NCBI RefSeq assembly: GCF_016433145.1
Contig: NC_058133.1
Location: forward strand, 476,105,058-476,169,057
From: Gracilinanus agilis
Taxonomy: Eukaryota
Length of the DNA stretch: 64,000 nt
Reading direction: 5' to 3'
The translations under genes and the position numbers were made by a program. The notes below the pieces were generated by a model, which had not been told where the DNA came from, searched no databases, and saw only the letters and a program-made list of their open reading frames with translations. Every line of letters starts with the position of its first letter. The first letter of the stretch is position 1. This document shows positions 1 through 64,000 of this stretch, one piece after another.

Positions 1-767
1 TCTCCTCCTCTGTTTGCTCGGTTGTCTGGATTTTCTCTGTGTAAAAGTTGTCGAGTGTTAAAGGCTTCTTTTTCTTGTTGTTATTCTTTCTCTTCTGAGT
101 TTCCTGAGTCTGGATAGCCATCATTAGCCCAGCAGCTTCTCAGGTTTTTCCTCGCGCTCAGTGTCTGTCCGCGGTCAAGCCCCCTGGTGGATCCCCTTGC
201 TTGATCCTCTGCAGGAGGTTCCTTTACAAGTCTCAGGGCGCTGCTTCCACAGTCGTATACCCGTCTGCACTGGTTCCCCACTCAGGTTTTCAGAGCTTTA
301 GTTCCTGGCTGTGTCTGCCTCCACCCACGCCTCCGCCCGTGCCTGTGCTCTGCTCAGCCTGCGCTCTGCGCCCAGCGTCCGCTCTCTGCTCCAGCGCTCA
401 GATTTTGCTTGCGTTCTTTGGCTTACTGGGGTCTTAAATCTTGCTGCTCTCAGGAACAGGCCCCGGAGCTGCCAATGACTCGATGGGTGCCCCAAACTTG
501 CTCTATTTCTTTTTAGCTGGCTTCAGAGCTCTAGATCTTGTGTATGGAGGGGGTGGGGGTGGTGCGGTTGCTCAGCCCGCGATTTAGTGAGAGCCCTTTA
601 TAGCCTGGAAATATATCGATTCCACGTACCTTCCACGCTGTGCCCTGTTGTGGGGTTCCTCCGTTCGTCTGGACTTGTTTTTATGTCCCCTTGAGGAGTT
701 TTGTGTGTTTCGGTCAGGAGAGGTTAAGAGCTGCTTCTTACTCTGCCGCCATCTTAACCCGGAACCC
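1..767 (-). mobile_element. LINE-1 5' UTR (opossum L1 type), running off the left edge
   Basis: Reverse complement begins GGGTTCCGGGTTAAGATGGCGGCAGAGTAAG and aligns by eye with the L1 5' UTR at 30419-31075 that leads into ORF1; CpG-rich. Confidence 0.9.
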
Positions 768-2112
768 AAGAACTTGAATCTTAAAGAAAGGGTTACTTTA
801 AATTATTTCTAAGTTCAGTAAAGGCTGAATAAATTATAGTATATTAAAGTAATTGAATATTACTACACCATAACAAAAGAGATGATTTCAGTGAATCCTG
901 AGTGGTATGAACTGACAAGTAAGCAGGACCAGGTAAATAATTTATAAAAAGACAATGGCTTTATAAAGACAGGCAACTTTGAAAGACTTTAGTACTCTGG
1001 TCAAAGTAATGACCAGTGATATGAAGCTGGTTCCCTGACTCCTAACAGAAATGTTGGACACAGGGTGCACTAACATATGTTTTTGGACATGACCACTGTG
1101 TGGATTTCTTTTATTTGATGATACTTTTTTGTTACAAGTTTTCTTTTTTCTTTTTCTTCTCTTCTTGGGGCAGGGTTACAAAGGAGAGAGGAGTTAGCCG
1201 TATTGAATCCAGAAAAGGGGGGCCTTTGTAACAGTTTTTTAAATGGATAGATAATAGCAGAACGAAGTTTAGAAGGACATATAGAGCAGCAGAACAGTTT
1301 TGACAGTAAGACATAGAATATACTATATACTTCTTTTTGAAGCTAATAGTGTGAAATCAAGATACATAGAATTTCCTTTCTGTGTACTGTTGTATGTATG
1401 GAAATACACCCCCCCTTTTTTTTTTTTTTTAGTATTTAAGTTCAGAATACTCATTTTTTAAAAATCCTCAACTGTAGTATGCCCTTGTGGGAAGAGACAA
1501 GGGAGTCCAAATTTTTCTTGTGAAGGTTATTTTAACTTATTTGGTTTTATTCTTTTTGCTTTATTGGGCATGAATAAAAAGCTGTATGGGGGGCGGGTAG
1601 GAGGGTTTTTGTATGTTTGTCCAGCAGTGGTATAAAGGATGAATTGACTGAGCTAGGAAGATCTATTAGGAAACTACTGCATTACTCTGAATGATGTGAG
1701 GGAGTCTGTACTAGGGGGATAGCAGTTGGAATAGAGGGAAGGGGGACAGATGCCAGGGATATGCAAAGAGAGAATTCTATAAAACTTGGCTACTAATGGG
1801 ATATAAATAGTATGTTTCATTATTTGTCCATATCCATAGTTAAACCCATAGTTTCCCTTTTTCGCCTTATCCTCATACTAATCAATCACCAACCATTTAG
1901 GAGAAAATTATCCTTGGCTCTCTCCTCCCTTTCTCATCCCAATCCTTTTCAATCCTACCCTACTCTGGTCCCACTTTAACCCTACCTACCTTCTTTGCCT
2001 TCTAGAATTCCTGTTAAAGTATGAACTATCATTCCTTCATTCTGTACCATAGCATAGCATGACATGACTCAGAATACTCTTTGCTAGGTCTAATTTCTTA
2101 AATTTAAAAGGA

Positions 2113-2725
2113 GCTAAGTCAACTGTACAAAAAAAGCAAGCTATTCCCCAATTGATAAATGGGACATGAATAGGTAGTTTTCAAATAAAGAAATCAAAAC
2201 TATCAATAAACGCATGAAAAAATGTTCTAAATCTCTCATAATTAGAGAAATGCAAATCAAAACAACTCTGAGGTACCACCTCAGAACCTAGCAGATTGGC
2301 CAATATGACAGAAAAGGAAAATAATGAATGTTGGAACAGATGTAATAAAATTAGGACACTCATACACTGCTGGTGGAGTTGTGAATTGATTCAACCATTC
2401 TGGAGGGCAATTTAGAACTATGCCCAATGGACTTTTAAAAGAATGCCAGCCCTTTGATCCTGCCATATCATTGCTGGGTTTGCAACCCCCCAAAAATAAT
2501 AAGGAAAAATACATGTACAAAAATATTTATAGCTATGCTCTTTGTAGTGGCAAAACATTGGAAAATGAGGGGGTGTCCATTGATTGGGGAATGGCTGAAC
2601 AAATTGTGGTATCTGATGGTGATGGAATGCTATTATGCTGAAAGGAATGATGAACTGGAGGAATTCTATGTGAATTGGAATGATGTCTAGAAATTGATGC
2701 AGAGTGAAAGGAGCAGAACCAGGAG
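2113..2725 (+). mobile_element. LINE-1 ORF2 C-terminal fragment (degenerate)
   Basis: Translates in pieces to [41 protein letters not shown] and FDPAISLLG, typical of the L1 ORF2p C-terminus; frameshifts and stops. Confidence 0.85.
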
Positions 2726-3395
2726 AACATTATACTCCTCCCTTGGCGTTTCTAGAGTCTCTACTCTCAAGGAGGCTTCTTTGCCTTTCTAATTGTCAAA
2801 GGTTTCTAATTGTCAAAGGCCTTGCGGCTAGTTTATTTTTTTTTTATTTTTTATTATCCTGGGACTCCATTCTAGGAGCATAGGGCCACAACCAGTAGGC
2901 AATGGGTCGCTCAGGGTCACCCAGCTGGGAAGTGTCTGAGCCCGGATTTGAACCTAGGACGTTTCGTCTCTAGGCCTGGCTCTCAATCCACTGAGCTAGC
3001 CAGCTGCCCCTACTTTAGGTTGCAGTTTCTTTAGCAGATGTAGTTTTTACAGGGTGGGGTTGCTAGCCCCACGCCCAACCCTCCTCCTTTTTCATCCGGG
3101 ACCGTCCTTAGCCCAGGAGTGGTAAGGGTGGGCGATAGGGGTCAAGTGACTTGCGGCTAGTAGCCTAGTTTAATTAACCTCTGAACTCTCACCCGGTCCG
3201 GACCTCTGTTGGTCCAGACCAGAGTTTCTCTCTATTTCCCTACCTTCAACCTTCCTAATTGTAAATAAACTTCTATAAAAGGCATTCTTACTTGGGTCTG
3301 TTTTAAATATGGAATCAAACTAATCTGATTCCTGGCGACCACCATACTTTAAATATATCTAATTTCCCCTCTTAAACTCCCCACTTTAATTTCCA
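2726..3395 (+). mobile_element. ERV LTR remnant interrupted by a composite SINE
   Basis: AATAAA at 3264-3269 and TGGCGACCAC at 3333-3342 in LTR-like sequence; 5' boundary not resolved. Confidence 0.45.
2833..3149 (-). mobile_element. Composite SINE1/RTE-like retroposon
   Basis: 12-bp TSD CTTGCGGCTAGT at 2821-2832 and 3150-3161; A-rich tail at 2833-2856; SINE1 head at 2896-3010 plus non-SINE1 segments. Confidence 0.75.
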
Positions 3396-5119
3396 GACTG
3401 TCTCTTTACTGCCATCAATCCTTGCCTTCTTTAAAGCCCACTCAGTCAGAATTTTTCATTCATTCAAAATTATGGAGGTTCTAGAATACCAATTCCCAGC
3501 TCATTCTTGCTTCATTATTAAGAAACTTAGCATCTAACTCATTCTTTTCCTCTCCTTCTCAATTTCTGCCTTTATTCTAGGAGACTTTACTATTCACAAA
3601 GATGCTCCTTCAAATTCTCTAAACTCCCCAGTCCCTTAACCTCATTAATGACCTATTCCTTTACCATAGGCATACACAGAGATGATCACACTAGATTTTA
3701 TCCACAAGTTTTCCACGCTCCTGATCAGAAACTTCGATCTTCCTACATCTTATAGTAAAGAAAAAAAGATTAATACTGTGCTCTGAATTTTAGTCACAAG
3801 TCTGACCACCCATTTCTAGCTTAGAGAGTGATGTCCAAACCAGCCTAGCACCCCCAGCCTTCATGCCCTTAGACATATCCCTACCTCAAAACAATTAGAG
3901 ATAACACAAGAATCTTGAAATATGTAATATATGAAAATACAATTTTATGTTAGCATTTCAGAATAAAATAACAATATTTGCTATTCCATTCTTTCCTTGA
4001 TCTTTCCCTTCAAGAATTTAAAAAGGACACCTGTATCAAAAATCTCTTCTGATTATTGAAAATAATAATAGCTAACATTTATAAAGTATTTTTAAGGTTT
4101 GCAAAACTCTTTACAAATATTCACATTTTATTCTTATGGTGCCCTGCTGTTATTCACATTTTACAGATGAAGAAATTGGGACAGATAGCAGTTAAACGAC
4201 TTGCTGAGGTCCAACACCTAGTAAGTATCTGAGCTCAGATTTGAACCCAGACCTTTCCTGACTCCAGATCTAGCACTTTATCTACTAAGCCCTTTGCTAT
4301 CTTTTTCAAAATCTTTTCTGAATATTGGAAGAAAATACTTTCCTTTGAATGGAATTGGGGCACAATAGAAAATCAAGTCTAAGAATTTTGATTAAGTGCT
4401 TTCTATGACCCTGGGCAAGTTATTAACCCCATTTGCCTGTGTTTCCTCACCTTTGAAATGAGCTGGAGAAGGAAATGTCAAATCACTCTGGTGAATTTGC
4501 CAAGAAAATCCTAAATGGGATCAAGAAGAATTGGACACAACTAAAATGACTCAACAACAACATTCATTCATAGTGCTGAGGCTACAAGCAAAGGCATAAA
4601 CTGTTACCTGCTCTTTAGGAAATCAATCTACAGAGACAATATACAAATGACTGTGAACAGTTATTGGATTTATCATTCATAATCACAAAAGGAAGACATT
4701 AGCATTAGAGGGGATTAGGAAAGGCCTCTTGGAGAAGCTCTAACTTTAGCTGGGACTTGTAGGGAGCCAGGAGGCAGAAATGAAGGGAGAGAGAATTCTT
4801 GGCATGAAGGACAGCTATTGAAAATGCCAGAGTCAGAAAGAATAGTAAAGAGACCAGTGTCATTGAAAACAAACAGTACATGGTAAGTGGGATGTATGGG
4901 GTGCTGAGGGAGGACTAGAACCTCTTGTGTGAGGGCTTACCAAGCCCTTTTCAGAGCTGATCATCTCTCTTTGGTGTCTACCTTTCATTCAACTCTCATT
5001 TGTGGTTCCAAGAAGCTGTGGCATGCATTGCAACCGCATCCCAGTAAAACAATCTTTGCAGACAGGCTAAACCAGGTTGGGCATAACCAACAGGCCTCAA
5101 ACCCATTGGTGAGTTAGGG

Positions 5120-5830
5120 GCATTTCTATCTCAAACTCAACATGTCCAAAAGTGAACTCATCATTCTTTCTTTCCCTCATCATTCTTTCCCTCTCCCTAA
5201 TGTCCCTATTTTTATTAAGGTACTAGAAGGCTTCCAGACTCTCAGGTTTTTAACATTATCTTCAATTTCCCATTCTCCCTCACCTCATATGTCTGATCCA
5301 CTACCAAATCCTATTGTTTCAAAATCTTCAACATTTCTGGCCTCTTCCAGCTCCTCTTCTCTACTTGAACAGCTCCCATCTTAGTTCAGGCCCTCATCAC
5401 CTCTCACACTGATTATTTTAATAGCCTCTTAATTAGGTTCCCTACCTCATCTTTCCCCATTCCAGTCCATCCAACATACTTCAGCCAAAGTAATTTTCCT
5501 TAAGGGTAAATCTGATCCCATGACTTATTCAACTCCTGTGGCTCCCTACTGCCTATAGAATAAAATATTAATTCCTCTCTTTAGCTTTTAAAACCTTTTA
5601 CAAACTGGCTCTAACCTATCTTTACAGTTTTAATGGATATTACTATTTCTCCAGCACTCTCCCATTCAGTCAGACAACTCATCTTTCTCTACTTCACACA
5701 AGACATTAATTCTGTTGCCTGTCTATATTTCTTGGTCTTAGTCATCTCCCACATGCCTGAAATTCACTCTGTCCTTATTTATACTTCATAGAGTCCTTAT
5801 ATTGCTTTAAGATATAACTCAGCACCACAT
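5120..5830 (+). mobile_element. L2 LINE 3' region remnant
   Basis: Pyrimidine-rich L2-type motifs (ctcaaactcaacatgtccaaaagtgaactcatc, taattttcctt...aaatctgat); old and diverged. Confidence 0.6.
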
Positions 5831-5885
5831 TCTTTTTTTTCATTCTGAAAAAAATAAAACCAGCATTTCTATATACATTGTGGCA

Positions 5886-6079
5886 GGGGCAGCTGGGTAG
5901 TTCAGTGGAGTGAGAGCCAGGCCTAGAGACAGGAGCTCCTAGGTTCAAACCCGGCCTCAGCCACTTCCCAGCTGTGTGACCCTGGGCAAGTCACTTGACC
6001 CCCATTGCCCACCCTTACCAATCTTCCACCTATGAGACAATACACCGAAGTACAAGGGTTTAAAAAAAAAAAGTAAAAG
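5886..6079 (+). mobile_element. SINE1 (tRNA-derived opossum SINE)
   Basis: GGGGCAGCTGGGTAGTTCAGTGG head, B box GGTTCAAAC, A tail; 12-bp TSD TACATTGTGGCA at 5874-5885 and 6080-6091. Confidence 0.9.
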
Positions 6080-6091
6080 TACATTGTGGCA

Positions 6092-6660
6092 CAGGAGAGA
6101 ATTGTATATGGAACTACAATTTTCCATTATATAGAGCTTGCTTTTCTTTTAAAGCATATAATAAATTCAGCATGAAACTTTGCTTGTTTGTGATTCCTTC
6201 TGTTCTCTTCTCAATTTTTAGTCAGGGAGTGGTGATACTATTCCTGTACTTCACTAAAACAAAACCATTGTAACAAATATGCATAACCAAGCAAAATAAA
6301 CTCCCACATTGGCTATATCTAAAAATGTATCTCTTTCTGTATTATGAATCCATCAGCTTTCAGGAGGTGGGGGTAGCATGTTTCTCATCAGTATTTTAGA
6401 ATCAGGGTTATTCAGTGCATTGATTTTAGTACTTAAGTTTTTTCAAGTTGTTTGCTTTTTACAATGTTGTTATTATTTTAGAAACTATTCTCCTGGTTCT
6501 GCTCATTTCACTGTATCAGTTCATACCCAATAACAGGAATTCTCAAAACCATCCCTTTTGTCATTTCTTACAGCACAATAATATTCCATTATATTCATAT
6601 ATTAGTTTGTTCAGTTATTTACCAACTGATGGCCACTCCTTTAATTTCCAGTTCTTTTCA
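6092..6660 (-). mobile_element. Old LINE-1 3' region remnant
   Basis: ctattctcctggttctgctc...tcagttcata motif shared with the L1 at 9445-10838. Confidence 0.6.
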
Positions 6661-8183
6661 AGCCTTTTACATGAAGCCTCCCCAGATCCTTCCAAAACCA
6701 CCTTGTATTTAATTACTTTATATGTAATTTGTATGTATTCACTTTACATTTATGCTGTCCATATTTATGTATGAACTTGTCTTCTTTGCAAGAAGGGATT
6801 GTTTCATTTTTTCACATGTACCCCCAACACCTGGGAAAATCCTTTGTATATCATGGTTACTTATTAAATGTTTATTGTTTGAATGGTTGTGAAGGAAGAG
6901 TCAGGAGGATCCTACCAAATATTGGGACATGGGAGGTAAATATTGGTGCTGCTCCCAGAGATAGTTGAATCACAAGGAACAGGTTTGGAGAGAAAGGTAA
7001 TGAGCTTGGGACATCTGTGTGTTGTTGATGTCCCCTAGACAGAGATAGGTGTCTGTCTCTGAGGAAAGGTATAAGCAGCTACCTTCAAGGGTCTGGAAAA
7101 GGGAAGCACTTCCGTTGAAGGAGACCCAGTAATTTGAGAGATAGAAAGAAGACCAGGAGAGTGGAAAATCTCTGAAGCCTTTGGGAACAGGGAGATCTCT
7201 CTTCTTGTCAAAAGATGCAGAGATCAAAAGAAAAGATCTTTGAAATGAATAATCAATAGATTATTGGCATATTTTTTTAACCTGTGATTTCATTGATATG
7301 TTACCACCAGTGATATATCCATCCACCAGTTCTGCAGTTTATAGTCTGAGACATTTGCTGGGGACCCTGAAAAGTCAAGTGACTTACCTGGGTAACAGCA
7401 TTGGTCACTTTAAAAAAAACCCAACATTTTTGTCGAGTAGTGGGGTGCCTAAGCTAAAATGTAGAGGGTTAAGAAAAGAATAGATCTTAAGGAAGTGGTA
7501 GTATTGGGTCTAGAATACTTTGTCCAAAAGTAGCTCTTTTTTACAAAGAAAAGAGAGGGAAGCTGGAGGGTAGATTGTGTAGAAGGGTCAAAGGAAGGCA
7601 TTTCCTCCTTCCTCCCCCAATAATTAGGGAGATGATCATTTTTGTAGGGAGAAGGAATGGAGCCAGTGAGTAATAAGAAGAAATTGAAGATGTAAGAGAG
7701 GGACCATGTGCTACCTAGGTTGAGAGGGAAGAGAGAGGTTTTAGAAGCATAAGCTTTAGCCAAAGGATAAGGTATGGCCTTGAGTAAAGAGAGAAGAAAA
7801 CAGGCAAGGATACTGAATACTTGTCTTCAATTTCTTTAGTGCAGGATCTGCTCCAAATATGGTAGCTTGATATGTGCTTGTGGCTTTGAAGAGAGAAGAA
7901 AATGTTTCATTCCCCAGACATTGTGGGGAATGAAATATCACTAGCCCAGAGGTACCATCAGCTCAGATAGGAAGAGGGCCATATAATCGCTTGTTGTGAA
8001 CAAATCTGTTCTTTCTCTTGTTCCCCAATCTGAAATGGGCATCATCAAAATACATCATCAGAAAATGCCAACCTACTTCACAGAGTTGTTGTGACTGTCA
8101 AATAGGTTTAAAAAGGTTCAAATTTTAGACTTTTATTGGTTCCCCTCCCCCCCCCTTCCTAAACCCCTCCTTTCTCTTTTCAG

Positions 8184-8276
8184 GAGTCCCGACCTCTGCA
8201 TGTTGTATTGGGAAATGAAGCCTGTGACTTGGACTCTATGGTTTCTGCTCTCACTCTGGCCTTCTACTTGGAAAAT
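8184..8276 (+). CDS. PRUNE1: PRUNE1 exon 2 (exopolyphosphatase PRUNE1)
   Basis: cag|GAG...AAT|gtgagt; [31 protein letters not shown]. Confidence 0.95.
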
Positions 8277-8324
8277 GTGAGTGTCTGGGGACTGGGTAGA
8301 ATAGTATTCTTCCTTTTTATTTCT

Positions 8325-8530
8325 TTCATTTTTCTTTAAACTTTTACCTCTTGTCTTAGAATCAAATACTAGGTATTGGTTCCAAGGCAGAAGAGCAGTA
8401 AGGGCTAGGCAGTTGGGGTTGTGGTTTGCTCAGGATCACACAGCTAAGGAAGTGTCTGAGGCAAGATTTGAACTCAGAACCTCCAATGTCTGGACCTGGC
8501 TCTCTCTCCACAAAGACACCCAGCTGTCCC
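8325..8530 (-). mobile_element. SINE1
   Basis: Reverse-complement SINE1 body ending cagctgtccc; T-rich tail on the left. Confidence 0.8.
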
Positions 8531-10838
8531 AGTAGTCTTTCTAATTCAGCTTTCCACTTAACCTAGGCATTTTTATTCCATTATCCTAGGCTTCTGCTTA
8601 CTAATAATCCTTTACTTCCAATACACAGACTTCAAGGTCATCTATCATTTCATTGATTTTTACTTTCTCATTATGTAGATGTAGCTCAAAAGAACTGTAA
8701 GATGCACAGATTTAGAGACCTCTCTCCATCCCAAATGTTCATACAAGCTATTTGTGCCTGACCTTCGGTAGGGGCTTCTGAGCTTGTATTGGTTTGTTCA
8801 GCCATAATCAGATGTAGTGTGCATTGCCCATGACATAGTGATATCATTTTAGTCCTCTTCCAATGTGAAGGACAACTAGTTTAAAAGGAGGGTACTTTGA
8901 AAAACATAGATAAAGCATAAGAAATGGCTATAACTTAAAATTCACATCATGATTATTGTCCTAGATAGTGAAAAAGTAAGGTCCCAACCTGAGGTTATGT
9001 CACCCAGATTTTTCTCTGGCTCTTTCTATATATGTTGCCTTGTAGCTAAGAAATAAGCTTTCTCTTCTTTCATCCATCTTTTTTTAAAGCAGATGTTAAG
9101 TTTAATTCAACAAGCACTTGTTAAGTGCCTACAATAAATAAGGTATTTCATTAGGTACTAGAGAAGCAGAATCAAAAAACAAACAGCTCTAACTTCAATA
9201 TTATATTCTATAAATAACATCTCCCTTACCACTCTTTAAAATAAACCATAAAGCAAATATTAAAGATGGAATAATAACCAGAAAGAGAAATTAGGCATAA
9301 AGGAATCAATCATGTTATATACTTCATCCAGTGAAGTTATGATCATTTTTTTCTTTTTTTTAGGTTAAAGTTGAATATGTTGCCTTCTGGGGCCATTTTA
9401 GATTCCTTAGCTACTGATTTTGTTGGCTTTCCCCTTTTCTATGATAGTGATTTTTTTTAACTTTCTTTTCTTTCCTTTTTTAAGTTACAGGTAAAAACAA
9501 TTTTTGACGACTGTTTTTTGACATATTGTGATTCAGTTCTCTTCTTCCCTCATTCCCTCCTTGAGGCAGTAAATAAAATAGTTTGATATAGGTTACACCA
9601 GTGCCTTCATGCAATATATATTTCCATACTCCTCTTACCATGACAGAAGACACATCACACATATAAGAAAAAAATCATGAAGTAAACAAAATGAAAGTTA
9701 GTATGTTTTGATCAGCAATCAGATTCCAATAGTTCCTTTTTTGGCTATAAATTACATTTTTTCCCATGTGTTCGTTGGGGTTATTATTTTGGGATCTTAT
9801 TTGCTGATAATAGTTTAGTTCTTCATAGCTGATCATCATACAGTATTTCTGTTTCTGTATACACTATTCTCCTGGTTCTGCTCACTTTACTTTGCATCAG
9901 TTCTTATAAGGCTTTCTAGGTTTTTCTAAACTCATCCTGTTCATAATTTCTTATGGCACAATAATATTCCATTATAACCATATACCACAACTCAGCCATT
10001 TCCAGTTGATGGATGGCCCCTCAGTTTCTAATTCTTTGCCACTACAAAAAGAGCTGCTAAAAATATTTTTGTACAGGCAGGTCCTTTCCCCTAATTTTTG
10101 GGTCTTGCTGGGTCAAAGGGAATACATAGTTTTAAGGCCCTTTGGGCATGGTTCCATATTGCTTTCAGAATAGTTCTATCATTTCACAATTCTACCAACA
10201 GTGTATTAGTGTCCCAATTTTTCCACTATTTCTCCAACATATATCATTTTCCTTTTTTAATCATTAACCAATCTGGTAAGTGTGAAGTAGTCTTTTCTCA
10301 GAATAATTTAAATTTGAATTTCTCTAATCAGTAGTGATTTGAAGCATTTTTTTCATATGACTATGGATAGTTTTAATTTCTTCATCTGAGAACTGCCTGT
10401 TCACATCCTTTGACTATTTATCAGTTGGGGAATGCTTTGTATTCTTATAAATTTGATTCAGTTCTTTATATGTTTGAGAAATTAGGCCTTTGTCAGAAAT
10501 ACTATAAAATTTTTTCTCCAATTTGTTATTTCCTTTCCAATCTTCATTGCATTGGTTTTATTTGTATAAAACTTTTTTAATCAGATGTAATCAAAGTTAT
10601 CCATTTCATTTTTCATTATGTTCTCTGTGTCGTCATAAATTTTTCCCATATCCACAAATCTGACGGGTAAACTTTTCTGTATTCCCCTAATTTGTTTGTG
10701 GTATCACCCTTGATTTTTTAGCTCAAGTATCCATTTTGACTTTATTTTGGTATATAGTATGAGGTATTAGTCTATGCCTGGTTTCTATCATACTGTTTTC
10801 CAGTTTTCCTAATAGTTTTTGTCAAATAGTGAGTTTCC

Positions 10839-11541
10839 AATAAATGGTTAAATTGGTGTTTTGACTAAATAAGAATTTTTAAAAAGTAGCCAATTATTAT
10901 CCCTTAAGTCAGGAAAACTGTTAGCAGCTTTTAACAATTTGTTTAATTGGAATCTTAAGAAAATGAGGGAAATGTGGAAGGAAAAGAGGTAAGGAGACTG
11001 CCTAGCTTACCCTAAATGCCAATCTGGTGAAAAGAAGTTCGATCCCTGACAGAGTTCCAATCTCCACATGGGAATCCTAGTCACTCACCAGCAATCCAAG
11101 GCAACAGTGAACCCAACAAGAAAGTCCCTGATTTCAAGAAGCTCTGAAGCCAAAAGCTCCAAGTCAAAGTTGAAGTCCAAAAGCCCTGAGGAACTGGCCT
11201 CCAAAGGAGAAGTCCAAAGGAGAAGATCCAAGGAACAGAGACTCCAAAGAAGAACTCAAAAGGAAAAGCCCCTTGGACAGGAAGTCCAGGACTTTTTATA
11301 GTCCTTTTTCCACATCACTTCCTGTCCCCTCCCCACTTTTATGGGAACCAATCGAAGTTTTTCAGTTTGCCTAGTCCTGCCTGGGGGGTGGGGCAGTGGC
11401 CTCTGGAGTTGTCACCTACTCTAGCAAGTGACTTGTGAACTCTCATACTTAGTGACTGGTAAAGTACTAAGTAGGGATACTTAAGTTTTTTATTAACTTA
11501 AAAGTGCTTATTGACAGTCAAAGAGTTTGATTCACTCTTCA
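10839..11541 (-). mobile_element. Solo LTR inserted in L1
   Basis: Non-L1 block starting TG on the minus strand (ca at 11540-11541); L1 continuity restored if removed; possible 4-bp TSD TTCC/TACC. Confidence 0.65.
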
Positions 11542-13699
11542 TACCACCAATAGCTTGGATCTTTGGATTTATCAAACACTAGGTTTTTATAGTCATTAAC
11601 TATATGTATTAATTTCCTAATCTCTTCCATTGATGCACTAATCTGTTTCTTAGCCAGTACCAGATTGTTTTGATGATTACCATTTTATAGTACAGTTTGG
11701 GATTCAGTCCAGCCTTTCTTTATATTTTTTCATGAATTTCTTTGATATTTTTGACTTTTTGTTCTTCCAGATACACTTTTTTTTACTTTTTTACTATTTT
11801 TTTATAGTTCTTGCAAAAATATTTTGAGTTGTTTGATATGTTTAATGGTTAGAATGGGTGGTCTCCAAAATTGTAATTAACTCTTAAGTCACAAGATTGT
11901 TAATAGCTAGATTTATTAGTAAGGAAAAAAATAAGAGAAAAATATAGAAAGGAGGTGAAGAATTTCCTAACCTAATAATCCAGAGCCTAACAACACAATG
12001 TCTCTGAATCTCAGCCTCAGAAAACAATACCCCCCTCCAGCTTCCTGCTGGGTCTCATTTTATAAATCCTTACTACACCCACTAGCTCTCTTATATCACT
12101 CCCCAGGAACCAATCCCACTTCTGCAATTAGCCTGGCACCTCCCAGGGGGGCAGTACCTGTGGGATCAATTTTGTGGTTGCTGATTGACCCAAATTCAAA
12201 ACAAATGGAGAGGAAGTTCAAGTTTCATTGATCAAATCAACATACAAATTCCCTTCTCACAAATCCCCCTTGTGATTCTATTGGGAGACTAGCATGTTGA
12301 ATCTCCCCAGTTGAGGGTTTTAGGAGATTAACATGCCTAGTCTCCCCAATGAATCATTTCAAATAACCAACCTATACTTCTAAGGATTCTCCCATTAAAA
12401 GTGTAAAAAACATTGCATTTTTTAAAGGGGAAATTACAGCAACCTGGGAACAAGAACAGAATAGAAGAGAAAGAAAACAAAAACAAAACTTAATAGACGC
12501 ATTGACAAAAAAGCCAATTGGGGGAAAAAAAATTAAAAAAAATTTTTAAAAAAGCCAATTGGGAGCATTCCTCTTTGGCATAAGAATTTATATTCAAAAT
12601 AAGTGTGTTCAACCCCCAAAAGTTCAGTTCATTCTGGATCTCTTGATGCAATGTGTGGTTTCTGCAGGCATCTCCATGGCACCCTCTTCCAAAGATTTGC
12701 CTTCCCAATTCGAGACACTGGCAAGTCTCTTTTAAAATTCCTCTAAAAGATTTCAAACTCTGGATTTTAGGACAACCATCATACAATCCCCACAGAGTAG
12801 GGTGCCAACCAAAAACCAGGATTACCTTATAATAATAATAAAATTATAAGCAAAAAAATAATAAGCAAACTCACAACAAGTCCTTGGATCACCTACATGA
12901 TCCAATAAAAATGATTATTTCCTAAAAACCTATAGGACAGATACAAAACACTGTATTTAACCAATGGCAACCAGGACTACAGAAAATTCCACATTATAAA
13001 AGAGAAAATAGGAACTAGATTCTGATGTAAAAAGGAAATATGATTCCTTGGTCTGATTTTACCTTTGATCATAGGGATAGAGGAGTCAAAATGGCAGCCA
13101 AAGTAAGGTACTTGTCAGAATGTGGCATGGGAGACTCTAGTATCTGACACTGTCAAACAGCCACTTCCTCGAACCTCAACCGAGTCCTCTGTCTTGGCGC
13201 AGATACTCATCAGGCTCGCAGGAATTTTGGCCTCCTTAACCTTGTGCTTCTTGGCACTGTACAGGAGCTCTTTTGTAATCCCTTGTTTTGAAATCGGACA
13301 CAATCATTAATAAAAGCCCCATAATATTTACAAATCAATGGCAGGTTTCTATAGTCTAAAGCTTTTGGGTATGGATTGATATTAAGGCTAATAGATATAA
13401 ATTTAACCTTTAAAATCAAAAACAATAATTCCATTTACTTCAAGAACAAAAAATAAGAGAAGGAAAAATTTAAATATTCTATTGAGAAGAAAATAAAATT
13501 ATGTATATATGTGTGTATGATATTATATATACATATATATAATATAAAAATATTCAGGAATTTACTGTGTCAGTCAAAACAGTGTCCAACTAGTCTATAG
13601 ACTTCTAATAATGGCATTATCTCCAGTCCAGTCATAGGAGAGTACAAATAAAGACAATAACAGGATACAGTTAATCAGTGTCAATAGAAGGTACCCATT

Positions 13700-13885
13700 T
13701 TACATGTGAACAACAAATCCAAGAGTCCTTTTCTCCAATTTTAATAGTTATTGGAGTGGTTAACCGTACTTGTAATGAACCTTCCTAGGCAGCCTGAGTT
13801 TCTCCAGTGCACTGGAAGTTCTTTATGTAAACCTTGTCTCCTGGGTGAAGGTCATGGAGTGAGAAATCTATAGGTCCTGCTTATA
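13700..13885 (-). pseudogene. ERV integrase C-terminal remnant
   Basis: Reads LHDLHPGDKVYIKNF...*EGSLQVRLTTPITIKIGEKDSWICCSHVK, matching the gammaretroviral IN pattern PGDxV..W.GP..V.LTTPT..K....WIH.SH.K. Confidence 0.75.
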
Positions 13886-14539
13886 CTGCTGATGAAGACC
13901 TTTTGGGTCTAGAATGTCACCAAGAACCTAAATTACCATCATGGTGGAAGGGTAGAGTAAGCTAAAGACTTACAAATATAAAACCATCCAGGTTTATGGG
14001 AAATCCTTCCCAACCCTGGGATGAGATTGTAACAGCCATAAAAGACATGTATTTATATATCCCATCCATTGCAAATGTGGAGATGAGGAATACAATAAAT
14101 GTGGAGGTGGGGTATACAATAGTGCTATTGCACTTCACTTTGTCACTCATATACTTACTGCTACTCAAGTCAAAGGTAGATGAATGATCAGTTAGAGGTA
14201 GTGGCTCTCCTAGATATCTGAAAATCTTCTGAAAACCCATTAAAATCAATTAAGATTTTTGGCTCATTAAATTTTTCTGAAACAGTTAACATTAATAAGG
14301 CAATGGAATCTGATAAGGTTTAAAATTCACCTCGAGACTTTTTGAGGTTCCTTCCCCTCCCCAAATACCACCATTCATCCTGATTCCTTTGGTGATGTCT
14401 ATGGGATCCCTGCCCTGAGTATAGTGTGGGCAAACCTTATTTTGGATGTTTTGGTGTGTGTCTTGATTTGCCTCATTTGAATTATTTCTATATGAGTTTC
14501 TATTATTATTTCTAAAGTTTATAGTTCTAAATACTTGAT

Positions 14540-15600
14540 TCCACTTCCTACTATTCATCATTATTTGACCCCTTTTCCCAAAAAAGTAACACATTAGTGG
14601 TTGATTTGTGGATTCTTGCAAAGGGGCTATGGCCACTCCTTGATTTGCTTTTTCTTTTTCAAATTTTTCAGTTAAATTCTTCCTTCCTTAATGCAACCAC
14701 TAAGTCACTATTATCTTCATCTTTTTTTCATGGCCAAAGACATAAACTGCTACTCTTCTTAATTCTTCAAGATCCATATTAGCCCATTTGGGGCAATTAG
14801 TCTTAAAATCGTCCTTAAGCACTTTACAACAGTTTTTCACAAACTGTCTTCTTATTTGTCTGACATACCTTTTTATGGTAAGATCCAGGTCTATATATTT
14901 ACCTCCCAGCTCAATAAGCCTATCCATAAACTGGGAGGGGCTTTCATCATGTTTTTGCTTAATATTTTCAAATTTTATCCATGTACTAAGCCTATTAGAG
15001 CAAGCTCTCATTGCTTTTAGTAATGCCTCCCTAGCATGACATAATTGTAAGTAATTTCCTTCTACATTTGAATCCCATTTTGAGTCTTCCTATGGCCAAT
15101 GAATTGCTCCCTTTCCCTGGGCCTCATCAATAAGAGAAACAATTTTATTTCTCTTTCTGAAAGAAAGGCTTGAAGCAAATTTTCCATGTCAATTCATATG
15201 TGATCATAAATATTTTCAAGTAAATATTTTCAAGCTTTTTTAAGACTACAATACAGTCATCTTCAAAGAAAGGAGTATTTGGCTTGAATCTCTTGATATC
15301 TTGTGGAGTAAAAGGTATATATTGTTTAATATTCACTGAATTCCCTTGCTTATTGTAAGTGGGTACTTCTCTTGGGGGAATAGGCCTTTAATTGGATTTC
15401 TTTTATTTTTGTTTGGGTTGCAATGGAGTAGGTGAAGGGAGGAGGAGGAGAAAGAGGGACAGTGGGGGAGATGGGTTGGGTAAAGGGAGAGGGAGTTTGG
15501 GTAGATTGAGAGGTGGTCCAAGCAGAACAAGAAATGGTTTGAGCAAGATGAGAGATGCATTTTTCAAGGTATTCTATCCAAGACTTGAGATCAATCAAGC
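14540..15600 (-). pseudogene. ERV gag remnant (capsid and nucleocapsid)
   Basis: YIPFTPQDIKRFK..FFEDD (CA N-terminal), IKQKHDESPSQFMDRL (major homology region), CYFFGKRGQIMMNS (decayed CCHC knuckle); frameshifted. Confidence 0.8.
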
Positions 15601-16573
15601 TATCTTTCCATTGTTTTTTCTTGGGGAGGAATGGGTAAACTATTTGGTAAATTTTAAGGTTTCCTATCAGTACAGTTACACCCAGAAACAGTAATAAACA
15701 AAGACAATCTAAAATTCTGAGCTGTGCAAGCTCGTTAATGCTCCCCGGGAATGGGAGCTATTTGAGATAGGCAGGAAACTTCTCTTTCACAGTGTGAGCC
15801 ATGATTTTCAGCACCATACTCAGTCACCTATTTAGGTAGGTTGGTAAAACCTTCAAAGTATAGCCCAAGTTTAGCTTTAGGTAAGAGGATCACAGGTTTT
15901 GGGTGTAGGTCACAGGCTGTGGGATGTTGGGATTTTGCCCTTATGGGCTCTGAAAGCTTCTTAGGGTTTAGGGAGCAGTTTTATTTATCTTTACTGCTAC
16001 TCTCCCTAACTTCTCTCCCTAGTGTTTCACTTTCACACTTAAACCAATGCTGGAAGCATGTAGGGGAGGGGCTCAAGAAAAGCCTTAAAGAAAAAGTAGA
16101 CTCCCCAGGAGCAGAGTTCTGGGCTGTGAGATAGTAGCTTGGAGCAGGGTCGCCTTCCCCAAGGCAGGGAGTCGGAGAAGTGAAACTGTGCCCCACCAGA
16201 TGAAGCCCTGAGGGAGCTGATTATTGCTAAAAACAAAAACAAAAAACACTCTGCTTACCAGGCAGCTGTTCTTACTTAAGGGGAAAAGGCATTATCTCAC
16301 CTATCTGTGCAGAACTATTAGGGAATCAGCAGTAATGGGGATGCAACAGCAGCGCAGCTTATCTGTAGAAGCACAAGAGGCTTCCAAACTGCTCCACAGC
16401 ACTACACCAACAGTTGTACTTATGAGGCTAATCTGCCCCCCTGTCTATCCCAAACTGCTCTACCAACTTAAAGAGGAGTAAGAACTCCTAACTCTAGAAT
16501 TTAGCTCCTTACAAGCCTACTGAAGAATAACTTAGGGAGAGAAAAAGTGCTGAAGAAAATGAGAGTACTCATT

Positions 16574-16591
16574 ATCCCTTCATGGTTGCCA
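16574..16591 (-). promoter_or_regulatory. ERV primer-binding site, tRNA-Arg(UCG) type
   Basis: Minus strand TGGCAACCATGAAGGGAT versus TGGCGACCACGAAGGGAC, the complement of the tRNA-Arg-TCG 3' end as recalled; 15/18 match, two differences are CpG-type transitions; 4 nt from the LTR CA. Confidence 0.75.
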
Positions 16592-17634
16592 AAATTGTAA
16601 TTAACTCTAAAGTCACAAGATTGTTAATAGCTGGATTTATTAGTAAGAAAAAGAAAATAAGAGAGAAATATAGAAAGGAGGTGAAGAATTTCCTAGCCTA
16701 ATAATCCAGAGCTTAAAACACAGTGTCTGTCTCTGAATCTCAACCTCAGAAAACAACCCCCCAGCTTCCTGTTGGGTCTCATCTTATAAATCCTTACTAC
16801 ACCCACTAGCTCTCTTATATCACTCCCCAGGAACCAATCCCACTTCTGCAATTAGCCTGGCACCTCCCAGGGGGGCAGTGCCTGTGGGATCAATTTTGTG
16901 GTTGCTGATTGACCCAAATTCAAAACAAATGGAAAGGAAGTTCAACCCTCTGATCAAATCAACACACAAATTCCCTTCTCATATATGGTACTGAACAGGT
17001 AAATTAATTTAGGTAGGAGTGTCATTTTTGTGATATTGACTCACCTATCCATGAGTAATTAATATATTTCCAGTTGCTTAGTTCTGATTTTATTTGTGTA
17101 AAAGGCATTTTATAATTGTGTTCATATATTTGCTGAATTTGCTTTGATAAACATAGGTATTTTATATTGTCTGCAGTTATTTTAAATGGAATTTCCTTTT
17201 CTGTCTCTTGCTTATGAACTTTGTTTATGGCAAATAGAAATGCTGATGATTTATGTGGATTTATTTTGTATCCTTCACCTTTGCTTACATTGTTAATTGT
17301 TTCTATTAGGTTTTTGGTTGATTCTCTGGGGTTATATATATATATACACACACATTATCATACCACCTGTAAAATGTGATAATTTTGTTTCCTCATTGCT
17401 TATTTTAATTCCTACAATTACCTTTTCTGCTCTTATTGCTGTAGTTAGCATTTCTATTACAACATTAAATAGTAGTAGGAATAATAGGCATCTTTGTATC
17501 CCTCCTAATTGTATTGGGAAGGGTTGTAATTTGTCCCTATTACATATAATGCTTGCTGATAGTTTTAGATAGATGCCATCTATCATTCCCATCTACTTTT
17601 AACACACCAAATTTCTTTTCACCTTCCTACCCAG

Positions 17635-17837
17635 ACATCTGAGTCCAAGGCAGCCTTTGTGCCAGTTTTAAATATCCCACATTCTGAGCTAGCCCTGAGG
17701 GGTGATAGTGTCTTTCTGCTTTCGGAACTTAATATCCCAGAATCCTCCTTGATTTTCCGGGATGAAATTGACCTTCAAGCTTTGCACCAGACTGGGCAAC
17801 TTACCCTTACCCTTGTTGACCATCACATCCTCCCAAG
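17635..17837 (+). CDS. PRUNE1: PRUNE1 exon 3
   Basis: cag|ACA...AG|gta; [15 protein letters not shown]...[10 protein letters not shown] (DHH motif). Confidence 0.95.
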
Positions 17838-18019
17838 GTAAGTATAACAATTATTTATTATCATTATTTATCAAGTGTCCTTCCCGTGAGTAGAGCACAT
17901 AGCTAGTACTGGAAGACATAATTTTTCACAAGAGCTTCCCAATAATTTAATAGTTGAAGGTAGATGTGACACTCTATAATCACCAGAAAATAAAAAATAG
18001 TCTCAAAAATCCTGTCAAA

Positions 18020-18276
18020 TCTAGAGAAAGAATATAAGAATAGAAATCCAGAAGAAAACATATGTTTTATCACTTGTTTATATAGGTATATGAGCTGGGG
18101 TTTGGGTTTTAGAAGATTACTCTTTTACAAAAATGAATAATATGGAAATAGGTTTTGAGTAATAATATATGTATAATCCAGTAGAATTGTTTGTCAACTC
18201 CAGGAGAAGGGAGGAAAGACAGGAAGGAGACAACATGAATCATGTAACCATGGAAAAAAAATTAATTAATTTTTTT
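18020..18276 (+). mobile_element. Short 5'-truncated L1 3' end
   Basis: Ends ...aacatgaatcatgtaaccatggaaaaaaa; 15-bp TSD AAAAATCCTGTCAAA at 18005-18019 and 18277-18291. Confidence 0.8.
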
Positions 18277-18991
18277 AAAAATCCTGTCAAAATAAGTAGT
18301 GGCATGGATAATTTCAAATAGTTAATGATCCATAAATTTTTTGCTTAGTTTTGGTATATGTGCTTAATATTACTGTCATAGTAGCTAATGTCTAATGTCC
18401 TTGTAGTTTTGCTTTTGAAAAAAAATATCAAAAAATTCCTATGTAAAGGCATGTGACTTCTTGGCTAGCTTTGAGTAAAATGTTATGGTATAATCTATAA
18501 ATATTTTGCTAATGTTTATTTTTACTTTGTATTAATATAATCATCTCATTCCTATTTTTCAACTGGAAATTTTGTCATGTTAATATAACTTCCTAATTAT
18601 GTTTGACTCAGATCAATATTAAAACGAGTTTTGCATTTCCTGGGCCTACACTTTAACTGGTAACTAGACAATGGAGGGAGACATCCCAGGAAACATGCTG
18701 AGTGATAAGAGGAATGCAGTTTGGGAATAAATACTTGCCTCAGATAATATAAAAGATATTATCCCCTCATGAATAATTAAGAGGTAACTACAGTTACCAA
18801 AAGAATTACACAAATGAACTGAGAGATGATTATTGAATTGATGATTTGGAGAAGGGCTAAGGGTCCTTGAGGGCTAGCTTAAGAGTTCCCTAAAGACTTC
18901 TATAATGAATTTCATATGTGACCCACAGATTAGTGGAGAACAATTGTTATACCCCATATCCTCATCTTTCTCTCTTCCCCACCCCTCACAG

Positions 18992-19176
18992 CAGTGATAA
19001 AAGTCTAGAGAATGCTGTAACAGAGGTATTGGACCACCGGCCCCTGGAAAAACAATACCCCCATCCCTGTAGTGTAACAGCAGAGCTGGTGGGATCCTGT
19101 GCCACTTTAGTGACTGAGAGAATCCTTCAGGGGAAGCCAGAAATTTTGGACTGGCAAACTGCAGCACTTCTGCATG
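18992..19176 (+). CDS. PRUNE1: PRUNE1 exon 4
   Basis: cag|C AGT GAT...CAT G|gtaag; [17 protein letters not shown]...[10 protein letters not shown]. Confidence 0.93.
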
Positions 19177-19360
19177 GTAAGGGTAGTTTGGGGAGTGTTG
19201 GGGAAGGAATAACAGCATCACTGGTCTTTGTCGGTCTTGCTTTGGGAAATCTCCTCTATCCTTGCCTGTGATAAAAGCTTTCCAAGCCTGGAATACCCTT
19301 GCTTCCCTTTATTTCTGCTTCCATGCCCAGGGTCCTTTTTCCCTTTAAAAATTTCTGGTA

Positions 19361-19480
19361 TTTTTTTTTTAAACCCTTACCTTCTGGGTCACACAGCTGG
19401 GATGTGTCTGAGGCCAGATTTGAACATAGGACCTCCCATCTCTAGGCCTGGCTCTCAATCCACTGAGCTACCCAATTGCC
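19361..19480 (-). mobile_element. SINE1 with internal deletion
   Basis: Tail aaacccttaccttct joined directly to gggtcacacagctggg; head ends aattgcccc. Confidence 0.75.
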
Positions 19481-19676
19481 CCCAAATTTCTGGTATTTTG
19501 ATGAGTAGTCTTCATTCTCACTTTATGGGAAATAAGTCAACGCAACTTTTTTTTTTCCCTCTAATAAACTCAGTCCACCCTTTCCAGTGCTATATTTCAG
19601 TTAGTTTGAAGGAAGTGTTTGGGGTGCTGTGTGGGAGCAGAAGAATTTCAAGTATCATTATTTCCCTTTCCTACAG

Positions 19677-19835
19677 GGACTATAATCTTGGATTGTGTCA
19701 ACATGGCCCCTGAAGCTGGCAAAGTAACTCCAAAGGATTCCAAGTATGTAGCACAGCTAGAAGCCCTCTTTCCAGACTTACCAAGTAGGAGCAGCATCTT
19801 TGAGTCCCTGCAGAAGGCCAAGTTTGATGTATCAG
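19677..19835 (+). CDS. PRUNE1: PRUNE1 exon 5
   Basis: cag|GG...TCAG|gta; [21 protein letters not shown]...[10 protein letters not shown]. Confidence 0.95.
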
Positions 19836-19917
19836 GTATGGAACTTTAAGATGACTTCCCTTCCTCTCACAGTAGGTGAATAGACCAGTGGGAAATTCTT
19901 GTCCTTCCTTCGTTCCT

Positions 19918-20087
19918 TTTTTTTTTTTTTTTTTTAATCCTTATCTTCCATCTTAGAAGGGCTAGCCAATGGGAGTTAAGTGACTTGCCCAAGGTCACAC
20001 AGTTAGGAAGTATCTGAGGTCAGATTTGAACCCAGGACCTCCTGTCCCTGGGCCTGACTCAATCCACTGAGCCACCCAGCTGCCCCC
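19918..20087 (-). mobile_element. SINE1
   Basis: Poly-T tail, then reverse-complement body ending cagctgcccc. Confidence 0.8.
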
Positions 20088-20857
20088 TCCTTCCTTTGCT
20101 CTTGAGTACTGTGGTCATGGTTTGAGACAATTGGGAAGTATGAAAAATGGTTTAGGCTATAAATATAGGATAAACATAAGCCAGAATGAAACCAGGATTT
20201 GAAGTCTATGAAAAATATTTGTGCAGCAGTGAGGTGTCTTCTTGCTACAGCTTGTGTGGGATGGAAGAGTCTGTACTAAGAGATATGTTCTTTTCACTCA
20301 GGAACTCTTGATTATCTAATCAGAGAAACAGAACATACATTTTAAAGCAAGTAAATTATGCATTAATTGAGTTCATAAGTACTTAGATACAAAACCAAGT
20401 GATGAAGGGCCTGGAGTTAGTATGTAGGGAGGGAATAAAAGTGGATTTAGGTACCTGCCTCTAATCCAAGGGAAGAATGGGGTAAGTATTTTGGGACATG
20501 AAATTCTGTGATCCTAGCCATTTACTACCCCAATTCTTTGATCTTCTTATTAAATTCTTATTTTTTTAATCTTTGAGATCATTTGTTTAAATTTTTGCTC
20601 AAACTGCTGCACTTTGTATTTTTTTTTACAGTGTGTTAACATTAGGAGTACAAACAAAATTGTTTTATGTCATTTTTGGATGATTTTTTTCTTTTCCTTT
20701 AGATCTTTTATTTTACCCATTCACTGCCATTGTACAGTCCTTTTATACCATTATACCTAGTCTTTTGTCAGATTGAGGTTTCTTGGTCTCTGAGCCGTCT
20801 GATTTTCCTATAGCTCTTTAGTTCCATATCTTCACTCTTTGCCTATCCATTTTCCAG

Positions 20858-20952
20858 GGCTGACTACAGATCAGATGCTAAGAAAAGACTTGAAGACAAT
20901 CTCTGGGGACAGTACCATGCTGGCCATTAGTGCAATATACATGGATTTGGAG
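20858..20952 (+). CDS. PRUNE1: PRUNE1 exon 6
   Basis: cag|GG CTG...GAG|gta; [31 protein letters not shown]. Confidence 0.95.
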
Positions 20953-21410
20953 GTAAAAGCCAGGTATAAGGGAATTTACTCAGAATAGGTATGGAAGAGA
21001 CAAACTGATGCTTCATGCATCTTTCCCTTTAAACCTCAAATTTGATATATTTGATGATAGTGTTAGAGATTTATATATTAGAGCTAAAAGAGGTCTTTAA
21101 AATCATTTAGCCTAACCATCTCATTTTAAACATGACAAAAACTTAAATTTTTAATTAGTCTATAGTTCTAGGTCAGTCAGCAATCCTATTACTGGAAGAC
21201 TGCTTATGCCATTTCATGCTCATAGGTCACCAGCAGAAATAATGTCACAAGTTATTTGTATTCACTATTATTCCTCCATTGCCCTTTGGATGATCTGAAA
21301 TTTTGACTCTTCAGAGATTATGGTGTTCTAAGATTAGCAACTACACAATATCAGTGGAAGAAATTTTATTTAAAAAATGATGGGGTTTTGTGCCAAGGAA
21401 CAGCTTGTGC

Positions 21411-21725
21411 CTATGGTGGTAAACCTATGGCACATGTGCAAAAAAGGGCACACAGAGCCCTTTCTGTGGGCACACCTGCTCTCTCCTGCCAGAGTTCCTT
21501 ACTAGAAAGCCAGAGGAACTTGGGGCAGAGCTGTTCCTCTCCCCTTCTCTATGCACCTGAGGATATTCTTCACTTTACCTGCCCCTCTGCCCAGCAGCCC
21601 AATGGGAGCACTTCCTCCCTCCCCTGTGTGGGGTGAGGAGGAGGAAGGTGATAAGGGGGTGCAGCAGTTGGTCTGGGGGTGGGATGGGACCCAGAACTCT
21701 GTCTCTAAAAGGCTTGCCATCACTG
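21411..21725 (+). mobile_element. hAT-family MITE (CAGTGATGGCGAACC-type TIR)
   Basis: Right TIR AGGCTTGCCATCACTG 21710-21725, degenerate left TIR 21411-21426; 8-bp flanks GCTTGTGC/GCTTAGGC. Confidence 0.75.
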
Positions 21726-22229
21726 GCTTAGGCTCCTAAGAAGGACTACAGTTTCTCTAGTGCAATCTGGCTGATTTAGAGGGTAGGCAAGAGAGAAGGT
21801 AAGAGGAGAGGCAGGGACCTTCTATCTTGTCTTTAGTGTTTCCTGGCTGATCTCTAGCCTCAGTGGGAATGGGAAGAGGAAAAGTCAGTGCCTTATCATC
21901 ATACTCTTTGCATCTCCTTACTGGTTTCCAGCCTGTTTTGGGGAAAGTAGAAGTTCCATTCCATCATGCCTGTCTCCTGCTGCTGAGGTGTGAGGAGAAA
22001 GTACCATTCCATCAAGTTTTCAACCTGGTCTCCTGCCTTAGGAAAGTAGATTATAAAGATCTCTTCTCCTACTTGCTCCTTCACCTAAACTGTCCAAGGC
22101 TCTAAAAGGAAAGAGAAAGGCCATGTAGCTAATAAGTGTCTGAGACATAATTGAACTTGGATCTTCCTTACCCCAGGCCCAGCACTCTCCACTGGGGCAC
22201 CTAGCTGACTTAGCCTTAGGTTATAATAT

Positions 22230-23600
22230 TATTGACTTTAAAATTCTTTCTGAGATTAACAAACTTCTTATCTGATCATATCTTCCACATCCCAGTGATT
22301 CTGAACTCTAACAGATTATTTTCAAACCCCATTCCCTATTCCCCACTACTTGATTCCCATTCCCTTCAACCCACCCCCACTATGTCTCACTGTAATGCTA
22401 TCCACCCTTTTTATTGTGCCCTCTGAGATGTCATTTCCATAGGCAATAAATTTGTGTTCCCACTTCTTCCATCTTCTGGCTGTCATTGAGACCTGACTCC
22501 CTTCTCAGGAGACAGCCTCTATGGGCACCCTTTTGGCACTGACTGCAGTTTTACTCATTCTGCCCCAACTCATTAGTCAAGGTGAGGAAATTGGAATATT
22601 CCTTCTTCCCCATTGCTGCTATCAGGTTCCTCCCTACCACCATCACTCAGTAATTTCTCCTTCTTTTGAAGTTCACTTATTGCATATCCATCAGCCAATC
22701 AGAATCTTAATCATTGTTGTCTGCCTATCTCCAAGTCACTCCCCTTCCTTCTCTTATACTAGGGAACTTCAACATATTATCAATCAAGTCTAAAACCTGT
22801 CCCCTCAGCTTCTTAACCTACTGATTTTCCATGACTTGCTTCTCCATTCACCCCAGCCATACAGAACGATGGGCATTACCCACAAATGCTCCCATTCCAT
22901 GTTCCTGTACTCTGAAATTCCCTTATCTGGTTACAATCCATTGAGTTTCCATTGCCTCCTCTGTTTTTATTACCAAGGTCTTTTTTTATTAAATTAATTT
23001 TTAAAATTTTTCCCATGGTTACATGATTCTTGTTGTCTCTCTCCCCTCCCAGAGTTGGCAAGCAATTCTACTGGGTTATACATACATTATCACTCAAAAC
23101 CTAGTTCCATATTATTGATTTTTAATTACCAAGTTCTTTTTGATAAATTTGTTATGTAGTCCCAAACCCTACCCTTACTACTGTTCTGAAATCCTGCCAC
23201 CTCTCCCACTTTCCACAGTGGCTTTTCCATCCATAACTTTTCATTCCTCTTCAAATCTCCCATGGTTCCTCCTCCCTACCTTCTCAGCTGAAATCCTTTC
23301 CTCATATTTTGCTGAAAAAATTGAAGCCATTCACCACCTAGGAGTTGTCCCGGACTCCTCACTATCTCTCACCTGGCACATCTAGGTTATTGGTCCAAGG
23401 CCTGTCCATTTCACCTCTGCCACATTTCTCTAATACCTTCCCCAACACCAGATTCCTGGACTATTACAAAAGCCTATTGGTGAGTCTGCCTTCCCACTTC
23501 TTCCCACTCCATTCTACCCTCCATTTAGTCCCTAAAGTGATTTTCCTAAAACACAGGTCTAACCACATTAAATATTGCCATCCCCTCCTCAGTAAACTCC
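22230..23600 (+). mobile_element. L2 LINE fragments (with a short minus-strand L1 tail near 22980-23120)
   Basis: Endonuclease-region and 3' L2-type motifs; highly diverged. Confidence 0.55.
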
Positions 23601-23615
23601 AATGACTCCCTATGG

Positions 23616-24169
23616 AAGTGATGGCAAATCTTTTAGAGACAGAGTGCTGGGCTCTGCCCACCCCCCAGACTAAGTCCCACACCACCCTTACTCCGTGGTT
23701 CCCCACTTACCCCAGACAGGGGAGGGAAGAAGCACTCCCATTGGGCTGCTGGGCAGCAAGCGGGTGATGAGAAGCTCAGGTGGAGAGGGGAGGAGAGTGG
23801 CCCGAGCACTCCGTTCCCCTCCAGCTACATACCATCCTGTGAGCTCTTCTCCCCTCAAACCTACCTTCTCTTCAACCCCACCACAGGAATCGCCTTCACC
23901 ATAGACTCATCAGGCATAGCTTCCTCCTTCCACCCCCCAATGCCTTACCCCAGACAGGGGACGGAGGAAGTGCTCCCATTGGGCTGCTGGGCATAGGGGT
24001 GGGTAAAGTGAGGAATGTCCTCGGATGCATGGAGAGGTGGAGGGGAACAACTTCACCTTGAGTCCCTTTGGCTTCTAATAATGAACTCTGGCAGAAGATG
24101 GCAGACATGCCCACAGAGAGGTCTCTGTGTGTCCTTTTTGGCACACATGCCATAGGTTTGCCATCATTG
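23616..24169 (-). mobile_element. hAT-family MITE, related to 21411-21725, opposite orientation, with internal duplication
   Basis: TIRs AAGTGATGGCAAATCT / AGGTTTGCCATCATTG; 8-bp flanks CCCTATGG/TTTTATGG; segment cttaccccagacaggg...ctcccattgggctgctgggca occurs twice. Confidence 0.75.
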
Positions 24170-25010
24170 TTTTATGGCCTTCAGGCACAAAAGCAACATG
24201 TTCAGTTTCACATTTAAAGCTCTTCTCCCTTTCCAGTCTTTTTACACATTATTCCCTGTCACATACTCTTCAGTCCAGGGACACTGGTAACTGACTGTTT
24301 CAGGAATGAGACATTCCATCTCTCAGCTCTGGGCCTTTTCCCTGACTGTCTCCTCTGCCTAAAATACTCTCCCTCTACAGTGTCCCCTTCTGACTTAAGT
24401 CTCATCTGAACTCTTATCTCCTATAGGAAGCCTTTCCCAACTTCCTTGATTTTAATGTCTTTTTTTCATTATTTCCAGTTTATCCTATATGGCTTATCTG
24501 TATACATTTGTTTGTTGTCTCTCTCAATAGATTTGGGTGCTCCTTGAGAGCAGGAACTGTATTTTGCCTCTTTGTATCCCTCCCGCTTAGCACAGTGCCT
24601 GGCACACAGTAGGCAACTTAATAAATGCTTATTGATTGCTTGATTGCCTACACTGTGAGGGTGTGGAAGATCTCATGGACTAAAATTCTGCAGAGAAATC
24701 AACCCCAAAGAAATGGGAAACTTAAGAATTAAATTCTGAGGACATAAAGGGAAATGATTCCAATAAACAGGAAAAATAGAAATTCCAACTTAGATTTTAA
24801 AAATATGTATAGGAAAGGGCAGGAAGGGGAAATAATAGAATGAATATAAAAGTGTGGACTCTGCTGGAGAAAACTGTCAAAAGCAAAAAAATGAGAATGA
24901 ACTAAGGCTGGTGAGAAAAGCTAAGAATAACAAGAGGTAAGGAAATTTGTTATTTGGGGGGGGGGGTTGATTCTGCTATATTAAAGGGATCCAGTATTTA
25001 AAAAGGAGTA

Positions 25011-25200
25011 GAGGATTGAGAATCAGGCCTGGAGACGGGAGGTCCTAGGTTCAAATCTGGCCTCAGACACTTCCCAGCTGTATGATCCTAGGCAAGTCAC
25101 TTAACACCCATTGCCTAGCCCTTTCCACTCTTCTTCCTTGGAGCCAATGCACAGTATTGACTCCAAGACAGAAGGTAAGGGTTTAAAAAAAAAAAAAAGG
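25011..25200 (+). mobile_element. SINE1 (5' trimmed)
   Basis: SINE1 body and A tail; AAAAGGAGTAG repeated on both sides. Confidence 0.8.
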
Positions 25201-25208
25201 AGTAGGAC

Positions 25209-25802
25209 TGTTGTGGGAGAAACACCCAAGTTTGTAGCAGGGTCTTGTCCCAAGAATGAGAGACTCAAACCTGTTCAGTCCAGAAGTAAGAAAATAATTT
25301 TATTTGAAGAATAAGAGGTTTAAGGTGATATAATAGCCTAATAGTTGTGTGGAATATTCTGGGGGCCAATCAGGTACCTCTGGGGCTTATGGGTAAGCCC
25401 AGGGACTAGTAGAGTAGCCTCTCTGGAGCTGATAGGATTGCAGCTCTCTAGGTGGGGAATAGCAGCTCCAAGAGTGGAATGGCAGCTCTATAGCCCTGGG
25501 CTGATGAAGTAGCCCAGCAGGTAAATGGAGTAGCAGCTCTAGTTGAAGAGTAGTAGCTTCATATGTGAAGTAGCAGCATCCTACTGTAGAGTAGCAGCTT
25601 CCACTCTCTGTGGATCAGGGTTGGCATAGTCTGGGGGCCAGTCACCTCTCCTGAAAACCCTGGAAAATAGACATGGCCAAATTCAGGTGAAGGTGTGTAT
25701 TGGGGTTTGACATGTACATCATAGGGAATAAGGAGCATGCATAGGTTTGGGGGATTCTTCTGGAATGCCAGAGCCCCAGCATGCAGGTTTCCTGATCCCC
25801 CA
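25209..25802 (-). mobile_element. Solo LTR-like element with internal AGTAGCAGCT tandem repeats
   Basis: TG...CA bounded block unrelated to the CR1 flanks; no clear TSD. Confidence 0.5.
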
Positions 25803-26750
25803 TTCTCTACCTTGTGTGAGAATTATAATTATTCAAATACTCCAACTATTACATTTAATAAGATTTATTACTAATAACTCGAAGTAAAATAAAAAGCCTG
25901 AGTAAAACCAGCCTCCCCAGCCATGCACACAGGAAAAAAAAAGAGAGAAAGAGGCCAAGTTACACACAACTATATACAAAATGTGACCACACAATGTGGA
26001 GGAGAGATTAAAAGGAATTCTGGGAAATACTAAAGGAATTCTGGGGAACATAGTTCAAAGATACAAAATTTCCACTTATACACTTGTCATCATTTGTCAA
26101 TGTGGAAGATATCTTGCTGCCCTTCTGGAATAAGAATATGGGGGGAAAGGATGCATTACATTGAAGGGCCACCATAGATAGTTTTATCTTACAGTTCCAA
26201 ACTAAAGTAAATATAGAATTTGTGAGTGATTAATAAAACAAATTAGGCATAAAGCTGATGCCCAGTTTAGAATATTACAGATCCAGTACACAGAATGGGT
26301 AACCGAGCCATCTGCAATTCATGCTTGACTAATGCTGAAACTGCAGATTTTGCATTTGATATTTAGCTAGTGCTAACTGGTGAGAAATGCAAGATTTCAG
26401 AGTATAAGGGTCCTTGTTCCTCTTATAAGCAATTAGGTAGTAAAAGATCACTTAGCTGCTCTAGATGAAGTCAAGACAACTGGCTCAGGTAAACTACATT
26501 ATTGGGTACTAAAAGAAATAGCAAGTATAATTACCAGTCCACTGTCAAAGATAATTAAAAGATCATGAAGACTAGGTAAAGTGTCATAGGAGTGGAGAAG
26601 GGAGAGTGTCCTAATTTTCAAAAAAGAGAAATGAATAAAGTCTGCAAACTATGGATAGGTAATTTATTCCTAGGAAAATGTTAGAATATATTAGGAAAAG
26701 TAATGATTAGTGAATAATCTCAAAGAGGAAATCTTCATCAAGAGCAGGTG

Positions 26751-26940
26751 GCTCAGTGGATAGAGAGCCAATCCTTGAAATAGGAGGGTCTGGGTTCAAA
26801 TCTGGTCTCAGAGACTTCCTAGCTCTGTGATCTTGGGCAAGTTACTTAGCCCCAATTGCCTACCCCTTACCATTTTTGTGCCTTGGAATCAATACTTAGT
26901 ATTGATTCTAAGGCAGAAGGTAAGAGTTAAAAAAAAAAGT
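26751..26940 (+). mobile_element. SINE1
   Basis: gcaggtggctcagtggatagagagcc head, GGTTCAAAT B box, A tail. Confidence 0.8.
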
Positions 26941-29900
26941 GTGGGGGGGGGCACCAAATGTAAAAGTCTTATATTGGGGATAAAAAATTGACATTAATAT
27001 AAGATGGAAGGGTAGGGTTAGACAACATTTGGAAAAAAAAGATCTCAAGGTTTCATTATGCTATTAGCCAACAGTGTGATATAGCAGCCAAAAAAAGCTA
27101 AAATGTGGCCTTAGGTTATATTAAAGAGAAATGTAGCTCTAAGCTTTTTGGGAAGAGATTATTTTCATAGTTGACAATGACATCTTGATAGATGGGAAAG
27201 AAATAGGGTCTCAACTTCATTGTAGCATTGTTGACAGTATAGATGGGGCTCACTGGTGGAGAAAATTGCTTCAGGACTAGCTAGCTAGATCCCTAGGGAA
27301 GGTGTAGTCTAGTAGAGAGGAAAGGAAAGTAGGCTTTTTTTATGTTCGTTGGATTAAATAAAACTGGACCTATATTTAATATTTGTTATCCTAAGTAATC
27401 ATGTGAGACCTCAGGAAAGATTCAAAAAAATCACTTAAAGGGTATGAATGTGGAAGCCTAAGTGAATTGTAATGGCAATTACATAACAAATTATTATATT
27501 GTAAAAGAAACTAGTGGAGGGGAAAATATAGAACTTGGTCTGGACATATTAAATTGGAAGTATGAGTGGACCTCTAGTGGAGGTATTTCAGTGGCAGTTG
27601 GAGTGCAGAAGACAAGTCAGGAAAGTGTTTTGGGCATCATCTGCATAATAGTAGTACTTGAAGCTGTAGAAGTTACTTAAATTACAAGATGAGGTACAAG
27701 GAAAGAGAAGGGTCAGACCCTTAAGAACACCCACATTTTAAGGGATTTATTCATTAGTGAAGAGAAGGAGGAAAACAAGAGAGGAGTTAAGAGATTTAGA
27801 TGATCAAAGAAATGTGGATTTTTTAAATTGGGGAAACCTAAGAGTACTTGTAGGTAGATGGGAAGGTACCAGATGTGAGAAGGAAGTTGAAAAGTCTTGA
27901 GAAAGTTAGAAGAAAAAGACTGCCAGAGCCAAGTCTCAGAGAAAACAGTTAGGAATAATAGAATCAAGATGGAATTCCCTGCTTCCAGTTAATTCACCAT
28001 AGGTCTGACCTTGTCATTATGCCCTACTCAAAAATCTTTAGTGACTCACTCTGGCTCATGGGAGAGAATGTAAATTCCTTAACCCAGTTGCTAAGCCTTC
28101 TCAATCTGGGCTCCTGCCCACCTTTCCATACTTATTTTATGTTACTCTTCTTCACTCAAGTCCCTACTACATGCCAGGCACTGTGCTAACTATTGGGAAT
28201 AGAAAGGAAAAAAAATGAAATCATCCTGACCTTTAAGAAGCTGATTATTTTCTGAGCTCTATAACTTACACATAAATACGTTTAGCAGAAGAAAAATTGA
28301 GGAGACAGTACTAACAACTGAAATTTTGTTTGGAGGGTGAATTTCAAGATTGTGATATATTTCTGAAAGATGGCAAATTCTAAACATTTTTGTGGATGCA
28401 GCTCAGGTAGCATAGAGTAATTGTATTATCAGCTATTAGAGGAGTTCTCATTATAAATATTGGATGATAGTAAGAGAAAGACCAATAAAATATTAACTGG
28501 AAAGATTGAAAGAATGACCTGGAGGTCCTAAATGATGAATGGAGGGAGGGAGGGAGAGAAAGAGAGGTGGATAAATAGCTAGACAGACCCACAGAGGTAC
28601 AGAAGAGACAGACCATCTATTAAATGCTTACTATATGTTTGGCACTGTGCTAAGCTCTAGAGTTATAAAAAAAAAAAAAAAAACAAGCAAATATGACAGT
28701 CCCTACCCTGAAGGATCTTACATTCTATCAGGGGAAGACAACACGTGAAGAGGACCTAAATAGTAGTACTCATTCCTGGGAGTAAGGTGGCAAGTGAGGA
28801 GAAGACAAGGTCTAGAGAGTGAGTTCAGGTAGGACTATCTGGGGTCCTTCCTAATATAGGAGGAAGAAGTCATCTACCAGGTGTGCAGAGCCTCAGGGTG
28901 GAAGTGTTTCCATGATGGCAGGGCAGCAAGTGAAGAGAAGTGAGTCCAGGCTTCAGTGGTAGTAGCTGCTTTCACAGACCTCCAAAGAAAAAAGACCATT
29001 GAGAGATGGTGATAGGATAGTAATATAGAAGTGGTCATGAGGGACACAAAGTTTCTTCCTAGCCTTGTGGTTTGGATGAGTAGGAGAAGGAATAACCACT
29101 AGGAGAAAGAATAGTAATACTAATAGTGTCTTTAGGAGAAACCCAGATTTCCATTCAAGTGAAGAGGTAGGCTATTATTTTTTTTTAAGTTTAAGCTTAT
29201 AGAAGAGTTTATTAATAATGGAACAGGGGTTCCAAAAGATCCACAGTGGTTCATAGATGAACCAGGTTCAAGGGGACTGTGGAAGAAGGTTAGTGATTAG
29301 AATATGGATTAAAGTTTGGGAGAAGGTAGTTACAGGCATACAATTTGTTCCAAGGCTTTATGACCAGGATTGGAGAGGTAGTAGAAGAGGGTATTAGATT
29401 GATATGGCATGTGCCTTTCTTTGGCAGAACCTGACCATTTAGAGAATTTACACTTAACCAGGCCCAGAGTTTGATATTTTATATGACTACATTATATTTC
29501 CCTTCCATGTAGTCCTGAGTTCATAGAACCAGTTCCTGGTGTTGGATGTTAAGACTTGAGTTTTAATTTTTAAAACTTTTTGAATGTTAATGAAGAGCAT
29601 GAATTGGCAGAGGACAAATGGAAAATTTTTTTCTCTTATCTATGTCTGTCCTTCACTTTGTGTGCATGGTTATTTCTCTACTTGTATATAATAAAGACCT
29701 AGAAGATGAGCAACTGTGGCTAAGATTTTAAAAGCTTCTTGCAGACAGAAATTCTTTTATTTCTTTTGTGTCCTCAATTACACCTCATATGACGTTATAT
29801 GTATAGTAAGACACAGTGGGCCTTCAATAAGTACTTGTGCACAGTAAGTAATTTCCTTTGCACATTAGTGTATGATTTGAAAACAAGCCCTTAGTAAAAG

Positions 29901-29965
29901 CTTTTTATTAATAAGTGCCTTTGTGTAGCTCTTATAACTCCTTCCCCTTTTTTTTTCTTTTCCAG

Positions 29966-30124
29966 GTTTTCCTTCAGAGATCCAACCTCACAGCAGAGTT
30001 GGACTCCTTCTGTCAAGCTCATGGCTATGATGCCCTTGTTGCTATGACTATCACTTTCAACCCTCATAATGAGCCAGTTCGGCATCTGGTGGTTTTCTGT
30101 CCTAGTGTGGACCTCCAGAGTACG
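29966..30124 (+). CDS. PRUNE1: PRUNE1 exon 7
   Basis: cag|GTT...ACG|gtgagt; [32 protein letters not shown]... Confidence 0.95.
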
Positions 30125-30418
30125 GTGAGTCTGTAGTCCTTCCCCCATATGTCTATCAAACCATAGGATTAAGAACTCTTTTTGCAGCCCTTTACCACTC
30201 TCTCAATGTAGAGCCTGATTTTTTTGTTTAGAATGTTGTGGAGTTTATAAGCTTGTCCTAGCTGTTGATGGCAGGAGAGGATACAATTGTGAGAATTAAA
30301 AAACAGTTTGTTCCCCTTTTTCTTGGTACCCTAAGATCAGTCTTGTGGGGGTTTCTCTAGTTAATTGGGTTTCCATTCAGCCCCCACCCTTTGATTGGGT
30401 TAAGAACAAGGCCTGAGG

Positions 30419-31883
30419 GGTTCCGGGTTAAGATGGCGGCAGAGTAAGAAGCAGCTCTTAACCTCTCCTGACCGAAACACACAAAACTCCTCAAGGGGAC
30501 ATAAAAACAAGTCCAGACGAACGGAGGAACCCCACAACAGGGCACAGCGTGGAAGGTACGTGGAATCGAGACATTTCCAGGCTAAAAAGGGCTCTCACTC
30601 ACTCAATCGCAGGCTGAGCAACCGCCCCACCCCCACCCCCTCCACACTCACCTATAGCTCCGAACCCAGCTAAAAAGAAATAGAGCAAGTTTGGGGCACC
30701 CATCGAGTCATCGGCAGCTCCGGGACCTGTTCCTGAGAGCAGCAAGACTTAGGACCCCATTAAGTCAAGAACACACGCGAAATCTGAGCGCACGGGAGCA
30801 GGACGCTGGGCGCGCGCCCGCTAAACAGAGGCGTGGGTGCTGGCTGAGCAGAGGCGTGGGCGTGGGTGGAGGCGGACACAGCCAGGAACTAAAGCCTAAG
30901 TGGGGAACCAGTGCAGACGGGTATACGACTGTGGAAGCAGCGCCCTGAGACTTGTAAAGAAACCTCCAGCAGAGGATCAAGCAAGGGAATCCACCAGGGG
31001 GCTTGACCTTGGAAAAAACTAGAACTCAGACCTCAGGACTGAGCGCGAGGATAAACCTGAGAAGCTGCTGGGCTAATGATGGCTAATCAGTTACAGGAAA
31101 TTCAGAAGAGAAAGAATAATAACAAAAAAAAGAAGTCTCTAACACTCGACAGCTTTTACACAGAGAAAATCCAGACAATTGAGCAAACAGAGGAGGAGAA
31201 CAAACAACCATCCAGACCCTCCCCAAATAAGGAAAACTCCTCACAAGCTATGGAAGAGTTCAAATCTGAGATTTTGAGGAAAATGGAAGAGATCTGGCAA
31301 GAAAACAACAGCTTAAAAGGTAGAATCTTGCAACTGGAAAGCGAGGCTCAGAAACCAAATGAACTGATAAGTAAATTGAACACAAGAAATGACCAGATTG
31401 AAAAGGAATACCAGAAGATTATGGCCGAAAACAAGAAGATTATGGCCGAAAACCAAAAGATTATGGCCGCTTACCAGAAGATTATGGCCGAAAACCAAAA
31501 CATTATAGCCGAAAATCAATCCCTAAAGGCTAGAATTGAGCATGTAGAAACTAATGATCTCTCAAGACAACAAGAACAAATAAAACAAAGCCAAAAGACT
31601 GAAAAAATAGAAGGAAACATGAAATATCTCAATGAGAGAGTGACAGACCAAGAAAACCGGTCTAGAAGAGACAATTTGAGAATAATTGGTCTTCCAGAAA
31701 AATCAGAAATTAATAAAAACCTGGACTCTATACTAACAGAAATAATTCAGCAAAATTGCCCTGAAGTCCTACAACAAGAGGGCAATATAGACATTGAAAG
31801 AATTCATAGAACACCTGCGGCATTCGATCAAGAAAGGAAAACACCAAGAAATATCATTGCAAAATTCAAGAGTTTCCAAGCAA
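30419..31883 (+). mobile_element. LINE-1, 5'-intact (5' UTR + most of ORF1) and 3'-truncated
   Basis: 5' end GGTTCCGGGTTAAGATGGCGGC; 17-bp TSD AAGAACAAGGCCTGAGG at 30402-30418 and 31884-31900. Confidence 0.92.
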
Positions 31884-31930
31884 AAGAACAAGGCCTGAGG
31901 CTTAACTGTATAATGAGGATGCCTCATTGA
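31076..31930 (+). CDS. L1 ORF1p, truncated after the RRM (last ~13 codons from the TSD and flanking LTR)
   Basis: Coiled coil, then ENRSRRDNLRIIGLPE, DIERIHRT, PRNIIAKF; uninterrupted 284-codon ORF. Confidence 0.85.
   Translation: MMANQLQEIQKRKNNNKKKKSLTLDSFYTEKIQTIEQTEEENKQPSRPSPNKENSSQAMEEFKSEILRKMEEIWQENNSLKGRILQLESEAQKPNELISKLNTRNDQIEKEYQKIMAENKKIMAENQKIMAAYQKIMAENQNIIAENQSLKARIEHVETNDLSRQQEQIKQSQKTEKIEGNMKYLNERVTDQENRSRRDNLRIIGLPEKSEINKNLDSILTEIIQQNCPEVLQQEGNIDIERIHRTPAAFDQERKTPRNIIAKFKSFQAKEQGLRLNCIMRMPH
31412..31515 (+). repeat. 21-nt tandem repeat in L1 ORF1 (heptad QKIMAEN, ~5 copies)
   Basis: CAGAAGATTATGGCCGAAAAC and variants in tandem. Confidence 0.9.
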
Positions 31931-31982
31931 ACCACCTAAGATTGATTTCAGGTCAACCCCATAACCTTTATGACTTTCTCAT

Positions 31983-32051
31983 AAGATATTAGTAAAAGCA
32001 TTACATAACTTTGCCATAGTTAAATCATAGGTTTAAAACCTATATGTCTTA
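31983..32051 (+). pseudogene. NUMT copy of mt tRNA-Asp with GCC anticodon
   Basis: Anticodon arm TAACT-TTGCCAT-AGTTA (32006-32022); T arm ATAGGTTT/AAACCTAT; lies directly before COX2. Confidence 0.88.
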
Positions 32052-32240
32052 TATGCCTTATCCTATACAACTAGGCTTCAAAGATGCCACATCCTCTAAT
32101 TTAGAAGAACTCATATTTTCATGACCACACATTAATGATTGTGTTCCTAATTAGGTCCTTAGTGTTATATATTATTGTTCTTATAGTTAAAACAAAACTC
32201 ACTCATACTAGCACAATGGATGCTCAAGAAGTAGAAACAA

Positions 32241-32443
32241 GGGGGCAGCTGGGTAGCTCAGTGGATTGAGAGCCAGGTATAGAGACAGGAGGTCCTAGGT
32301 TCAAATCCGACCTCAGACACTTCCCAGCTGTGTGACCCTGGGCAAGTCACTTGACCCCCATTGCCTACCCTTACCACTCTTCTGCCTTGGAGCCAGTACA
32401 CAGTATTGACTCCAAGACGGAAGGTGAGGGTTAGAAAAAAAAA
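32241..32443 (+). mobile_element. SINE1 in NUMT COX2
   Basis: 15-bp TSD AAGAAGTAGAAACAA at 32226-32240 and 32444-32458. Confidence 0.92.
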
Positions 32444-32492
32444 AAGAAGTAGAAACAATCTGAACCATCTTGCCAGTCATCATCCTCATCTT

Positions 32493-32640
32493 TTTAATCT
32501 TTTTTTTTTTAAAACCCTTGTACTTCGGTGTATTGTCTCATAGGTGGAAGATTGGTAAGGGTGGGCAATGGGGGTCAAGTGACTTGCCCAGGGTCACACA
32601 GCTGGGAAGTGGCTGAGGCCGGGTTTGAACCTAGGACCTC
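32493..32640 (-). mobile_element. 5'-truncated SINE1 in NUMT COX2
   Basis: 15-bp TSD CATCATCCTCATCTT at 32478-32492 and 32641-32655. Confidence 0.9.
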
Positions 32641-32704
32641 CATCATCCTCATCTTAATTGCTCTACCATTGATATGAATCCTTTATATAATGGATGAAAT
32701 TTAT

Positions 32705-32787
32705 TTAAAATTATTTTTTATTTTTAAATATTTTTCCATGTTTACATGATTCATTTTCTTTCTTGCTCCTCTTCCCTCCCCCCTCCC
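32705..32787 (-). mobile_element. Very short L1 3' tail in NUMT COX2
   Basis: 10-bp TSD TGAAATTTAT at 32695-32704 and 32788-32797; insert resembles the L1 3' end at 18200-18276. Confidence 0.8.
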
Positions 32788-33202
32788 TGAAATTTATAAT
32801 TCATATTTAACAGTCAAAGCCATAGTCCACCAATCATGTCAAATTATGAATACACCAACTATGAAGACCTCACATTTGATTCATACATAATTCCCACTCA
32901 AGACCTTAACCCAGGCCAACTTTGACTTCTAGAAGTAGATACTGAGTAGTTCTACCAATAGAACTCCCAATCCATATGATCATCTCATCAGAAGATGTCC
33001 TACATGCACGGGCATTTCCTTCATTAAGCTTAAAAGCAATAGAAGTTCCTGACCAACTAACCAAATCACTCTGACACATTAACTCGACCAGATGTTTTAT
33101 GGACAATGCTCAGAAATCTGTGGATCTAACCACAGCTTCATACCTATCATACTAGAAATAACTATACTAAAATACTTCAAAAAATAATCTTCCATAATGT
33201 AG

Positions 33203-33268
33203 TCATTTTTGAGTAAACTAAAATAATACTTTAAAGTATAAATGAGAAATTATATCTTCTCAAAAACA
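33203..33268 (+). pseudogene. NUMT copy of the degenerate marsupial mt tRNA-Lys region
   Basis: Between COX2 and ATP8; acceptor-like TTTTTGAG/CTCAAAAA pairing; anticodon region is the palindrome TACTTTAAAGTA. Confidence 0.65.
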
Positions 33269-33270
33269 AT

Positions 33271-33709
33271 ATGCCATGGGGACAGCTGGGTAGCTCAGTG
33301 GATTGAGAGCCAGGCCTAGAGACGGGAGATCCTAGGTAAAAATCTGGCCTCAGACACTTCCTAGATGTGTGACCCTGGGCAAGTCACTTGACCCACATTT
33401 GCCTACCCTTACCACCCTTCCACCTAGGAGCCAATACACAGTATTGACTCCAAGACAGAAGGTAAGGGCTTAAAAAAAAAAAAAAAAAACCCAATATGCC
33501 ACAATTAGATACTTTCACATGATCAATCCTTAACCATTGTATTAATAATTATCTCCCTATTCTGCACTTAGCAGCTTAAAATAAATGAACCAAAACATAA
33601 TGTCAGTTGTTCTTGGACAGAACAAACAAAAGCCCTAAAAATAACACTACCTTGAGAAAAAAAATGAATGAAAATGTATTTGCCCCATTCATCACACCTT
33701 CAATTTTAG
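33271..33709 (+). pseudogene. ATP8: NUMT ATP8 (SINE inserted after codon 2)
   Basis: ATGCCA|SINE|CAATTAGATACT = MPQLDT; overlaps the ATP6 start. Confidence 0.85.
33277..33491 (+). mobile_element. SINE1 in NUMT ATP8
   Basis: 10-bp TSD CAATATGCCA at 33267-33276 and 33492-33501. Confidence 0.9.
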
Positions 33710-34315
33710 GTATTACAACCCTACCTATCATCATTTTATTCCCATGTCTCATCCTAACATCCCCTAAATAATGATCACCAAATCACATTCAAATTCTACA
33801 AATCTGGCTAATCTGCTTAATTACCAAACAAATTATGACAATACAAACAAGCAAGGTTGAACTTGAGCTCTAATACTAATATCTCTAGTTCTCTTCATCA
33901 CCTTTACTAACCTCCTAGGCCTCCTCCTGTACTCCTTCACGCCAACTACACAATTGTCCAAAACATTGGAATAATTATCCCACTATGAGCAGGATTCCAA
34001 AATAAACCAAAAATATCTTTAGCACACTTTCTACCTCAAGGCACTCCCACCCCTCTAATCCCAATACTTATTATCAACAATTAGCCTATTTTTCCAACCT
34101 TTGGCATTAGACTTACAGCCAATATTACCACAGGACACCGATTTACTTATTCATCTAATTGGCTCAGCAACTCTAGCTCTCTCTTCAATCAGCATAACCT
34201 GACTCAACCTTTGCATTCACTATCCTATTCCTCCTGACAGTTCTTGAACTAGCGATAGCCATAATTCAAGCTTGTGTTGTCACACTACTAGTAAGCCTCT
34301 ACCTACACCACTTAA
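33664..34315 (+). pseudogene. ATP6: NUMT ATP6
   Basis: MNENVFAPFITP start; NLLGLLLYSFTPTTQL; [14 protein letters not shown]; RLTANITTGH; frameshifts. Confidence 0.9.
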
Positions 34316-35210
34316 TGACCCACCAAAACCATGACCACCAACAGGAGACTTTCAGCACTACTTCTAACCTCAGGCCTTATTACAGGATTCCTCACCTCTC
34401 CTGACTATTGAATTCATCTCTATACTCCTGACAATGTACTAGTGACGACAAGGCATTGGACAAGAAGGAACATTCCAAGGACATCACACACCCATAGACC
34501 AAAAAAGCCTACAATCGGGAATAATCCTGTTTATTCTGTCAAAAGTGTTCTTCTTCATCAGCTTCTTCTGAGCATTTTATCACTTTAGCCTAGCACTCAC
34601 GCCTGAATTAGGAGGCTGCTGACCAACAAGAATTCACACACTCAACACCCTAGAAGTCCCCCTATTAAATCCTTCTCACCTCAGGAATCTCTATCACATG
34701 AACCCATCACAGCCTCATAGAAGAAAACTGAAAACAAATCATTCTGGCACTTACCAGTGCCATCCTACTAGGCTTTATTTCGCCAGGGTACAAGGGGGCA
34801 GCTGGGTAGCTCAGTGGATTGAGAGTCAGGCCTAGAGATGGGAGGTCCTAGGTTCAAATCCAGCCTCAGATACTTCCCAGCTGTGTGACCCTGTGTGTAA
34901 AGAATTAGACAAGTCACTTGACCCCCATTGCCCACCCTTACCACTCTTCCACCAAGGAGCCAATACACAGAAGTTAAGGGTTAAAAACAACCAGTGTACA
35001 AGCTACAGAATATTACAAAGCCTCATTCACCATCTCAGATGGCATTATTGGCTCAACCTTCTTCATAGCCACAGGCTTCCACGGCCTACACATAATCATT
35101 AGCTCAACATTCTTAATAGTATGTCTACTACATGGATTCTACTTCCTCTTCATTTCAATCCACCACTTTGTATAACTATTCCTATACGTCTCTATCTACT
35201 GATGAGGTTC
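34315..35210 (+). pseudogene. COX3: NUMT COX3
   Basis: MTHQNH start; FFFISFFWAFYHFSLA; [21 protein letters not shown]-like segment; deletions. Confidence 0.88.
34794..34990 (+). mobile_element. SINE1 in NUMT COX3
   Basis: TSD CCAGGGTACAA (34783-34793) / CCAGTGTACAA (34991-35001), one mismatch. Confidence 0.85.
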
Positions 35211-36143
35211 TTATTTTTATTAGTTAGTACTGATCACCAATATTAAGTTTGGGGTAAAACCAGAGAAAAATAATTAACCTAATTATCACATTATCACCTT
35301 GTCATCCTGGAAGACATTTGCCTCTTTGTCTCACATGACTCCTGGCATCCAGAAGACGCCTCTGACCCAAACTAAGGTCAAGTTTGTCCAACCAAGAAGA
35401 CTCAGAAAAAGTGGCATCACCAGGGGTATAAGTTTAGGGATTGAGGAAGCATCGTGCTCTCTGTTTCCTGGAGAGGCAGCAAGTGCCCTTTCCTAGGAAG
35501 CATCAGGAGTGAACAGGGACTTGCAGTGAGCAATATGAGCTCCGGTTAGCTTCATAGCCGGCCATGTGATTCTGTGCCTTTTCTCTCTCCAACTCTCTTT
35601 CATTATTTAGCAAATAATTATAAATTAATATACAGTCTCCAGAGAATTTTTATCTTAACACAATAGAAACAAGAATCATAGTCTCTACCTTTAAGGAACT
35701 TTAAATCTATTTGAATGGAGCTATTCAAAATTAATAATCAGGTTATGTTCTCTTTATTTAACTACTCATCTTTTATCTATATGCCCCAAAATATCTTGTC
35801 TGTTCCTTTCTATACCTAATTCTATGCAATTCCCTATAAAATTCAGGTGATTCACCATGAAATAATTAATTGAGTTATGAATTATTAGGTGATATTCTTA
35901 TAGAAAGGATTGTGAGAGGATGGATTTGGCCCCTTTCCCAATCTTGTTAACCATCTGGCCCCACCTCCCCTTTTCACAGCTTTTGATGGTTACTAATTAA
36001 CTCAGGGGAAAATTTAAAGCTAGACAGAAGGGAAAGGGATTCTTAGGGTCATGTAAGATGTTAAGAACTGATCCAATTATAACCAGACACTTTTGTTCAT
36101 TTAAATAAGTTGTGTCCCTCCTTTCCTCCTCTTTTCTCTACAC

Positions 36144-36296
36144 CAGGGGTCAGCAACCTTTTTGGCCATGAGAGCCATAAATGCCACATTTTTTAAAATG
36201 TAATTTCATGAGAGCCGTACAGTGCTCACAGTGTGCCCTCCTGTAACAGTGCCTGAAAAAAAAATGGACTTTATGGCCCCTGATACGTTACCCCTG
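36144..36296. mobile_element. hAT-family MITE (CAGGGGTC.GCAAC TIR)
   Basis: Ends CAGGGG.../...CCCCTG; perfect 8-bp TSD CTCTACAC at 36136-36143 and 36297-36304. Confidence 0.85.
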
Positions 36297-36710
36297 CTCT
36301 ACACTATCTGCAGCTGCCCCAGGCTGGACAGTTTCATTCAGTCTTAGAAGGCAGAGGAACATTTTAGGGAAAACAGAAAACATTCTTCATTCTCTTTACT
36401 ATTATTGAGTCCAAGACCCTTCTGTACCCCTTTTGAAATTGTGTTAAATTATGTAACATCTAAATTTCCTCTCTTGGGAGGCTGGTTTCCATTCTTCTCA
36501 ATCTGTTCTATCATTTCCTACTTTGCATTTGATTGGTCATTCCAACTCTACTATGTTTTCTCCTTATCCTCCAGGTAAGTGCTTCTGTCTCCACAGCTCA
36601 GGGACAGAGGTAAAATCTCAAGCATGAAATTACCATCTTTGTCTGTAGGATGAGGCTATTTTAGGTGTCAACTTCTTTTACCTTCATTTTTATCTCTTCT
36701 TCTTCCCTAG

Positions 36711-37142
36711 ATCTGTGAAGCCTTGGAATATTCGCACTGTCCACCTCTGAACCTGACTCCAGCTCCAACCCCTCACCCCAACCTCAAGGCCTATCTTCAA
36801 GGAAACACTCTTGCTTCCAGGAAGAAAGTTCTCCCTATCCTCAGAGATGCCCTATGGGGGAATCCTGGTGCCATGAGGACACCTTCAGGAAAGCCTGGGT
36901 CAGAAGACTGCTCCCAAGAACAAGTGGATGATGAACTGGACAAAACCATTAATCCTCTGATTCCTGAAATGAGTCGAGATGAGGAAGAACCTGTGCTGCC
37001 CCCTACACCCATGAACAGCTTAGTAGATGAGTGCCCTCTGGATCGGGGACTGCCTAAACTCTCAGCTGAGGCTATTTTTGAAAAATGTAGCCAGATCACA
37101 ATAGCACGTTCCTCTACCAGTCCTCCCCAAAAGAAGAAGTGA
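36711..37142 (+). CDS. PRUNE1: PRUNE1 exon 8 (terminal)
   Basis: tag|ATC; ICEALE...[17 protein letters not shown]...[34 protein letters not shown]...KKK*. Confidence 0.95.
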
Positions 37143-38449
37143 CTTACGGGGTGAGAAAGAGGGAATTTTCAGAACACAGTAGGAGATGGTGCCCAACCTA
37201 GCTTGAATGCATGATTTGGAATGTTTAGGGAATTTTCATAATTCTCTTCATTGCTCCAGGACCCAGGTACACTATTCACATAGATGTGGAAGGAGATAGA
37301 AGTGAAAGGAGATATGAAGGCTGTAGGGATGGTTTTCTACCTTTCCCGCCAATCAGCCAATTTTCTTAATTCTGGAAATCTGCACTGACCTCACTCTTAA
37401 AACACAGGGGTTTAGCATCTTACACACGTGGTCCCCTGAATAGATGTTAATGGAGAAGGCAAATAGTATCAGGGAAACTCTAGCAACACTCTCAGCCCTT
37501 ATCTCAGCAAAGACTAGGTACCTCCCATGAAACTGAGGGACAAATCCATTTGTTCAGCAAGCTGAATTTGACTGCATATTCAATGCTGGATAGAGATGAG
37601 TTTGGAAACTCACCCAGTTTTCAGCCTGTTTATGATAATTAGGATGTGATTTTTTTCTGCCACTATTGAGGTATTAATTCAAAGTTAAATGTCCATACAT
37701 CTGGTTCCAAAAATTCGTTTTGGACTCTTTCTAACATTGCAAAGGATCATGCTGGAGGCCACTTTTCTGAGCAGGTCACCAGGCTTTGGGGTTCTTCTAG
37801 TCCCCTGGGGTTCTTAAACATGAATGACTGATCACATCTTTGAGAGTTTGAGAGCTAATAGTAAATCGTTGTCACTCTTGGAAAGGCACTTTTCTCTCAA
37901 AACAGTCAAATTGTAGTGGTCTGTTCTCTCTTTTTCTCTCTGTTTCTCTGTCTCTCTCTGCATTTGTTTCTGTGTCTCTGGTTTCTCTCTTCTACCATCA
38001 GTTTCTTTTCTGTTTCTTTCCTCTTTGCCAGTATTACCTCTTAATGTTCATTTAGGAGGACTATTGGTTGTGGAAAGAATTAGACTAAAAGTCAGGAGAC
38101 TCGATTTCTTTTGACTTTGGATTTTTATTGATGCCTTTTGTATTTCCATTGGAATTTGTATTTACATTTCTGAATATATCCCACCTCAGTCTTCTATCTG
38201 GTGACAAAGATTTAAAAAGAGAAAGAAAACCTAGTCTTAACTGTGTGACTGTGGGTGTCAGTCAACCTTATTGGGCTTCTATTTCCTCCTATATAAAATT
38301 AATCTTCACTGAATGGTCCCTAAGGTTTCTTCCAACTGCAAGCCTTTCATTTGCCTATCCCTCTATTTTTCTTCTTTCTCCATCAATTTTCCCTCAAAGA
38401 TGTGAGGTGGGAATATTTTTCCCACTCCCCAACTTCTTGGCCCAGCAAG

Positions 38450-38610
38450 NNNNNNNNNNNNNNNNNNNNNNNNNNNNNNNNNNNNNNNNNNNNNNNNNNN
38501 NNNNNNNNNNNNNNNNNNNNNNNNNNNNNNNNNNNNNNNNNNNNNNNNNNNNNNNNNNNNNNNNNNNNNNNNNNNNNNNNNNNNNNNNNNNNNNNNNNNN
38601 NNNNNNNNNN
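38450..38610. other. Assembly gap (161 N)
   Basis: Run of n characters. Confidence 1.
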
Positions 38611-39160
38611 GATTTGGCCAAAGGACTTAGCCTCATGTAGCATATACAAGTACATGAATCATACCATACCTTAGTGGTTTAAACCAGGAGCAGCCTTCCA
38701 CTTACTCGCATGTGTTTGATTCAGCCTTCTGTCCTCCCCCTTTAGAGGTGTCCTATACCTCTCAAATAGGCCTGCTTCCCCCTTCCACTTCCCTGTGTTC
38801 CCAGATGACCATAGAGGGTGCTGCCATTAACTTTGCCAAGTATTTAGGCACCTCCTCCCCTTTGGCATGACATGATGATCCCCCAGAAAGAATGAATGTG
38901 TGTGTGTATAGGGAAATTCTGTTTCTTTGAAGGATGTTTGCAGCTATGTGAAAGATAAAAAGCAATGGCATAATCACTGAACCAAAGGAATTTGTGTTTT
39001 GTAATTGTGGGAAGTTTTCTTTTGCACTTTGTTAAAGTATTAAATGCATTTTTCCTGTCCTGTGGCATTTTGTCTTTTTTTTTTTTAAATAAACTTGCAT
39101 TCCCTCCTTTTGCCTTCCCTTTGTGAACCTTGCCCTTTTTCCTCCAGCTCCACCTGGCCT

Positions 39161-39349
39161 TTTTTTTAAAACCTTTATCCTGTCTTAGACTCAATCCTAT
39201 GTATTGGTTCCAAGACAGAAGAGTGGTAAGGGCTAGACAATGAGGGGCAAGTGAAAGTGACTTGCCCAGGGTCACACAACTAGAAGTGTCTGAGGTCAAA
39301 TTTGAATCCAGGACTGCCTGGCTATCTACTGAAGCACTTAGCTGTCCCC
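39161..39349 (-). mobile_element. SINE1
   Basis: Reverse-complement SINE1 body ending ttagctgtcccc. Confidence 0.8.
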
Positions 39350-39909
39350 CTCCAGCTCTGCTATTAATATGGATGGTCAATGGTTTTGTTCCTATTATTT
39401 CTTCCTAAAATAAACAATGTCATCTTCAAGAACCTTTCTGTTAATAGAGACCTCAGCCTTACTCAACCTAGGAAGGCTGCCAAGAATTGAATCAGTTGTG
39501 AGACTGAAGAAAGTGAGGGAAAAGTATTTGCTTTTTCTCAAGCACCTTCCAGAGGGCTAAGGGGCTAGGAGAGAAAGGAGAAAGACCAGTTCCTCACACA
39601 CAGACCCTTTCTCTTCTACTCCAAACTACCTATCCCACAAAAATCTAGTCTGGAAACCAGAGCATCCTCTCCCCGCCCACCCAGTCCCCACACCCCTGCA
39701 TAAAGAGGTGGATTTTCTTTGGGCGAGCCTCCCTGGGAGGGGAGGTGGCAAAACCTGTTTGAAGATGAGTTCATTTCCCTCTCTACCTCCTCCTTTGGAG
39801 GCCATACAAGCAGACACTGAGACAGCAGCACAACAGGGGAGAGGTTTAGGGGATGGGGGAACTTCCTGCACTCATCCTACATGTTTAGAGAATAGAGAAA
39901 CTTGTGAAG

Positions 39910-39941
39910 ATGGGAACTTTACAGGAATCAAGAAATCTTGG
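39910..39941 (+). CDS. BNIPL: BNIPL exon 1
   Basis: MGTLQESRNLG|gtaagt; human starts MGTIQE as recalled. Confidence 0.8.
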
Positions 39942-40629
39942 GTAAGTGCTGAGCCTTCTCTCACCTGGCTGACTCTTGAAAAACTTATTAGTCTTGTGGG
40001 GTCATCCCCTTAAGTCCCACTAATTTGACTCCTAAGCCAAAACTCTGGGTGGTTCCATAGAGGAGGTGGGACACAGTCATTACTTTTGACAGAAAATAAG
40101 GATCATTTTAAGTAAGAATCAAAGCTGATGAATAGAAAGGTCCCCAGGAAAGCTCCTTGGGCAAAACAGGAGAATATGATAAATCTATCCATGCTTTCCA
40201 AAGCAAGGACCAGGACCTTCTTGACTGTTCTATCCCCAGCTGTGTTCACCTATGTCTTGATTTCCCCAGCCCCACCCCAGAAAAGTTTGGGGAAAGGCAG
40301 GCCTGACAGGTTGTCCTCTTCCTTAACTGGAAGGTAACAACTGGGTAGGTCTGTCCTGAATTCAGGCCAGTTGCAATGTAGACTGCCTCTTAAACATAAC
40401 TTTACCAGTGGGTAAACTGAGCCAGAAAAGTGTAAGATATCCAAGTCATATCCATCCCACTTGTCCCCAAAACCAAGAGGTTCTAGAAGTTTGGGAGAGT
40501 CATCTGGCTGGATTCTCTTCCAGGTCTGCAGTTTGTTCTGTGCCCTTTTGTTTCTTCCTCTTATTCCCAAGAGTAATGCTGCCCAACTAACTACCTCTCA
40601 ATTCCTTTATACCTTGGCAATGGTACTAG

Positions 40630-40719
40630 AGAGAATGTGGAAACATCAGAGCTGGGACCGTCACTGAAATTTGGGGACGTGGAATTGAAGGAAGAGTGGC
40701 AGGATGAAGAGTTCCCCCG
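40630..40719 (+). CDS. BNIPL: BNIPL exon 2
   Basis: ENVETSELGPSLKFGDVELKEEWQDEEFP|gtgag; acceptor inferred from frame. Confidence 0.85.
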
Positions 40720-40891
40720 GTGAGAGGAGAATGGGGAAAAGAAAGTGGAGTTGGAGAGTATAGGAATAGATCAGGAAGCCCTGGGTGTGTTGGTGGGGAG
40801 ACTGAAGGGGTAAAGCCATGAGCATAACTTTTAGCACTCGATTCCCCATTTCTTCTTGCTCCCTCCATCTAATTAATTCCCCATATCCCAG

Positions 40892-40956
40892 ACTGCTCCC
40901 TGAGGAGTCCAATTCCTCTGAAGATCCAGAGGACCTTAGAGAAGGTACCCAGATGG
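40892..40956 (+). CDS. BNIPL: BNIPL exon 3
   Basis: cag|A CTG; LLPEESNSSEDPEDLREGTQM|gtgagt. Confidence 0.88.
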
Positions 40957-41180
40957 GTGAGTAAGGTCAGAACTGGGTACCAAGCCCTGGTTTTTTTACT
41001 GTGGGGAGAATGTTCCACCCTTTTCCCATCGACATTTGCCCAGTTTTCCTTCACTCATGTCCCTCTTGTCAATTCCACGGTGCTCCTTCCCCTTGCTTAT
41101 GGAAGGTTAACTCCTCCGTTCCCGGGGGTGCTGTTTCATTTACCTTCTTCTCTTCAGCTCTCTTCCCCCTGTCACCCCAG

Positions 41181-41405
41181 GTCCCCTAAGCACTTTAGCA
41201 CTATGTGGCAGGCGTCACATGCGGAAGCGTCTTTCAGCCCCAGAGCTTCAGCTGAGTTTGGGGGATGACACAGGTGACAAAGAAGGCTCTCCTGCCCACT
41301 CCACGCCTTCTTCCCCAAATGGTAGCTCTGACATAGAGGTGGATGGTTTGGAGACACCCTCAGACTCAGAACAGCTGGACAGTGGCCATGAATTTGAATG
41401 GGAAG
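41181..41405 (+). CDS. BNIPL: BNIPL exon 4
   Basis: STLALCGRRHMRKRLSAPEL...LETPSDSEQLDSGHEFEWE|gtagg. Confidence 0.95.
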
Positions 41406-42468
41406 GTAGGAGCTGAGGCTAAGAACTAATAACTGTGGATGGGGAATGGAGTGGGGCCAATAAAGTGGGAGACTGATTAGGAGGGACGATTAACCGGGAT
41501 GAAGAGCCAATGAGGGGCTTACAGTCTGGAAGGTCTTGAATTTGTAAGGAGCAGAGTTAGGGAAACAGAGATAACAATGTAAAGTTAATAGGAGCTAATA
41601 GGATTGATCTAAGGCTAAATGACACTAAGAATGGGGTTCATGAATTTTCCAAATGAAATGGACTCTGGTAAAGTCCTTGGTACACCCTTATTGGTAGTTT
41701 TCAAGCAAAGGTTACATGACTACTTGTCAGGTATGTTCCAGGGAAGGATTTTTTTGGGGGAGGGGAGAAGTTGGACTAGACGGCTCCTATGGTTCATTCC
41801 CTCTTTTAAATTCTGTGAACTATAAGCTAGCAAGGGGGGCCGGTAAGACTGGTGAAGATTCCCTTGTCAGTGAGAGGAAGCATTGTTCAATAAAAATTGT
41901 ACTGGGTTTGGAGTCAGGAGACCTCAGGCCTGGCTCTGCTAAGTTACTTCCCCTCTGTGGGCCTCAGAGTAAAATGAGGGGACAGAGCGAGATAATCTTT
42001 ACTGGCTCTTCTAAGTCTAAAGCCCTTGATCCTGATGATCCTGAAAACAACGGTGAAAGTGGGAGGTCAGTGTGAGAATGGGGCTAATAAGGCAGTGGCT
42101 TAGGGCTCAGAGAGAGTGTGTGTGTAATAATACATGTAATACAAATATTTGTATATGTACATGCATACTATATACATATGTACGTATATATATATAAATA
42201 GCAAGACTTTTATATTAAAGGGGCCATAGAAGTCCTGGACACCTAAAAATCAACTGGGAGCTGGAAAGGACTTTCACTTGGGGCCCGTGTCCCCAAAGGG
42301 AGCAAGGCCACCAGCTGTCCCCAGTGTGGATACAGCCCTGACTATATTCATCAACAGTTGGGAGATAGATCAGTGGGAATGCAGTCTAGCGGTTACGGTC
42401 TTACAGTATACTGTGCTTCCCAGGAGTGGTGGGGTGTGAATTCAAATAACCTATTCCTCTCCTTTTAG

Positions 42469-42651
42469 ATGAGCTTCCCCAAAGAGATGGCCCAGGGGCA
42501 AGTGAAGCAGCTGAAAGACTGGGCCAGGGTTGTGTGTGGGATGTGGCTGGGGAGAATGGTCATCGCTGGAAAGTGTTCCGAACAGGGCATCGGGAGCTTC
42601 GAGTGGATATGACGGCCATTGAACCCTATAAAAAGGTCCTGTCTCATGGAG
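42469..42651 (+). CDS. BNIPL: BNIPL exon 5
   Basis: DELPQ...RVDMTAIEPYKKVLSHG|gtaat. Confidence 0.95.
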
Positions 42652-42795
42652 GTAATGGAAGATAGAAGGATAAATACAGGAGTTAGGTTTCAGGCCCCTA
42701 AACCTCACTTCCTAAACCCCTGTGCCTTTCCCTGTGGGCTCTCGAGCTGCTTCTCTCCACTTCCCTGATTCCTGGCCCTATTCTGTCCTCCCCAG

Positions 42796-42898
42796 GTTAC
42801 CATGGTGATGGCCTCAATGCTGTTATCCTTTTTGCTTCCTGCTACCTACCCAGAAGCAACGTCCCTGACTACAGTTATATCATGGAGCACTTGTTTAG
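42796..42898 (+). CDS. BNIPL: BNIPL exon 6
   Basis: GYHGDGLNAVILFASCYLPRSNVPDYSYIMEHLF|gtgag. Confidence 0.95.
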
Positions 42899-43038
42899 GT
42901 GAGGAGGGAATCTGGAAATACAGTAGGGAGAGTGGACTGAAGGAGGGAGAGAAGTCAGAAAGACGTATGCCATAATCAGTGATTAACTTCATCCCACCCT
43001 CTGCCTTTCATTCTCATCCCCTCCAAATCCCCCTACAG

Positions 43039-43170
43039 ATACATGGTGGGGACTCTAGAACTGCTTGTAGCCGAGAATTACCTGCTTGTCCACCTGAGTG
43101 GAGGAACAAGCCGGGCCCAGGTACCCCCTCTGAATTGGATCCGACAATGTTACCGTACCCTGGACCGTCG
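43039..43170 (+). CDS. BNIPL: BNIPL exon 7
   Basis: YMVGTLELLVAENYLLVHLSGG...WIRQCYRTLDR|gtgag. Confidence 0.95.
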
Positions 43171-43792
43171 GTGAGAGACCTGGCAAAGACCGCTATTATT
43201 GGCTTCTCTCACCTCCTCCTTTCTTCTCTGGTCTCATTCTTTTCTCCTTCCTTGGTCCCCTCTTTATATTCCTCCATACTTACCTCTTTCTTTCCTTCCT
43301 TCCCTTTCCCCAAATATCCCTCCTCTCATATTCTTCCCCTCTATCCCTAACCTCCAGGCCCATGTTTCCTTTTCTTCTCAACATTTCTTATTCTCTTCTG
43401 TCACTAAATATATGCCACCTGGAATTCTTGTACAGTTTTTTCCTTTGCGTAGTAAAAAAGGGGGAACAAGGAAAACATAAGAACAAGGAACAAACTAAGA
43501 GACTGCAAATAGAATCCAGAAAAAAGCAAGCATAGATTAGGGACAAAAGGCATTTCAGGAATTTCTTCAGAATGCAGAGGGCACAGGAGGCAAAAAGGGA
43601 AGTGAGGACCTCAGATGGCAGTTAGAAGGCTAAAGATTAGACCTCACAGGGAAATTCCTAATGGAGCACTGGAAATGGATAGTAATTAAAGGGGGGGGGG
43701 GGAGGGTTAAGAAGATACAGAAGAGACCTCCATCTGGGTTTGGGGTAAAGATTAAGGAGAAGAAGGTGATGATCCCATACTCTTTGCTTCAG

Positions 43793-43879
43793 TCTCCGAA
43801 AAAACCTTCGTGCCCTGGTAGTTGTACATGCCACATGGTATGTGAAGGCATTTCTGGTGATGCTTCGGCCTTTTATCAG
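43793..43879 (+). CDS. BNIPL: BNIPL exon 8
   Basis: LRKNLRALVVVHATWYVKAFLVMLRPFI|gtatt. Confidence 0.95.
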
Positions 43880-44081
43880 GTATTTACCTCTGGGGATATA
43901 GACGTCCTGCTCCCCAAATCCACAGCCCCTCCCTCTCATCCAACCTTCCCCTCACCCTTTCTGGCTCTGACCACACTTCCCTGTCCCAATTAGCCAAAAT
44001 TGCTTCCACTTGTCTTCTGTGAAGATCTAAAAGAGCAGCATCTCCAGTCTTAAATACACATGGCCTTTCCTCTCTCCTGAG

Positions 44082-44180
44082 TTCCAAGTTTAGCAGAAAG
44101 GTCCGTTTTCTGGATAGTCTAGAGGAGCTGGCCCAACTCATCTCCTTGGAACATATCCACATCCCGGATGCTGTCAGACA
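44082..44180 (+). CDS. BNIPL: BNIPL exon 9
   Basis: SKFSRKVRFLDSLEELAQLISLEHIHIPDAVR|gtgagt; acceptor is an uncommon GAG. Confidence 0.88.
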
Positions 44181-44570
44181 GTGAGTTCTGGGAGGGATTC
44201 GCAGGATGGGAGAGAGTGGAGGAGTAGCCAAGCAGAATCATGTGATTGGATAAGAAAGAAATGAAAGACCTAGTTACCTTCAGAACTTTACTCTTAAAAC
44301 TTAATTGGGAGAGAGAGAGAAGTTCTAACTTATAACTTAGGAAGACTTGTGTGGAAATTTGTTATGACATGTAATTGGTAAAAAAAAAAAAATGAAAATA
44401 AAATAAAAACACTTAATTTGGGAGACCCAGCACTTGTTACAAAGTGACTTAGGAATTCTCTGTATCTTGTCATGTTGGGTGCAGGTCAGGTAAAATCCCA
44501 GGGAGACAAAAGTAAGAGTGATCAGATGGAGGGAGGGTTAAAAGAGAAGGTTCTTTTGAGGTGAGTTTAT

Positions 44571-44746
44571 TTTTTTTTCTTTTAACCCCTTACCTTCTGT
44601 CCTAGAATCAGTACTGGGTATTGGTTCTAAGGCAGAAGAGAGTGGTAAGGGCTAGGCAATGGGGGTTAGGTGTCTGAGGTCAATTTTGAACCCAGGACCT
44701 CCCATTTCTGGGCCTGGTTCTCAATCTGCAAGCCACCCAGCCGCCC
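44571..44746 (-). mobile_element. SINE1
   Basis: T-rich tail and reverse-complement SINE1 body. Confidence 0.8.
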
Positions 44747-44935
44747 TCTTGAAGTGAGTTTGGAAGGAGGGGAAGGACAAAGATCATGGAATCACAGATT
44801 TGCACCTGGAAAGAACCTCAAAGATCTTCTCTTTATTGAGGAGGGAAATGACATTTAGAGATACAGAGATTGCCTATTAGAAGGGACCCAGATATCCCGA
44901 TCTACTCTTTGTCCTTTTTCTTTCCCTACACCCAG

Positions 44936-44972
44936 GCTGGACAAGGATCTGCATGGCTCTGGAGGGACCTAA
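44936..44972 (+). CDS. BNIPL: BNIPL exon 10 (terminal)
   Basis: cag|G CTG GAC AAG...ACC TAA; LDKDLHGSGGT*. Confidence 0.93.
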
Positions 44973-45347
44973 CACTGATAGCGGAGGGCCCTGGAATCAA
45001 GAAAAGACCCCGGACCTCCAGAGTTTGGGCTCTGTGTGTGTGTCTCTCTCTGTCACTCTCCCCTAACCCATTTCCTTTTCCTGGTGTTGCCTTCCGGCTG
45101 ATCAAAGTGTTATCCCATTCTAGTCATATTCTCACCTAGCAAAGTTCTGGGATCCTGGGAAGCCTAAATTCCAAAGAGCTTGCTGACTACTTGCCTCTTT
45201 CCATTGAAGCCCAAGGCTGGGCTCCAAGAGCAGGTTTGTACTTCAGTGCCTGGGGATGGTGGATTAGGCTCAGCCACCTGCCCTTCTGCCGCGCCTGCGT
45301 GTCTCTTTTCTTCCTCTTCAACAAATTCAGATGTTCAAGTGCAGTTT

Positions 45348-45353
45348 AATAAA
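45348..45353 (+). terminator. Putative BNIPL polyadenylation signal
   Basis: First AATAAA after the BNIPL stop, ~375 nt downstream. Confidence 0.55.
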
Positions 45354-45728
45354 TTCAGTTACGAAAGAGGACTCGGTTTTGTGAAGGGAATCTGCCGGGT
45401 TCCCATCCCCACGACAGTCCCAATCTCTTTGCCTCCTGGTCCTAGCTTCAATGCACGTCTGGTGGGGAAAGGACACCCCGGAGCAGGGGAAGTAGAGACA
45501 AAGAGAGTGGACGTTCTAGGTTTCCCAGCAACGCCTCAGGGGAAGTGTCCCGAGGTGCAGGAGGAGCCCATATCCCCCTCCCCTGGGGCGCTCGCGCCCT
45601 CCCCTCAGTTTAAACGAACCCGGGAGTCGGGATCGAAAAGGGAAGGAGGGAGAAAGAAGCAGAGCCCCTGCCCCTCCCCTCTTCTCCCATTTCTTCACCG
45701 CCAAGGCGCCTTTAAGCCCGTTCTCCCT

Positions 45729-48332
45729 ATGATCCCCACGGGCGGAGCACTGCTGTGGGCCCTCTGGCTGATCCTAGGGGCCCAGGAGGTGGCAGCCAGG
45801 GCCATTGTCCGGAGCCAGGCCAGAGCAGGTTGGGCTGGTGGCAGCGAAGGGGACACCATCCCATCGGGGATCCTGAACAAGGTCTGGCCCAACAGCGTGA
45901 AAAGGGATGAATATGATTTGGTCAGGAAAATGATAAATACGGCGGAAGGGGAGGAAGACTACTCGGCCGCAGCAGATAAACTGGCTGCCCCGGCTGCTGC
46001 CGAGCTCCTCTCTGCCTCCGTGGCCTCAGTACCTGGGAACAGGGAAGTTCAGGGTCAGGAGGAGGACCAGCAGCCTGAGGAGGCTGAGGAGCAGAAGGAA
46101 GACCAAGAAAATGATGATGATCTAGAGCAGGAGGAGAACGAGGACCAGGAGCAAGACTTTGACCAGATAGAGGAGCTAAAGCAGTATTCCGAAGACCCAA
46201 GACAGGATCCGGGTCAAGGGCAGGGAGTGGAGCAGGAACAGAACCAAGAGCAAGGCCAGATGCAGGAAATAAAGGAGGAAGAGCAGCAAGAGCAGGAAAA
46301 GGAGCTTGAGGAACAGAGGCAAGGACCAGGGGAAGAGGGCCAAAGGCACTGGGAGGAGGAAGAGGAGCAGCAGCAAGTGCAGGCACAGCAGGAACAGATG
46401 GAGGAGCAGGAGGAGGTGCAGCCTCAGATTGGGGAGCAGACTGAGGGGCAGGCGGAGGAGCAGGAGCAGACGGAGGAGCAGGAGCAGACGGAGGAGCAGG
46501 AGCAGGCGGAGGAGCAGGAGCAGACGGAGGAGCAGATTGGGGAGCAGAGGGAGGGGCAGGCGGAGGAGCAGGAGCAGACGGAGGAGCAGACTGAGGAGCA
46601 GGAACAGCAGGAACAGGCAGCGCCTCGGCTTCCAGCGCTGGGGCAGGTTCAAAAGCAAGTGCGGGTGCAGCCTCAGATTCAGAAGCCAGAGGAGGAGAAG
46701 CAGGAGAAGACTGAGGAGCAGGAGGAACAGGCACAGCCTCAGCTTCCAGCGCTGGGGCAGATTCAGAAGCAGGCGCTGATGCAGCCTCAGCTTCAGAAGC
46801 AGGAGAGGGAGAAGCTGGAGCAGAAGCAGACTGAGGAGCGGGAGCAGCAGGAAACCGCGCAGCCTCAGGTTCCAAAACTGGGAAAGACTCAGAAGCAGGT
46901 GCGGTTGCAGCCTCATATTCAGAAGCCGGAGGAGACTAAGGAGCAGGAGCAGACTAAGGAGCAGGAGGAGCAGACTAAGGAGCAGGAGGAGAAGGAACAG
47001 GCACAGCCTCAGTTTCCAAAACTGGGGCGGTCGCCGGAGCAGGAACAGGAGCAGACGGAGGAGCAGGAGCAGATGGAGGAGCAGGAGCAGACGGAGGAGC
47101 AGGAGCAGACGGAGGAGCAGGAGCAGACGGAGGAGCGAGAGCAGACGGAGGAGGAGGAGGAGGAGACGGAGGAGCGAGAGCAGACGGAGGAACAGGAGGA
47201 GAAGGAACAGGCACAGCCTATGTTTCCAGCGCTGGGGCATACTGAGGAGCAGGAGCGGGAGCAGACGGAGGAGCAGGAGCAGCAGGAACAGGCACAGCCT
47301 CAGCTTCCAGCGCTGGGGCAGACTGAGGAGCAGGAGCAGGAGCAGGAGCAGATTGAAGAGCAGAAGCAGACTGAGGAGCAGGAGGAGCAGGCACAGCCTC
47401 AGATTCAGATTCGGGCGCTGGAGCAGATTCCCCAGCAGGAGGAGCAGGAGGAGCAGAAGGAGCAGGAGCAGAAGAAGCAGGAGGAGCAGGAGGAGCAGAA
47501 GGAGCAGGAGGAGCAGGAGGAGCAGAAGGAGCAGGAGGAGCAGAAGGAGCAGGAGGAGCAGAAGGAGCAGGAGGAGCAGGAGGAGCAGAAGGAGCAGGAG
47601 GAGCAGAAGGAGCAGGAGGAGCAGGAGGAGCAGGAGGAGCAGGAGGAGCAGAAGGAGCAGAAGGAGCAGAAGGAGCAGAAGAAGCAGGAGGAGCAGGAGG
47701 AGCAGAAGCAGAAGAAGCAGGCAAAGCCTCATATTCAGGAGCAGGAGCAGGAGCAGCAGGCACAGCCCGTGCAGAAGCAGCAGCATGAGGTACAGAAGAA
47801 GAAGCACGTACAGGAGGCAAGGATGGGTCTGGGCCCCGGGCCTAGGAAAAAGAACTTACAAATTTACCGCCGCCTGGGGCTTAAGGCCCTTGAACCGCCA
47901 CCACCTTCCTCAAAACAGCTTTCCAGCCGAAATCGGGCTCGGGCTCTCGCTCGGCCCCGACACACGCCGCTGACGCTGCTAACCTGGGGGCCGTGGCAAT
48001 GTCACTGCGCCGAGGGTACCATGACCCGCGTTCGGGGAGGAAAGATTTTAGGTTTCACTGGAAATCTCCGATCTGGAGCTCTAGGCCGCCTGCACACCCA
48101 GAGCCTGCCCTGCACCTACGCCCGATGCGGCTGTAGCCAGGAGAAGAAAGAATGCCCCTTAGACAACTCCCCGTGCCCCTCCTCCTCTCCCGGCTGCAAG
48201 TACCACTCTTCCCTGTCTCCGTTAGAGAGGCGGGAAAGCTCTGTGAATGACACGGCGTTTTGGAAGCAAGTCCGAGAGGGGCTGGAAGAAGTTTGGGTTG
48301 GACTCCAGACGCTAGTGACGAGAAAAGGGTGA
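45729..48332 (+). CDS. MENT: C1orf56/MENT orthologue, 867 aa, with a large Glu/Gln-rich repeat region
   Basis: Signal-peptide-like MIPTGGALLWALWLILG; ADKLAAPAAAELLSASV; C-terminal WGPWQCHC..GTM..R.G...LR.GAL..L....PCTY..C.C...KECPLD...FWKQVREGLEEVW, all matching human C1orf56 as recalled; syntenic position. Confidence 0.93.
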   Translation: MIPTGGALLWALWLILGAQEVAARAIVRSQARAGWAGGSEGDTIPSGILNKVWPNSVKRDEYDLVRKMINTAEGEEDYSAAADKLAAPAAAELLSASVASVPGNREVQGQEEDQQPEEAEEQKEDQENDDDLEQEENEDQEQDFDQIEELKQYSEDPRQDPGQGQGVEQEQNQEQGQMQEIKEEEQQEQEKELEEQRQGPGEEGQRHWEEEEEQQQVQAQQEQMEEQEEVQPQIGEQTEGQAEEQEQTEEQEQTEEQEQAEEQEQTEEQIGEQREGQAEEQEQTEEQTEEQEQQEQAAPRLPALGQVQKQVRVQPQIQKPEEEKQEKTEEQEEQAQPQLPALGQIQKQALMQPQLQKQEREKLEQKQTEEREQQETAQPQVPKLGKTQKQVRLQPHIQKPEETKEQEQTKEQEEQTKEQEEKEQAQPQFPKLGRSPEQEQEQTEEQEQMEEQEQTEEQEQTEEQEQTEEREQTEEEEEETEEREQTEEQEEKEQAQPMFPALGHTEEQEREQTEEQEQQEQAQPQLPALGQTEEQEQEQEQIEEQKQTEEQEEQAQPQIQIRALEQIPQQEEQEEQKEQEQKKQEEQEEQKEQEEQEEQKEQEEQKEQEEQKEQEEQEEQKEQEEQKEQEEQEEQEEQEEQKEQKEQKEQKKQEEQEEQKQKKQAKPHIQEQEQEQQAQPVQKQQHEVQKKKHVQEARMGLGPGPRKKNLQIYRRLGLKALEPPPPSSKQLSSRNRARALARPRHTPLTLLTWGPWQCHCAEGTMTRVRGGKILGFTGNLRSGALGRLHTQSLPCTYARCGCSQEKKECPLDNSPCPSSSPGCKYHSSLSPLERRESSVNDTAFWKQVREGLEEVWVGLQTLVTRKG
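46042..47820 (+). repeat. Coding tandem repeat array (GAG/CAG/AAG-rich)
   Basis: 18-nt GAGGAGCAGGAGCAGACG units, seven longer AQPQLPALGQ-type units, and 18/27-nt EEQKEQ(EEQ) units. Confidence 0.97.
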
Positions 48333-48555
48333 GTATCAGGGAAGAAGGAACGAGTGAGGCATTTACTCTTAAGCACTTGCTACACGCCAAGCACTGGGGA
48401 CGCAAACAGAAAAGAGAACCCCTACTCTAATGATTTAGAGTTAGAAATGATCTGATCCCTGGTTATTGAGGGTGGGGTTTTTGTTTGTTTGTTTGTTTTT
48501 TAATCGGTAGTTGATTTAGCATCCCGTGCCAGATAGCCCTTGAAATCAGCCTAAG

Positions 48556-48760
48556 GGGTAGTAGCTAGGTGGCTCAGTGGATAGAGCCAGGCCTAGAGAT
48601 CGGAGGTCCTGGACTCAAATCTGCCCCGTGTGAACCAGAGGTCAGTCACTTAACTGCCATCACCTAGCCCTTACTGCCCTTCTCCCTTGGAACCAATTCT
48701 CTGTATGAATTCTAAGACAGAGGGTGAGAGGAAGAAAGAAAGAAGAAAAGAAAGAAAGAA
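48556..48760 (+). mobile_element. SINE1 (older, diverged)
   Basis: gctaggtggctcagtggatagagcc head and AAAG-rich tail. Confidence 0.75.
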
Positions 48761-50261
48761 AAATTAGATACCGACTGTAATAATTTTAAAATTTTATTTT
48801 CTTAACCAATGACATCCAATAACAATAATTTCTGACCAAATTATTGTTAAGTGGTCTTTGACCAGTCTTTGTTGGTCATCATTTTGATTATCCACAATTT
48901 CTGGGACTGTACAAAGCAATCATTGTACAGACTGATCTTAAGTAACGCTGATAATTATTAGATGTGGATGAATCCATGATTTATCAGTAAGTATTGGCCA
49001 ATGGCCAGCAATTGGCTAGAGCAGCTTAGACAGCACCTATTGATTAGGTAATGATTTATTTTATACAATCTAGTATAGTTACTTTAATTGACGCATTGGA
49101 TGATTTTCCATAGGAATAGAACCAGGCAAACAGGATATAATCTGGTGTTACTGTCAGTTTCTATCTCTCCCTTGATGGGTCTCTTACATAACTGTATCAA
49201 AGTCCAAGGAGAGTACAGATTAACGCATAAAACAAGCAAGTGCTCTCACATTCTAGGAGAGTTGGAAAATCTCCAAGCCTTGTATTTTCCCCACTAATTA
49301 AGCCCAAGACTTTATTTTGTAAGGTGGTTGTGGGTATTGCTGTAATTAAGGAGGGCAGCAGCAATAGGATGATGAGTGGAGGAAAATCAGGGGCAAAGGG
49401 ATAATATACAAATGTGTTTGTAATTTCCCCTTTTTCTTCCCTACCTTAGATAAAGAGAAAAATCAGAAGTGATGGCCACCCCATGTCCAGCCCCAGAGGA
49501 TGAGGAAGGGGTGTCAGCATTCTAATCTCTTTCCCCCTTCTACCTCTAACTTTCCACATCCTATAGACAACTTTCATAAAGCAGTAAAGTCTATTCATAA
49601 AAACAAAACAAAACAAAACAGAACTTTTAATTTTTTATCTCATTGAAAGGGTGGTTGGGCCTAGAAGAGGACAGAGACATACTTCCCTAGAAAAGAATCA
49701 AGAGTTTCTATAGCTTCTTATCCCTTGTTTCCTAACTCCCAAGTTATTCCCTATAGAATGAAATAATGTTACTTATTTTCTCCCTTTTTTCTGCAATGAG
49801 TAAAAATTCTGACAAGAGTAGCTTCTGGGTAAGAAAAATCAATTTCTTGATCAGTCTAGCAATAACCAATAAATGAATTGGTTCATGATCTCTTTCAGTG
49901 ATCAAATTCATTCAGCATCCCCTGAGTCATTAAATATAATTTTGGAAGCTCATTATTCAGCTCTCCCTTACACAGCCCCCAGGACATCTCTGGTGGATAC
50001 CTGAGAAGATGAGTTAATATTTTCCAGGCCCTCCCAGATACCCTCATGATGATGGGGAAAATCACATGCCTATCACAGAATTCCAACATCCCTGCTGATC
50101 TAGATGAAGAAATCAAGTTAGGCCTGGCCAAGACTGACTTTCCCCCTATTCATCCTGTGGGGAACACTGATATCCCCTCTATCCCCACCCAGGACATTTT
50201 TGGCCAAAATGAGTTTTTATTTACTAGACAAGATGAAATTTATATTCTCAATCTTAACTAA

Positions 50262-50432
50262 AGGAGCTTAAGGAGGAAATAGATAGTAAAACTATAGTAG
50301 TAGGGGACCTCAACCTTCTGCTCTCAGAACTAGATAAATCTAACCAAAAAATAAGAAAGAAGTGAATAAAATTTTAGAAAAGTTAATAGACATCTGGATA
50401 AAATTTAATAGGGATAAAAGGAATATACCTTC
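50262..50432 (+). mobile_element. Internal L1 ORF2 endonuclease fragment
   Basis: Reads ELKEEIDSKTIVVGDLNLLLSELDKSNQKI, the L1 EN GDFN-motif region. Confidence 0.75.
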
Positions 50433-50914
50433 TTATATTCTAGGTCTTAATTACCTCAATTCTAGAAGCTGCTTTAGGGCAGGGAATTTGAGAGCATTCC
50501 TAGGATTCTCAGGACAAAGGAATGAGGGAAAAGACTTGAAAAATATATTACAGAGCTCTATCAAAAATTTAAAAATGCATTATTAAGAATAAATCTTCTC
50601 ATTTTCAAGCTAGTTTTTTAAATAGAAGAATCTAGTTCAATCTAAAGTCAAAGAAAGGAAAAAAATAGAAAACAGGAGAGTCAAGGAATCATGGCCATCC
50701 TTTCCCCTGACTCCATTCTGTCTAGCCCTTCTCTAAGATAGGAGGTGCCCAATTTGACTTGTTCCTTACCCTCCCCTAAGTATACTCAATGTAAACCAAG
50801 AGCCTCCTAATCCCACCCACCCAGGTACAATATTCCCTCACCTCCCCAACTCCCCATCCCCATAGACCAGTCCCCTAAAAAATCCATCTGAAACATTTTG
50901 CTGGAGAATTTTTT

Positions 50915-50941
50915 TTTATTTGAAAAAATGTATTTAATAAA
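50915..50941. terminator. Overlapping polyadenylation signals on both strands
   Basis: Minus-strand AATAAA 50915-50920 and ATTAAA 50933-50938; plus-strand AATAAA 50936-50941. Confidence 0.55.
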
Positions 50942-53488
50942 GTCTGGCAGTTTTTTTTTTGTTTTTTGTTTTTTTGATAAATTAAGACTCTCAAACCCAC
51001 CCCAATCACTTTTGGAAGTTGGTAGAAGTGATGGGGGAGGCATAAGTAACATCAAGTGAGTTCCATAAAAGGGAAGGCCAGTGGTAAGAGAGCTCAAAAG
51101 GAAAGAAAAAAAGGAGTGTGGCCCAAGACTAGAGATAAAACCCAACAGTGTTCACAGATCAAACTGACTAGACAGTACCTCACACCTTCCATAACCAAGT
51201 TCAGTTTTCAGGCAGAGATTCCTAGTTTGTACTCAGCTTTCCAGATAGGAATCTAGGCTAGTCCTCAAAACAACCAGAAAGATGAGCCAAGTGTGAGCTA
51301 GGTAATTATTGTGCCATATCCACCACAGATCTAAAGAGATCTTTAAAAAAGCAGGAATAGCAATTTTGAAAAAATCAAGGGCCTCTAGACAGAATATATA
51401 CAGAGGCAAAGCACTTAGAAGATGGAGAAAGCCTGATCTCAGTTTTTCGCTTGGTGCTGCCTCCTTCCTGCCGGGGGTGACTGAAGATAACTCATTGCCT
51501 ACTCTCCCTTGGTTGAGTGGAGGGCAGGGTGTTAGGTTTGGCTTCTAATGCCTTACTCAGTCTTGTACATCTCTACCCTTTTAGAAAAGAAATAAAGCAG
51601 AAATACCAGAGAATGATTGGAGGTATCAAGACACCCATCACTTTGTTCTTTCACACAACACTGGCCCCTTTAGTCAGGCAGGGGGTTTCTCAGAATTCAT
51701 CCCAAGCCTTACCTGGGTCTGGTATTGCACAAAATGAGAGAAACATATGGAGTTTTCGTTACTGCATTGACCCTTCCCATCCCAGTACTCCACTAAGGTC
51801 TTAGCCCTATGGGACCCTCTTCCAATTAGCAAGAATGACTATCACACAAACATACACCTATCACAGAAACATTAGACACACATATATAGTAAAATAAAGT
51901 TGCATGGCTTGGAGAGGTGTAGAATTTTTGCTAACCTTGGCTACGAGGGATCCTAAGTCTATCCACAGCCCAGCTGTAGAGACTCTAAGATGGGCCAGAA
52001 CTTGAGGAAGAAAATCACTTGGGAAAAAGAAAACACATCCTCAAACCTCAAATCTAATAGGATTTAAAATCCAAACAGAACCCTGCTCCCAACCAACCAC
52101 ATTTGTAGTGAGCTTTGTCCCTACAAATTCAAAGATAGCACACTCTCTCTCTCTCTCTCTCTCCCAGGATGGTCAGGAGGTCCTCCCTGAGGTATAACTT
52201 CCCTCTGTAGTCCCAGGTCCCACCTCCTTTTCCATTCTCTCCCTCACCTGTGCCAGCAGGGGAGGTAAATGATCCTGAGGATTTGACAGAGGGAAAAATG
52301 TCTAGCACATAGGTGGTTTCTCCCAATTCCCAACTCCAACGTAGACGTAATGGGGATTGTGAAGGTTCCTAGCATAGATGGGGAGTAATTAACAGAACTG
52401 GTCTTAAATTAACATTTTAATTAAAAAAAGGTTGGGGGTGGAGGGGAGAAGAGATAATTGGTGGGGAGATACTAATGCTACAGAAACCAGGGTTAAAGGT
52501 CTGTTAGAAGACCTAGGTATTCAGAGACAGATGCTGAAATGCTGTGAGCTGAGGAGTTGGAGTCCAAAGAGGGAAAATGAGAGAAGTAGGTGGTTGTGTC
52601 CTCCCCAGTCCCTTGACTGAAATTTTCTTCATTTCAGGAAGGGAGCTGGAGAGGATGTGGAGGTAGGTAGCAATCAACAAAGCCAGGTTCAGCTTTGGCA
52701 ATGCAACCTCATCTACCCCATGAAGAAAAAAAAAGTTAGGGGTCCAAGTTAAAGAGCAGCCCAGTGCCCAGACCATCATTAAGGAACCTAGACTTTACCC
52801 TTGGTTCCTCCCAGGGGTGGGAGAAGGTATAAGGGCTCCTATCTCAGGTCAGTTGGGTATCTAAGGCTAGATCTGGCTAGCCAGTGGTCATTTGGTCAGT
52901 CCTGCTGCCTTGACCCCATCTCCAGGAGGGGCTTGACCAGGGTAGTAGAGTGGGGAGTCCAGTCTCCCAAGCCCTTCTAGACACTGACAGGTAGGGAAGA
53001 CAGAGGGGAAGATCCTGGGGTCATTGGTTCAGGAAAGGACAGCATTTCTTCTTAGCTGAGCACAGGACTGGGAACTCCAAGATGGCAAAACCTGAGTAGG
53101 AAAAGAGTGGAATTTCTGTCAGGCTTAAAGTACTTGATTAAGGCCCAAGGAAGAAGGGGCTACTCAAGAAAAACTGTCATTGTGGCTATTTTAAACCTAG
53201 TGGAGCTCAATGAATATCTGAATTGAAGAACTATACATCTCTGAATATTCTGCTTTCTGAATTTCTGCTTCTTTCAGTCTCCATATTGCTGTCACTTGCA
53301 GATATTTCTTTTAATCACTGCTCTAGCTCTCTGCTGGACTTCTTTAACTGTGGGACTTCCCTCACTTTTGTTCCTCTCTTCTATTAATTTCCAGCCTGGC
53401 CCAGAAAAATCAGGACTGAAAAGCAAGAGGATAGAGTGAGTGATGGGGGCAGGGTTTGTTTTTCCCTCACTCACCATCTCCCTTAGAG

Positions 53489-53563
53489 CTATAAGCCCCT
53501 GGAGCTGCTCCATGGTCTGTCCCGGTTTCCCTTGGATCTCATCTGCTCTTGTACGGCACCTGT
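53489..53563 (-). CDS. CDC42SE1: CDC42SE1 last coding exon
   Basis: cag|ACA GGT...TTA TAG; TGAVQEQMRSKGNRDRPWSSSRGL*. Confidence 0.96.
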   Translation of the reverse strand, partial: TGAVQEQMRSKGNRDRPWSSSRGL

Positions 53564-53991
53564 CTGTGAGGAAAAGGCATTTTAGATATCTGACACTCTA
53601 TTAACCCTTCTGTGCCTCAACTCCCCACATAGACAGTTTTCCATGTTTTACCTGGAAGGGAGATATTCCAAGCTTCCCTTGCCATTTAATTGATCCTGGG
53701 TCTCATTGACTATGAAGTCATTTCTCAGATCTCATCTCCTTCCCCTCTACCTGTATGCAGCCTTAGTCCCTCATATATATATATATATATTCATCCATTC
53801 ATCCATTCATTCATTTATTCATTTGTTTATTTTTTTAGTACACATTTTATTTGGCTTTCAAAATCACACTTTTGAGATAGGCTCTGGAGATTCTTTATCA
53901 TAATCCCCAAGCAATAGCCTCAGTCTTCAGCACAAGGGAACAGTTCCAGCCTAGGCCCCCATTCCAAACCTCCCTCTTTTCTCTTATTTAC

Positions 53992-54102
53992 CATGGAGAG
54001 TCCATCTCCAGCCCCCATCTCTCCAGAGCCAATGTGTGTTAGATGAACAAAGTTCATTGGTTCTCCAATCATGGTCCTGTCAATCCGCCTTCTCTTCTTC
54101 TT
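53992..54102 (-). CDS. CDC42SE1: CDC42SE1 CRIB exon
   Basis: [27 protein letters not shown]...SM|gtaaat. Confidence 0.96.
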
Positions 54103-54591
54103 CTGCTGGAAAAGGGTGGAAGGATTAAGAATAAAGGCTGTTGCCTAGAGCTGGGGAAGAGGGACAAGAGCCTAGAATCTTCTAAAGAGGAAAGATCCCA
54201 AGACCACAGAGAGTGGGTAGGGAGGGAGAGAGGGGCAGATAAATGTGCTGGGGAAAGACAAGAACTGAGTAGGCAACGGGTCCTGGGCAAACAGTAATAT
54301 GGAAGAAAGAAACCTGGGACAGTGATTCCAGAGGGCAGATGCTGAATTAGCTGAAGTCACTGATTGATGAGGGAACAATGGGAGTAGCTGCCTAGCATTG
54401 CCCCCTCCCTGTTCACCCAGGATTGATGAGCAGAGTGGGAGAAAATCGGGACCGCTAATCTTTCAGCTTCGCATCATGTGCTAGCCACCTATAAGATACC
54501 ATCCTTGCAGAAAAGACACAGGGAATGAGGTACGTTACCTCTATGTGACAGGGGTGGAATGAGGAAGGGTGAAGAGGAAAATCTGACTTAC

Positions 54592-54645
54592 CGGCTGGGG
54601 TTTCTCCACCACACAGCAGCCCAGTTTGTGCCAAAACTCACTCAT
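54592..54645 (-). CDS. CDC42SE1: CDC42SE1 first coding exon
   Basis: MSEFWHKLGCCVVEKPQP|gtaagt. Confidence 0.96.
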
Positions 54646-55005
54646 GTTCCCTGATGGTTCCAGTTTTGTCCCCCTGCCCGAGGCCCCAGAGGGCTCCTGT
54701 TCTGGTCCCTTGGTCCTCCTTCCTTGAAGACCCCCTCTTTCTCCTTATTCTCCACTGGGCATTGACAAACCACTGGAATGAATCAGATGGACTTGAGAAG
54801 GTAGAATCCTAAGAATTTCAACTAGATAGTGCCTCAGACCATGGGAGAATGGGAAGGAGAGAGGAGTGTAGAACAAATGAGGCAGAAGGGTATATCTTGC
54901 ACAAAACTTGAAGACCTGGAAGAAAAAGAAGTCAAGGTTAGTAAAAATAACTCTCTCCTTGAGGATCCCTTACCCAATGCCAAAAGCATCTTCTTGGGGG
55001 GTGAG

Positions 55006-55183
55006 GGGACAGCTAGGTGACTCAGTAGATTGAGAACCAGGCTCAGAGGTGGGAGGTTCTGGATTCAAATCTGGCCTCTCATACTTCCTAGCTGTGTGAC
55101 CCAGGGCAAGTCCTTTAAACCCTACTGCCTAGCCCTTACAATATAGAATATTGATTCTATAGTAAGGGTTTAAAAAAAAAAAA
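55006..55183 (+). mobile_element. SINE1
   Basis: ggggacagctaggtgactcagtag head; A tail. Confidence 0.8.
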
Positions 55184-56345
55184 GTATCTTCTCAACCTCT
55201 TTCTGCCCCTGCCCCACAACATCCCAACATTATTCTTGGGCCTACCTTCTTCCTAGCCCTCAGGTAAATGAGTGAAAACAATGGAAAGGAAGGAATCCTA
55301 CAAGGGTGAAGGGAAGAAGCAAGTGGCAGCTAGAGAGAGAGGTGATTTAGGGCCCGGGGAAGAAAGGTAGGAGGAGGTCCGGACCAATGGGGAGGAGGAG
55401 AACAGAGCTAATCTAGGTTGGGGGGTGTTGCAAGCTCCAGCTCTCTTTCTCTTAGGTGGGGGCGGAAGGGGAGGGGTAGATAATAGCTTAGAAGTGAAGA
55501 GGAAATGGTGGTTTCTTCTCACAAACAGGGCCTCTACCCCAAGCTTCCTTCCCTACCAACAACGGTTTTTGTCCTGTCTTGTCTCTCCTCATAACCCGAC
55601 CCCTTTCCCCTCACCCCTATTACTTAAATTTCTATAAAAACAAATGAGGCCTTTTCTATCTCAGAGCCTTAGACTCTAGGGAAAAAAAAAAAAAGACCAC
55701 AATTAGACTTTAGAGAAGCCTTGCTGACAAATTAAGACTTCTCCCCAAATGCATTGCCTTTGCTCATCTGTCATTTTCCCCAACTAAGGTATTTCTGCCT
55801 TACCCAGAGAATAAAAAACAAGTTCACCTTGAGAGTTAAGGCCCTCTACAATCTGATTTTAACCCATCTTTCTTGTCTTATTTCATGTACTTTTGTTTTT
55901 GTTTTTGCCTTCTACATTCCAGTCCAACACAGGCCTATTAATTAGCTGTTGTCCAGTCTCATTATGTATCTTTTCATCTTCCTGCGTTAGGGCAGAACGA
56001 TCTCGAGGCTTAGAACTTACTCCCTTCTCATTTCTAATGAAATCTTTCTCGTGAAGGCCTGACTCAAGTGTCATGGCCCTCATGAAATCTTCTCCGATTT
56101 TTTCAGATCAAAGTGATCACTCCTGATTGATCTTCCTCAAGTACTTAGGCCAGAGTATTCCTTGGTCCCATTAATTTCTATCTTGGGCCATACTAACTTG
56201 CCCCTGTTAGTGCTCTATCCCTATCCCCCTCATTTAGATTTCAAGTTCCTTGAGGGAAGAAAACTTTATGGTTCATCTTTGTATTCCAGAGCCTATGCCT
56301 TGAATATAATGGGTATAATAAATGTTCTTTAAATTGAAATAAATA

Positions 56346-56550
56346 GGGGCAGCTAAATGGCTCAGTGGATAGAGAGCTGGGCTTGGAGACAGGAAGTCCT
56401 GGGTTCAAATGTGGCCTCACATACTTCCTAGCTATGTGATCCTGGGCAAGTAACTTAACCTCCACTGCCAAACCCTCACTGCTCTTCTGCCTTGGAACCA
56501 ATACTGATTCTAAGAGAGAAGGTAGAGGTTTTAAAAAGAAAAAAAAAAGA
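56346..56550 (+). mobile_element. SINE1
   Basis: ggggcagctaaatggctcagtgg head; A tail. Confidence 0.8.
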
Positions 56551-56828
56551 AATTAATCTTTTTGTCCTTCTCTCCAGGGACAGTTTGACATGATTCCTCC
56601 ATTACCTGACTTTGAAAAATAGTCCAGGATTTTATGTGTATGTGTGTATCCACATTTTGTATCTGCATTCTATTCCTGCTTGATTTTGTTTCATGTTTCA
56701 TGTATAGATAGATAGTATGTCGACATCTGGGTATTAATTACATGTATACTGTCTATGTGTGTTTCTCTTCTCCCAAAAAGGCTTTTTTTAACTCAACCTT
56801 CCTCCCATCTCCTACTGTGTAATGTCCT

Positions 56829-57000
56829 ATTCTTTTTTAAACAGTTACCTGTCTGTCTTAGTATCAGTTCTTCTAAGACAGAAGAGTGGCAAGGACTAGG
56901 CAATTGGTCTTCAGTGATTTACCAAGGCTAAGAAGTGTCTGAGGCCACATTTGAACCCAGGTCTGGCGCTCTATCTATCCACTGAGTCACCTAGGTGCCC
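56829..57000 (-). mobile_element. SINE1 (diverged)
   Basis: Reverse-complement body ending ctaggtgccc. Confidence 0.7.
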
Positions 57001-59199
57001 TATCCTGCACCATTCCCCACAAGACCCTTGCATCTCTCCAGCCTTGACCCATTCTGCTCTTCTCTACCACCATCTCATCCAGTCAGGCAGCCTCAATGGC
57101 CAAACGCAGACTAAAAGACACACTCATTGTGGTTTAAAGTGATTAAAGATCTTCAGTACCCATGAGAGTGGGACATTGCAATTTGACATTTATTCCTGTA
57201 TTCACTAAGCATTTCTAAGTGCCTATTAAGTACCAAGCACTATGGTAGGCAATGCAGACACAAAGATGGAAAAAGAACAGTACTTGTCCTCAAAGTAATC
57301 TCTGATGTGTACACAAGATTCTATAGATTCTGTCCAGAAGGAAGTCACAAAATTCGATGTGACTAAGTCACTACTGACCTCTAGGTGTTCCAGGGTCTCC
57401 CTGTTGCCTCTAGAACAAAATAAGAACTCTTGTCTGGCATTCAAAGCCTTTCGCAATCTGACTTCCATATGCAGGAGAAAGAGGCATAGGCAATCTGACT
57501 TCCACATATATTTCCATTGAGACCGATGTCATATGACTCTTTTTCAGATTCTATTACCCAGCCAAACTAACCTTGTAACACGGTAACATGGTCCCTGTAT
57601 GCTCTATTCTATCACCTGTCTCAATCTGTTGTCCCCTTCTCTTGAAATCCTAAGTGCTACTTGCTATGTGAGAATTTTCTTGATTTTTCTTTGTTGTTGG
57701 TCTATACCCAAGCTCTGCCTCGAAATTATCTTGTATTTTCTTTGCTGCATGTATTTCTCATTTACTTATCTGTAACATACTGTCCCCCCCACCACCAGTA
57801 AACTCCTTGAAGGCGTGGACTATTCCGTTTTTCTATTTACTGCCTGTAAATTATTACTTGTAATTACAAATTATAATTATTACTCCTGTAAAAGCAGTAT
57901 TGAGCACATAGGTGATTACTAAATTCTTACTGAATGAAATTGAGTTAAGCACAAAGGACAGATAATAATTCACATTTGTGTAATGAATGGAGGTTTACCA
58001 AGTGTTTTTCTCATTTAGATACAGAATATAAGTATTATTATCCCCCTTTTCCTTAGCAGAGAAGGTGAATTTGAGTGGCCCAGGAGAGCTCTGATGTAAG
58101 GACAAAGTGGATTTCAAAGGGATGAATGAGGAGAAAGGAGACATTCCTAGAATAAAGGATGCCCTGACTGATGAGAGCAGAGAGGCAAGAGGTGTCACAT
58201 CTCATTTGTTCTTAAGTCATTGCTCTAATCTAGATCCAAGAAGGAAGGAGAGCCTCTGTGTTTTAAATTAAGTCCATTTTATGGATGTATTCACCAAAAT
58301 ATATTGCCAATGATTTCAATTTATTAAGTACCGACTGTGCCCAAGTCATTGTGTCATACAATGAGTGTTTGAATTGGGCATAGTCGGTACTTAATAAATG
58401 CCTAATTGAAATCATTGGCAATATATTTTGGTGAATACATCCATAAAATGGATTGGGTATATGAAGCACTCAGTTTGGAAGCTGGTTTCATGCTCCCTAG
58501 ATGTGTAAATGTGGGCAAATTGATTAATCTGATGAAGCCTATCTCCTGATCTGTAAAATGTGGATAAGAATACATGCACCACCTATTTTACAAGTTTAGA
58601 AAAAAAGGACTTTTGGACCTTAATGCCTCTGTGAGTATTTTTTTTTTATTCTACGAAGGGACTTCCCTTCTCCTTAGCCTGGCAGTCCTCAGACTCCTCC
58701 CTACCAAGAACTCAAATGGGAACATAAACATCTAGGCAAGTGAGTGGGGCACGAGGGAGAAGAAAAGAGAAGCTGAAGGACCAGACAAAGGACATCAGCT
58801 AGGACAGACAAATGCGGGTTTGGGGATAGGAGAGGGAGAGGGAACCTGGGATGCGGTGGGGACTCGGTCATAGGATTTGTCTCAGTGGTAACAGTGGGTG
58901 GAAGAGGTCAAGGGGGAAATGGAGAAAACAATGAAGAATCAGAGGAAACACCACCCCCCCCCCCCCATCCAAGGCAGGCTATGTTCAGACTGGCCTCTCC
59001 CGGGAAGCTGAGTGGACAGAGGTAGATGGGGAGGGGGGGGGGGAAAGGGGGTGGCAGCCGAGGGAACAAGGATCCTTCTGTTCCTTCTTCCAAGGACCTG
59101 GCCAGAGCTGGGGGGAGGGAGAGCGTGTTTGGGACTTGGCACCAACGGACGAATGATGCTGAGTGACCAGGAAATTCCGTTCTCTGAGACTTGAGAATC

Positions 59200-61700
59200 T
59201 TTAGGCCATGGAGGTTCAAAAGAGAAACCTCCTGACCCTATGTCTCCCCTCCCCTCTTTCTACGCACCCCCCCCAGCCAGGTGGCCATCTTGTGTGAAAG
59301 TGGGGAGATGGGGGGGAACCACATCAGAGCAGAAAAGGAAGCAAGCAGCTAAAGCATTGAGCAAAGGGTGGGCCTCCGGAGAGAATGGAGCCTCAGGCTG
59401 GAGAGCTCCAGAGGCGGAGTCTCTAAGATTTCCCATCCATATAGTGAGAAGGGGAGTGGCTGAGCACCCCGCTAGGAGGCTAGGGGGCTCCATTCTAGGA
59501 GGGGACTTCCAGATGGTCCGGGAGACCTCCAATTCCTCATTTGTTCTCCAAGAGAAGCGGCGAAATGTCGAGCAAAGGCAATCTGCGGTGCTCAAGGTCA
59601 AAGAGGACTCGGGGGGGGGGGCAGCCTGGGCACCCCGACTTCCAGGGACACAGAAAGGAATAAGGCAGGGTGGCCTGCCTGCTCGAGGACATCTTGCCCT
59701 CTCATCCCCCCAGACCTTGAGATCCACAGCTGGGGCTTGCTGGGGTTGGGGTTTTATGGGCAAAGAATCCTAGAGGGAAGCAGGAGTGCTCTGTTCCCTG
59801 GTCCTACGCTGGCCCCAAACCGGTTTTCCCGGTCCCGCTGCCTCCCAGCCCCCGGCCTCCGGCTTGCTCCCGCTGCCTGACAAGCCTTCACAAGAAGCAG
59901 CTGGAGAGAAAGAGAAAGGAAAAAGGGGGAGAGAAAAGGGGAAACTCTGGGAAGGACACCTCGGCCTCTTCCTGGCAGGGCCCCAGGATGAGGAAGGGGT
60001 GAAGGGCCAAGGAAGGGAGGACAGGACCCCGGATTTTCAGTCAAGTGACAGACTCAAGCAAGCCAGATTCTCCCCTTCTCTTTCCCCCCAGCATCTAGGC
60101 TGGGAGTCGTTGGTGGCATCATACCCCAGGCCTCCTGCGGGACTCCCTCGGATAGACAAGGAATCCCACAAACTCCCCTTTGCTCCCCTCCTGACCCGGA
60201 CCCCCACATTCCCAGAAGTCCTCCTCAAGGTTCTCTTTTCTGTAAGCCTCTCTCTGGCCTGTGGTTTGGAACTTGTAGGCGGAAGTCCACCATCATCCTT
60301 TCCAGTGGGTGCTCCCTTACCTCGCTGGGCCTTATCTGAGCCTCCCCCACCCAGGCCCCTGCCCCCAATCTGCTCCCCCCCCAATCCCAGCATTAGTTAG
60401 CCTGGGGGGGGAGGCCCTCCCCACCCCCACTTCTTCAACCTAGGTTCCCAGCGAACCCTGCCCCGGTCCTTCGGCTGTTCTCCCTGCAAGGAACCCACTA
60501 GACCTAGGTTTGAAGGGCTCTTCTTGGGGGGAGCCAAGTAAACGGGTTTCCTCCTCCCTCACAGCCCCGGCCCCTTCGAATCCATCCAGTCTCAGCCTGG
60601 TTCTACCAGCATCCGGTGGCCCTCCTGCCCCCCCCCCCCCACCTCCAGAGTGGACAAAAGACCAGAGAAGGCCCGACCCCGGCGCTCTGACCTGCCTTTC
60701 CGGGGGACTGAAACGTGCGTGGGGTGGTGATGTTGAGGGGCTTCTGGGCTCCAGCTCTGGGTCCTCCCGTCAGGGACTTCAAGGTTTTCTCTCCTAGGCG
60801 GTGTGGGGGAACAGAGGGCGGGCCTGGAGAGAGGTGGGGCTGGCTGATGGCGGAAACGGTAGCAACTCGATTACGAAATCCGCCTTTTCCCCAGCCCGGC
60901 CCGCAGCTCCCACTCTGGACAGATGGGGGAATGCATGGCTGAGAGAGGAGGGGGCCCGGCTGGGAGCCAGCCCACCCGGCTGTGGCAACCTGGGAGAGCC
61001 TGAGAGGTGGGCTTCCTTCTGCACCCTCCTGCCTGCCCAGGACAGGAAAAAGGGGTGACCCCTCCCCCCCCAGGCACACCTAGCTTGTTTGTTCTTCACT
61101 GAAGGTCAAAAGGAACATTTCTGCCCTTTCTGCAGCCAGGCCTTAGAGACTTCCTGGGTCACACACCTCCCTCTCCCCAAGCTTTGTCTGTGCCCATCCC
61201 TAAGAAGGACAGAGAGAGGTTTATTTTTGCTTGGTCCTCCCAGGTGGGGGTTTGTGGGACAGGGGGATTCTGAGGGATTTCTCTCATTCTCAAAGCCATT
61301 TCACACCTGGGTTCTTTGAAATTGGGGGGGGGGGGACAGGGACACCCCTTTTCCCTTCTAATCTCTTGCTGCAATGTGGAAAGTTTAACTTATAAACCTA
61401 AAAATAAATCAAAGAAACTGGTTACTCATTGCACCAATAGCTAGCAGCTGTTGGGGAGAAATGGGAGTTAATTTACATTAGGACTGGACTTCCAGCGGGC
61501 CTATCTTTTTTTTCTTCGCCTAAAGGGAACAGGCCCTAGAATCATTGAGAATTAGCAGAGTCAGAGGCTGAGGCAGGGAGGGGGAGGGGAGCGGGGGAGT
61601 CCTTCCGCCCCTTTAGGAGGGGCTGCATTGCAGGGGGAGACAGAATAGACAGCGAGAGCGACTCACACTCAGAGAGAGAGAGGCGTGAAAGCAAGGCAGA
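59200..61700. promoter_or_regulatory. GC/CpG-rich divergent promoter region of CDC42SE1(-) and MLLT11(+)
   Basis: Raised GC and CpG, many G/C runs, no retroposons; strong minus-strand donor GAG|GTAAGG at 60321/60320 suggests CDC42SE1 exon 1. Confidence 0.65.
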
Positions 61701-61775
61701 CAAAGCTTCAACTGCAACCTTCTCTTTTCCCCCAAACCTGAGACATTCGTGGCACCCACTAACTATTGGTGATTG
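61630..61775 (+). other. MLLT11: Putative non-coding first exon of MLLT11
   Basis: Consensus donor ATTG|GTAAGT at 61775/61776 after a GA-rich leader; identity rests on synteny only, since the CDS is not in the window. Confidence 0.45.
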
Positions 61776-64000
61776 GTAAGTGGAGCTGAGGGGAAAGGTA
61801 ATTAGGAGGAATAGAGAGAGAAGCAGCCTGTTTTGCAGGGATGGACCTTGGGTTGGACAGGAGGTTCACCGGGAGGACAGGACAGAAAGGCAAAAGAATG
61901 GGAATTTTCAAGAAATCAGCTGATGGATCTATCTATCTATTTGTTCATGGATTTATTTCCATATCTCTATAAGTTTTCAGCTCTATAGAGAGATATATTT
62001 AATAATCTTTCCAAACCTTTTTTCTAGCTATTTGTGCATATATATATTCTCTTTTCCTACAATTTACATTAAATATATATCTTATCTCTATATGCTGATA
62101 TATTCATTTTTCAATCTTTTGATAAATCTCTATCATATTCTATTTTTTCCACTTTAAAAAATCCTTTTAGTATTTTTTTCTGATGTGTCTACCCTCTCCA
62201 AGTAACCAGTGTTTCCCCCGGGAAAGATGTATAGAGGAAGGTGTGTAGGAATAGCGGCCAGTCCTCTGGACATCCATCTTCCCTTGCCTTACCCTTTCTC
62301 TGTAGAGAAAAGGCAGAAATAGGAAAGGGGAGATCATCTGTGGTGGGGAGCTGTCCTGGAATCTTATTTTAATTCAATGCAGTACACAAGAGGAAGAAAA
62401 CCTGAACCCATTTCTGGGGGATTTTATGTTTGCATTTTAGGGGAATGGAGGGAAAGATTAGGTAGGTTCAATGAAAAGGGTTGAGGACAGAATGGGGCAT
62501 TTATCATGGAGGGGCTTTCATAACTCTTCCTTCATGAGTGACATCATCACAGATTCTGTGAGATGAAATAGGATACACGTAGGGTCTGAAGAAGGTTCGA
62601 TGAGTCCAGTCTTTGTGTGGCTGCTAATGGGTGTGTCTCATCTTTGTATTTCTGCATTTATGTATCTCTTCTCTCAGTATGTCTGATAATTATTGCCTGC
62701 ATCAGCACATAAAATTATCTAGATAACTGAGGGCAAAATATGATTTTGCTTGAAATTCTAGATAATTGAAAATGAAGGCTATTACTTCTATCCAAGCAGA
62801 GTCCAGGCAGTGCTTAGCATACAAGGGTGTTTGGTAGAGTAAGGAAAACCTCTTACAAAATTTTGCTTAGAATGGAATTTTGCATGGAATTAAAATGTAG
62901 ACCATCATTATGAAGGCCATTCTGAGCATCATTCAGATAAATTATATATGTAGAACTGGTTTGTTTTTCTGTTTTAAATGGCTGTCCATTTGTTTAGATC
63001 TTTGTTTATGGGTTTCTATCTCTGTATAAACTTCTGTGTTAATGATTTATCTAGATTTTGATCCTAAGCAAATGTTTTTAAAAAGATGTTTTACCTGACT
63101 TAATTGCAAAAAAAAAAAATTAGATGTCCTGCCTTGCCTGTTATGTAAGGACTTTTCTGTTGCCTTTACATCAGAGGAATAGAAAATGGAGTCAGCTCAT
63201 AGGGTCTATTTCTTGCTTTTCATTCACTTATGTTTTCCCCAGTATCAATATTTTAATAGTCAAAAAAATCACATAGTTCTTGCAAATTTAGAGGATATAA
63301 CTAACATAGGATTCATATAGAGAGAGTTTACATAATCCTAAAAGTCCAATCAATGAGTATTAAGAGCTTATTAGCTTAGCACCGTAATAGGTTTTGTAGG
63401 AGATATAAGAAAAGTATAAGCTATCAATCCTATCTTCAAAGAAGCATTGTAATACAACACTTGGAAAATATGTGCTGCAGGTAAGGCGATTTACTGGTAC
63501 CACTGTTTTGCCTTCTAGATTTATTTCTTAGGGTCTCTTAACCCCTAAGATTTTGCAGGATTAAACATATGCAAAGTATCTTTCTTTGTACATGTACATA
63601 TATTTTTGCAAATATTTTTGAGGTGGAGCAGAGAGAGAATATCCCAGGATGATGACCTCACCTTTCCCACATACTTTCCCCATGCTTTGCCAGTCCTCCC
63701 TGCCTCACCCTCCCTTTCTTCTAAGCAACTTCCATGCTGACTAATGCTCAGCTTGTAGGGTTTATTTTAGGGTTCATGCCTGGTTAAAAAGAGAAACAGC
63801 AACAAGGATTAGCTAACATTTTAAAATCCCTTCCAGTCTTTTTATATCCAAGACCTCCATAACCCTATTCCAGCAAAGGTCTTTCCCTTTAAAAGACTCT
63901 ATAAATTTCACACTATTTAAGGAAAATTTTGCACTCTATATGACTAAGACAAGGAGTTATAGGCCCAGAATGGTTGTGATGAGAGATACCACTATTGCAG

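Follow-up and report, generated by a model that had tools for sequence, protein, structure and literature searches.

A long Glu/Gln-rich linker in a candidate MENT/C1orf56 orthologue of Gracilinanus agilis

How does a protein of the MENT/C1orf56 family come to be about 2.5 times as long as its human counterpart, and is such a protein still a working member of the family? The question is raised by one ORF in the 64,000-nucleotide stretch of Gracilinanus agilis DNA analysed here (the window). The ORF starts with ATG at 45729, ends with TGA at 48330–48332, and encodes 867 aa on the plus strand. An earlier note, made from the letters of this DNA, had supplied both the gene name and the length ratio, and the retrieved placental orthologues (322–360 aa) fit that ratio. 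With a probability of about 0.6, we consider the gene to be a functional marsupial orthologue of MENT/C1orf56 (Pfam PMSI1) that carries a tolerated, extended polyanionic linker grown by in-frame repeats.

Gene identity and protein layout

Coding exon 1 (45729..48332, plus strand) has 867 codons followed by TGA, and its splice donor, G/GTGAGT, overlaps the stop. All parts described in the earlier note were found, namely the 867-aa ORF, the signal-like start, the AAPAAAELL block, the Cys-rich end, and a middle part rich in E, Q, K, and T. The whole protein matched Pfam PF15322 (PMSI1) with 106.7 bits (cut-off 29.6, E = 1.9e-30), and the C-domain alone gave 116.8 bits. The invariant C-domain residues of MENT are two Trp, six Cys plus one nearly invariant Cys, and M-x-R-x-R; in an alignment of 23 vertebrate C-domains, the window protein showed 13 of the 13 invariant columns. 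CDC42SE1 exons were located on the minus strand at ~54069 and ~54636 of the window (~54.0–54.7 kb), and this synteny supports orthology to MENT/C1orf56. Together with the PMSI1 match it upholds the gene call. The wombat and tammar loci showed a BNIPL-like (BNIP2/CRAL_TRIO) gene, MENT, and then a minus-strand gene of 79–80 aa, and the tammar locus additionally carries an MLLT11-like gene.

The hydrophobic N-terminus (45729..45800, plus strand, aa 1–24) resembles a signal peptide, as judged from the sequence and from AF2, which placed a helix at aa 6–19. Its start, M-I-P-T-G, is kept in 4/4 marsupials. The LAAPAAAELL motif (45981..46010, plus strand, aa 85–94) is the mammalian N-terminal anchor of the family; the signal-like N-terminus and [AG]PAAAELL were invariant in the four marsupials and were also present in placental MENT sequences. 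The protein is probably secreted, and as part of the best explanation its product would be secreted or bound to the sperm surface. Placental MENT/C1orf56 (squirrel 339–342 aa, shrew 358 aa) shares the signal peptide, [AG]PAAAELL, the acidic start of the linker, the W-G-P-W-x-C-H-C ... Cys-rich C-domain, the terminal amphipathic helix, the two exons, and the CDC42SE1 neighbour. In Australian marsupial MENT (tammar XP_072500840, wombat XP_027717576, sugar glider XP_068946169/70), the C-domain is 50–60% identical to that of the window (53–54% for tammar and sugar glider), and the gene neighbours match.

Other marsupial MENT gene models, which are automated, begin at an ATG further upstream, which the window lacks, and one of them is misnamed ‘SPT20 homolog’ because of its Q-rich repeat. 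The exact 867-aa product was absent from the large protein collection searched. When eight other long window ORFs were scanned against Pfam, none gave a match, and the long Leu-rich and Arg/Ser-rich ORFs in other frames or on the other strand were set aside as by-products of the T-poor purine repeat.

The PMSI1 C-terminal domain (47907..48328, plus strand, aa 727–867) has a W-x-x-W-x-C-x-C ... M-x-R-x-R core with 8 Cys, followed by an amphipathic helix at aa 840–865. Its model bears a weak resemblance to the thrombospondin type-1 repeat (TSR) of TSP-1, F-spondin, semaphorin-5A, complement C6–C9, and Plasmodium CSP/TRAP, with a Trp pair followed by Cys, an R-x-R strand, and a three-strand layered arrangement. 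TSR domains were the top structural and profile matches, all with scores below significance: TSR-containing chains dominated the Foldseek search of the C-domain model against the PDB (E 0.2–2), and the C-domain profile against PDB sequences found CSP, TRAP, and TSP-1 at E 0.015–1.9. A TSP1_spondin match at 0.0046 was observed in 2/23 MENT orthologues, the window protein not being among them, and no Pfam TSP_1 match was found in the window MENT. Unlike TSR domains, MENT has a different Cys spacing, lacks the O-fucosylation motif C-x-x-S/T-C-x-x-G, and adds a long C-terminal helix. Glycans and proteoglycans are TSR ligands, in keeping with the sialyl-Lewis-x binding reported for human C1orf56.

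The linker and its counterparts in other vertebrates

The linker of window MENT is 658 aa long (~6 times the placental length), with 31% Glu/Asp, 27% Gln, and a net charge of −134. Within aa 101–700, E, Q, K, and T account for 33%, 29%, 8%, and 4% of residues, respectively, and the net charge is −145. Codon use is strongly biased to GAG (174/196 Glu codons) and CAG (163/174 Gln codons). TRF showed nested tandem arrays with periods of 9, 18, 81, 105, 108, 114, and 126 bp; 144-bp units are also present, and all periods are multiples of 3.

The linker opens with a non-repetitive acidic E/Q/D block (46029..46373, plus strand, aa 101–215, net charge −38), of which ~aa 101–190 align collinearly with the MENT proteins of tammar, wombat, and sugar glider. 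Of the ~600 aa of repeats described earlier, ~115 aa (aa 101–215) are non-repetitive and shared with other marsupials. All further units lie on the plus strand. The first 18-bp array (EEQEQT-type, 46387..46602) sits inside a 108-bp higher-order duplication (87% match, TRF). It is followed by three units of 114/126/144 bp (38–48 aa, 46617..47000), each of which opens with AQPQ-x-P-x-LG and contains QKQVR-x-QP-x-IQK; this motif is repeated in tammar MENT too, which shares QKQV-x-x-QP-x-IQ. A second 18-bp array (EEQEQT, 47041..47206, TRF), two units of 81 and 99 bp with AQP-x-FPALG and then an EEQ run (47211..47390), and a 9-bp array (EEQ/KEQ, 47434..47705, ~30 copies, 90% match, its length not confirmed by short-read contigs) complete the region.

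AF2 predicted the E/Q/K arrays to be helical and the segments with Pro to be coil, with aa 570–677 as a single helix (pLDDT ~93). That segment holds 48 E vs 18 K, and its i+3/i+4 pairs comprise 34 of opposite charge vs 49 of like charge. AF2 is known to over-predict long helices in E/K-rich low-complexity sequence. ER/K single alpha-helix spacers, trichohyalin, and involucrin likewise have long E/Q/K low-complexity repeats, predicted long isolated helices, and growth by tandem duplication; window MENT differs from them in showing no sequence homology, a large excess of acidic over basic residues, and an extracellular setting.

Linker lengths were 658 aa in the window, 430 aa in tammar, 389 aa in wombat, 255 aa in sugar glider, 98 aa in pangolin (same two anchors), and 42 aa in echidna. 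Placental linkers of ~100–130 aa are rich in Ser/Thr/Pro with only 2–5% Q. In the linker comparison, E+D of 17–31% and Q of 15–27% occurred in marsupials only. Among the four marsupials sampled, the window linker is the longest and most acidic; those of the Australian species, although E/Q-rich, are shorter and much less acidic (net charge −20 to −40). The first ~190 aa of the protein are collinear in all four, and the first ~90 acidic residues are common to them. The prevailing repeat period is not shared between lineages: window MENT has 6/18 aa, tammar 12 aa (QPHIQAQKQVKG), and wombat 7/14/21 aa, the last with P/Q units of 7/14 aa amplified. Judged from these sequences, an acidic linker is a trend shared across marsupials, not an isolated case, with each lineage amplifying a different unit.

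The earlier note had proposed that the linker seen in placentals was replaced here. A long polyacidic E/Q linker does stand in place of the Ser/Thr/Pro-rich one, but it is not particular to this genome. The note had also named E/Q linkers in most non-eutherian orthologues as a finding that would refute it. Because the acidic linker is marsupial-wide, this situation is closely approached, but monotreme, sauropsid, amphibian, and shark MENT proteins lack an E/Q linker of the marsupial kind. Caecilians have expanded the same linker, but by quite different P/S-rich repeats.

Frame protection and the proposed history and role of the linker

Selection is visible on the reading frame only. Across 46030–47810 the coding frame has 0 stops, the other two plus frames have 5 and 19, and 0/2000 dinucleotide-preserving shuffles reached zero (mean 9.75 stops). 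The repeat copies diverge almost neutrally: differences between paralogous units fell 44/30/27 on the three codon positions, with pN/pS ~0.9. An independent short-read DNA run, from a second individual, showed 9 bp inserted in frame after 46956; with slippage units that are all multiples of 3, indels are expected to keep the frame. Survival of the frame had been taken as a sign of selection, which the lack of stops bears out, but the pN/pS value and the unit lengths weaken the argument. Near-neutral drift between copies may leave room for selection on length, charge, or composition; most changes stay within E/Q/K.

Most likely, the linker is a tolerated spacer, extended and polyanionic, that precedes a TSR-like binding domain. 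In this plan, a signal peptide and a short, conserved motif near the N-terminus would come before a disordered linker, which would lead to the TSR-like Cys-rich C-domain and an amphipathic helix, with the linker as the evolutionarily free part of the family. The linker would have turned Glu/Gln-rich in the ancestor that the sampled marsupials share and lengthened further in this lineage as GAG/CAG-rich units of 9–144 bp underwent replication slippage and unequal exchange. Length changes would stay in frame, the units being multiples of three, while the repeat sequence would drift almost neutrally and the array would be length-polymorphic. Nonsense mutations would be purged because the C-terminal binding domain must stay joined to the secreted N-terminus. 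The resulting strongly polyanionic spacer, with helical rods and proline-containing hinges, would keep a long distance between the binding domain and the N-terminus, and its exact length and sequence would matter little.

MENT/C1orf56 is poorly understood, and the sole functional study found in a literature search describes the human protein as a zona pellucida glycan-binding sperm protein. Human C1orf56, which carries a TSP1 profile, lies on the sperm surface and binds both sialyl-Lewis-x and the zona pellucida (PMC8329450); it has also been measured as a circulating plasma protein (PMC12074732). The link to reproduction that the earlier note had raised as speculation finds backing in this literature on the human protein, but nothing in the present data ties the repeat to sperm pairing. 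An adaptive expansion, in which sexual selection or sperm–egg coevolution drove the polyacidic linker of a sperm-surface or acrosomal MENT, is unlikely, though it has several points in its favour. The linker might then serve, for example, as a longer tether for a glycan-binding domain, a Ca2+-binding or hydrated coat, or an adhesive component. Besides the human sperm data, it is consistent with the fast and independent change in linker length and chemistry in every sampled marsupial lineage, as is common in reproductive proteins, with the strictly kept frame, and with a net charge far beyond that of the other marsupials. However, the pN/pS of ~0.9 between copies and the length polymorphism fit drift equally well, and the caecilian expansion points to a linker that tolerates change in general rather than to a specific need. 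More doubtful still is the stronger proposal that MENT in marsupials has become a protein of the sperm surface or acrosome and that sexual selection, or coevolution of sperm with the egg coat, tunes the length of its long, polyanionic and partly helical rod, the didelphid-type copy being the extreme. If true, such tuning could concern reach to zona glycans, Ca2+ buffering, or sperm–sperm adhesion.

Returning to the tolerated spacer, the range from 42 aa (echidna) to 658 aa (here) and the poly-Glu/Gln switch in marsupials point to a freely evolving linker and a constrained TSR-like C-domain. MENT linkers also form a natural length series in which to ask if gamete binding depends on the length or charge of the spacer.

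DNA and RNA support for exon 1 and exon 2

RNA data came from three small, apparently 3′-biased runs of unlabelled tissue (X24, X25, and X26) from one study of this organism. RNA contigs covered 47227–47440 and 47876–48328, and a splice joined 48328 to 49450; coverage of the ORF was confined to its last 1.1 kb and the splice into exon 2. The intron (48329..49449, plus strand, GT...AG, 1121 nt) was spliced out in X25 and X26 contigs, and X24 as well as some X25/X26 contigs kept at least its 5′ part. At least 103 nt of exon 2 (49450..49552, plus strand) were seen. As the junction reads GG/A and then TAA (49451–49453), spliced and unspliced RNA give the identical 867-aa protein, ending in T-R-K-G. 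Both sides of the junction were confirmed by independent DNA and RNA contigs. The basic C-terminal tail that crosses the last splice junction in tammar, wombat, and placentals (K-I-K-R-N-Q-R in Australian marsupials, I-[KD]-R-N-[QR]-R in placentals) is missing in window MENT because the exon junction reads Gly and then stop. Searches for the ancestral K-I-K-R-N-Q-R downstream of the ORF by regex and tblastn found none, since TAA directly follows the junction codon.

Independent short-read DNA contigs reproduced 45301–47313 and 47769–48469 at the depth of the flanks, with few single-base differences and the one 9-bp in-frame insertion. The array length at 47318–47768 (450 bp) comes from the assembly alone, and the short-read contigs break there. 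This break, and the lack of RNA contigs over the 5′ 1.5 kb of the ORF (none over 45301–46500 in the three runs, so that a full-length transcript was not seen), would suit an extreme length that is partly an assembly artefact, or a repeat kept out of the mature mRNA or protein by an internal start or splicing. We consider this highly improbable. Even without the 9-mer array the protein would have ~717 aa, and the repeat itself is covered in part by RNA contigs (47227–47440) and skipped by no RNA joint. The frame holds no stops against the 9.75 expected, and three other marsupial gene models keep the homologous linker as coding. The repeat region, with 6.6% T, is therefore free of polypyrimidine acceptor tracts, which argues against splicing-out.

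A transglutaminase substrate cross-linked into an extracellular coat or coagulum, like involucrin, trichohyalin, or seminal clotting proteins, would suit the composition of the 600-aa linker region (174 Q and 45 K), but is highly improbable: the repeats arose by GAG/CAG slippage within a pre-existing MENT linker, E heavily outnumbers K, and at E ≤ 1 window MENT matched no Pfam family besides PMSI1, neither involucrin nor a related repeat.

Several other signals were traced to simple repeats. The whole-ORF search of sequencing runs hit mostly other organisms, whose runs have simple GAG/CAG words in common with the ORF (5–9% of words). A joint in the DNA run that skips 294 carries letters from elsewhere in the array, and one in the RNA runs that goes back 563 has array letters between both sides; both were assigned to repeat-induced misplacement and were not taken for deletions. 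An X25 RNA contig of depth 45 at 46493–46629 continues into unrelated sequence; it belongs to another GAG/CAG-rich gene and was not counted as expression.

The MENT gene, its orthology and its 3' end

The MENT ORF occupied 45729–48332 on the forward strand as one frame of 867 codons. It comprised a signal-like hydrophobic N-terminus (aa 1–24), the LAAPAAAELL block (aa 85–94), a long acidic stretch, and a C-terminal part of 141 aa with 8 Cys, which matched Pfam PMSI1 at 1.9e-30, far over the curated cut-off. PMSI1 stands for 'protein missing in infertile sperm 1' and is the family to which C1orf56/MENT belongs. The linker from the LAAPAAAELL motif to the W-G-P-W-Q-C-H-C start of the C-domain measured 658 residues (31% Glu/Asp, 27% Gln, net charge −134). 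The earlier note, made from the sequence alone, had described this ORF and its E/Q linker accurately.

The C-domain was 53–54% identical to the tammar and sugar glider proteins named MENT and also matched a wombat protein misnamed 'SPT20 homolog'. In wombat and tammar, a BNIP2/CRAL_TRIO gene and an opposite-strand gene of 79–80 aa flanked MENT, and in tammar an MLLT11-type gene followed the latter. In the window, CDC42SE1 coding exons at ~54069 and ~54636 on the minus strand (N-terminal M-S-E-F-W-H-K-L-G-C-C and CRIB motif) were arranged tail-to-tail with MENT. This is the gene order of human 1q21.3, BNIPL-C1orf56-CDC42SE1-MLLT11. In the window, the MENT orthologue is intact, and its linker is an expanded E/Q repeat that stays in frame and is polymorphic. 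On the CDC42SE1 side of MENT, a strongly expressed, RNA-rich block at 50325–51300 was probably the CDC42SE1 3'UTR.

The exact protein was absent from the 15-billion-sequence collection searched, and among the top literature matches listed none named C1orf56 alongside opossum, marsupial or wallaby. Long-linker MENT models of other marsupials are already public but uncommented. Wombat (P0004) and caecilian (P0010/P0014) orthologues have been misnamed automatically because their linkers are repeat-rich, the names among them being 'transcription factor SPT20 homolog', 'methyl-CpG-binding domain protein 6' and 'proline-rich protein 36-like'.

An RNA junction joined 48328 to 49450 with GT...AG ends, and the 5' part of the intron was retained in some RNA contigs. 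Exon 1 ended in phase 2 and exon 2 began with A-TAA (48320–48332 and 49450–49475). As the junction reads GG|A and then TAA, spliced and unspliced RNAs encode one 867-aa protein ending in T-R-K-G. This protein has lost the conserved basic tail of other therian mammals (K-I-K-R-N-Q-R or I-D-R-N-R-R); the ancestral tail start, I-K-R, was still encoded by exon 2 in another frame. Independent DNA and RNA contigs confirmed both junction sides.

Upstream of the ATG (45180–45728), the frame stayed open for 183 codons, and its translation resembled the extra N-terminal sequence in the NCBI models of tammar and sugar glider (e.g., a common S-P-Q-F-K-R-T-R-E-S-G motif). The upstream Met of those models aligned with a Thr (ACG) codon in the window, so these extensions are probably conserved 5'UTR or promoter sequence that was translated as if coding.

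Frame retention, repeat drift and read support

The survival of the frame across the repeats had been taken to suggest selection, which was visible on the frame and not on the residues. Across 593 codons, the coding frame contained 0 stops and the other forward frames 5 and 19. Dinucleotide-preserving shuffles (n = 2000) averaged 9.75 stops, and none of the 2000 was stop-free. About 380 codons were GAG, CAG or AAG, each one first-position change away from TAG, and no such stop had arisen. The reading frame is protected. Long ORFs on several frames and the opposite strand resulted from a T content of only 6.6% in the repeat region. Changes between paralogous repeat units fell 44/30/27 at codon positions 1/2/3, with a pooled pN/pS of ~0.9; residue identity showed no visible constraint, and the repeat sequence drifts.

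The arrays detected by TRF were nested, and their periods (9, 18, 81, 105, 108, 114 and 126 bp) were each divisible by three. Nine A-[QAK]-P anchors split the repeat into units of 13–110 aa, and the stretches between them held EEQEQT runs and a 30-copy EEQ/KEQ array of 90% purity. Codon use was near-monotone (GAG 174 vs GAA 22; CAG 163 vs CAA 11), which fits slippage at the DNA level. Purines made up 75% of the coding strand across the 1.8 kb at 46030–47810, where GC skew reached 0.48 and AT skew 0.83; this polypurine tract was rich in GAR-type exonic enhancer motifs and could adopt an unusual DNA structure or an R-loop.

An assembly expansion of the array was weighed against X23, an independent short-read run whose profile was that of whole-genome DNA from another individual or haplotype at ~25x depth. 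Its contigs reproduced 45301–47313 and 47769 onward and broke at 47318–47768, so that for the 9-mer array the length given is that of the assembly. X23 differed from the window by seven single bases in 6 kb, including 46807 (Arg360 to Lys by codon reading) and 48050 (synonymous), and by an in-frame 9-bp insertion after 46956. Splicing-out of the repeat gained no repeat-skipping joint from X24–X26, which behaved as small RNA runs with 3' bias and whose contigs spanned 47876–48328 and, within the repeat, 47227 to about 47440, with none over 45301–46500. Word depths of 10^4–10^5 in DNA and RNA runs marked interspersed repeats at 44575–44711, 48563–48700 and 50100–50500; the element at 48563–48700, in the MENT intron, resembles a tRNA-derived SINE, and assembly contigs broke there. 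At 38450–38610 the sequence consisted of 161 consecutive N.

The linker across vertebrates

The E/Q linker was not peculiar to this genome, since E/Q-rich linkers of 430, 389 and 255 aa were found in tammar, wombat and sugar glider, respectively. The four marsupial linkers held 17–31% E+D and 15–27% Q. The window linker exceeded the other three in length and, by a wide margin, in acidity, their net charge being −20 to −40. Placental linkers were about 100–130 aa (S/T 20–26%, Q 2–5%), and the echidna linker was Pro-rich and 42 aa long. In reptile, amphibian and shark MENT, the pre-domain region was short or S/T/P/A-rich; in two caecilians, P/S repeats expanded it to >350 aa.

The first ~190 residues were collinear in all four marsupial proteins, ~90 of them belonging to the acidic linker. 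This collinearity and the shared composition place the origin of the E/Q linker before the split of the window lineage from Australian diprotodontians. A QKQV-x-x-QP-x-IQ motif was common to window and tammar. Amplification was lineage-specific, as shown by a dominant peptide period of 6/18 aa in the window against 12 aa in tammar and one of 7/14/21 aa in wombat. Among the four marsupials compared, the E/Q linker is marsupial-wide and amplified lineage by lineage.

Predicted structure and function

The AF2 whole-protein model (4-sequence alignment) gave a mean pLDDT of 50.7, with the E/Q/K arrays as helices and Pro-containing units as coil. The helix at aa 570–677 reached a pLDDT of about 93; a stable ER/K-type single helix is doubtful there, because it holds 48 E vs 18 K and like-charge i+3/i+4 pairs outnumber opposite-charge ones. 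An adaptive role of the linker in reproduction is possible and a transglutaminase-substrate role less likely; neither gained support from any test in this analysis. We infer that the linker would be a tolerated polyanionic spacer, and that functional constraint would lie on the secretion signal, the LAAPAAAELL motif and a TSR-like binding domain.

The C-domain model (alignment of 23 vertebrates, mean pLDDT 68.6) showed a small three-strand core and a long terminal helix. Its Foldseek matches were nearly all TSR-containing chains, all at E≥0.2 (C6/C8/C9, semaphorin-5A, F-spondin, TSP-1, properdin, BAI1, TRAP). In a PDB-sequence profile search, the TSRs of CSP, TRAP and TSP-1 ranked first (E 0.015–1.9), and two MENT orthologues touched Pfam TSP1_spondin. 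Independently of these searches, human C1orf56 was reported to carry a TSP1 profile; it is located on the sperm head and binds sialyl-Lewis-x and the zona pellucida; an anti-C1orf56 antibody inhibited sperm–zona binding (PMC8329450). MENT is also among the circulating plasma proteins (PMC12074732).
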